From Halomicronema hongdechloris C2206 (GTDB lineage: Bacteria > Cyanobacteriota > Cyanobacteriia > Phormidesmidales > Phormidesmidaceae), in NCBI RefSeq assembly GCF_002075285.3, contig NZ_CP021983.2, forward strand, positions 3,420,001 through 3,452,000: a stretch of DNA of 32,000 nt. The letters are read 5' to 3'. The translations under genes were made by a program, and so were the position numbers. The number at the start of each line of letters is the position of its first letter. The first letter of the stretch is position 1. The notes beneath the pieces were generated by a model that saw only the letters and a program-made list of their open reading frames with translations, had not been told where the DNA came from and searched no databases. Below, one piece after another: positions 1 to 32,000 of the stretch.

Positions 1-183
1 AGTGCAGGATTCAGGCAACGGGGTTGTGGTCCTCTCTGTGATGCCGTATGTGGTCTTATAGGCAAGGGGACAGGGTGTCATGCCCAGTAACATTCAGGGT
101 GACCATTGAGTACAATCATGGCGATGTGTTTAGGACGTAGATGCTAGTGGCCTTAAGGGCTAGCATTAGCGATATCCATCACC

Positions 184-1635
184 ATGAGCACTGCGTTAAC
201 GCCAGAGGACTCCCTATTTCGGTTAGTTGACCGAGTAGCTACGCATCTGGAGCCAGTATCGGTTCAGAGCCATGGGTTGAAGGCAATTCTACAGTCCTGG
301 TTAGGCTTTCTGGCAGCTCAGTCAGAGGCGGCCATCATCTGGACTAAGCTGCCGCGGGGTAGAGGATGGCAGGAATTGCTGAGCCAATACGGTCATGCTC
401 AACCGCGATCGCATCTATACTGCCTAGATCGACCCAGGCAAGAGGGGGGCAATCGTCCCCAAGTAGCTCCCCCGCAGCTGCGCCTACCTTTACCCGATCG
501 CCGGCTGTGGCGAGGCGAGTATCTGCTGCTCTTCTGCCTGCCGTCTGGGTCTGGGGTTCTGCTGGCCCAGCGCCACCCGCCAGCATCGCAACGGGGACCT
601 CAGGCGGGGGAGGCGACAGCCGCCCAACGGGTAGAGCTACGCGTTGTCAGTTCCCTGCAACCGACTGTGGTCAGCGAGGTCAGAGCCGCCCTGCAGCAAA
701 TGCTTTATACCTGCCTGCAGACCTATCCGGATCACGTCGAGTGGACAGACCTGCTCAGCCATTGGGAGACTGTTTGTCCTCCACCAGCGTCCTCTACTAA
801 CCTAGCCTGGCTAGATCAGTTTCTCTGCTGGCAATGGCAAAAACAGGCGCAGTTAGGCCACCAAGTCTCCCGGTACCGCCGACAGGCCCAATCAGCCACC
901 GACCTCTCCCGGCAAAATGAGTCGCTGATGAGCCAACTGCAACTCAGGGAGGAATTTTGCCATGCCATTGGTCAAGAGCTGCGGACGCCGTTGGCCAATA
1001 TCAAAATGGCCCTGTCTCTGTTGACGTCTTCTAAGTTACCGCCACAACAACAGCAGCGCTACTTGACCTTGATCAGCCACGAATGCGATCGCCAGAGTTC
1101 CGTCATTAACGGAGTATTAGACCTGCTCCAGATCGAGGTCAATGCCCGCCAAGTAACCCCTGCACCAAGCCGGTTAATCGAGACCGTCCCGGCTGTCATC
1201 AGCACCTATCAGCCCCTGGCTGAGGAGAAGGGGATCCGCTTGACCTGTACCATTACCGATGATTTACCGTCCCTGGCCTGTCCAGAGGCTTGGCTGCGCC
1301 AGATCATGATCCATTTAGTCCACAACAGCATCAAATATACCCCCAGTGGTGGTGAAGCCTGGGTGGCAGCCCAGCAGCGGCAAGCTGACAGAGTCGAGGT
1401 GGTGATTCAAGATACTGGCCAGGGCATTGCCCCTAATGAGGTGCCCAAGATCTTTGACCACTTTTACCAGGGGCGGCAGCAACCACCGGATCAGCCTGAA
1501 GGGGCGGGGCTAGGGCTGACCATTGTGCAACAGTTGCTGACCCACTGCGGCGGCACCATTACGGTGAACAGTCATCCGGGTAAAGGCACTACCTTTCGAG
1601 TGTATTTTCCCACCCATGAGGAGCCTGAGCAATAG
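184..1635 (+). CDS. Sensor histidine kinase (HisKA + HATPase_c) with non-canonical H-box
   Basis: 483-aa ORF. H-box-like 'EEFCHAIGQELRTPLANIKMALSLL', N-box 'HNSIKYT', G1 'DTGQGI', F 'FDHFYQG', G2 'GAGLGLTIV'. The residue aligned with the phospho-acceptor His of HELRTPL is Gln (CAA 973..975). Confidence 0.85.
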   Translation: MSTALTPEDSLFRLVDRVATHLEPVSVQSHGLKAILQSWLGFLAAQSEAAIIWTKLPRGRGWQELLSQYGHAQPRSHLYCLDRPRQEGGNRPQVAPPQLRLPLPDRRLWRGEYLLLFCLPSGSGVLLAQRHPPASQRGPQAGEATAAQRVELRVVSSLQPTVVSEVRAALQQMLYTCLQTYPDHVEWTDLLSHWETVCPPPASSTNLAWLDQFLCWQWQKQAQLGHQVSRYRRQAQSATDLSRQNESLMSQLQLREEFCHAIGQELRTPLANIKMALSLLTSSKLPPQQQQRYLTLISHECDRQSSVINGVLDLLQIEVNARQVTPAPSRLIETVPAVISTYQPLAEEKGIRLTCTITDDLPSLACPEAWLRQIMIHLVHNSIKYTPSGGEAWVAAQQRQADRVEVVIQDTGQGIAPNEVPKIFDHFYQGRQQPPDQPEGAGLGLTIVQQLLTHCGGTITVNSHPGKGTTFRVYFPTHEEPEQ

Positions 1636-1654
1636 ACCAATGACCAAGACAGAC

Positions 1655-3271
1655 TTAGAGAGAGCGGCGCTCTAAGGGCAAGAAGACGGTCAACACTTCT
1701 CCCTGTTGTGGCCGTTGCCGCACGATTAGCTTGCCCCCCAAGGCCTGGAATAGGTTCTTCGTGGCCTCCAGGTTAAGGCTGAGGCCCCCGGTTTCGGGCT
1801 GCAGCATCAGCAGATGGCCCAGAGAACGCAGCGGCGGAGACGATGGCTCTAGCTCCGGTTCTAGGGAATGGCCATCTATAGAGGTGGCCTGGAATTTTAG
1901 TTTCAGCTGGTGCCCTGCCAGCACCACCACCAGTTGAATATGGCTCTGGGCTGGCAAACCCTGGACGAAGCGCTCTACCAAGCCTGTGAGCACCTGATTC
2001 AGGAGGGTAGGATCGCTGGTGACCAGGGGCAATTGGGCTGGCAGATCCACCGCCAGGGTTAGGTTATGGCGATTGGCCTGCTGTTGCCACAGAGGAATGG
2101 CGTCTTGAAACAGTTGTCCCAGGGACATGGGAGCCAATGGACATCGACGTTGGCTGGCTTGAGTCTCCAGTTCTAGGGCTCGGAAAATCAGATTGAAGCG
2201 ATCGATCTGCTGGGTGCAGGCTTGATCGATCAACTGTAGCCGCCGCTGAACTGCCTCAGCGATATCCTGTCGCTTTAGTAGGGAGCGGGTCAGGGTGCGA
2301 ATGGTGGTCAATGGGGTACGAATTTCGTGGGCCATGGCCTGCAGTAATTCGGCATCGGCACTGGGGGCCGATGTCGCCGGTGTCTCTTGGTTGGGGGGCC
2401 AGGGTAGGGGGGTATCTGGGCGCCTCTCTAGAGGGGGGCTGGCCATGGGTCCATTGGCTGAGGCGGCAGCAGCCTGGGCGGGCTCCCAGCTAGCCAGACG
2501 GATATCGGCGTCGGTCCGGGGGGCTGAAGGGGTTTCGACGGGCAGATGGGTGAGCAAGAGCCGGCTAAACTGGGCGACCAGTCGATAATCTGGCGCCTGA
2601 AAATCCAGTTCGCCGATCTGGTGGTCTAAGGCCGGTAGGCGTTGGGGGCAGACTTGGGCAATGCGCGATCGCATCTGCTGCCAGATCTGCTCGTTCAAGG
2701 CTGGTGCAAAGGAAAACCGGAAGGCAGGTCCTTGACCCAACACTAGAGACAGACTGAAGTGAGGCATCACCACCAGGCAGAACCGCTCGTTACCCAGGGG
2801 ATCCTCAGGATCTAAGGGCACCAGGCAGGATTTGCCGATCAGGGTGGCCGGGTCCCCCTGGGCAGGCAGCCTGGGCAAGGTCGATAGCCACTGGCGTGGA
2901 ATCAGAATCCAGGGAGACACCCTGGCCAATAGGTGAGCGTCCCGTAGCACTGGCAATGGTCCCGAAATCACCACCCCTGGAGTGGCTTCTGCAGCCGGCG
3001 GCTCCGGGACCGGAGATAGGCTAGTCTGAAGCAATTGATTGACGGCGGCCAGGCTGCCCCACCACTGTGTCTCTGCCTGCAGCCGCTGCTGCACCTGGGG
3101 GCACGACTGCGGCCAGGAAACAGCCCCATCGCCCGCACTATGGTCCGCACTATGCTCTGGAAACAGCCTCCCTAGAGGCTGTTCCTGGTCTAGGATGTTG
3201 CTCAGTGACCTATGGGAGAAACTAGCCACCAAATGGCTCCCTTGCTGTAGGCAGCAACTAAGTTGCGACAC
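1655..3271 (-). CDS. Histidine-kinase-like protein: canonical H-box, degenerate ATP-binding domain
   Basis: 538-aa ORF. 'ELLQAMAHEIRTPLTTIRTLTRSL' is a textbook HisKA H-box. The C-terminal ~130 aa align in position with HATPase_c but lack a recognisable N-box Asn and G1 DxGxG; only a G2-like 'ETGGLSLNL' remains. Convergent with the previous gene; stops are 19 bp apart. Confidence 0.8.
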   Translation of the reverse strand: MSQLSCCLQQGSHLVASFSHRSLSNILDQEQPLGRLFPEHSADHSAGDGAVSWPQSCPQVQQRLQAETQWWGSLAAVNQLLQTSLSPVPEPPAAEATPGVVISGPLPVLRDAHLLARVSPWILIPRQWLSTLPRLPAQGDPATLIGKSCLVPLDPEDPLGNERFCLVVMPHFSLSLVLGQGPAFRFSFAPALNEQIWQQMRSRIAQVCPQRLPALDHQIGELDFQAPDYRLVAQFSRLLLTHLPVETPSAPRTDADIRLASWEPAQAAAASANGPMASPPLERRPDTPLPWPPNQETPATSAPSADAELLQAMAHEIRTPLTTIRTLTRSLLKRQDIAEAVQRRLQLIDQACTQQIDRFNLIFRALELETQASQRRCPLAPMSLGQLFQDAIPLWQQQANRHNLTLAVDLPAQLPLVTSDPTLLNQVLTGLVERFVQGLPAQSHIQLVVVLAGHQLKLKFQATSIDGHSLEPELEPSSPPLRSLGHLLMLQPETGGLSLNLEATKNLFQALGGKLIVRQRPQQGEVLTVFLPLERRSL

Positions 3272-3442
3272 GTTTGTGGCGCAATGACTTAGTTCAAGCT
3301 TACGAACTGACCGTTTCGCAGACTAGGGGTAGAACCGAACGTCGAGGTGCTGGTTTCTGCCGCATTCTCTAGGGGCACCCAGGGCTAGCCCCCCGGATAT
3401 TGGCGACGAGCAGGAAACGGAGGCCCGGCAGCGGCGGTGAGT

Positions 3443-3901
3443 TTAACCGCCCAGTTTCGCTTTCACCATGGCTTGAACCTTGGCCCCATCGGTGCGGCCT
3501 TTGAGTTGCTTCATGGCAGGTCCCATGACTTTGCCCATGTCTTTGGGGGATGAGGCGCCGGTGCTGGCAATGAGGTTATCCACAATGGCTTCTACCTCCG
3601 CGTCGGAGAGCTGGGCCGGTAGGTACTCTTGAATGATGGCCAGCTCTTGGGCCTCGCTGGCGGCTAAGTCTTCCCGGCCAGCTTGCTGGTACTGTTCTAG
3701 GGCATCTTTACGTTGCTTGGCCAGCTGGTTGAGCACGTCGATCTCCTGCTCTTCACTCAACTCTGCTTGCCCCGAGGGGCGCAGGCTGGTCTCTTTTTCC
3801 AGAATCACTTTCTTGATGCTGCGGATGGTCTCTAGCCGCACCTTGTCTTTGGCTTTCATGGCGGCTTTGAGGTCGGTGCTGATGCGGTCTTTAAGGCTCA
3901 T
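3443..3901 (-). CDS. yqeY: GatB/YqeY domain protein
   Basis: 152 aa. 'MSLKDRISTDLKAAMKAKDKVRLETIRSIKKVILEKE...' and 'GKVMGPAMKQLKGRTDGAKV' are typical of the YqeY family. Confidence 0.9.
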   Translation of the reverse strand: MSLKDRISTDLKAAMKAKDKVRLETIRSIKKVILEKETSLRPSGQAELSEEQEIDVLNQLAKQRKDALEQYQQAGREDLAASEAQELAIIQEYLPAQLSDAEVEAIVDNLIASTGASSPKDMGKVMGPAMKQLKGRTDGAKVQAMVKAKLGG

Positions 3902-3997
3902 TGGTGGAAAGGGTGATTGCAGTATTACGCTGCTGCCAGGGCCTCGGCTAGTTCCATACAGCCGGTCCTACACTGGCTAGCTAATTCAATGATGGCA

Positions 3998-5095
3998 TCA
4001 TTGCCGGTTGGGTGATCCCCCCACCGGCTCTAGGGCCTGCTGCACCAAGCTAGCCAACTGCTGAGCACTGTCAGGGATGGCCAAGTCGCTGGCGGCAGCA
4101 GCCATCTTCATCAGCCGGGGGCGATCGTCTAGTAACATCGAGACCTTATCTTGCAGCAGGTTGGCGCTGAGGTCGGCTTGGGGAATGACCATGGCGGCAT
4201 TGGCGGCGGCGAAGGCGGCGGCATTGTAGGCCTGGTGGTCTTCGGCGGCGAAGGGATAGGGAATCAGGATAGCCGGGGTGCCGGTCACACTCAACTCGGT
4301 TAGAGTACCGGCTCCGGCTCGGCTGATGGCTAAATCGGCCCGCAGCAGCAGCGGTGCCATGTCCTCGAAAAAGGGCTGGCGCAGGTAATGCTCATGGACT
4401 AGGCTCTCGGCGTCGGGGTCGTTTTCACCGGTTTGGTGCACCACCCAGATGCCCGCCTTCAACCAGGCCGGGGTGGCTTGCCGCACCAGGCGATTGACAG
4501 CAACGGCTCCCTGGCTGCCGCCAATCACTACGATCAGGGGCACATCCTCGGGGATGCCCAGGGCCGGCCGCGGACTGGCGGCCGCGGCTAGAAATTGCGA
4601 TCGCACCGGCGTCCCCACCACCGTGCACTGGGCCTTGGGCAGATAAGACGAGGCGGCCTCGAAGCCCAGGGCCACCACCGTACACCAAGGGCTAAGCCAA
4701 CGGGTGACCTTGCCGGGCAGGGCATTGGACTCATGCAGAATCGCCGGCAAGCCCAGGGAGCGGGCGGCAATAATGGCTGGCGCCGCAATGTAGCCGCCGG
4801 TGGTTAACACCCCGGCAAATTGGCCTTGGCGCAGTAGTCGCCGCACCTGCAGCACCGACCGGGCCAACTGGGTACACAGCCGCAGGGAGCCCAGGCCCAA
4901 TCGCCCCTGAAACCCGCCGATGCGGACCGTGTGTAACTGGTAACGGCAGGGCACCAAGCGGGTCTCTAGGCGATCGGGTACCCCCAGCCATTCGATCTGG
5001 TATTGAGGCAACTGCTCGGCGGTGGCCAGGGCCGGAAACAAGTGCCCCCCAGTACCACTGGCGGCAATTAACAGGCGAATCGGCGTCTCTGGCAT
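3998..5095 (-). CDS. murG: UDP-N-acetylglucosamine--N-acetylmuramyl-(pentapeptide) pyrophosphoryl-undecaprenol GlcNAc transferase
   Basis: 'IRLLIAASGTGGHLFPALA' N-terminal G-loop and 'GGSQGA' and 'AGAGTLTEL' motifs. I place the start at the internal ATG at 5095 (MPETPIRLL...) rather than the longest ORF start at 5203. Confidence 0.94.
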   Translation of the reverse strand: MPETPIRLLIAASGTGGHLFPALATAEQLPQYQIEWLGVPDRLETRLVPCRYQLHTVRIGGFQGRLGLGSLRLCTQLARSVLQVRRLLRQGQFAGVLTTGGYIAAPAIIAARSLGLPAILHESNALPGKVTRWLSPWCTVVALGFEAASSYLPKAQCTVVGTPVRSQFLAAAASPRPALGIPEDVPLIVVIGGSQGAVAVNRLVRQATPAWLKAGIWVVHQTGENDPDAESLVHEHYLRQPFFEDMAPLLLRADLAISRAGAGTLTELSVTGTPAILIPYPFAAEDHQAYNAAAFAAANAAMVIPQADLSANLLQDKVSMLLDDRPRLMKMAAAASDLAIPDSAQQLASLVQQALEPVGGSPNRQ

Positions 5096-5256
5096 CCTCA
5101 CCGCTGGCGAATAGGTCTGTCTATACGTTCCCACAGGGAGCGACAGCAGGTAAACTGCGTTCTCGACAATGCCTTGACCGTGCCGAGCCCGAGAATTGGC
5201 CAATGGGCGCCATTTCGCGCTACCTTGGTGGTCAGGTCTGGTGGAGAGATAAGACT

Positions 5257-6030
5257 ATGCGGCATCGAATCTGGTCATGGTTGCCAGCCCTAGCGGTGAT
5301 GACTTGGGCCGGGGTCGGCGCCAGGGTGGAGGCAGCTCCGGCTGATACGGCTCCCGCTGATGTCGTGGCCGCCATTGACGCCATGGAAGCGGCCTCGAAT
5401 CAGCAGGATCTAGAAGCCGTGCTGCAGTTCTATGATGAAAGCTTTCGCCACCAGGATGGCTTTGACCGCTCTGAATTGGAAGCCGTCTTGAAGCAGTTTT
5501 GGCAGCACTATACGGCCCTCACCTACGACATCGAACTGGTGAGTTGGGAGTCCACGACCAGTGGCTATGAGACCGAAACCCTCACCCGGGTGGAGGGAAT
5601 CCAGCGGCGCGATGGCCGCCAGTTGACCTTGACGGCTGAGGTGCGATCGCGACAGCGCTTCGAAGCCGGCGCCATCGTCTATCAGGAAGTCTTGTCGGAG
5701 GAGAGCCGTCTCACTGCAGGCAGCAATCCCCCCAACCTGACCCTGAACCTACCCCAGCAGGTGGACCTGGGAGAGCGCTACGAGTTTGACGCCATCGTGG
5801 CCGAGCCGTTAGGGGAGCGGGATCTATTGGGGCGCGCCCTAGATGAGGGAGTAACCAGCGACGACTTCTTCAAGCCTCGGCCCCTGAATCTGAATGTGCT
5901 GGCCGCTGGCGGCCTGTTTAAGATTGGTCAGGCCCCCAGTCAACCCGATGAGCGCTGGATATCAGCCGTGATCGTCCGAGAAGATGGCCTGGTCATCACC
6001 ACCCGTCGCCTGCAAGTCTCAGATAAGTAG
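5257..6030 (+). CDS. Secreted hypothetical protein, NTF2/SnoaL-like N-terminal domain (tentative)
   Basis: Signal-peptide-like 'MRHRIWSWLPALAVMTWAGVGARVEAA', then 'AAIDAMEAASNQQDLEAVLQFYDESFRHQDGF', which resembles DUF4440/SnoaL-like openings. Start chosen at ATG 5257 inside ORF 5203..6030. Confidence 0.6.
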   Translation: MRHRIWSWLPALAVMTWAGVGARVEAAPADTAPADVVAAIDAMEAASNQQDLEAVLQFYDESFRHQDGFDRSELEAVLKQFWQHYTALTYDIELVSWESTTSGYETETLTRVEGIQRRDGRQLTLTAEVRSRQRFEAGAIVYQEVLSEESRLTAGSNPPNLTLNLPQQVDLGERYEFDAIVAEPLGERDLLGRALDEGVTSDDFFKPRPLNLNVLAAGGLFKIGQAPSQPDERWISAVIVREDGLVITTRRLQVSDK

Positions 6031-6038
6031 TGAACTAG

Positions 6039-6166
6039 GACTAGACCTACAAGCGCTAATCAAGCGCTAATGATGAACCGCCAGGGGCTGGTGCTGGGAC
6101 TGGATCTCTAAGAGAGTTCGCAGCTTAGCTTGCTGGTCTGCAATCAGGTCTTCGTCCAGTAACCCC
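6039..6166 (-). pseudogene. Duplicated, diverged 3'-end fragment of the 7014..7310 gene
   Basis: The minus strand reads G-LLDEDLIADQQAKLRTLLEIQSQHQPLAVHH-stop, against QGLLDEDLIADQQAKLRTLLEPHSNHRLLAVHH-stop in the intact gene. About 80% nt identity to 6997..7113, with an extra internal tandem 'caagcgctaat' copy. Confidence 0.75.
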
Positions 6167-6228
6167 CCTCAGCATCGGCACGGTTGCTATATTATCCTGA
6201 CATCACCGGATGCTACGGTTCTCCGCCC

Positions 6229-6882
6229 ATGACCATTACCCTCGCCGCTCCTTTGAACCAAATTGTGCTGTCTCCTGGCAGCGCCATGACGGTGTCGGGA
6301 TTGACCTGGCAACACTATCAGTTGCTCTTAGAAGAACTGGGAGATGATCGGGCGACGCGGTTAACCTATAGCAACGGGGTGTTGGAAATTCGGATGCCCA
6401 GTCAGCTCCACGAAATTATCAATCGGCTGTTGAGCAAAATTATTTTTGCTCTGGCAGAGGAGCTGGAACTGGAGAGTGTGGATCTGGGGTCGACGACCTG
6501 GAATCGTGAGGACCTGGATCAGGGGATTGAGCCGGACAGTTGCTTTTTTATTCAGAATGCGCACCGGGTGCAGGGGATAAACCCTGACATTCCATCGGAT
6601 CTGCCACCAGACTTGGTGGTTGAGGTTGATATTGCCAGTGCTTCCGATCGGAAGTTGGCCATTTACCAGGCCCCTGGTGTACCGGAGTTATGGGTATATG
6701 GCAAGGGCAGGGTTAAGATCTTGGATCTGCGGGGAGAGCAGGTCACAGAAGCAGAGAGAAGTTTAGCATTTCCAGCGATAGCTTCTGAGCAGCTACACGC
6801 ATGGATTGTATTGCGAGAGAGGGAGACTGATCTAATGGTGGTGAAGACCGTAAGACAGTTTTGTAAAACCCTGGGACAGTAG
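6229..6882 (+). CDS. Uma2 family (DUF820) endonuclease
   Basis: 'YSNGVLEIRMPSQLHEII', 'EPDSCFF', 'PDLVVEVDIASASDRKLAIYQAPGVPELWVY' match the PD-(D/E)xK-like Uma2 pattern common in cyanobacteria. Start taken at ATG 6229. Confidence 0.85.
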   Translation: MTITLAAPLNQIVLSPGSAMTVSGLTWQHYQLLLEELGDDRATRLTYSNGVLEIRMPSQLHEIINRLLSKIIFALAEELELESVDLGSTTWNREDLDQGIEPDSCFFIQNAHRVQGINPDIPSDLPPDLVVEVDIASASDRKLAIYQAPGVPELWVYGKGRVKILDLRGEQVTEAERSLAFPAIASEQLHAWIVLRERETDLMVVKTVRQFCKTLGQ

Positions 6883-7013
6883 TATGTACGCCGTATGAAA
6901 TGGTGTTGTCTGTATTGAGTCAGGCAGCCTAGCTATTCTGATATAGCAAACTGACCCAAGCCACTGGGGTGGTGGGCAAAGATGCTGAAGACCACTGACT
7001 AGACCTGCAAATG

Positions 7014-7310
7014 CTAATGATGGACTGCCAGGAGCCGGTGATTAGAATGGGGCTCTAACAGAGTTCGCAGCTTGGCCTGCTGGTCTGCAATCAGATCCTC
7101 ATCCAGTAACCCCTGAACATGGGCCAGGAGATAGTCCACCTCATCCAGCAGTAAGCTCAGCCAGGGATCCGCTTGGGCTTGTTGCAAGATGGCCTCGACC
7201 CGGTCGGCGGCGGCCTCATCCAGACTGGGCTCCATGGCCAGATGCCAGTATTCCCCTAGCAGAGGGCGATAGCGCTGGGTAGCCGCGGCTAGGGCTTCAT
7301 AGTCATACAT
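7014..7310 (-). CDS. Small acidic helical hypothetical protein
   Basis: 98-aa ORF with no recognisable motif. Its 3' end is duplicated at 6039..6166. Confidence 0.55.
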   Translation of the reverse strand: MYDYEALAAATQRYRPLLGEYWHLAMEPSLDEAAADRVEAILQQAQADPWLSLLLDEVDYLLAHVQGLLDEDLIADQQAKLRTLLEPHSNHRLLAVHH

Positions 7311-7355
7311 TTACCGATCGCTCCATCACAACCCTGGATCACACCATAGCGTCAA

Positions 7356-7402
7356 CCAGATAGCTTAGGAAAGAGGTGACGCTAGAGAGACAAGCTATCT
7401 GG
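7356..7402. other. Perfect 11-bp inverted repeat (CCAGATAGCTT / AAGCTATCTGG) with 25-nt spacer
   Basis: Read directly. It lies between the purQ stop (7493) and the start of the 98-aa gene (7310). No U-tract follows on either strand. Confidence 0.5.
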
Positions 7403-7492
7403 CCGGCAATGGCTGTACCGCTTTCGGCGGCTGTCATAGAGAAGTGGTCCTAGGCAGCGGAGTGTGACGGTTTGTCAGGATTTCCTGAACGG

Positions 7493-8188
7493 TTAAGCCA
7501 GCACCATTGCCTGCATCACGCTTTGAAAGAGGGCAAGGCCATCGGTGCCACCCAAGAGGGCATCGGCGGCCCGCTCTGGGTGAGGCATCAGGCCCAGTAC
7601 ATTACCCTGGCGGTTGCAGAGTCCGGCGATGTGGTGCAAGGACCCGTTGGGGTTACTGGCCTCGGTGTGGTCGCCGCTGGGGCTACAGTAGCGAAACATC
7701 ACCTGCCGATTGGCCTCTAGCTGGGCCAGGGTGGCCTCATCGGCGTAGTAGCAGCCTTCTCCGTGGGCAATGGGCAGGGTAATCACCTGGCCGGCTCGAT
7801 ACTGCCGGGTCCAGGGTAAATCGCTGCGTTCTACCGTCAGGGGGATGCGATCGCAGATGAAGTGCAGGTCCCGATTGCGCACCAACGCCCCCGGCAGCAA
7901 CCCCATCTCCGTCAAGATCTGAAAGCCATTGCAGATCCCCAGTACCAACTTGCCCTGCTGGGCCCGGAGGGCAGTGGCTTGCATGGCGGCCGAAAAGCGA
8001 GCAATGGCCCCACAGCGGAGATAATCGCCATAGCTAAAGCCCCCCGGCACCACGATGAGATCCAGCTCCGAGAGGTCGTCCTCTTGGTGCCAGACCATGC
8101 GGGTGGGCTGCTGCAAAATATCGCGCGTCACATAAGCCACATCGCGATCGCAATTAGAGCCAGGAAAAACAATGATGCCGACGTTCAT
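7493..8188 (-). CDS. purQ: Phosphoribosylformylglycinamidine synthase subunit I (glutaminase)
   Basis: 'MNVGIIVFPGSNCDRDVAYV', 'LVLGICNGFQIL' (nucleophile Cys), 'GLMPHPER'. Confidence 0.96.
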   Translation of the reverse strand: MNVGIIVFPGSNCDRDVAYVTRDILQQPTRMVWHQEDDLSELDLIVVPGGFSYGDYLRCGAIARFSAAMQATALRAQQGKLVLGICNGFQILTEMGLLPGALVRNRDLHFICDRIPLTVERSDLPWTRQYRAGQVITLPIAHGEGCYYADEATLAQLEANRQVMFRYCSPSGDHTEASNPNGSLHHIAGLCNRQGNVLGLMPHPERAADALLGGTDGLALFQSVMQAMVLA

Positions 8189-8259
8189 ACCAGATAGATA
8201 GAAGCGGAACAGGGTATAGACAGGGAGCCAACTGGTGAGTCAATGTCCGCCGTGGCGGC

Positions 8260-8523
8260 CTAGACCGTGGCTACGGCGTTGAGGTCAAACCGGTAGGTCT
8301 CGATCACTGGATTGGCCAGTAACTGGTCGCAGATGCGGTCCAACTGCTGGCGTGCCTGCTCGTCGTTGGCGGCGGCCAGGGTCACCTGAATATACTTGCC
8401 AATGCGGACCTGGCTGACCGTGTCATAGCCCATCTGATTCAAACTCGACTGCACTGCGGTGCCTGCCGGATCTAGCACCGAGGGGCGCAGGGTGACATAA
8501 ATTTCGGCCTGATAGGTCTGCAC
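8260..8523 (-). CDS. purS: Phosphoribosylformylglycinamidine synthase subunit PurS
   Basis: 87 aa, 'YQAEIYVTLRPSVLDPAGTAVQSSLNQMGY', directly upstream of purQ. Confidence 0.93.
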   Translation of the reverse strand: MQTYQAEIYVTLRPSVLDPAGTAVQSSLNQMGYDTVSQVRIGKYIQVTLAAANDEQARQQLDRICDQLLANPVIETYRFDLNAVATV

Positions 8524-8665
8524 GGGGACACCGGAAAATGGAGAGCCACTTCATCCTACCGTAGCGATTGCCGTCGGGGCAGCCATCCCACCGGTAATTG
8601 ACCGCTGTATCGGTCAGGGGGCAGGCCAGTAGTTGATAGAATGAAGCCGGTATAGTTTATCCAGT

Positions 8666-9067
8666 ATGCCCGGACGAACCCGCAGCCAAAACCAGGTATT
8701 GGCCGCCCTGAAGCAGCTCGATCAGCCCATTTCTGCCCAGGATCTCTATATGGAGCTACGCAATGGCGGCGGTACCCTCGGCTTAGCAACGGTCTATCGA
8801 GCCCTAGATGCCCTGAAGCTAGAAGGCGCTGTACAGGTGCGCACCCTACCAACCGGGGAGTCTCTCTACAGCTTGCCCCAAGAGGATAGGCACCATCTTA
8901 CCTGCCTGCAGTGCGGTCAATCCATTGCCATCGACGAGTGTCCCGTTCACGACCTGGAGCAGCAGCTGAACCGGGCCCACCACTTTCGCATCTTCTACCA
9001 CACCCTAGAATTCTTCGGCCTCTGCCCTCGCTGTCAGATGGATGCGGCCCAGGCGGCTGGTTCTTGA
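8666..9067 (+). CDS. Fur-family transcriptional regulator (possibly Zur/FurB-like)
   Basis: Winged-helix 'ISAQDLYMELRNGGGTLGLATVYRALDALKLEG', metal-site 'HHLTCLQCG...' and C-terminal 'CPRC'. The subfamily cannot be decided without a search. Confidence 0.85.
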   Translation: MPGRTRSQNQVLAALKQLDQPISAQDLYMELRNGGGTLGLATVYRALDALKLEGAVQVRTLPTGESLYSLPQEDRHHLTCLQCGQSIAIDECPVHDLEQQLNRAHHFRIFYHTLEFFGLCPRCQMDAAQAAGS

Positions 9068-9079
9068 CGTGTATAGCAA

Positions 9080-9117
9080 AAGGCAGAAGGCAGAAGGCAG
9101 AAGGCAGAAGGCAGAAG
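9080..9117. repeat. Heptamer tandem repeat (AAGGCAG) x ~5.4
   Basis: Read directly: aaggcagaaggcagaaggcagaaggcagaaggcagaag. STRR-like cyanobacterial short tandem repeat. Confidence 0.95.
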
Positions 9118-9307
9118 CATGCCCTGAGCTAGTCGAACAGTCGAAGGGGCAGAAGGGCTGTGCCCGTGCCAAGTAGTGAGAACTGGCCTTAGAGGATATT
9201 TGGAAAGTACCCTGCAACCTTGCTCCAGACTGGAGTCTGGCCAACAGAGTCATACGCTCTAAAACGCTTACCCTGCAGGGTTTTCAGCCGAGTTCTCAAA
9301 TGTCTTC

Positions 9308-9739
9308 TTAGCCCAGGCTGAAAGCATCTTCCAGATAATCCTGCAGCACTAGGGAATAAAGGCTCTGGGGTAAGGGTCTGTGGTGCAGGCCGATTTGGGG
9401 ATTGGTCTGGCAGGTGACCAAGGCCACATCAAAGCGGCAGGGCCACTCTTGCCATTGGGGCTGTTGGATGAGAAATAGCTGGGCGGCTCGCCACAGCTTG
9501 CGTTGCTTCTGGGGGGTGATGGCCATGAGGCCGTCGGCATCCCAATTCCCCTGGCGCCTTGTCTTGACTTCGACAAAGGCCAGCAGGGAGTCGGGTTGAC
9601 GCACTACCAGATCCAACTCGCCCCAGCGGCAATGCCACCGTTGCGCCACTAATTCGCCGCCCCGGTGCCGCAGCCAGTCGGCTACCAGTAATTCGCCTAA
9701 ACGCCCCAGATCGGCCCGTTGCGGTAATGGTATGGTCAT
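9308..9739 (-). CDS. yraN: YraN-family (UPF0102) endonuclease-like protein
   Basis: 'LGRLGELLVADWLRHRGGELVAQRWHCRWGELDLVV...LAFVEVKTRR' is the YraN signature. Confidence 0.85.
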   Translation of the reverse strand: MTIPLPQRADLGRLGELLVADWLRHRGGELVAQRWHCRWGELDLVVRQPDSLLAFVEVKTRRQGNWDADGLMAITPQKQRKLWRAAQLFLIQQPQWQEWPCRFDVALVTCQTNPQIGLHHRPLPQSLYSLVLQDYLEDAFSLG

Positions 9740-9802
9740 CGTTTGCGGCCCTGAATGCTGACCTTAGGGTAGACAGCGGCGCTAGCAAACTAACGGCAGA
9801 CT

Positions 9803-11752
9803 TCAGGAACTGGGTTCCAGGGCGTTATAGAACTCTCCTACCCAGGGCAGTTGGGCCAGATCTGCGAAGCTGACCTGGCGCTCCTGTTCTAGGTGCTGAA
9901 TCCGCCGTTTCTCGGCATAGATCTGCTGTTGGTAGTGGGCCAGTTCTTCCCGGGAGGCATGGGGGGCGGCGTTGCTCCAGAGCGCCAGGAAGTGGCGGTA
10001 ACGCTTCTCGCAGAGATTCTTTTCCATGCAGGCGGTGGCGGCCCGAATCACCAGGGGAGCCCGCAGAATATCTCGCTGGGTCTTCTCATCGAGGTGCAGC
10101 AGATACTGGGTCTGGCTCAGGGGACCGGAAAATTCAGCGATGCGATCGCGCAGAGGGGTAATCAGATCTTCGCCCGTGGCTGGTTCGTCTAATAGGCTCT
10201 GGAGATAGTGCCACAGGGCCCGATGGTGGGAAAAGCTAAATTGCAGATCCCGGTCATCTAAGGCGGCGGTCACCGTGGTGCGAAAGGCGGGGGCATGGAG
10301 AAAGATCCGCAGTAGGGCCGCCTCAGCCTGCTCTAGGGCGCTGAGGGCGCGGGGCTGCTGGGCCATGGCGTCTTGACCTTGGCCATCCCGGGACGGGCGT
10401 CGCTGGCGTCGCACCTGGGCCAGCAGGTTTTCGGCGAGCAGCGGCACTAGACGACTGTCGCCATGGCTGAAGATTTCGGCGCAGTGACGGATGTAGTGGG
10501 TGCGGGTGTCGGCGTTGGCAATCTGGCTGAGCAGGGCCACGATGGCCTGGGTGGCTTGCTGAAAGTGATCGGCTTGGCGTAGATCGCGGCCCTCTAGACT
10601 CTGCTGAATTTGCCAGTCGAGCCAGAGGGGGCTGGCCTCCAACAAGGCTCGATAGTCCTCGGCGCTATAGTGCTTGAGATAGTCGTCCGGGTCTTTGCCC
10701 TCGGGAATGGTGAGGATGCGCAACTGCACATCCCCCCGGTAGGCCATGTCGGTGACTTCACCGATGGCCCGTTCGGCCGCCCTGGTACCGGCGGCATCGG
10801 CGTCGAAGTTGAGGATGATCTGCTTGGAGTCGCTATAGCGGAGCAATTGCCGCACTTGGGCCGCGTTTAGGGCAGTGCCGAGGGCGGCGACGGTGTTGCT
10901 GATCCCGGCGGCATGGAGGGCAATGACGTCGAAGTAGCCCTCGACGACGATGGCCTGGTCTGCTTTTGCGATCGCAGCCCGAGCCAGATCCAGGCCATAG
11001 AGAGTCTTGCCCTTATCAAACAGTTCCGTATCCGGCGAATTGAGGTATTTGGGTTGGGCTGCGCCCATGGCCCGACCACCAAAACCAATCACCCGACTCT
11101 GGGCATCGCGGATGGGAATCATCAGCCGTTCACGAAACCGATCGTAATAGCCACTGCCCTTGGCGCGAGGCACAATCAGTCCTGCCTTCTCCACTAACTC
11201 CACGGGATAACGTTTCTGCTCTACCAAATAGCCATAGAGAGTCTGCCAGCCACCGGGGGCAAAGCCCAACTGAAACTGCTGAATCGTCTCTTCCCGCAGC
11301 TGTCGTTGTTGGCGCAGATAGGCCAAGGCCTCGGCTCCGTCCGACTGGCGTAGGGCATGCTCATAGAACTTGGCAGTCACGGCCAGAATCTCGAAGAGTT
11401 GCTGCCGTAGGCTGAGTTGTCGCTGTAGCTGTTGCCGCTGGGCCGGTTCCAGGGTCTTGACCGGCACCTGATACCGCTGGGCCAACTCCAACACCACATC
11501 GGCGAAGGAGCGCTTATTCAGCTCCATCAAAAACTTAAAGCCATTCCCCCCGGCCCCACAGGAAAAGCAGTAATAGAACTGCTTGCCAGGGCTGACACTA
11601 AAGCTAGGGGACTTATCGTCGTGAAACGGGCAGAGGCCGACAAAGTCTTTTCCCTGCTTTTTAAGAACCACATGCTGGGAGACAATATCGACGATATCGG
11701 CCCGTTCGCGGACCGCTTCAATGGTATCGGGATGGAGACGGGGGGTAGTCAT
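9803..11752 (-). CDS. dnaG: DNA primase
   Basis: Zn-ribbon 'CPFHDDKSPSFSVSPGKQFYYCFSCGAGGN', TOPRIM 'VVEGYFDVIALHAAG' and 'NFDADAAG'. Start placed at ATG 11752 (MTTPRLHPDTIEAV...); the longest ORF begins at 11791. Confidence 0.96.
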   Translation of the reverse strand: MTTPRLHPDTIEAVRERADIVDIVSQHVVLKKQGKDFVGLCPFHDDKSPSFSVSPGKQFYYCFSCGAGGNGFKFLMELNKRSFADVVLELAQRYQVPVKTLEPAQRQQLQRQLSLRQQLFEILAVTAKFYEHALRQSDGAEALAYLRQQRQLREETIQQFQLGFAPGGWQTLYGYLVEQKRYPVELVEKAGLIVPRAKGSGYYDRFRERLMIPIRDAQSRVIGFGGRAMGAAQPKYLNSPDTELFDKGKTLYGLDLARAAIAKADQAIVVEGYFDVIALHAAGISNTVAALGTALNAAQVRQLLRYSDSKQIILNFDADAAGTRAAERAIGEVTDMAYRGDVQLRILTIPEGKDPDDYLKHYSAEDYRALLEASPLWLDWQIQQSLEGRDLRQADHFQQATQAIVALLSQIANADTRTHYIRHCAEIFSHGDSRLVPLLAENLLAQVRRQRRPSRDGQGQDAMAQQPRALSALEQAEAALLRIFLHAPAFRTTVTAALDDRDLQFSFSHHRALWHYLQSLLDEPATGEDLITPLRDRIAEFSGPLSQTQYLLHLDEKTQRDILRAPLVIRAATACMEKNLCEKRYRHFLALWSNAAPHASREELAHYQQQIYAEKRRIQHLEQERQVSFADLAQLPWVGEFYNALEPSS

Positions 11753-11932
11753 AGCCAGGCGCAAATGCCTCACGATCGCCCTCTCGGTCATCCTCTAGGA
11801 ATAGTATGTAGAAGGCTTTTTTCTCAGCTGCTAACACTAGTCCTAGTATTCTAAGCCAATTGCATTAAATCCTGTGGACTCTGGGGCGTTCTTATTGTAG
11901 GTCATTTGTATTGATAGGGGTGGTGGGTGGAT

Positions 11933-11997
11933 GGGGAGTGCGGAGGACGGAGAGTGGAGGACGGAAAACGGAAAAACGAAGAGAGAACAGGGGACAA
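11933..11997. repeat. Purine-rich degenerate heptamer repeats (GGAGGAC/GGAGAGT/GGAAAAC)
   Basis: Read directly. 7-nt phase from 11942 for at least 5 units. Related in sequence to the 15504..15590 array. Confidence 0.7.
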
Positions 11998-12002
11998 GGT
12001 AG

Positions 12003-12021
12003 GGGCGCGGTTGCCGCGCCC
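12003..12021. other. GC-rich hairpin GGGCGCGG-TTG-CCGCGCCC
   Basis: 8-bp perfect stem, 3-nt loop, in the dnaG / CNNM divergent intergenic region. No adjacent U-tract. Confidence 0.5.
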
Positions 12022-12188
12022 AATGCAGAAAACTCAGCAGTACACGGCAATAGGCTAGGCTTTGTAGCCATTACGATGACTTGAGACAATGGTCAGCAGA
12101 GGTACCTCTCTATCTCAAAATCCTCTTCTGGAGGGCATTTTGGAGCACCTCTGGCGAGCATGATCCCATCTTTGAAGGAACTCCTGGC

Positions 12189-13508
12189 ATGTCTGCCACC
12201 AGTCTCGAATTGTTATTGATTCTGCTGCTGATTGGGCTGAATGGTGTGTTTGCGGGCTCTGAAATCGCCCTAGTGTCGTCCCGCAAGGCTCGCCTAGAAC
12301 AGCAGGCTCGCCAAGGAAAGGTGACCGCCCGCCTGGCCCTGACCCTGACGGCTCACCCCAATGACTTCCTCTCCGCGGTGCAAATCGGCATCACTCTGGT
12401 GGGCATTCTCAGTGGGGCCCTGGGAGGAGCGACGGTGGCTCGACGCCTAGGGCATTTGCTGGCTCGAGTCCCTGGGGTAGCGCCCTACAGCCAACTACTG
12501 AGTCTAGCCCTGGTGGTGGGTAGCATTACCTACCTGTCCCTGGTGCTCGGGGAACTGGTGCCCAAGCGCCTGGCCTTGAATAGCCCGGAGCGCATCGCCT
12601 GCCGAGTGGCTAGGCCCATGCACTGCTTGGCTCGCCTGACGGCCCCATTGGTGCGTCTGCTGAGTCTTTCCACGGATGGGGTGCTGAATCTGCTGGGGGT
12701 ACGGCCTTCCCAAGAGCCGTCTATCACCGAGGAAGAGATCAAGGTCTTGATGGAGCAAGGGACCGCCGCCGGGACCTTCGAGGAGTCGGAAGGGGCGATG
12801 GTCGGGCGGATCTTCCACCTAGGAGATCGATCGATCAAGGCCCTGATGACTCCCCGTACCGACATCGATTGGCTGGATCTGGAGGGAGATGATGAGACCA
12901 ATCGGCAGATTGTGATCAACAGTCCCCACTCTCGCTTCCCTGTCTGTCGAGGTAGCATCGACAATTGTTTGGGGGTAATTCGCCTGCGTAGTCTCTTGCC
13001 CGACTACTTGATGGGACAGGCTGTTGACCTGATGGAGTTGATCCAGCCTCCCCTCTACGTGGCTGAGAATGTGCGAGCCCTGAAGGTGCTGGAGATGTTT
13101 CAGGCCTCGGGTACCCACATCGCCTTGATCATGGATGAATATGGCGGCGTGGAAGGATTGGTTACCCTAAATGACTTGGTGGAAGCCATCGTCGGGGAGT
13201 TGCCCACCGTTGATGATGCCACCGAACCCATGGTAATTCAGCGGCAGGACGGCTCTTGGCTCTTGGATGGATTGCTGCCGTTGGAAGAGCTGAAGGGGAT
13301 AATGCAATGGGAGAGTCTGCCGCGGGAGAGTACCGGTGAGTATCATACCCTAGCGGGTTTTGTGCTGACCCTACTGGGGCACATTCCCACCTCTGGGGTT
13401 TCCCTGGAGTGGGAAGGGTGGCGCCTAGAGGTGGTGGATATGGACGGATGGCGGATCGACAAGGTTCTGTTAACCCCGTTGCCGCCCCCACCGGAGCAGG
13501 AGCCTTAA
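12189..13508 (+). CDS. CNNM/DUF21-CBS-CorC_HlyC family membrane protein (hemolysin-family / putative Mg/Co efflux)
   Basis: 'LLLIGLNGVFAGSEIALVSSR' DUF21 opening, CBS pair region, C-terminal 'VIQRQDGSWLLDGLLPLEEL...GWRLEVVDMDGWRIDKVLL' CorC_HlyC. Start at ATG 12189; the track ORF starts at a TTG at 12081. Confidence 0.9.
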   Translation: MSATSLELLLILLLIGLNGVFAGSEIALVSSRKARLEQQARQGKVTARLALTLTAHPNDFLSAVQIGITLVGILSGALGGATVARRLGHLLARVPGVAPYSQLLSLALVVGSITYLSLVLGELVPKRLALNSPERIACRVARPMHCLARLTAPLVRLLSLSTDGVLNLLGVRPSQEPSITEEEIKVLMEQGTAAGTFEESEGAMVGRIFHLGDRSIKALMTPRTDIDWLDLEGDDETNRQIVINSPHSRFPVCRGSIDNCLGVIRLRSLLPDYLMGQAVDLMELIQPPLYVAENVRALKVLEMFQASGTHIALIMDEYGGVEGLVTLNDLVEAIVGELPTVDDATEPMVIQRQDGSWLLDGLLPLEELKGIMQWESLPRESTGEYHTLAGFVLTLLGHIPTSGVSLEWEGWRLEVVDMDGWRIDKVLLTPLPPPPEQEP

Positions 13509-13510
13509 CC

Positions 13511-13597
13511 CCTGGTAGACTGTGGTACCAGGCTGAGCACTGGTCGTATCTAGAAGATTGACAGGCAGGGCTTGTTCTCTGCCTGGAGTGGCTCCAG
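13511..13597. terminator. Cluster of three hairpins in the convergent intergenic region (CNNM / ccmP)
   Basis: CCTGGTA-N8-TACCAGG (13511..13532, starting 3 nt after the stop), CAGGCAG-N10-CTGCCTG (13562..13585), CTGGAG-N3-CTCCAG (13583..13597). No clean U-tracts, so the terminator role is only plausible. Confidence 0.35.
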
Positions 13598-13681
13598 GGA
13601 AGCAACACAGCCGCAGGGGAGTAGGGGAAGCAAATGATCAGCCAACTGTGGCCATGGCGTACTGGTGAGTTGAGATTGACG

Positions 13682-14323
13682 CTACTCCTTACGCTGAGGC
13701 AGTTCTTGGGAGCGGCCTGATACGGTTTCCATGACGGCGATCACCGCCCGTTGAGCCGCCAGGATATCCCGTTCTTCTCCCCCTAGGTAAAGGCGGCCAA
13801 AACTGCCCACTGAGCTGATCTGCAAGATATTGATCATGGCTGCTTTTTCGGCTTCGTTGGCGGCCAGGGAGGCATAGGCCGCAGGTTCTACCTCGAAGAC
13901 GTAGAGGGTCTGACCGGCCAGGATCATATTGCCGCGGCGATTGCGGTTGATCAGCTGCACATGGTGAGGGTCGAGGTTGCGGATCACCTGGCTGGAGATA
14001 ACGCGAGGCTTGAGCCGCTCTCGATAGTGAACATCTAGGGCGCTGAGCATGGCTTGGCCCGCGGCATGAACTTCCCCTTGCTTGCTGGAATGGATCTCTA
14101 GCAAGCCATAGAGGCGTTCGACAATGAGTACCCCCGGTCGCACCACGGCGGACTTGAGGCCGATATCCATGATCCGGTTGATTTCGATGCCGGGGGAAAT
14201 TTCGATCCAGAGGGAGGCATCTCCCGGTAGTGGTAGAAACCCGAGCGATACGGTGCCCATATAGGCCGCATGCTGGGGTTGCAAATTGTCGATGTATACG
14301 TAGCTGCGCAGTTCTACACCCAA
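13682..14323 (-). CDS. ccmP: Tandem-BMC-domain carboxysome shell protein CcmP
   Basis: 213 aa. '[25 protein letters not shown]...[12 protein letters not shown]...[30 protein letters not shown]' and the length match my recollection of Synechococcus elongatus CcmP. This is memory, not a search. Confidence 0.8.
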
Positions 14324-14495
14324 GAGCTTTCCCGCCGATAGGTCCCAAGACAGTATAACGGCTGCTGGACGGCAGGCTGGTATCGGCGGCGGTAACTGGC
14401 CAGTGGGGCAGTGCCAGGGTGCCCACAGTGGCGGGGAGCCAGGGGAAATGGCAATTTCGTGGCTGTTTCAGTGGCTGTTGCAAAGGGTAGGTGGT

Positions 14496-15503
14496 TTAGG
14501 CGCAATCGGGGTCAATGAAGCGGATCCAGTCTCCGTCTACCCGTGCGATCGCACCGCCCGGCAAGGGATCACTCTGACTGCGATGCGGCGCGGTAATCAA
14601 ATGCACCACCTTGGCCACCTGCTCAAAGCCGACCTGGGCGATTTGTCGTTGCTGCAGCACCCGCCGGATCAGGCGTCGTTGCAGGGCCACATGACTCACT
14701 TGCAGCGGCGGCCGGTGTAGCCGCCGCGGTCGCCCGCCGGCATCCGCCTCCACCACTGAGGCATAGAGACTATCTACCATTGTCTCTAGGTAAGCCACCT
14801 CCGCCGCCAGCACCTCCGCCGTTTGGGCTAGGGTGTGCTCAACCCTGGGATTAAACTGCTCAGCCAGATAGGGCAGTAGATCGAGACGGATACGATTGCG
14901 AGCATAGGCCCGGTCCTGGTTAGTGCAGTCTTGCCAATGGGGCAATCCTTGCTGCCGACAAAAGGCGACGGTTTCAGCCCGGGTGATCGCCAGCAGGGGC
15001 CGCACCAGCACGATGGGTAACGGGGCCGCCGGCTGCAGAGGCCGCTGCCAGGTGAGGGCCTGTAAGCCATCGGCGCCACTGCCCCGCATCAGGTTATACA
15101 GCAAGGTTTCCGCCCGGTCCGTGGCCGTATGCCCTGTCGCTACCCGGGTGCAGCCATGATATCGAGCCAGCTGATGAAATTGGTCGTAGCGCCACTGACG
15201 AGCTGCCGCTTCACTACTCGGGGGTTGGGCCGCCGTCACGGTGTCACAGGATATGCCATGGTCGCGACACCAGGTTTCCACAAAACTGGCGTTAGCCTCG
15301 GCATCGGCCCGCCAACGATGGTTGGCATGGGCTACCACCACCCGCCACCCCCACTTGGGCCGCAAATCCCACAGCAGTTTCAGTAGGGCCATAGAATCTT
15401 GCCCCCCCGATACGGCTACCAGGCAATGGCTTCCCTGGGGCAAGAGCTGTCGCGCCTTCAAGAGGCGGTGGATATGAGCATGGAGGTCTGTCCAGTCGGG
15501 CAT
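14496..15503 (-). CDS. tilS: tRNA(Ile)-lysidine synthase
   Basis: PP-loop 'LVAVSGGQDSMALL', 'HANHRWR', 'ATGHTATDRAETLLYNLMRGSG'. Confidence 0.92.
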   Translation of the reverse strand: MPDWTDLHAHIHRLLKARQLLPQGSHCLVAVSGGQDSMALLKLLWDLRPKWGWRVVVAHANHRWRADAEANASFVETWCRDHGISCDTVTAAQPPSSEAAARQWRYDQFHQLARYHGCTRVATGHTATDRAETLLYNLMRGSGADGLQALTWQRPLQPAAPLPIVLVRPLLAITRAETVAFCRQQGLPHWQDCTNQDRAYARNRIRLDLLPYLAEQFNPRVEHTLAQTAEVLAAEVAYLETMVDSLYASVVEADAGGRPRRLHRPPLQVSHVALQRRLIRRVLQQRQIAQVGFEQVAKVVHLITAPHRSQSDPLPGGAIARVDGDWIRFIDPDCA

Positions 15504-15590
15504 GGGGGAGTGGGAGAGTGGAGAGTGAAGAGTGAAGAGTGGAGAGTGAAGGGTGGAGAGTGGGGGAGTGGGAGAGTGAAGAGTGAAGGG
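15504..15590. repeat. Heptamer tandem array (GRRGRGT; GGAGAGT/GAAGAGT) ~12 units
   Basis: Read directly, starting right after the tilS start codon. The phase is interrupted by occasional 8-nt units. Confidence 0.9.
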
Positions 15591-15611
15591 CTCTAAAATA
15601 CTTGCCCTTGC

Positions 15612-15636
15612 TACTCGTTACTCGTTACTCGTTACT
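15612..15636. repeat. Heptamer tandem repeat (TACTCGT) x 3.5
   Basis: tactcgttactcgttactcgttact, read directly. Confidence 0.9.
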
Positions 15637-15663
15637 TGATCTGCCCACCACTCCATCACCCCA

Positions 15664-18459
15664 TCACTCTGCTGCACCTATCAGAGTGAAGGCGGCCCAG
15701 TCAACTGGGTCTGGAGTGGCCTGCATGGTCGCCAGCATGGCCTGCCGCAGGGCCTGGGCTTTGGTCTGTCCCTGGGCGATGTGGCGATAAAACGCCGTCA
15801 TCAACTGGGCGGTGGGAACATCGGGTACGGCCCACAGGGATACCACAATGCTGGGCACTCCCGCCGCCATGAAGGCCCGAGAGAGGCCAATCACGCCATC
15901 GCCAGTGATGCGTCCCCGCCCAGTATCACAGGCACTCAGTACCGCCAGCTCCGCCGGCAAGTCCATTTGCAAAATTTCAGCAGCGGTGAGTAGGCCGTCT
16001 TCGCCCCCGCCGGGAGCCAAGGCAATGGCCCCAGGGGTGTCACGAGTTCCAGTTTCCCGTGGGTCCCCGTATTCCAGCAAGCCGTGGGTGGCTAGATGAA
16101 TTAGCTCGGCACTGACCAGTTGCTGTTTCACAGCAGATTCAGTGGCTTGATCACCCAGCAGGACAGGGGCTTGCAAGAATTCAGCAATCACTTCGGCCTC
16201 CCGTTGAGCACCGGCTAGGGGCCTCAGTTGCACTGCCGCAAAGATGCCACCGTCGTTCAGGAGGGTCACCGTGGGCATGGTGGGATTACCTACGACTAGG
16301 GGAGTTGCGGCGAGTACCGATGAGAAATCGCGCGCCTGGGCAAGGTTATGGGCCAGTTGCAGCACCTGTAGCGAAGGCGCTGTCAGGATGGTGTGGTGTT
16401 CAATCAAGTAATCGCCCCTAGGAGCTCTTAGAGCCGGGAACGGCACCAGGAAGAGTTCTCCTTGGGGCATGAAGACGACGGGTTGCTCAGGATCAGTCGG
16501 CAACAGATCGGCGATAGGAGCAATGAGCAGATCGTAAAGCTGGCTCAGGGTTTCATCGGCTTTGGCGCGGCGCTGGGCTAGAGACTCGGGGGTGTATTCG
16601 ACGGTAATGGTGGCAGAGGTGCGATCGCCCCGGACGCCCATGGCATCGCGGCTCTCGGCAAGAAGGCTAGTTAGGTCAATGCCGGTAAGAGGCTGTTGAC
16701 GGAAAACAATCCTACCCTCGGGGGAGACCACCCAGGCGTAAAGCCAGGGAGTTCCTTCAAATGTCAGCACGATGGAATATTCGATCAAGGTGGCCTGTTG
16801 TTGCTGGGCCAGAGTTTGAATGGCAACCAGATTGGGCGGCTGGGTCTGAGCAGCCAAGGGTCTGGTCGTGAATCGTGTCGCTAGCAGCAAGGCAAAGGCT
16901 TCGGCGCGCCCTTGCTCTGCGATTTCTAGGGCGGCATCGGTTTTATGCTGAGCCACTAGGGCTACTTGCAAGTTTTCGTAGGGACTATGGTGCCGATCGA
17001 ATAGGGCCACCCGCTCCCTATCGCTTAGATCCCCTCGGATGGCTGCTCGGATGCCAATGGATTGCCGTAATCGCGCTTCAGCCTCCGAGTACTTTTGCCA
17101 GAGTAAGAGGGTGTGGCCCCAGTTGGCTAAGGCATTAGATTCGCCCACGCGGTCGCCGATAGCTTTTGCGATCGCATGTTGCTGCTGCAGGGCGGCAATC
17201 GATTCGGCATAGCGTCCCAGCTGCTGATACACAATGCCTAAATTGCCCCAGACATTGGCTTCTCCCTGGCGATCACCAATCTCACGAAACATGGCTAAGC
17301 CCGTTTCGAAGTGGGTAATGGCTTGCTCGTAGGCACCGGTTTCAGAGTGCACCAAGCCCACATTACTCAGAGCCATGGCTTCCCCTCGGGGGCTTTCAAT
17401 CTGCCGATAGAGAGCCAAGGCTTGCTCGTGATACTGCCGGGCAGCTGTCAATTCCCCCTGATGTAAGCTGGCGATGCCTAAGTTGGTCAGAGCAATCGCC
17501 CGGCCCGCTGGATCATTGAGCTGTTCCGTCCAGGGTAAGGCCTGAGTCAAAAACTCAATGGCCTGGGGATACAACCCCAACACATTGTGGAGAATACCGA
17601 GGTTGTTATAGGCCGCCTTGATGCCGACCGCATCGCCAATGTGCTCAGAGAGCCTCAGAGCCTGTCTTGTATACTCAATCGCTTGGGGGTATTCTCCCAA
17701 TCCCTTGTGCACCCCACCGAGGTTACTGAGAATAAGCGACTGACCATAGGCATCTTGCAGCTGTTGGTAAATGCCGAGGGCTTGCTGGAAGGGGGAGATG
17801 GCCTGCTGGTAGGCGCCGCGCCCGAAATGGTAGGTGCCGATGCCATTCCAGGCCGAGGCTTGTCGTCTCCAATCATCGTTCTCTTGGGCCAGGCTCAGGG
17901 CCTGTTGAAAAAAATCAAGGGCTCTGGGGTCATTTAGGGACCCATAGGCAATGCCCAAATTTCCCAAGGCCATCATCTGACCCTCGATGTCATGGTGCCG
18001 TTGTGCGATCGCAAGGGCCCGTTCGTAATAATCGATCGCCCGTCGATAGAACCCCTGGGCATCCTGCAAATTGCCAAGACCAATCAAGGCCGAAACCTGG
18101 TTCTGGCCATCACTAATGGATTGGGCAATCGCCAAAGCCTGCTCAAAGGCATCCGTGGCGTTAGGATATTGCCCCAAGGAGAAATATCCATTGCCTAAAT
18201 TCACCCAGGCTATGGCTTGATTCTCGCGGTCATGCCAGCGCTGATATATTGCCAACGCCCGCTGCCATAGCGCAACAGCCTCTTGAAAATTGCCCTGATT
18301 TGCCAGGTCAATCCCCTCAGCCATCAGGCGCTCGGCATCGGCACTCGAGGCCTGAGCCAAGGCTGGGGGGAGCAACCAATCGGTTTGGGGGGGCAGGCCA
18401 GGCATAGCGCCAAGAGCTGTTAAAGCAGCCAAGCCAAGGAGCCTTGCAAAGTAACCCAT
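15664..18459 (-). CDS. Secreted TPR-repeat / CHAT-domain (caspase-like) protein
   Basis: 931 aa. N-terminal signal-like 'MGYFARLLGLAALTALGAMPG...ALAQA'. About 10 or more TPR units of the '...A...Y.QAL.I......GEA....LG..Y' type. C-terminal CHAT with 'IHLATHG' (His) and 'VLSACDTG' (Cys codon 15928..15930). Confidence 0.9.
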   Translation of the reverse strand: MGYFARLLGLAALTALGAMPGLPPQTDWLLPPALAQASSADAERLMAEGIDLANQGNFQEAVALWQRALAIYQRWHDRENQAIAWVNLGNGYFSLGQYPNATDAFEQALAIAQSISDGQNQVSALIGLGNLQDAQGFYRRAIDYYERALAIAQRHHDIEGQMMALGNLGIAYGSLNDPRALDFFQQALSLAQENDDWRRQASAWNGIGTYHFGRGAYQQAISPFQQALGIYQQLQDAYGQSLILSNLGGVHKGLGEYPQAIEYTRQALRLSEHIGDAVGIKAAYNNLGILHNVLGLYPQAIEFLTQALPWTEQLNDPAGRAIALTNLGIASLHQGELTAARQYHEQALALYRQIESPRGEAMALSNVGLVHSETGAYEQAITHFETGLAMFREIGDRQGEANVWGNLGIVYQQLGRYAESIAALQQQHAIAKAIGDRVGESNALANWGHTLLLWQKYSEAEARLRQSIGIRAAIRGDLSDRERVALFDRHHSPYENLQVALVAQHKTDAALEIAEQGRAEAFALLLATRFTTRPLAAQTQPPNLVAIQTLAQQQQATLIEYSIVLTFEGTPWLYAWVVSPEGRIVFRQQPLTGIDLTSLLAESRDAMGVRGDRTSATITVEYTPESLAQRRAKADETLSQLYDLLIAPIADLLPTDPEQPVVFMPQGELFLVPFPALRAPRGDYLIEHHTILTAPSLQVLQLAHNLAQARDFSSVLAATPLVVGNPTMPTVTLLNDGGIFAAVQLRPLAGAQREAEVIAEFLQAPVLLGDQATESAVKQQLVSAELIHLATHGLLEYGDPRETGTRDTPGAIALAPGGGEDGLLTAAEILQMDLPAELAVLSACDTGRGRITGDGVIGLSRAFMAAGVPSIVVSLWAVPDVPTAQLMTAFYRHIAQGQTKAQALRQAMLATMQATPDPVDWAAFTLIGAAE

Positions 18460-18670
18460 GGCCAGAACCCGCAGATGCTAAGAGGTGATATCAGAATATA
18501 GCTCTGGCCCCAGAGTACCGATGCAGGATTAAAGAATCTTGTCCAATTCCTTAGATGGCAGGGAGAAACGGGGATTAGCGACCAGAACTAATAGCAGTCA
18601 GCCAGAGGTCGGCCTAACCCTTAGCGTTCAGCCCCCATCACCCCTACTCCTTATTCTGAATGTGTTCTAA

Positions 18671-19516
<846 letters not shown>

Positions 19517-19539
19517 CGCCAACGGTTTATTTACTGTCG

Positions 19540-20346
19540 ATGGATTCCATGACCCGCATTATCGTTATCACATCCGGCAAGGGCGGCGTCGGCAAGACCA
19601 CCTGCGCGGCTAATCTGGGGATGGCCTTGGCTCAGCTAGACCAGCGAGTTGTCGTCGTTGATGCTGACTTCGGCCTGCGCAATCTAGATTTACTCCTGGG
19701 GCTAGAAAATCGCATTGTCTATACGGCCCTGGATGTGTTAGCCGAGGAGTGTCGGCTAGACCAGGCCCTGGTGCGAGATAAGCGTCAACCCCATCTGGCC
19801 CTGCTGCCTGCGGCCCAGAGCCGCTCTAAAGATGCCATCACCCCAGAGCAGATGACGCAGCTGGTGGATTCCCTCAGGGACGGGTTTGACTATGTGCTGA
19901 TCGACAGCCCCGCTGGCATCGAGATGGGCTTCAAAAATGCGATCGCAGCCGCCAAAGAATCCATCATCGTTACCACCCCCGAAATTTCTGCCGTTCGCGA
20001 CGCCGACCGTGTCATTGGCCTCCTGGAAGCCAACGACATCAAAGACATCCGCCTCATTGTCAATCGCCTCAAGCCAGCCATGGTGCAGGCAGACCAGATG
20101 ATGTCAGTACAAGATGTACAGGATATTCTGGCCATTCCCCTACTGGGAGTGGTGCCCGACGACGAGCGCGTGATTGTCTCCACCAATCGTGGCGAACCCC
20201 TAGTGCTAGAGAAAAAGCTCTCCCTGGCAGGAATAGCCTTCGCCAATGTGGCCCGGCGACTGCAGGGGCAATCGATCCCCTTCCTAGATTTAAATGCTCC
20301 CCACGACGACCTGTTTTCTCGCTTCCGTCGCCTCTGGCGGAACTGA
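19540..20346 (+). CDS. minD: Septum site-determining ATPase MinD
   Basis: '[16 protein letters not shown]' deviant Walker A, '[14 protein letters not shown]'. The probable true start is ATG 19549 (MTRIIV). Confidence 0.96.
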
Positions 20347-20396
20347 ATCACCATTGCTCGTCCGCTAATTCTGACTCCTCATCCCCCGGCCAGCCC

Positions 20397-20681
20397 ATGC
20401 TCAGCGAATTACTCGACCGACTCTTTAACCGCACCCCAGCCGAGACCAGCCGGGGTGATGTCAAACGGCGCTTGCAATTGGTCCTCGCCCATGACCGCAC
20501 CGATCTAGATCCTCAAACCCTAGAAAAAATGCGCCAAGAGATCCTAGATGTCGTCTCCCGCTACGTAGAAATTGACGATGACGGCCTAGAATTTGCCCTT
20601 GAAACCGACCAACGGGTCACCGCCCTCATCGCTAACCTACCGATTCGTCGTGTTCGTGCCGATTCCTCTGCCGAATCATAG
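20397..20681 (+). CDS. minE: Cell division topological specificity factor MinE
   Basis: 94 aa, '[10 protein letters not shown]', '[19 protein letters not shown]', follows minD. Confidence 0.92.
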
Positions 20682-20687
20682 ATTCCC

Positions 20688-21107
20688 ATGGATGCGCTAT
20701 CAACCTGCATAGAGACCCTCGGCCTCAATAAGATTCAGCGCCATGTCTTCATCTGCGCCGATCAAACTCAGCCTAAGTGCTGCGATAAAGCCACTAGCTT
20801 AGATGCCTGGGCCTACCTAAAACGACGCTTAAAAGAACTCCAGCTCGATATCCCCACCGCAACTAACCCTGCTCCTATTTTTCGCACCAAAGCGAATTGT
20901 CTGCGGGTCTGCCAACAAGGACCCATTTTAGTGGTCTATCCCGATGGAGTCTGGTACCATTCAGCAGTTCCGCAGGTGATTGAGCGCATCATCCAAGACC
21001 ATTTAATTGGCAATCAAATCGTCCAAGACTATGCTTTTCTCGTCCATCCCTTGTCAGGCCTTTCAGCCGTAGCACCGCCAGAAACTTCCCCACCCTCCGA
21101 CTCCTGA
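20688..21107 (+). CDS. Thioredoxin-like (2Fe-2S) ferredoxin domain protein
   Basis: '[14 protein letters not shown]...' and '[22 protein letters not shown]'. Starts 7 nt after the minE stop. Confidence 0.75.
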
Positions 21108-21645
21108 CCAGAGTCATCCCCGCCGCTGCCAGGATAAATAGAAGAAACCGCAGGCGCCGTGCAGCCGTGCGGCAAGCCATCCAGCCGAAGCCTTCCTAGC
21201 GGGAATAGGGCAGTAGCGGGTCAGAGATTGTCACCTTAATTTAGAGACTGGGTATAAGCCATTTTGCCAGACATGACCAATGGGTCAGAACGGCCTCAGA
21301 CCAGCCAAGATACGAGATTCCTATCATTGACGATTAATTGGTCAGGGTAAAGTATTATCAGCAGTAAAGCAGTCTGAATTAAGGTTTGCTAGAGTTTGAT
21401 CACTGCGAAGCGCTGTCGGTGCAGCCTAGCTTCCAGACGTGTGCAACGTCTTATCGAGGTCTCAGAGATCCTGCGATCAGGGCCTGGGGCCGCCGGCGCT
21501 TCGGAATTGCTGCTAAGGTCAGGTAGGATATGCCACCGATAAGACGGTATTTCAAACATTCCCTGACAGAGTGATTATATGGCCAACTATACTCTTCTAA
21601 GTCAGTGGTAAGTATTTGTTGATGGAATTGGGTAGACAGAGTGGC

Positions 21646-22293
21646 ATGAAGGACTCAAATTCGGGTGGGCAACGGAAACTCCTCCTAATCGATGATGATC
21701 CCAATCTCATCCTTCTCGTCAAGGATTACCTCGAGTTTCGTGGCTTTACCGTGACTACCGCAGACAATGGTCGGGCCGCTTTAGACAGCCTCGAGCAAGA
21801 GGCACCCGATATGATCATCTGTGATGTCATGATGCCTGAAATGGATGGCTACGCCTTTGTGGAGCAAGTCCGTCAGAACCCAGCGATGGAATGGATCCCC
21901 ATTTTATTTCTGTCGGCCAAGGGACAAAGTAATGATCGGATTAAGGGGCTAAATACCGGGGCAGATGTCTACATGGTGAAGCCCTTTGAGCCCGAAGAAC
22001 TCGTCGCCCAGGTGGAGTCTTCCCTCAAACAAGCCTCTCGCCTGATCCGCCAGCAGGCCAAGATGGGGGCAGAAGGCCCCACGATCCAGGTGCCGTTTGA
22101 TGTAGAGCTGACTCCCACAGAACTGAAAGTGGTGCAATTCGTAGCCCGCGGCATGGCCAATCGGGAAATCGCCGACGAGATGAATGTCAGCCAACGCACC
22201 ATCGAAAGTCACGTCAGCAATATGCTTGGCAAGACCGGCCTTCACAATCGTACGGAACTGGCTCGCTGGGCGATTGAAAACAATAAGGCATAG
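21646..22293 (+). CDS. NarL/LuxR-family two-component response regulator
   Basis: REC 'KLLLIDDDPN...PDMIICDVMMPEMDG...LSAKG'. GerE HTH 'LTPTELKVVQFVARGMANREIADEMNVSQRTIESHVSNMLGKTG'. Start at ATG 21646. Confidence 0.92.
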   Translation: MKDSNSGGQRKLLLIDDDPNLILLVKDYLEFRGFTVTTADNGRAALDSLEQEAPDMIICDVMMPEMDGYAFVEQVRQNPAMEWIPILFLSAKGQSNDRIKGLNTGADVYMVKPFEPEELVAQVESSLKQASRLIRQQAKMGAEGPTIQVPFDVELTPTELKVVQFVARGMANREIADEMNVSQRTIESHVSNMLGKTGLHNRTELARWAIENNKA

Positions 22294-22336
22294 GCTGGGG
22301 CGATACTTCCCTGACTTGATATACTTTGGGGTGAGC

Positions 22337-22409
22337 GCTGGTGTAGCTCAGTTGGTAGAGCAGCTGATTTGTAATCAGCCGGTCGCAGGTTCGAGTCCTG
22401 TCACCAGCT
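22337..22409 (+). tRNA. tRNA-Thr (anticodon UGU)
   Basis: Hand-folded cloverleaf: acceptor GCTGGTG/CACCAGC, D-stem GCTC/GAGC, anticodon stem GCTGA/TCAGC with loop TTTGTAA, T-arm GCAGG-TTCGAGT-CCTGT, discriminator T. CCA is not encoded. Confidence 0.93.
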
Positions 22410-22750
22410 TTAATCTCCCTGACCTCGACTTGTTGCATTCGGCTTAAAGCAGAGGGAGTTGGAGCAAGTAGGTTAGCTGAGCAGGCTGTGTGCCCCTGGG
22501 CATGACTTCCTCAGCCGTACGGCGATTCATCTAGTCTGCTAGCGTCGATTACCGGCGTGGGTGATGCTTGGCATGGGGTCGGCAACGTATCCTAGACACA
22601 TCATCTGATTACATCTGATTACAAGGTATTTGGGGTAGGCTCTATCTATTCCCCCACGTCAAGGGACAAACTCTATCTCTGAGTTCCCTTAGCCCCTGTG
22701 TCCTTCGGCAACCATGGGTAGTCTCAACTGGGCAAACTGTTATCAGCATC

Positions 22751-23302
22751 ATGCCAGACAGTATTCAAATCGGCATCCTGGTCTTAGGGGCAGTTCTGCT
22801 TCTAATCGCTATCCTGGGCGGTAACTTTAAGCTGTTTGGAGCCGAGGTCACTGCTACGGTCTCTAATCGGTTCTTACGATTTACGGCCTTTGCCCTGGGA
22901 ACAGCGTTGTTAATCATCGCCATCGGTCTACCAGCTTTTGAGTCTACCCCCCCTCCACCAGAACCAACGCCGACCGCTTCACCAACGCTGACCGTTTCGC
23001 CAACGCCGACTGCTTCGCCAACGGCGACTCCATCTCCCCCTCCACCAGAGCCGACTCCCGATGGTCTGTCCGATTGCCGATTGACCATTCGCAATCCGTT
23101 GGTGTCCTTGATGAGTGAGCCGGATCAATTTAGTCGAGAAATCATCCGAGTCCAACCTGGTGATTATCCGGCACTAGGTTATGAAACCGCCTCATTTGGT
23201 CCCCAAGAGCAGGGCTGGTTCATGATTGAAGCCGAGGGACGACAAGGCTGGATAAAAGATGACACCTGGACCATCGAGCGCAAGAGTGCTCAGTGTCCAT
23301 AG
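22751..23302 (+). CDS. Membrane protein with Pro/Thr-rich linker and C-terminal SH3b-like domain
   Basis: Two hydrophobic helices (IGILVLGAVLLLIAILGG; FTAFALGTALLIIAIGL), 'PPPPEPTPTASPTLTVSPTPTASPTATPSPPPPEPTP' linker, then 'IRVQPGDYPALGYE...QGWFMIEAEGRQGWIKDD'. Confidence 0.7.
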   Translation: MPDSIQIGILVLGAVLLLIAILGGNFKLFGAEVTATVSNRFLRFTAFALGTALLIIAIGLPAFESTPPPPEPTPTASPTLTVSPTPTASPTATPSPPPPEPTPDGLSDCRLTIRNPLVSLMSEPDQFSREIIRVQPGDYPALGYETASFGPQEQGWFMIEAEGRQGWIKDDTWTIERKSAQCP

Positions 23303-23355
23303 ACCTTGTCCTTCTGCTTTTGCATGGGCGTCAGATGAGAAGCTCATGGCAAATT

Positions 23356-23373
23356 TGTAACAGAATTGTTACA
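23356..23373. promoter_or_regulatory. 18-bp perfect palindrome TGTAACA-GAAT-TGTTACA (operator-like) overlapping -10-like hexamers
   Basis: Read directly. Followed by TACATT / TATGTA -10-like hexamers. 35 nt upstream of the ATG at 23408. Confidence 0.4.
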
Positions 23374-23407
23374 TTGTGTATGTAAATGTTTCGTCAAGTA
23401 AATTGCT

Positions 23408-23581
23408 ATGCGCGACTCTTCTTATCGCTATCCCCAACAGCCCCAGCAGGATCAAGTCAAGGTGGCTGTCTATGCTGAGACCCTGACCGAGAATCAAGTT
23501 GCCCAGCGACGACTGCAGGAAATGGTGGTGGCGGCAGGGGCTGTGGCCTTGGCCCTGGCCGGATTGCTGTTACTGAATTAG
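23408..23581 (+). CDS. Possible 57-aa tail-anchored micro-protein
   Basis: Hand translation: MRDSSYRYPQQPQQDQVKVAVYAETLTENQVAQRRLQEMVVAAGAVALALAGLLLLN-stop. Below the ORF-track cutoff, no clear SD. Confidence 0.3.
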   Translation: MRDSSYRYPQQPQQDQVKVAVYAETLTENQVAQRRLQEMVVAAGAVALALAGLLLLN

Positions 23582-23716
23582 CGTCAGTATTCTCTGAGGC
23601 TGGGAAGCGCCTACCCAAGCCTACCCAATAAGCAGTCAGGGGTCAGGATTCCGGACTGCCCGGGTCGTTAACGAACGATAGTGTCCCGCCTTGCTGCCAG
23701 CCCCCTAGCCCCTGAG

Positions 23717-24715
23717 CTAGGCATCATGAGAGTAATGGTGCCGCAGCAGCTGTTGCAAATCGGCGACGACACTGGCTAGAAAGTTAGGCGCATCCACCTC
23801 TAAGGCAACCCAGGCGTTAGCCCTGGGTTTTGGCTTATGGCGACGATCGATCAGCGTCTGGCCCCGCGTCAATTCTCCTTGGGTTTCAACTTGCACCGTG
23901 GCCCGACGCAGCAGTAGGGTCTCTGGGTAGAACAGGTAGCCCAAGGTGGCGGCATCGTGGACTAGAAACCCAGGACTGCCGGCGGTTTCTCGATATTGTC
24001 GGGCCGTGCTCACCATAAACTGGCAGAGATTGACTAGAAAATGGGCCAGGGGATGCTCCGGCCGAGTTTGGGCCACAAGGGTGGCCATGGTCTCGGTAAA
24101 TACCAGTTGCCGGGTCACGTCTAGGGGGAGCATCACCACATCATTGCGGCTATTGAAGACAACTTGGGCGGCTTCCGGGTTAAACCAGACATTGAATTCA
24201 GCCTGAGCCGTGACGTTACCAGGGCCCTGAATGGCTCCAGCCATGACCACAAGTTCCCGAGCCTGCTGCAGGATGCCGGGCCGCTTCGCTTCTGCCGCCG
24301 CCAGGTTAGTCAGGGGGCCGATGGCAATCAGGGTGATTTCGCCGGGATTGGCACTTAGCTGCTCGATCAGTAGGTCATCGGCTGCAGGTGCGATCGCAAA
24401 TTCATGGGACGGTGGCGGCAGTGTTTGGGAGAGGTAGCCCATGCCATCGCTGCCATGGATATGGCTGGCATCCTCGCTGCCTTGGGAGAGAAGCACCCCC
24501 CGACCTAGAGGTACGGAACCATACCCCGCTAAATTCAACACCTGGCTGGCATTGGCAAAGGTCTGGGCGGCGGCGACATTGCCCTGGGTCGTGGTCACCG
24601 CCACCAACTCGGCTCGGCCCTGATTGACCAGGCTCAGCAGCCATAGCAAGGCGAAGATGTCATCACCGCCGGGGTCGGTGTCAAGCAATAGTTTAGGGAC
24701 TGCCTGGAAAGTCAT
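23717..24715 (-). CDS. Inosine-uridine-preferring nucleoside hydrolase family protein
   Basis: 'LLLDTDPGGDDIFALLWL' (DxDxxxDD Ca-binding motif), 'IAIGPLTNLA', 'HDAATLGY'. Confidence 0.9.
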   Translation of the reverse strand: MTFQAVPKLLLDTDPGGDDIFALLWLLSLVNQGRAELVAVTTTQGNVAAAQTFANASQVLNLAGYGSVPLGRGVLLSQGSEDASHIHGSDGMGYLSQTLPPPSHEFAIAPAADDLLIEQLSANPGEITLIAIGPLTNLAAAEAKRPGILQQARELVVMAGAIQGPGNVTAQAEFNVWFNPEAAQVVFNSRNDVVMLPLDVTRQLVFTETMATLVAQTRPEHPLAHFLVNLCQFMVSTARQYRETAGSPGFLVHDAATLGYLFYPETLLLRRATVQVETQGELTRGQTLIDRRHKPKPRANAWVALEVDAPNFLASVVADLQQLLRHHYSHDA

Positions 24716-24851
24716 GGTCGGATCTGCATGGCGCCATGGGTATCAACTGGGGGCATGTAGGAGGTCATTAGCGAGACACTTCGTGGCAAACGACAGCATT
24801 TTTGTCAGCCGCAACCCTCAAGATTTTGCAAAAGCACCCAATTCCCAGTCT

Positions 24852-25030
24852 TCCTTGAATAGGTTCACGGCTTCCAGAAATATGCAGGGATGTAGCAAGA
24901 AGATCCCTCCATACCATGACGGCAACTCTATACTTTCGGCAAGGGTTAGCGCTAGTGGTTATCCTCTCGGGCCTCACCACCGGACAAGCTGCCTTAGCCT
25001 GTTTCTCATTGCCTCCAAGCGAGAGTAGAG
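24852..25030 (+). repeat. Copy 1 of a ~178-bp dispersed direct repeat (5' leader + signal-peptide codons)
   Basis: Hand-aligned to 26126..26301 at roughly 85-90% identity. Includes the hairpin AGGGAT-N11-ATCCCT (24886..24908), 7 nt before ATG 24916. Confidence 0.85.
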
Positions 25031-25554
25031 AAGAAACTATTGAGATCTATGCCACCAAGGCCAACACCATCTTTCTCGGCCAGCCCATCCGGGTCAGTAG
25101 AGATGAGCCCCCGATCTGGCTATGGCCTCATAACAATTTTGGGGTGATCGTGATCGAGTTTGAGGCGTCTCGGGTCTGGAAGGGGAGCGTCAAGGCGCGC
25201 TATCTCATCCGAGACTTCGATGATTCGTGTAGCACTTTCTACGACTACGTCTGGCAGCAGGTTGATGGTGAGTGGCAAGCTGTTGATGAGTACGTGATTC
25301 CGGTAGCCGACAGACAGGAGATGGTAATGCTAGCGAACCGGCCTCTACCTGCTCTGGGGCGGTTGCACACCCTGATACCAGTGGATCAATCTGCCCCGTC
25401 GGTTCAGGAACTCACCCAACTCTTAGGAGAGGCACAGCCTGTGGATGACGCCTCGTTCCCATTCAGTCGATATGTCGTCATGATGGCAGGCTTAACGTTG
25501 TTGGTCATGCTCATGGTGGGGCTGACGCTGCGCTCTAGGCGGGCCTCCCGTTGA
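24916..25554 (+). CDS. Secreted/anchored protein, TIMP/NTR-like OB-fold candidate with C-terminal TM helix
   Basis: Signal peptide 'MTATLYFRQGLALVVILSGLTTGQAALA|C', mature N-terminal Cys, 'CFSLPPSESREETIEIYATKANTIFLGQPIRV', 'ASRVWKGSVKARYLIRDFDDSCSTFYDY', C-terminal 'VVMMAGLTLLVMLMVGLTL'. The family assignment is from memory only. Confidence 0.7.
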   Translation: MTATLYFRQGLALVVILSGLTTGQAALACFSLPPSESREETIEIYATKANTIFLGQPIRVSRDEPPIWLWPHNNFGVIVIEFEASRVWKGSVKARYLIRDFDDSCSTFYDYVWQQVDGEWQAVDEYVIPVADRQEMVMLANRPLPALGRLHTLIPVDQSAPSVQELTQLLGEAQPVDDASFPFSRYVVMMAGLTLLVMLMVGLTLRSRRASR

Positions 25555-25673
25555 CCGATGTTAACTCCGTTCGCTGATCACGATCCCCTAATGACCTGAA
25601 ATCATTAAATCTGTGATTGGCAGCCTAGACAGTCCCTAGACCCGTTCGTCTATTCTCATGATGACTTCCTAGC

Positions 25674-25703
25674 TTACAAGTCTTCTTGCCTTCAGTCTAT
25701 AGT
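25674..25703 (+). promoter_or_regulatory. Candidate sigma70-type promoter (-35 TTACAA, 18-nt spacer, -10 TATAGT) giving a near-leaderless mRNA
   Basis: Hexamers read directly. The -10 ends 8 nt before ATG 25712. Confidence 0.3.
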
Positions 25704-25711
25704 TAACCCAC

Positions 25712-26083
25712 ATGGCAACGTACCTTTCTCGAAATGGAGTTTCTATCCGCTTGCCAAAGGAACGATGGCAACACATTGTTCAGCGCCATGCCGACATCGC
25801 AGGGAAGCAAAATGTTGTTTTAGAGTCGGATACAGCAAGTATGGCCATAGCCAATTATCAAGCGGCACAACCCTATCTCCGGGTGCTGCCATTACTGCAA
25901 GAGCTGCCGAAGCAAGCGTTTTTCATGGTTTATGACGCCGAGGCAGATGTGTTGTACATCGATTTTGCCAATCCCCCGCATTCGGCAGTAGATAGCGAAC
26001 TGACGGAGGATGATATTGTGGTGCGCTATGGCGAGGATGATGCAGTGGTGGGGCTAACTGTTCTCGATGCCAGCAAGCGATAA
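25712..26083 (+). CDS. DUF2283-like protein fused to an N-terminal fragment of a putative partner toxin gene
   Basis: C-terminal 80 aa from the internal ATG 25841 ('MAIANYQAAQPYL...YDAEADVLYIDFANPPHSAVDSE...VVGLTVLDASKR') look like the cyanobacterial DUF2283 family. The first ~40 aa ('LSRNGVSIRLPKERWQHIVQRHADI') resemble the N-terminus of the small proteins usually encoded just upstream of such genes. Confidence 0.6.
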   Translation: MATYLSRNGVSIRLPKERWQHIVQRHADIAGKQNVVLESDTASMAIANYQAAQPYLRVLPLLQELPKQAFFMVYDAEADVLYIDFANPPHSAVDSELTEDDIVVRYGEDDAVVGLTVLDASKR

Positions 26084-26125
26084 GTCTCTATGCTTCAGGC
26101 GTCAGTGTTTTCTGAGTGGGGAACA

Positions 26126-26301
26126 TCCCTGAATAAGTTCGTGACTACCAGAAATATAAAGGGATGTAGCGAGATCCCTTCCTACCATGACGACAACTCT
26201 ATACTTTCGGCAAGGGTTAGCGCTGGCGGTTATCCTCTCGGGTCTCACCACCGGACAACCTGCCTGAGCCTGTTCCTCATTGTCCCCAAGCGAGAGCAGA
26301 G
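26126..26301 (+). repeat. Copy 2 of the ~178-bp dispersed direct repeat
   Basis: See 24852..25030. The hairpin AGGGAT-N8-ATCCCT (26160..26179) is again 7 nt before an ATG (26187). Confidence 0.85.
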
Positions 26302-26462
26302 CAGTGCCGGATGCACCAACGGCAAAGCTGATGACGGAGTTCTATCGGCAGGTGTCTCGAGGGCAGGCCTAGGCCCTGCGCCGGGCGATGCTGATGACGA
26401 TGCAGACCCATCCCGATCCCAAGGATTGGGCCGCCTTTACGCTCATCGGTGAAGCAGAATAA
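26187..26462 (+). pseudogene. Chimeric pseudogene: TIMP-like leader (26187..26300) fused in frame to a CHAT-domain C-terminus (26301..26462), with two nonsense codons
   Basis: A single frame reads MTTTLYFRQGLALAVILSGLTTGQPA*ACSSLSPSESR|AVPDAPTAKLMTEFYRQVSRGQA*ALRRAMLMTMQTHPDPKDWAAFTLIGEAE*. The second half aligns with the last ~53 aa of the 931-aa CHAT protein (AVPDVPTAQLMTAFYRHIAQGQTKAQALRQAMLATMQATPDPVDWAAFTLIGAAE). TGA at 26265, TAG at 26370. Confidence 0.8.
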
Positions 26463-26634
26463 TCAGTAAAGGCTGAGATGCGATCGCAAGTTCCAGCGAG
26501 CCAAAAGGATTGTCATCCCTCCCTTTCCCCGCTAAAGCTTGACGATATTGCTGCACCACCTGTAGCGAAGCATCGCCTCCGGTGGCGGCACTGTGTACCT
26601 GCTTCCCGCGAGGCGATCGCCTTGCGACTCACCC

Positions 26635-29600
26635 TTACCCCATGACCCGAATCGTCACAGTCACCTGAGTGCCATTGTCATCCGTCACCTGAATCGTATC
26701 AACCCCAGGCGTCGTCCCCGCCGTGTAGCGACCGCTGCTGTCGATGCTGCTGCCCTCAGACTCCCGATTGACAATGCTAAAGTCAAACGGACTCACCCCA
26801 CTTTGAACCGTAACGTTGGCCGTTGCCCCAGCCGCAACCTGAACCGGATTAATCGCAGCCGTCATCGGACGCACCATCACCTGCACCCTGGCCCGTCCTC
26901 CGTCACCATCCCGGTCAGTAATCGTGATCGTGTCCGCAACCTGAGCATTTTCACTGCCAGCGGTATAGCGCCCCGTCTCGTCGACTTCTGGTCCACTCGA
27001 ATTGGGCACGCTGACGACATAGCGATAGGGCGGTACCCCTCCCGTCACCGTAATTTGCGCCGTTCCACCACCATTCACCGTGGCGGGATTAATTACCGCA
27101 GTAATCGGCTTAACCTTGATGTCAAAGGGATAGTCTTTGCAGCCATAGTCGAAGGTAATGGTTTCGATTTCATCTGCTGCAATGGGGCCTTTGCCGGCGA
27201 TGAATTGCAGTTCTGACCGGTTAAATTGACTGCCTGGAATTTTAGTCACCAATGGACTTCCCGTCCCCACCGAAACCGTCGCACTATCAGGCAAATGATC
27301 GATCGTGAACGTGACTACGCCACCCACAAAGATTTCCTGCGTATCGGGAGTAATAGTCGGTTCATCAACGGTGATTTGAATCTCTTTCACCAAATAGTCC
27401 CGGGGGTTAGGGCCACTGGTGGTTAAGCCGTTGTCACCATAGGTTGAAAACACCGCCAGGCTGGCATCATATCTCGCAATCAACTCCAAAGTGTCCGTTC
27501 CCGCGGTGTCGCCAGCCGTGTACGTCAACCCGTTGACGCTACCGCCAGAGGCCAATACCCCCCCCTTAGCTTGGAGATGATAGCTTGCTTTTTCATCCCC
27601 TTTGAGTTTGATCGTTTGGCGCTGGCACACAAAGACCGCAGTCTCTGCGTCAACTTCAATAGCTTTAACCGTAATGTCTACCGTTTCACTCGTGGGCGGG
27701 GTACTGAAGCTGCCTTCTCCTTTCACCGTAAATGTTCCCGGCGTCAGGGAATGGAAGTAGAATGCTGAACCATTGATCACCTGAACGGGGGGAGTATTGT
27801 TTCGGTCAAGATTAATGCTATGGGGCAACTGATTCGGAGCGAGGGTGCCTGGCACCATTCCTGCTCCAGTCGGAACATTGTTGACCGCTGGGGTGATGCT
27901 GAAATCCACCGTAATTGGGGTGAAGGGAGGGCCACCCGTGGCTGGGTTAGGTGCAAAGACCACGTCAGCCCCAGTTACGCGGGTAAATTCGCCCACATAG
28001 ATCTCTGTTTTCTCGGCTTCTACCACCGTCTTATAGACATTGCCAGATTGGGCGCCGGCATTGCGCTCCAGCGCAGAATTAGTCTGTCCGCCGTTGATCA
28101 CCATGTCCCATTCATACACCCCCACACCGGGTACCCAATTATTCAGATCCCAGGCGTTGGAGATAATGGCAACCCACTTGTAGGGCAAGACACTAGACCA
28201 CCAGGTGGAAGGATTCACCCAGTTTTGTACGTCATCCGGGTCCACGTTGCCGCCACTCACCGCCCAGAGTAAGCCCCCGATCAACCAGGTGAGTCCGCCG
28301 ATGCTAATCTTTTCCCACCACTTATCCCCTTCGCTCAGATCCTCTTCTTGAATTAAGCGGACAATCAGGGGAACCGGCAGGGCATGGAAGAGCGGTCCCA
28401 ACAGCGCGTACTGGAACACATGCTGCATTTCGTGGCTATAGAGCGCTTCTGGGCGGTTGAGTTGCACGTCGGGAGCCTTGGGCACGATGTAGCGAGAGTC
28501 GGTGTCGGCTTCATTGCCACTGTCTTCACTGCTTTCGATGTAGACGATGTTGCCCATCGTGTAGGCTCGCCAAACAAAGAAGCTGCCGTTGAGCATCGTC
28601 CACGGCACGCCCTGCCGGGCTGAAGCGGTGAAGTTGATCCAGAAATGGGCCCGCTCATCAGCATCAAAGGGATTGGCAGGATTAAGACGCCCCCAGGGAT
28701 ACCACTTACGGTCAAAATCGAGGCGAAAGAGGGATTCAAAAAACCAGGGAATCCAGCCGATAATTTCCATCAGCAGGTTACCAATGACCAGAATTAGTCC
28801 GATGGTCGTGTTCGGTAGGGCCCAAGTAAGGGAACTGGGAATCGTCAGGAAAAACCACCAGGCACTGTGACCGTCTAGGTCGAGGTTGTTAATCGGGTCG
28901 TTTAGGCAGAAAACGTAGCGGTTTTGGCTGTCGGTTTGTTGCAACCAGTCTTGCAGCGCAGTGGACCGCGGTTTGCGATCGCCCCAAAAGTCTCGCTCCG
29001 GTTGAAACAACAGTCGCCAGTCATCGGCGCCAAAGGTATAGCTGTCGGGGGTGAGAAATCGACCCGTGGCCGGATCATAGTCCCGACTACCAAAGTCGTA
29101 GAAGCCAGTCACCACATCCAGCGGTTTACGGGCAAACAATGGGCTGCCCGTCGTGCCAAAGGGGGAGGGGTTGCCTTGCCAGGTGACTTGTCTCGTTTCG
29201 TTCGTAACTAACCAGACCGAACCCAAGTGGTCGGTGCCATAGAAGTCCACGGCAGTCTCTCCCACGGGGCCGCGAATGCATCCCAGACATTGCACCCCAA
29301 CCCAGAGATAGGTGGCGGTGACTCGACCCTGGGCATCGGTTTCGGCCAGCAGTTGATCGTTGCAGTCGTAGTGAAACAGCGTGATTTGGTCACCCATTTG
29401 CCGTTTGACCCGGCGGCCCAAACCGTCATAGGTGTAGTGAATCACTCGCCCATCTGGGAGCTGAACGGTGGTTAACTGCCCTTCCACATCGTAGGTGTAG
29501 CGGCTGAGTTGGTTTCCCTGGCGACGAGCGATGCAGTTGCCGTCTAGGTCGTAGTCAAAGTCAACTCGATTGCCCTCAGGGGAGGTCACTTGCAGGAGGC

Positions 29601-30564
29601 GATCGCCCCCTCCTGTCCCCACGTCATAGCAATAGCGAGTTACTCCGGTGTGATCTGCAACGGTTCTGCGGTTACCGTGGGCATCGTAGGTGTAGCGGGT
29701 AACCTGTCCAAGCGAATCTTGCCAGGTGGTCAACCGTCCTTCACCGTCGTAACCAAAACGTTGTGGCCCGATTTGCTCAATTTGCAGATCCCGGTAGATA
29801 TAGGGCCAATCTACTAGGAGTGTTCCCTCAGAAGTTTGGATAACGATCCGGGCGGGTTTGCCTTGGTCGTCTAGCAATCGCTGTCGGACGATGCCATTGG
29901 CAAAGCGCCAGGTTTGACCCGAGAGGGTGGCATAGGGGGTGCCGTGCTCGGTTTGGACGTGTAGCGTCTGGGTTGGTGAGTCGGGGTTGACCTCATAGCG
30001 GTAGTGCAACCATTGGTCTGATCCGGCAGGTCGTAGTCCGATACAACGTCCGGCGTCATCGTAGCGGTAGTCGCTTTGAAACGTTACGCCGTCGATGGTC
30101 TGTTGGATGGTACTGACCCGCTGCTGCGGATCGAACTGAACCACGGTGACACAGGTCGGGGTAGCAAAACACACCCAACCCAGTCCGAAATCAGTGATGG
30201 TGGTGTGTCCTCGGCGATCGCTGAGGCAACGCAACCGATTTTGAGCGTCGTAGCTGTAGTGCAGCACCCGTCCTGCTGCTGTCTGACGGCGAATCAGGTT
30301 ATCGCGGGCGTCGTAGGCAAAGGTCTGGTGGGTTCCATTGGGATAGTCTACGGCGATTAATCGTCCCCGATCGTCGTAGCGGTAGGTGGGGGAATCGGCA
30401 CGGTCATTCAACCCTTTCTGGGACGTTGCCGTTGACGATTGATCCGGGGTTAGCTGATGGGACTGAGCCCGGGTCGGCTGCGTCTGACCCGAGGGCGTCA
30501 CGGGGGACAAATTCATGCCCAGGACTGAAATGACTTTTTCCATCGAAGGTTCCCTCAGCAGCAT
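26635..30564 (-). CDS. RHS/YD-repeat protein with atypical C-terminal membrane / HExxH / Ig-like extension
   Basis: About 11 YD repeats (YRYDDRGRL, YSYDAQNRL, YTYDAHGNR, YTYDVEGQL, YTYDGLGRR...). RHS core elements 'GTDHLGSV', 'RDYDPATGRFLTPD', 'NRYVFCLNDPINNLDLDGH' (28867..28923). Then hydrophobic Trp-rich segments, 'HEMQH' (28420..28434) and repeated beta-rich Ig-like modules. Alternative start ATG 30543 has a GAGG 9 nt upstream. Confidence 0.9.
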   Translation of the reverse strand: MLLREPSMEKVISVLGMNLSPVTPSGQTQPTRAQSHQLTPDQSSTATSQKGLNDRADSPTYRYDDRGRLIAVDYPNGTHQTFAYDARDNLIRRQTAAGRVLHYSYDAQNRLRCLSDRRGHTTITDFGLGWVCFATPTCVTVVQFDPQQRVSTIQQTIDGVTFQSDYRYDDAGRCIGLRPAGSDQWLHYRYEVNPDSPTQTLHVQTEHGTPYATLSGQTWRFANGIVRQRLLDDQGKPARIVIQTSEGTLLVDWPYIYRDLQIEQIGPQRFGYDGEGRLTTWQDSLGQVTRYTYDAHGNRRTVADHTGVTRYCYDVGTGGGDRLLQVTSPEGNRVDFDYDLDGNCIARRQGNQLSRYTYDVEGQLTTVQLPDGRVIHYTYDGLGRRVKRQMGDQITLFHYDCNDQLLAETDAQGRVTATYLWVGVQCLGCIRGPVGETAVDFYGTDHLGSVWLVTNETRQVTWQGNPSPFGTTGSPLFARKPLDVVTGFYDFGSRDYDPATGRFLTPDSYTFGADDWRLLFQPERDFWGDRKPRSTALQDWLQQTDSQNRYVFCLNDPINNLDLDGHSAWWFFLTIPSSLTWALPNTTIGLILVIGNLLMEIIGWIPWFFESLFRLDFDRKWYPWGRLNPANPFDADERAHFWINFTASARQGVPWTMLNGSFFVWRAYTMGNIVYIESSEDSGNEADTDSRYIVPKAPDVQLNRPEALYSHEMQHVFQYALLGPLFHALPVPLIVRLIQEEDLSEGDKWWEKISIGGLTWLIGGLLWAVSGGNVDPDDVQNWVNPSTWWSSVLPYKWVAIISNAWDLNNWVPGVGVYEWDMVINGGQTNSALERNAGAQSGNVYKTVVEAEKTEIYVGEFTRVTGADVVFAPNPATGGPPFTPITVDFSITPAVNNVPTGAGMVPGTLAPNQLPHSINLDRNNTPPVQVINGSAFYFHSLTPGTFTVKGEGSFSTPPTSETVDITVKAIEVDAETAVFVCQRQTIKLKGDEKASYHLQAKGGVLASGGSVNGLTYTAGDTAGTDTLELIARYDASLAVFSTYGDNGLTTSGPNPRDYLVKEIQITVDEPTITPDTQEIFVGGVVTFTIDHLPDSATVSVGTGSPLVTKIPGSQFNRSELQFIAGKGPIAADEIETITFDYGCKDYPFDIKVKPITAVINPATVNGGGTAQITVTGGVPPYRYVVSVPNSSGPEVDETGRYTAGSENAQVADTITITDRDGDGGRARVQVMVRPMTAAINPVQVAAGATANVTVQSGVSPFDFSIVNRESEGSSIDSSGRYTAGTTPGVDTIQVTDDNGTQVTVTIRVMG

Positions 30565-30758
30565 CGGCAGTTGGAAAATAAGCTGAAATCGGGTTGTTCA
30601 GTCTCTGTGAACATTTGTAGATTCCCGTCTGCATGGGAATGACGGGTAAACGCCTGAATTTTTGTCAATTAAATAATCGGGTTTCATCGGATTAAAAATT
30701 GCGTTATTGGTATCAGAGCTGGGGGTCGGGGCCAAAGGTTAGAGCCTTTCCCGGTCGC

Positions 30759-32000
30759 CTAAGTTGGAGCCGCAGCCAGCATTTCAGACAAAGCCGTCTC
30801 GACATCCAACAATACCCGTTCCAGATCTTCCCGAATGTGCGCCACCAGCCGATCGAGTTGGTCGAGAATGTCTTGGGGGTCAAGGGTGGTGGCTAGGCGA
30901 ATCTGTTCAAAGGCATCATTGAGGGGCGCTTGTAGATTGAGCGGATTGAGCAGGTCGAGTGCCGATAGGATCTCGCCCCACTGCTCAGAAATGGTAGTTT
31001 GCAACCCCCTAAGACTGGTAATAATGCCGTCAATGATGTTCGTAAATCCCTGGGTTTTGCTGCTCAGGTCCAGTTCGGCCAGAAGGGTATCCGGATGGAG
31101 ACTGTCCAAAGCCGTCACCAACGGTGTGTACACGTCAGCCTCTAAATCGGCAATGATTCCCGCCGGATTGAGGGCTTCGAGCTGAGCCTTGAGCGGATTG
31201 TAGATTTCGCCAAAGGCTTGCTTCAGAAGCGTGGGTAAAAAGCCCGTGGTGTTGGCACTCAAGCGATCGAGAATGGGGGGTAACTCGGCCACAAAGACAT
31301 CGCCAAACTGGGCTGTTTTCACGGCAAATTGTTCGTACACTTGGTTGACTTCGTCCGCCAATCGTCCCGGATTGAGGATTTCAAGGTGGGCCTGAATATT
31401 CTCCAGACTTAGTGTTTCTTGCAGAAAAGGCGGAATCAGCCCGGTTAACTGTTCACTCAAAGGACCAAACGCAGCCGCCAATTTGCCCACATTCAAGCCA
31501 GTGGTCAGGCGTAGGGTGTTGCGATTGAGACTTTGGAATGTGGGGCGAAAGTCAGCCAGGGTCAAGTCTGGATTGAGGCTGGGAATTGTTCCGGCAATTT
31601 GGAAATAGTCGGTTTGCAAGGCGGCGGGCACTTGTACTATATCGATACTATCCAAAGCCAACAGCAGTTCCCCGTAGGCACTGTAAACATCGGCGACGAG
31701 ATCGAACCGTTGGGTAAAGTCAAAGCGGGCCAGTTGTTGTTGTAAATCCGAGGCAATTTGGGCGGAGAGATTGAGGGGAGCGATCGTCGCTAAAGCCTCC
31801 ACAAATTGGCCCTTTAGATGATTAAAAGCATCGACTAAGGTGGCTTCAGGAATTTGGGTTAAAGCTCCAACAACTTTGTTGTAAACATCTTCGACCGGAC
31901 GGAGAATATCCCCTGGCATAAATCCTAGGGTGTCATCTGCCGGGTCGGGCGTATCTGGGTCTAGATAAGTCTTCAGATCACCGGCACTGTTAAACCCATC
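30759..32000 (-). CDS. C-terminal part of a larger helical-repeat hypothetical protein (5' end outside the window)
   Basis: The frame stays open from 31919 to the window edge (hand translation ...DGFNSAGDLKTYLDPDTPDPADDTLGF-MPGDIL...). At least 7 copies of an (L/I)(N/H/D)P-xx-(L/I) motif spaced ~30-45 aa apart. No catalytic motif recognised. Confidence 0.75.
   Translation of the reverse strand, partial: DGFNSAGDLKTYLDPDTPDPADDTLGFMPGDILRPVEDVYNKVVGALTQIPEATLVDAFNHLKGQFVEALATIAPLNLSAQIASDLQQQLARFDFTQRFDLVADVYSAYGELLLALDSIDIVQVPAALQTDYFQIAGTIPSLNPDLTLADFRPTFQSLNRNTLRLTTGLNVGKLAAAFGPLSEQLTGLIPPFLQETLSLENIQAHLEILNPGRLADEVNQVYEQFAVKTAQFGDVFVAELPPILDRLSANTTGFLPTLLKQAFGEIYNPLKAQLEALNPAGIIADLEADVYTPLVTALDSLHPDTLLAELDLSSKTQGFTNIIDGIITSLRGLQTTISEQWGEILSALDLLNPLNLQAPLNDAFEQIRLATTLDPQDILDQLDRLVAHIREDLERVLLDVETALSEMLAAAPT

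Follow-up and report, generated by a model that had tools for sequence, protein, structure and literature searches.

The described systems closest to the locus analysed here are the Rhs/TcC cages (the T6SS effectors Tse5, RhsA and Tse15, the Tc-toxin TcC and teneurin YD shells), the DUF4157/eCIS_core proteins (eCIS-associated toxins, Anabaena Alr3311/3312, Streptomyces Sle2 and Tme) and two membrane proteins of contractile injection systems (CISs), CisA of S. coelicolor and Cis13 of the Anabaena tCIS. DUF4157 is a marker of the eCIS core and of eCIS effectors, whose genes lie at operon 3′ ends, frequently with no accompanying immunity gene (PMC8213781). Proteins with this domain bind to the spike complex as well as to cargo of the tape-measure-like kind (PMC13277306, PMC11126660). 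RHS_repeat was a non-significant 'cloud' domain in eCIS loci (9 genes, q = 0.86; Geller 2021).

The window, the whole 32,000-nt stretch of Halomicronema hongdechloris C2206 DNA that was analysed, encodes a protein in which RHS repeats are joined to a membrane zincin and Ig-like domains. This protein is real, conserved in cyanobacteria and rare, its whole architecture being common to approximately 29 protein clusters from cyanobacteria and actinobacteria. No description of the architecture was found in the searchable literature, nor of any RHS-DUF4157 fusion in the literature searched. Most likely, the protein is a CIS cargo or membrane partner rather than a classical RHS toxin.

Architecture of the RHS protein

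A preliminary description made from the sequence alone had recognised RHS/YD repeats, a Trp-rich membrane region, an HExxH motif and Ig-like modules in one reading frame, an anatomy borne out by profile searches, alignment and AlphaFold2 (Table 1). Homolog alignment and the GenBank record placed the probable true start at M8 (window position 30543), giving a 1302-aa product that corresponds to ASC72317.1/WP_187329432.1 of H. hongdechloris C2206, named 'Putative deoxyribonuclease RhsC' in GenBank.

Table 1 Features of the RHS locus in window coordinates and the basis of their assignment
Feature	Position	Strand	Basis
Whole ORF, 1309 codons plus stop	26635..30564	−	Open reading frame intact
N-terminal region, aa 8–59	30388..30543	−	Alignment, composition, pLDDT ~30
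YD/RHS-repeat beta-hairpin array, aa 60–470	29155..30387	−	Profiles, AlphaFold2, Foldseek
RHS-associated core, aa 471–566	28867..29154	−	TIGR03696, alignment
Uncharged Trp-rich membrane segment, aa 567–612 (SAWWFFLTIPSSLTWALPNT...)	28729..28866	−	Hydropathy, alignment
Putative zincin core, aa 613–726, invariant HEMQHxxQY	28387..28728	−	Alignment, remote profile homology
Insert with two hydrophobic helices, aa 727–815	28120..28386	−	Hydropathy, alignment
Conserved segment, aa 816–868	27961..28119	−	Alignment
Four to five Ig-like beta-sandwich domains, aa 869–1309	26638..27960	−	Alignment, AlphaFold2, Foldseek
Downstream non-coding stretch	26453..26634	.	No same-strand ORF, hence no immunity-gene candidate
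215-nt spacer between tape-measure-like and RHS genes, small hairpin inside	30544..30758	−	
3′ end (413 codons) of ~1100-aa helical tape-measure-like gene, running off the window	30759..32000	−	Homologs

Apart from the post-core region being unusually long, nothing favours an artefact, in which two or more genes would have been fused in assembly or annotation by a missed stop or a frameshift near the core/module junction. This was rejected as having next to no probability: the frame is uninterrupted, and the same junction, the most conserved stretch of the protein, is present in approximately 25 independent full-length homologs drawn from NCBI, JGI, ENA and Logan assemblies. The RHS ORF is not an assembly fusion, a doubt that had been raised at the outset.

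The N-terminal region opened with a 12–14-aa motif conserved among the aligned homologs (M-E/Q-K/R-x-I-S-x-F/L-G-M/L-N-L-P), followed by a low-complexity, predicted-disordered linker (model residues 1–47, pLDDT ~30), and is a candidate docking or packaging signal. As originally noted, there was no signal peptide (no hydropathy peak in the first 60 aa) and no PAAR or VgrG among the Pfam or NCBIfam matches. The YD repeats were recognised by Pfam RHS_repeat (E = 7.6e-33, six stretches) and TIGR01643 (E = 1e-23), and AlphaFold2 predicted aa ~60–500 as a beta-hairpin array (pLDDT 85–94) matching about half of a solved Rhs cage; the array is roughly half-size, or TcC-sized. A YD region of ~500 aa is not unusually short, as had first been supposed, since hundreds of RHS proteins of 640–980 aa in total length exist, some with known toxin domains.

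The divergent RHS core scored above the TIGR03696 cut-off (43.4 versus 32.5 bits, two stretches), and its closure at aa 548–566 held as described, the closing motif NRYVFCLNDPINNLDLDGH being almost invariant across the aligned family. Two invariant residues, D507 (GRFLTPD) and D562 (DLDGH), are the candidate catalytic Asp pair; an insert of ~32 aa specific to the family puts 55 aa between them. An autocleavage site is predicted after H566. At the other end of the protein, the C-terminal ~440 aa gave confident beta-sandwich models that matched Ig-like adhesins (ICAM-5, nectin-like 5 and FdeC), with the last two domains being SprB-like repeats and the final one absent from many homologs.

The membrane segment and the zincin module

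The 743-aa post-core region displayed hydropathy peaks at aa 579–611, 716–740 and 752–772, and Trp made up 6.7% of aa 567–880. Identity across the family was 70% in the membrane segment, with N596 nearly invariant and E600 invariant; K/R residues were absent from its N-terminal flank and averaged 2.3 on its C-terminal flank. The HExxH motif (aa 711–715, window 28420–28434) had invariant H711, E712 and H715, while the conserved segment beyond the insert contained VGxFTRV and NSxFERNAG, in which S830, E833 and R834 were invariant; E833 is a candidate third zinc ligand. The insert itself was missing from P0006, P0008, P0029 and every tier-2 relative, and is therefore dispensable. The structural model of the module was of low confidence (pLDDT 54.7) and returned no Foldseek matches.

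Integral-membrane gluzincins of the M48 and M56 families (HtpX, Ste24, BlaR1) have an HExxH helix followed by hydrophobic helices and a distant conserved Glu, with TM helices flanking a small catalytic domain. The module resembled these families in layout only, and no M48/M56-type match was found on the RHS protein among Pfam, NCBIfam and PDB sequences. The only Pfam family recurring on the module was PF13699 (DUF4157; 5 of 22 members, best E = 0.094), on which the module scored 11.6 bits, below the Pfam threshold of 22. A profile of the module found P0130 at E = 6e-4, a protein that itself scored 26.3 bits on PF13699 (cut-off 22), and hhalign of the module against the P0130 family gave 96% probability (E = 3.7e-9), the relationship being limited to ~74 columns around HExxH. 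On these profile comparisons, we take the zincin core to be a remote relative of DUF4157/eCIS_core, bridged via the P0130 family; the DUF4157 link suspected earlier holds as remote homology only. Tier-2 and tier-3 relatives kept the RHS, TM and zincin parts and either ended after the module or carried another C-terminus (tyrosinase, PG_binding or SH3), so that, judged by domain content, the wider superfamily resembles a core domain with a variable payload.

Genomic context and candidate roles

In all ten loci examined (the window, L001, L002, L004, L005, L006, L007, L011, L012 and L013), the RHS gene directly followed a helical tape-measure-like gene of 1102–1118 aa, whose product matched PHROG tape-measure families (8e-11 and 4e-7) and had no convincing TM helix. 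What had been listed in the window as a complete 386-aa gene is the C-terminal 413 aa of this longer gene. In actinobacterial loci the two genes overlapped without a spacer. Baseplate_J was encoded near the pair in L001, L004, L007 and L011, accompanied by the gp25 sheath initiator in L007 and by tail fibres with an S74 chaperone domain in L001. L011, with 86% DNA identity to window positions 26645–32000 and the same layout, additionally carried a baseplate protein and a tail-fibre-like gene, its CIS genes lying upstream. L005 contained sheath, baseplate hub and spike genes; there the RHS pair was embedded among structural genes, with the tube genes on one side and the hub on the other. A further locus, L017, syntenic with the 5′ side of L002/L003, encoded sheath, a GpU-like protein, hub, spike, PAAR, gp25 and Baseplate_J. 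Given the constant tape-measure-like neighbour and the CIS genes around the pair, the RHS gene belongs to a CIS. Of the three roles put forward in the preliminary description, synteny thus backs only that of cargo for a CIS encoded beyond the window.

Alternatively, the protein could be a conventional polymorphic Rhs toxin that leaves the cell through a T6SS, Sec or some other pathway, its location beside a phage-tail cluster being coincidental and its immunity gene having been lost. Its RHS repeats and core are genuine, short RHS toxins of comparable size exist, and the GenBank name points the same way. However, the gene pair recurs in 10/10 loci across cyanobacteria and actinobacteria, Pfam and NCBIfam revealed no nuclease or toxin domain in the RHS protein, and there is no PAAR, VgrG-binding or signal sequence. 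Downstream of the gene, the next ORFs (25712–26083, DUF2283, and 26090–26452, in the same frame with one stop codon between them) are on the plus strand and convergent, confirming the reported lack of an immunity gene; their arrangement is compatible with the plus-strand pseudogene noted originally. No immunity gene was found in eight of the ten loci, the window among them, the exceptions being L005, where baseplate genes follow, and L012, with a same-strand gene. Identity was 46–72% in the post-core region versus 38% in the YD repeats, the opposite of a polymorphic toxin and contrary to the initial framing of this region as toxin cargo with a missing immunity partner. Greater conservation than in the repeats, combined with the absence of an immunity gene, strongly disfavours such a toxin, which we regard as very improbable.

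Our preferred explanation, to which we give an even chance, is that the RHS gene is a dedicated CIS component, co-inherited and co-expressed with the ~1100-aa tape-measure-like protein. The RHS aspartyl protease would cut after DLDGH(566), and the RHS half-cage would hold the first 43 residues of the released fragment, which are uncharged, in a soluble state. The freed fragment, with a DUF4157-type core first and an extension after it, would be laid out as CIS effectors normally are, and could dock on the tape-measure/spike complex via its DUF4157-like domain, the conserved RHS N-terminal peptide or both, in parallel with Streptomyces Sle2 and Tme. Upon sheath contraction it would exit together with the tape-measure-like protein and insert into the membrane encountered as one or two helical hairpins, making translocation of a large domain unnecessary. 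The HExxH...E site might then act as a metallopeptidase or a metal-dependent binding site and the Ig-like domains might attach to envelope components, with no immunity gene needed, as is common in eCIS-associated toxins.

The disordered N-terminus with its conserved peptide fits known CIS cargo signals. Cleavage is countered by the spacing of the Asp residues (55 aa, not the 22–23 of solved Rhs proteins, as taken from PDB entry titles) and by the motif DLDGH instead of DPxGL. A folded RHS array is also wider than the tail-tube lumen, which counts against this explanation as regards the place of loading. The C-terminus consists of Ig-like domains with no recognisable toxin, and its conservation is just as compatible with a structural or an adaptor role. 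The position of the L005 pair among structural genes also counts against this explanation.

The main rival to CIS delivery is an adaptor or anchor in the producer's own cytoplasmic or thylakoid membrane, like CisA in Streptomyces and Cis13 in Anabaena, which would tether or trigger a cytoplasmic CIS, with contact to the baseplate made through its RHS part or else through its DUF4157-like and Ig parts. The 70% identity of the membrane segment and the conserved, non-polymorphic sequence with neither toxin domain nor immunity gene agree with such a role, and loss of exactly two hydrophobic helices in some members preserves the sidedness of the other domains. The hosts are filamentous cyanobacteria and actinobacteria, groups in which cytoplasmic or membrane-anchored CISs have been documented (PMC8894136, PMC12237407, PMC12998442). 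However, the basic flank after TM1 disfavours an N-in/C-out signal-anchor topology like that of CisA, tail-fibre-type proteins encoded by Kovacikia (with an S74 chaperone domain) and by a Halomicronema-like contig suggest extracellular targeting, and retention of an autoproteolytic RHS core is left unexplained. We consider an adaptor a tentative possibility.

Quite unlikely, in our estimation, is a structural or adhesive part of the particle, fibre-like or baseplate-distal, in which the Ig-like domains bind the target, the RHS array does no more than provide a scaffold and a cell-wall peptidase activity of the HExxH region aids penetration. Peptidase domains are frequent in phage tape-measure and tail-tip proteins, the Ig-like array is adhesin-like, one relative carries PG_binding_1, and in L005 the gene is flanked by the tape-measure-like gene and the hub. 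Fibre genes are already present in the cluster, however, some tier-2 relatives lack any C-terminal extension, and the conserved 43-residue uncharged segment would be unexpected in a soluble fibre.

Comparison with Rhs cages, DUF4157 proteins and CIS membrane adaptors

With Rhs/TcC cages the protein shares the YD beta-hairpin array (top Foldseek E ~1e-25), a core above the TIGR03696 cut-off and both candidate catalytic Asp residues. Tse5, the top structural match and the sole PDB sequence match, is an Rhs-caged pore-forming membrane toxin, which contradicts the earlier assumption that small soluble toxins are the only cargo of characterised Rhs proteins and sets a precedent for an Rhs cage with a hydrophobic, membrane-inserting C-terminus. 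Only about half of the ~1020-aa Rhs core was matched (best 577 columns, TMt 0.36), and, unlike the cages, this protein has ~32 additional residues between the two Asp, ends its core in DLDGH instead of DPxGL, and carries a 743-aa post-core region that shows conservation instead of hypervariability and includes Ig-like domains. T6SS Rhs effectors differ from it in their PAAR, VgrG, T6SS link and immunity gene, whereas the gene described here is linked to a cluster of eCIS type that itself encodes a PAAR and a spike.

The DUF4157/eCIS_core proteins share the HExxHxxQ zincin signature, genes that belong to CIS clusters and mostly occupy their 3′ end, adjoining or fused to cargo, a tape-measure-like partner (cf. 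Sle1/Sle2) and the frequent lack of immunity genes. Their domain is N-terminal, whereas here it is internal, after 566 aa of RHS sequence, flanked by conserved membrane helices and followed by the additional ERNAG motif. CisA and Cis13, whose genes also lie in the CIS clusters of multicellular members of the actinobacteria and cyanobacteria, likewise have a conserved transmembrane segment that joins a CIS-facing part to another domain, but are without RHS repeats and zincin; CisA is a 468-aa bitopic N-in/C-out protein, whereas the charge bias of the present protein favours insertion in the reverse orientation or as a hairpin.

The RHS gene, its family and its place in CIS clusters

The RHS gene was read as a single open frame of 1309 codons without interruption. 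With M8 as the start, the position at which homologues also begin in the full-length alignment, the product (window 26638-30543) is 1302 aa long and matches exactly ASC72317.1 / WP_187329432.1 of this filamentous cyanobacterium (H. hongdechloris C2206), publicly annotated as ‘Putative deoxyribonuclease RhsC’ or ‘RHS repeat protein’. The domains named in the preliminary description were recovered: YD repeats by Pfam RHS_repeat PF05593 (E = 7.6e-33, six stretches) and TIGR01643 (E = 1e-23), the RHS core by TIGR03696 (43.4 bits against a cut-off of 32.5, in two stretches split by a ~32-aa insert), and the hydrophobic segments and HExxH motif by hydropathy and inspection. The low-complexity N-terminus carried a conserved 12–14-aa motif at its start in the alignment and, as had been stated, gave no hydrophobic peak and no PAAR or VgrG signal (Pfam, NCBIfam, hydropathy). 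A T6SS Rhs effector was rejected on the lack of a PAAR or VgrG domain in the protein and of any T6SS genes seen, and a nuclease, as in the GenBank name, on the lack of a nuclease domain in Pfam, NCBIfam and PDB searches. The GC content of the gene was 55.5%, versus 57.3% for window positions 1-26000, and a promoter/terminator scan around it gave results at chance level.

Coordinates of features in the window (nt) and in the RHS protein (aa, numbered from the 1309-codon frame), with identity of homologues to the window
Feature	Position	Strand	Identity (%)	Remarks
minC, minD	18677-20346	+
LuxR/GerE-type response regulator	21616-22293	+
DUF2283 ORF and following ORF	25712-26452	+		123 aa and 120 aa
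Region with no same-strand ORF	26453-26634			next genes convergent
RHS gene	26635..30564	-
Candidate start, M8	30543	-
Spacer of the gene pair	30544-30758			215 nt; small hairpin CCCGTC-N11-GACGGG
Tape-measure-like gene, 3′ part	30759..32000	-		last 413 aa; frame open to window edge
Low-complexity N-terminus	first ~50 aa			AlphaFold2 pLDDT ~30
YD repeats (beta-hairpin array)	aa ~60-500		38
RHS core			54
Candidate catalytic Asp	D507, D562			GRFLTPD; DLDGH
First membrane segment (TM1)	aa 579-611		70	hydropathy peak 2.03
Further hydropathy peaks	aa 716-740, 752-772
HExxH segment (position of the motif)	aa 711-715		72	HEMQH
Ig-like (beta-sandwich) domains	beyond aa ~850		46-57

Searching the post-core 743 aa against 5.8 billion proteins returned 29 clusters, nearly all of 1000–1280 aa with RHS_repeat/YD-shell domains, which shows that the full architecture is shared; examples are the cyanobacterium Kovacikia minuta CCNUW1 and a Solirubrobacteraceae MAG (an actinobacterium). 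Patterns derived from the module that follows the core hit three loci among 185,579 species genomes, a lower bound set by pattern limits that missed Kovacikia, and the family is rare yet spans two phyla. The most conserved stretch in the full-length alignment was the junction of core and module, NRYAFCLNDPVNNxDLDGH/SAWWFFLTIPSSLTWALPNT, and on this ground, together with the uninterrupted frame, the earlier suggestion that the ORF might be a fusion of separate genes was rejected. A split version of the gene (P0141, in locus L020) was also discarded as a frameshift-ridden assembly. Gene copies in L020 (ENA contig_7576) and in the homologue P0015 were fragmented into many small ORFs, and probably reflect indel-rich long-read assemblies, not true pseudogenes.

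The post-core region was more conserved than the YD repeats. This pattern is the reverse of that of polymorphic Rhs toxins, in which a conserved core precedes a hypervariable tail; the hypervariable C-terminus expected of a polymorphic toxin, the class with which the cargo had been compared, was absent.

Ten loci were read (the window, L001 from Kovacikia, L002/L003, L004, L005, L006, L007, L011, L012 and L013), and in all ten a helical, repeat-rich, tape-measure-like gene lay directly upstream of the RHS gene. Its product was 1102–1118 aa long across phyla (eight loci with a complete gene), matched PHROG tape-measure families (8e-11, 4e-7) and contained no convincing transmembrane helix. The two genes overlapped by 14–38 nt or stood 11–218 nt apart. 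The fragment at the window edge matched, with 37% identity (E = 2e-89), the C-terminal part of the Kovacikia protein (1106 aa) that immediately precedes the Kovacikia RHS homologue. The gene pair overlaps in the actinobacterial loci and is separated by 218 nt in L011; the spacer of the window could hold an internal promoter or RNA element.

Further genes of contractile injection systems (CIS) surrounded the pair. In the Kovacikia locus these were a baseplate wedge/Baseplate_J gene, a baseplate protein and two tail-fibre proteins with an S74 chaperone domain; in L007 a gp25-type sheath initiator, Baseplate_J and a Big_1/invasin protein; and in L005 a sheath upstream, with a baseplate hub and a Phage_base_V spike immediately after the RHS gene. 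The related locus L017, which shares synteny with the actinobacterial loci on their 5′ side, reads sheath, GpU-like protein, YqbQ-like hub, spike, PAAR, gp25, Baseplate_J. As a stand-in beyond position 32000 we used L011, a JGI contig with 86% DNA identity to window 26645-32000 and a tape-measure-like protein 90% identical to the window fragment; along it, Baseplate_J (637 aa) is followed by a 434-aa baseplate protein, a phrog_5417 protein, a 522-aa tail-fibre-like protein and two small ORFs, after which come the tape-measure-like gene (1104 aa) and, last, the RHS gene (1307 aa). The RHS gene was the last same-strand gene in L001, L002, L004, L006, L007, L013 and the window, and the last on the L011 contig, which ends 225 nt past it; the exception was L005, in which it has the tape-measure-like gene on one side and the hub on the other. 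By gene order, the window holds the 3′ end of a CIS operon, of which the RHS gene is the last gene.

The RHS protein is a conserved product of CIS clusters, and its gene is strictly paired with a tape-measure-like gene; this bears out the option, one of three raised earlier, of a cargo of a CIS that is encoded beyond the window. No same-strand immunity gene followed in the window, where the gap had already been noticed, or in L001, L002, L004, L006, L007, L011 and L013. Synteny and conservation together leave a classical polymorphic Rhs toxin very improbable, and an assembly or annotation artefact can practically be discounted on the same data.

Several neighbouring genes were recorded. Besides the response regulator in the window, a GerE-domain gene is present in L001 (21643-22440), and BTAD regulators adjoin three actinobacterial clusters (L002, L004 and L006, as downstream genes). 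About 6 kb separate minC and minD from the end of the CIS operon (its 3′ end), and the genes between (a ferredoxin-like protein, a response regulator and a nucleoside hydrolase) look ordinarily chromosomal. The N-terminus of the DUF2283 ORF is DUF4258-like by eye, and the ORF that follows after one in-frame stop has no family match; the two may represent a decayed toxin-antitoxin fusion, and are probably what had been described as a plus-strand pseudogene.

The RHS array and its candidate autoproteolytic core

An AlphaFold2 model (aa 8-1130, 23-sequence alignment, mean pLDDT 73.6) agreed with the earlier description in giving a confident beta-hairpin array and confident C-terminal beta-sandwich domains; prediction was poor for the N-terminal ~50 residues and for most of aa 567-815. 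Foldseek against the PDB ranked Rhs cages first (Tse5 8cp6, E = 7.5e-26, then VgrG-Rhs 8qja, Tse15, RhsA and RhsP), followed by teneurins and TcC, and against viral structures the large model gave only generic beta-repeat (MORN) and Ig matches. Only ~580–620 columns of the Rhs cores (~1020–1080 aa) aligned with the array, at TMt ≤ 0.36 (best Rhs-cage alignment: 577 columns, rmsd 5.6, TMt 0.36; TcC: TMt 0.41–0.46). The model suggests that the array forms about half a cage, roughly the size of TcC, and the 743-aa post-core part cannot plausibly fit inside such a shell.

Two expectations of the preliminary description had to be revised. The YD region had been considered unusually short, but its length alone is not anomalous because short RHS proteins (640–980 aa in total) are abundant, some with known toxin domains; a search with the N-terminal half returned such generic proteins and not the family, probably through a word-index limit on repeats. 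The premise that Rhs cargo is a small soluble toxin was too narrow, since Tse5 combines an Rhs cage with a membrane-inserting, pore-forming C-terminus (PMC10684867, PMC9637101). Neither the PDB nor PHROGs gave a sequence match to the 743-aa C-terminus, and no toxin family was found on the post-core region by Pfam, NCBIfam and PDB sequence searches.

Both candidate catalytic Asp residues are invariant, and D507 aligns with the Asp of the Tse5 QDP motif. They are 55 aa apart, versus 22 for D1369/D1391 of Tse15 (PDB titles; the cleavage residue of TccC3 is D651 by the same kind of source), and the ~32-residue extra stretch between them is a signature of the whole superfamily of proteins described below. 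The terminal motif is DLDGH here and DPxGL in Rhs toxins.

The membrane-zincin module and its relatives

A profile (A2) of the module, aa 567-868, found 115 proteins at E < 1e-3 among 1.84 billion representative proteins. We grouped relatives of the module into three tiers. Tier 1 is the RHS gene's own family. In tier 2, ~600 aa of RHS are followed by DPNGH/WSF..WTLPNT..HELRHTNQY, and the protein ends after the module or in an unrelated C-terminal extension. Tier 3 proteins (1700–2500 aa) carry their RHS array at the N-terminus, with a TM helix near aa 520 and then a ~650-aa insert, beyond which the HExxH..Q...WGP and FE.DA..SGD.Y motifs recur as in the module. Tier 2 and tier 3 genes also follow a tape-measure-like gene where the upstream DNA was readable (L012, L013). 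Together with these, a superfamily of CIS-linked RHS + TM + HExxH proteins was recorded (P0031-P0133; L013 7354-12708), some with a tyrosinase, PG_binding_1 or SH3-like C-terminus and others with no extension.

Within the motif HEMQHVFQY (aa 711-719), residues H711, E712, H715, Q718 and Y719 are invariant, as are S830, E833 and R834 downstream; E833 is a candidate third zinc ligand. The stretch aa 727-815, with two hydrophobic helices, is missing in the homologues P0006, P0008 and P0029 and in tier 2. Residues 567-609 (43 in all) bear no charge except the invariant E600. In 18 sequences the 15 residues flanking TM1 held no K/R before it and a mean of 2.3 after it, a pattern that would fit an N-out/C-in helix or a re-entrant hairpin turning at LPNT, and that speaks against an N-in signal anchor. 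For the module alone, AlphaFold2 (22 sequences) reached a mean pLDDT of 54.7, and Foldseek with it returned only noise (E > 3).

The only Pfam family to recur on the module was PF13699 (eCIS_core, formerly DUF4157), the link to which, proposed for checking at the outset, held at one level and not at another. On the window module it scored below threshold (E = 0.33, 11.6 bits against a gathering score of 22); sub-threshold matches occurred in 5 of 22 family members (best E = 0.094), and matches at E < 0.01 in 3 of 51 distant relatives. Remote homology emerged at profile level through P0130, a stand-alone protein of 161 aa with four features in common with the module: a WALPxT helix, a GNVVxF strand, the sequence HEMTHVRQY and an FE..AR.NAG motif. 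P0130 was found by the A2 profile at E = 6e-4, itself scores 26.3 bits on PF13699 (gathering score 22), and its family aligned with A2 in hhalign at 96.1% probability (E = 3.7e-9, 74 columns). Taken at the level of sequence profiles, the zincin core is a remote, membrane-flanked relative of DUF4157, and not a member by the Pfam criterion. P0130, P0134 and P0135 are stand-alone proteins of 157–161 aa made up of a single TM helix and the zincin core; among the three, one scores above the eCIS_core threshold.

Proposed role and comparison with known systems

In the RHS protein a half-array with its core precedes a conserved membrane segment, and a DUF4157-like zincin and then Ig-like domains follow. 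The best reading of the protein as a whole, to which we give an even chance, is an RHS-shielded, cleaved, membrane-inserting, DUF4157-like CIS cargo. The RHS core would cut after H566, and the array would shield the uncharged N-terminus of the released fragment, whose layout would be that of a CIS effector, a DUF4157-type core followed by an extension. This fragment would dock onto the tape-measure/spike complex, be expelled by contraction and insert as helical hairpins into the membrane encountered, where the metal site and Ig-like domains could act on envelope components. The protein might instead be part of the particle and bind targets through its Ig-like domains, but such a structural or adhesive role seems improbable.

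TM helices are present in Tme, Sle1 and several phage tape-measure proteins (PMC13277306, PMC11126660) and lacking in the tape-measure-like partner, which suggests that labour is divided between the tape-measure-like gene and the RHS gene. More tentatively, the pair may define a new class of CIS component, in which a self-cleaving RHS half-cage would serve as a built-in chaperone to a membrane-inserting zincin of DUF4157 type, itself translationally coupled to, and fired with, the tape-measure-like protein. Such a ‘split tape measure’, with the ruler and the membrane-penetrating or pore-forming part as separate proteins, is possible though somewhat doubtful.

The main competitor is an adaptor that resides in the membrane and serves a cytoplasmic CIS, by analogy with CisA or Cis13: S. 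coelicolor needs the bitopic membrane protein CisA for firing (PMC12237407), and Anabaena tCIS particles are anchored to thylakoids by Cis13 with Cis12 (PMC8894136). An adaptor would agree with the high sequence conservation, with the lineages of the hosts and with the missing toxin domain, but the charge bias of TM1, the retained candidate autoproteolytic core and the tail fibres in the clusters speak against it, and we consider it rather unlikely. If it is one, multicellular bacteria would have solved the problem met by CisA and Cis13 a second time, by unrelated means. Under either the chaperone or the adaptor reading the name ‘deoxyribonuclease RhsC’ is misleading.

The RHS family bears on two questions: the function of DUF4157, the one ‘core’ eCIS domain that lacks an assigned one, and the loading of large or hydrophobic cargo into machines of the eCIS type. 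It amounts to a natural experiment on both, with a DUF4157-like zincin set between conserved membrane helices, behind a candidate self-cleaving RHS cage, in a gene locked to a tape-measure-like gene across two phyla. Should the chaperone reading be true, the encapsulation strategy of Tc toxins and T6SS Rhs proteins would extend to eCIS-type systems, with relevance to engineering particles for hydrophobic payloads; a ‘split tape measure’ would join Rhs encapsulation to such machines in cyanobacteria and actinobacteria and give DUF4157 a membrane context. The family should interest CIS and Rhs specialists for DUF4157 function and hydrophobic cargo loading, with a mechanism that we infer.

In published work, DUF4157 bears an HExxH motif and counts as a ‘core’ domain specific to eCIS; it is N-terminal in, or adjoins, eCIS-associated toxins, which are encoded at the operon 3′ end, often without immunity genes (PMC8213781); GerE- or BTAD-type regulators control eCIS operons (PMC8213781, Geller et al. 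2021). The RHS family shares the association with CIS clusters (10/10 loci), the HExxH motif followed by xxQ and, in most loci (L005 excepted), the 3′ position. Its low-complexity, poorly modelled N-terminus with the conserved motif is a candidate for the disordered packaging signal of CIS cargo. The DUF4157 protein Sle2 of Streptomyces lividans binds spike-complex proteins and, through the coiled coil at its N-terminus, the tape-measure-like Sle1, a cargo (PMC13277306). In Tme of S. davawensis, DUF4157 occurs in one protein with TM helices, a region resembling a tape measure and a nuclease (PMC11126660), and the DUF4157 proteins of Anabaena tCIS are presumed cargo (PMC8894136). With CisA and Cis13 the family shares a conserved TM segment, but the N-in topology of that type is disfavoured here by the K/R counts. 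The supplementary table of Geller et al. lists RHS_repeat in nine eCIS-operon genes of three phyla (odds ratio 1.6, q = 0.86), which their text does not discuss, and our literature search found no paper on RHS repeats fused to a DUF4157-like domain or tying RHS repeats to a CIS tape-measure gene. As far as could be searched, the combination and its obligate pairing with a tape-measure-like gene are undescribed, and the building blocks from which it is made, the Rhs cage, the DUF4157 core, Ig-like domains and the CIS, are all known.

Follow-up and report, generated by a model that had tools for sequence, protein, structure and literature searches.

A divergent DUF4157-like zincin-type domain behind a short RHS region of Halomicronema hongdechloris, a probable cargo or effector module of a contractile injection system

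The DUF4157 domain is the most specific marker of effectors of extracellular contractile injection systems (eCIS), and its function is still unsettled (PMC8213781, PMC11297309). This marker of contractile injection system (CIS) effectors is at times found together with transmembrane helices and with tape-measure-like effectors (PMC8213781, PMC11126660, bioRxiv 2025.11.06.686954). The domain occurs both N-terminal to variable toxin domains and C-terminal, behind RHS repeats (PMC3482391, PMC8213781). The signature of the PVC-metallopeptidases is HExxHxxQ-E, with the histidines on helix 2 and the glutamate on helix 3 (PMC3482391). The toxicity of Cgo1 is independent of its DUF4157 metalloprotease motif, and a role as an adaptor or chaperone has been proposed (PMC11297309); in published work, DUF4157 was also dispensable for loading. 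Thus a catalytic role is not established even for the canonical domain. Neither of the two main surveys of eCIS mentions RHS proteins.

The window, that is, the whole stretch of 32,000 nucleotides of Halomicronema hongdechloris DNA that was analysed, contains a long RHS ORF with a candidate relative of this domain. With a probability of roughly 0.6, residues 567-865 of its product belong to a divergent, unannotated zincin-like lineage whose closest described relative is DUF4157, the protein being a probable CIS-associated cargo or effector. The ORF starts with an N-terminal motif and a low-complexity linker, followed by a short RHS region, the zincin-like domain and beta-rich C-terminal repeats. 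The features of the ORF and of its neighbour are as follows (window coordinates).

26635..30564, minus strand: whole ORF, 1309 aa, Halomicronema hongdechloris C2206
30385..30543, minus strand: N-terminal motif M-x-[KR]-x-I-S-x-[FL]-G-[ML]-x-L, residues 8-60, class-I-specific, from sequence
29143..30384, minus strand: YD/RHS repeats, residues 61-474 (Pfam RHS_repeat, 7.6e-33; TIGR01643, 9.9e-24)
28867..29142, minus strand: RHS-associated core (TIGR03696), residues 475-566, with the terminus NDPINNLDLDGH
27970..28866, minus strand: DUF4157-like zincin-type domain, residues 567-865 (58 homologues, alignments, AF2 model)
28723..28860, minus strand: hydrophobic helical hairpin, residues 569-614 (helices 569-580 and 583-614 in the AF2 model)
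28537..28569, minus strand: RAYTMGNIVYI, predicted beta-hairpin, residues 666-676 (AF2 model, hhalign, conservation)
28411..28434, minus strand: HEMQHVFQ, the HExxHxxQ motif, residues 711-718, on predicted helix 704-726
28129..28344, minus strand: helical insert, residues 741-812, containing the fourth and fifth hydrophobic stretches of the original prediction
28057..28068, minus strand: ERNA, residues 833-836, on predicted helix 831-840, with conserved Glu and Ala
26638..27969, minus strand: beta-rich repeat region, residues 866-1309, Ig/SprB-like, also present in class I homologues
30762..32000, minus strand: upstream partner gene, C-terminal 412 residues, continuing past the window end

The true start of the RHS ORF is likely M8 at 30543, as homologues open with MEKVIS.. 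or MQKVIS... The N-terminal motif is followed by about 45 residues with a high content of S, T, Q and P, and similar N-termini are found in the homologues P0003, P0005, P0006, P0010, P0014 and L002. At the C-terminal end of the ORF there are two copies of the module VRPMTAxxxP..GVxPFxF..SxGSxIDxxGxYTAG; the match of Pfam SprB to residues 866-1309 (7.8e-05) is under the cut-off. The HEMQH codons were placed correctly by the original prediction: in the ORF list and translation they occupy 28420..28434 on the minus strand and encode residues 711-715, and the span 28030..28866 assigned to the domain corresponds to residues 567-845. All peptide strings quoted there are found in the sequence, with 27 residues rather than 35 between two of them. 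About 35 residues separate H711 from the end of the TxGN hairpin. Further ORFs inside the gene, such as the antisense ORF 27820..28272 (plus strand) and the other-frame ORF 28365..28739 (minus strand), were discounted as shadows of the long one; what look like their homologues are antisense frames of homologous genes.

Scans of the whole protein against Pfam and NCBIfam produced RHS matches only. The RHS_repeat match has 112.7 bits with a cut-off of 22 (E 7.6e-33), and the Rhs_assc_core model TIGR03696 scores 43.4 bits, above the cut-off of 32.5. The full-length RHS shell equivalog NF041261 reaches 55.5 bits against a cut-off of 2000, covering profile positions 559-703 of about 1260. The RHS part comprises only about 450-550 aa, in this protein as well as in those homologues for which the N-terminal part was read. 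Known RHS cocoons form a closed shell of roughly 1200 aa, and an RHS part of 450-550 aa would be too short for one. By sequence, NDPINNLDLDGH is the counterpart of the canonical ..DPxGL autoproteolysis motif, and positions D556, P557, D562 and G565 are kept in 29-31 of 30-31 aligned homologues. As predicted originally, the zincin-like domain follows the RHS core, starting directly behind NDPINNLDLDGH, which ends at residue 566. Its first residue, S567, would thus lie exactly at the predicted autoproteolysis site (..DLDGH566/S567), which would make the domain the N-terminal portion of the fragment set free from the RHS part. To call a DUF4157-like module in this position unusual is an overstatement, as PVC-metallopeptidase domains have been described at the C-terminus of RHS-repeat toxins (Zhang et al. 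2012, PMC3482391).

Residues 567-865 define an unannotated family. Word-indexed searches yielded only two, and then eight, short fragments, and the family was exposed by an exhaustive representative search, with 58 cluster representatives and three architectures. Conservation was counted in an alignment of 42 sequences from the three architectural classes, which are only 30-35% identical. The original prediction had proposed to check the invariance of H711, E712 and H715, and all three are kept in every aligned sequence (41/41, 41/41 and 42/42), which rules out a chance occurrence of HExxH. Q718 is retained in 41 of 42 sequences and G723 is invariant or nearly so. Upstream of this motif, T669 (28/29), G671 (28/28) and N672 are conserved, as are W581, T586 and E600, which are invariant or nearly so (E600 in 28 of 31 sequences); the first two delimit a turn motif W581-x-x-P-N-T586 in the hairpin. 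A search for a third ligand downstream of HExxH, also proposed originally, leads to E833 (41/41) as a candidate, in agreement with the published signature HExxHxxQ-E (PMC3482391); A836 is conserved in 40 of 41 sequences. The helical insert 741-812 is missing from the minimal (class III) domains and also from P0010 and P0014.

The probable kinship with DUF4157 is remote. Among 24,736 Pfam models, PF13699 (now eCIS_core) is the sole match for the region, visible only in a sub-region scan. With 11.6 bits at a gathering threshold of 22 (E 0.32, profile positions 59-75 of 79), the domain is not a DUF4157 member at the Pfam threshold. In a comparison with the genuine PF13699 alignment, hhalign gave a probability of 74.8% for the full alignment and 82.3% for the core (P 1e-5 to 2.6e-5, score 36-40). 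The controls gave 7.6-14.7 for 30 column-shuffled alignments and 11.5 for the reversed one, as compared to 36 for the real one. Only 26 columns are confident, and they surround the HExxH helix, a motif common to many zincins. At a laxer threshold (mact 0.1), both blocks named in the original prediction, AYTxGN-v-F and HExxHxxQ, align in register with DUF4157, RAYTMGNIVYI being matched to "AlAYTvG-dVVF" with an insert of about 18 columns. Thus the resemblance noticed originally probably holds as a remote relationship, through the sub-threshold PF13699 match and the hhalign result of 75-82% with P about 1e-5.

One possibility is that the protein is an ordinary polymorphic RHS toxin whose toxin domain is an independent one of the zincin type, with no specific kinship to DUF4157. 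What the two share would then be a generic HExxH helix, CIS being one of several delivery contexts. Indeed, the confidence of hhalign is confined to the HExxH helix, the PF13699 match is below threshold, and the Tox-MPTase1-5 and HopH1 metallopeptidase toxin families are known behind RHS repeats (PMC3482391). Moreover, in many class III proteins the domain is the C-terminal end, the classic toxin position. On the other hand, the Pfam Tox-MPTase, HopH1 and other peptidase models had no match among the 42 family members, and the sole recurrent match was PF13699, the top one for six of them (best E 0.0091), with DUF6782 matching two. The glutamine at +3 after the second histidine, the TxG(N/D)..[IV].F hairpin and the ExxA helix are all as in DUF4157 and PVC-metallopeptidases, and contractile-tail clusters are present at all four readable class I loci. 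Finally, no immunity-like gene is adjacent to the ORF or located downstream on the same strand within the window. Overall, an unrelated toxin domain seems unlikely.

Other members of the family carry variable domains behind the module (PLD-like, tyrosinase-like, Ig-like arrays). Presumably, the members that end with the domain use it in the toxin position, and the others in the position of a "releasing peptidase". The divergent form escapes the Pfam model; therefore, surveys based on Pfam would miss DUF4157-type cargo of this kind.

The AF2 models have a pLDDT of 81.1 for the window domain (pTM 0.81) and 85.5 for the minimal domain. The order of elements is a helical hairpin, four to six strands, the HExxH helix and the Glu helix; in the minimal domain, the equivalent of E833 is E181 on the predicted helix 179-188. 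Foldseek did not find a significant structural neighbour in PDB (best E 1.7 for the 316-aa model and 2.7 for the 190-aa minimal model) or in BFVD (best E 0.59), so a zincin fold was not recovered by structure search, and searches of PDB sequences with the family profile HMM matched nothing. The order of secondary structure elements is compatible with a zincin. Since both models are confident although neither has a structural neighbour, solving the structure of this domain would be worthwhile. In the proposed active site, H711 and H715 would bind zinc from helix 704-726 and E712 would act as the catalytic base. The candidate for the third zinc ligand would be E833 (helix 831-840), with E600 as an alternative. 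The beta-hairpin around T669-G671-N672 would provide the edge of the sheet that binds the substrate. Zinc binding, catalysis, RHS cleavage, and CIS loading or association are what we infer for this protein.

The original prediction described the module as embedded in the membrane between transmembrane helices. Scoring of 19-residue windows by a Hessa-type insertion scale and by Kyte-Doolittle hydropathy (KD) retains one of the five hydrophobic segments, as a borderline case, and discards the other four. The sole segment resembling a membrane helix is TIGLILVIGNLLMEIIGWI (residues 587-605), with a dG of about +1.6 kcal/mol and KD 2.03, and it carries E600 mid-helix. For ISIGGLTWLIGGLLWAVSG the dG is +2.3, and no further 19-residue window has a local minimum under +6. 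The second histidine and the residues that follow it, thought to lie at or inside a membrane helix, are on the predicted active-site helix 704-726. Membrane embedding is largely unsupported. The AF2 model places all five segments as helices of one compact domain. The hydrophobic segments would mostly be packing helices of a compact, soluble-type domain, while the hairpin 569-614 appears hydrophobic enough to be membrane-active in the cyanobacterial class.

The order of a hydrophobic hairpin, strands, HExxH, hydrophobic segments and ExxA resembles the HtpX/M48 topology, which could point to an integral-membrane metalloprotease (of the HtpX/M48, M56 or site-2-protease type) with HExxH and the glutamate at or in the bilayer. 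The canonical DUF4157 profile also weakly matches the M48 protease BepA (E 0.02), and in class I proteins the dG of helix 587-605 ranges from -0.7 to +1.6 kcal/mol. However, in classes II and III it is mostly +2 to +5, with a few lower values, and the only membrane-helix-like segment contains the near-invariant E600. Segments 4 and 5 are entirely missing from the minimal domains, there is no match to Pfam M48, M50 or M56 even at E 10, AF2 predicts a single compact alpha/beta domain with a pTM of 0.81, and the domain follows a soluble RHS region of about 560 aa and has no signal sequence. Hence a membrane protease of this type is highly improbable.

The upstream ORF (30762..32000) encodes a Baculo_PEP_C-like helical-repeat protein homologous to tape-measure proteins of about 1100 aa. 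This tape-measure-like partner alone is visible before the sequence ends at 32000. The window stops short of any CIS structural gene, so the association with a CIS is drawn from gene order in the homologous loci. A search for related loci with the class I alignment provided three genome loci, and in every class I homologue examined (six loci) the tape-measure partner is directly upstream. In Kovacikia minuta the gene order is Baseplate_J, two Peptidase_S74 genes, a gene for a 1106-aa protein and the RHS gene. In L009 it is Sheath_initiator, Baseplate_J, further genes, a gene for a 1103-aa protein and the RHS gene; in L010, sheath, further genes, tape measure (phrog_1272, 2.7e-19), the RHS gene, baseplate hub, spike and PAAR. 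L002 has Baseplate_J and tail-fibre phrogs upstream. Thus each of the four class I loci whose context could be read has a contractile-tail cluster, and across L002, L008, L009 and L010 the CIS genes comprise sheath, sheath initiator, Baseplate_J, tape measure, hub, spike and PAAR. The eCIS link, which was beyond the view of the original prediction, is borne out in these homologous loci. In the actinobacterial loci L003 and L004 the tape-measure-like partner alone is recognisable upstream, and for L006 and L007, both of class II, long-read assemblies full of frameshifts gave no usable context. PADLOC did not find a defence system. Judging by gene order, the gene for the protein probably has a constant place directly downstream of the tape-measure gene in a contractile, phage-tail-like (CIS) cluster.

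PAAR, VgrG, LXG and signal peptide are all absent from the N-terminus of the protein. T6SS is generally absent from the hosts (cyanobacteria, Actinomycetota, Chloroflexota), and the tape-measure pairing suggests a delivery route for RHS proteins in phyla without it. The strictness of this pairing, in which the L010 gene has the tape measure on one side and the baseplate hub on the other, also suggests a partner or substrate for the peptidase. The protein would be a CIS-associated cargo or effector module, and the peptidase would process its own polypeptide in cis, the tape-measure neighbour, or a target protein after ejection.

The same adjacency (6/6 loci) would fit a non-catalytic adaptor or chaperone-like module of the DUF4157 type that tethers the protein to the CIS tape measure or spike, HExxH being a structural metal site. 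In Streptomyces, a small DUF4157 protein binds proteins of the spike complex and also a tape-measure-like effector, at its coiled-coil N-terminus (bioRxiv 2025.11.06.686954), and such a role has been proposed in the case of Cgo1, which is toxic with no need of the metalloprotease motif (PMC11297309). However, E712 (41/41), both histidines and E833 are fully conserved at 30-35% identity, as expected of an active enzyme, and a purely tethering function is very unlikely.

A tentative extension of the cargo or effector reading is that a CIS lineage in cyanobacteria, Actinomycetota and their relatives has a dedicated two-gene module of a tape measure and a half-size RHS protein, whose post-cleavage fragment opens with a cryptic DUF4157-like peptidase and its membrane-active hairpin. 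Loaded into the lumen or at the tip, the RHS protein would travel as cargo together with the tape measure. Its peptidase would either process the tape-measure protein or, following ejection, set free the C-terminal modules, with the hairpin inserting into the membrane of the target. If so, RHS proteins would be bona fide cargo of contractile systems other than T6SS, and the enigmatic DUF4157 domain would gain a testable substrate.

Several known systems come close to this protein. With the RHS/YD polymorphic toxins (T6SS Rhs effectors, the Tc toxin TcB-TcC, WapA) it shares the YD repeats, the TIGR03696 core, the terminal DPxxxxDxxG[HL] motif and a variable C-terminal region directly behind it. 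It differs in the length of the RHS region (just 450-550 aa, approximately) and in having 740 aa behind the core. M48 peptidases (HtpX, BepA, Ste24) and other gluzincins also have HExxH, a distal glutamate in an ExxA(D) helix and flanking hydrophobic helices, whereas this family has one borderline membrane-like helix and no Pfam M48, PDB-sequence or structure match.

The likeness to DUF4157 (PF13699) consists of HExxHxxQ on a helix, the upstream A-[YF]-T-x-G-x-x-[IV]-x-F beta-hairpin, the conserved downstream ExxA helix, and, for the homologues, the encoding of the proteins in CIS loci. On the other hand, an insert of 27 aa separates the hairpin from the HExxH helix in the window domain, which also has additional strands and an N-terminal hydrophobic helical hairpin with a near-invariant glutamate. 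The glutamate lies 118 residues behind the second histidine in the window protein; for the minimal form this spacing is 36, and for canonical DUF4157 about 25-35. Besides, the domain lies behind an RHS core, whereas the canonical one lies behind a disordered N-terminal loading sequence.

The Streptomyces CIS effector Tme (BN159_7576) and the pair Sle1/SLIV_17110 likewise combine a DUF4157-type module with hydrophobic or transmembrane helices (PMC11126660; bioRxiv 2025.11.06.686954). They are also coupled to CIS tape-measure-related proteins, genetically and physically in Streptomyces and as seen from the genes alone here. Tme unites DUF4157, the transmembrane helices, the tape-measure region and a nuclease in a single polypeptide. 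In the window, by contrast, the tape measure has its own gene upstream, and the fusion partners of the DUF4157-like module are RHS and Ig-like repeats.

The HExxH motif is contained in a single minus-strand ORF of 1309 aa (26635..30564). Its translation contains all peptides quoted in the original prediction and places HEMQH at 28420..28434 (residues 711-715), exactly where it had been put; the two quoted strings are spaced by 27 residues, not 35. The protein has the following parts.

residues 61-474, minus strand: YD/RHS repeats (Pfam RHS_repeat, 7.6e-33; TIGR01643, 9.9e-24)
residues 475-566, minus strand: RHS-associated core (TIGR03696, 43.4 bits, cut-off 32.5) with the C-terminal end NDPINNLDLDGH
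residues 567-845, minus strand: the DUF4157-like region, starting one residue past the RHS core
residues 866-1309, minus strand: beta-rich repeats (weak SprB match)

In canonical RHS proteins the cleaved C-terminal region begins right after the end motif of the RHS core. Autocleavage would here occur before S567. The terminal motif is D-x-x-G-H, as opposed to DPxGL. The protein end (window 26638-27150, residues ~1142-1309) consists of two tandem ~85-aa modules with the pattern ..P[IM]TA.I.P..V..G.TA..TV..GV.P[YF].[YF]......S.G..[VI]D..GRYTAG.., matched weakly and only by the SprB repeat.

A word-indexed search for homologues returned two fragments only. An exhaustive search of 1.84 billion cluster representatives yields 58 family proteins at E <=1e-3, 30 of these at E <=1e-10, named in the databases just 'RHS repeat-associated protein' or similar; named hosts include Kovacikia minuta, Rubrobacter, Herpetosiphonaceae, Solirubrobacteraceae and Actinomycetes. 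The proteins have three architectures. Class I, to which the window protein belongs, has a short RHS part, a contiguous domain of ~310 aa and Ig-like repeats. Class II proteins (1700-2300 aa) have the domain blocks split by inserts of ~600 and ~100 aa, and some carry other C-terminal domains, such as two PLD-like HxK motifs C-terminal to the domain in P0021 (2283 aa) or a tyrosinase-like domain behind it in P0038/P0183 (1574 aa); P0038 is without RHS and begins at the hairpin. In class III a minimal domain of ~190 aa immediately follows ..DPNGH and is often the last part of the protein (..EQDARAHGG), variable domains being found behind it otherwise. The region behind the domain of another homologue, P0056, is named peptidoglycan-binding by NCBI.

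Conservation was counted in an alignment of 42 family members, with denominators differing between columns. The HExxHxxQ residues are H711 (41/41), E712 (41/41), H715 (42/42) and Q718 (41/42), so that non-conservation of HExxH, which would count against the original prediction, is not seen. The motif is real and, judging from this alignment, functionally constrained. It is followed by G723 (42/42), P724 (39/42), P730 (40/41), G815 (40/40) and a downstream ExxA with E833 (41/41) and A836 (40/41). Conserved positions on its N-terminal side are W581 and T586 (31/31 each) and E600 (28/31) in the hairpin, and S648, R650, T669 (28/29 each) and G671 (28/28) in the strand region.

PF13699 (DUF4157, renamed 'eCIS core domain') is the sole Pfam match of the region at E <=10, with 11.6 bits and E 0.32 at residues 703-719. 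Among all 42 members it matches six (best E 0.0091) and DUF6782 two, while the M48, M50 and Tox-MPTase models match none. Genuine PF13699 proteins were collected with a DUF4157 consensus, which gave 614 matches at E <=1e-5; the best 120 of these all carry the precomputed PF13699 label, and 36 labelled proteins were aligned. With hhalign, the family alignment matches this one with 74.8% probability (P 2.6e-5), and its core sub-alignment with 82.3% (P 1e-5, score 36.0); 30 column-shuffled controls score 7.6-14.7 and the reversed control 11.5. At the default threshold the alignment is limited to the HExxH helix and its surroundings (26 columns); with mact 0.1, DUF4157 AlAYTvG-dVVF is also brought into register with the family block r-AYTlGN-vif, the hairpin-block correspondence originally proposed. 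The PVC-metallopeptidase, as DUF4157 is also called, is defined by 'HExxHxxQ-E' (Zhang et al. 2012, PMC3482391), and this signature is reproduced here. The ExxA motif of the family (ERNA or EQDA) is similar to downstream ExEA(D/E) strings in some DUF4157 proteins. The predicted resemblance is right in kind but lies below the PF13699 family threshold: the RHS-linked family is a remote relative of DUF4157, not a threshold member.

The AlphaFold2 model of the domain is confident (61 alignment rows, pLDDT 81.1, pTM 0.81). It contains the following elements.

residues 569-580 and 583-614: helices of the predicted N-terminal hairpin
residues 643-648, 653-659, 668-670, 673-675, 692-694 and 697-702: predicted strands
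residues 704-726: predicted HExxH-bearing helix, followed by several more helices
residues 831-840: predicted E833-bearing helix

The minimal domain of the homologue P0041 (pLDDT 85.5, pTM 0.81) has the same order of elements, which in both models would suit a zincin. The PVC-metallopeptidase is described as having three strands and as many helices, of which the second bears the His residues and the third the Glu (PMC3482391). In the family, zinc would be bound by H711, H715 and E833 in a putative metal-site geometry, with E712 as the candidate catalytic base. Foldseek finds no significant neighbour of either model in PDB (best E 1.7 and 2.7) or in BFVD (best E 0.59), and the family profiles match no PDB sequence. 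In contrast, the canonical DUF4157 profile has weak PDB matches to the M48 protease BepA (E 0.02) and thermolysin (E 0.1).

The five hydrophobic stretches had been taken for transmembrane helices around a membrane-embedded protease. This idea is largely wrong. In a Hessa-type scan of the domain the sole membrane-helix-like window is TIGLILVIGNLLMEIIGWI (587-605, +1.6 kcal/mol); ISIGGLTWLIGGLLWAVSG gives +2.3, and no other window has a local minimum below +6. In the other members of class I the window equivalent to 587-605 scores between -0.7 and +1.5; most values for classes II and III are +2 to +5, with a few lower ones in class II. The near-invariant E600 sits on this hairpin helix, and W-x-x-P-N-T is the conserved motif of the hairpin turn. 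The fourth and fifth of the hydrophobic stretches lie within an insert absent from the minimal domains and from the homologues P0010 and P0014. In this picture the region forms a single compact domain whose N-terminal hairpin is hydrophobic. The hairpin may have a membrane role and become membrane-active after release. In the Streptomyces effector Tme, DUF4157 occurs together with transmembrane helices (PMC11126660).

The upstream gene, also on the minus strand, extends from 30762 past 32000 and leaves the window. Its visible C-terminal part (412 aa) belongs to a large helical-repeat, Baculo_PEP_C-like protein and matches the C-terminal parts of ~1100-2100-aa proteins located directly before the homologous RHS gene in L002, L003 (Solirubrobacteraceae) and L004 (Actinomycetes). 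Contractile injection system (CIS) genes accompany the pair in several homologous loci, in the following orders.

Kovacikia minuta CCNUW1 (L008): Baseplate_J, three ORFs, Peptidase_S74 x2, two ORFs, 1106-aa protein, RHS
L009: Sheath_initiator, Baseplate_J, four ORFs, 1103-aa protein, RHS
L010: Phage_sheath_1C, four ORFs, 1115-aa protein, RHS, 368-aa protein, Phage_base_V, 110-aa protein

The 1115-aa protein is a tail-length tape measure (PHROGs phrog_1272, 2.7e-19), and the genes past RHS in L010 are the baseplate hub, baseplate assembly protein and PAAR (PHROGs). The ~1100-aa homologues of the upstream window protein are accordingly tape-measure proteins, in every case placed before the RHS gene. 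Baseplate_J and tail-fibre families lie upstream in L002. These gene orders make the DUF4157-like RHS protein a fixed downstream neighbour of a contractile-tail tape-measure gene. In L010 (6637-15525) the RHS-zincin gene is inside the structural block, between the tape measure and the hub/spike/PAAR genes; in L002, L008 and L009 the pair is placed after baseplate and fibre genes.

Downstream of the RHS gene lie a DUF2283 gene, a 212-aa ORF (24916..25554) whose N-terminus is hydrophobic, and a nucleoside hydrolase gene. Between 24715 and 26635 the RHS gene is followed by no ORF of plausible size on its own strand, and thus there is no immunity-gene candidate. The 212-aa ORF and the DUF2283 gene are flanked by a ~180-nt direct repeat (24852-25033 and 26126-26304; 82-90% identical, 1.27 kb apart) without an Rfam match, which explains the look-alike peptide tails of ORFs 24624..25028 and 26090..26452. 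Exact database matches exist for DnaG (ASC72302.1), RihA (ASC72314.1) and the DUF2283 protein (ASC72316.1). The end of the RHS gene is ~4 kb away from a plus-strand tRNA gene (22337-22409; Rfam RF00005, 74 bits). The GC content falls from ~0.57-0.63 to ~0.52-0.56 past 20 kb of the window, which might delimit acquired DNA.

DUF4157 is a core marker of extracellular CIS (eCIS), found in or beside effectors at the 3' operon end (PMC8213781), and in Streptomyces the binding partners of DUF4157 proteins are the spike complex and tape-measure-like effectors (bioRxiv 2025.11.06.686954). The adjacency to the tape-measure gene agrees with these reports, and the RHS-zincin protein may be associated with a CIS. 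Neither of two large eCIS surveys mentions RHS. As a protease the domain could process its own polypeptide in cis, the tape measure or a target protein. A live alternative is a non-catalytic adaptor role: AlgoCIS cargo loading proceeds without DUF4157, and Cgo1 toxicity is independent of the DUF4157 motif (PMC11297309).

Residues 8-60 (window 30385-30543) hold an N-terminal motif common to the class I proteins, M-x-[KR]-x-I-S-x-[FL]-G-[ML]-x-L, and the low-complexity S/T/Q/P stretch behind it; the N-termini of classes II and III are unlike this. This arrangement is reminiscent of the disordered N-terminal loading sequences of eCIS cargo. Known closed RHS shells comprise ~1200 aa, whereas the RHS part of the window protein (28867-30384), and that of homologues whose N-terminal part was read, is far shorter (~450-550 aa). 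The placement behind RHS, considered unusual for a membrane-embedded DUF4157-like module, has published precedent: the PVC-metallopeptidase is already reported at the C-terminus of RHS-repeat proteins (PMC3482391). New here is a family that is distinct and unannotated, has no structural neighbour in PDB or BFVD and is tightly coupled to tape-measure genes of CIS-like clusters across phyla.
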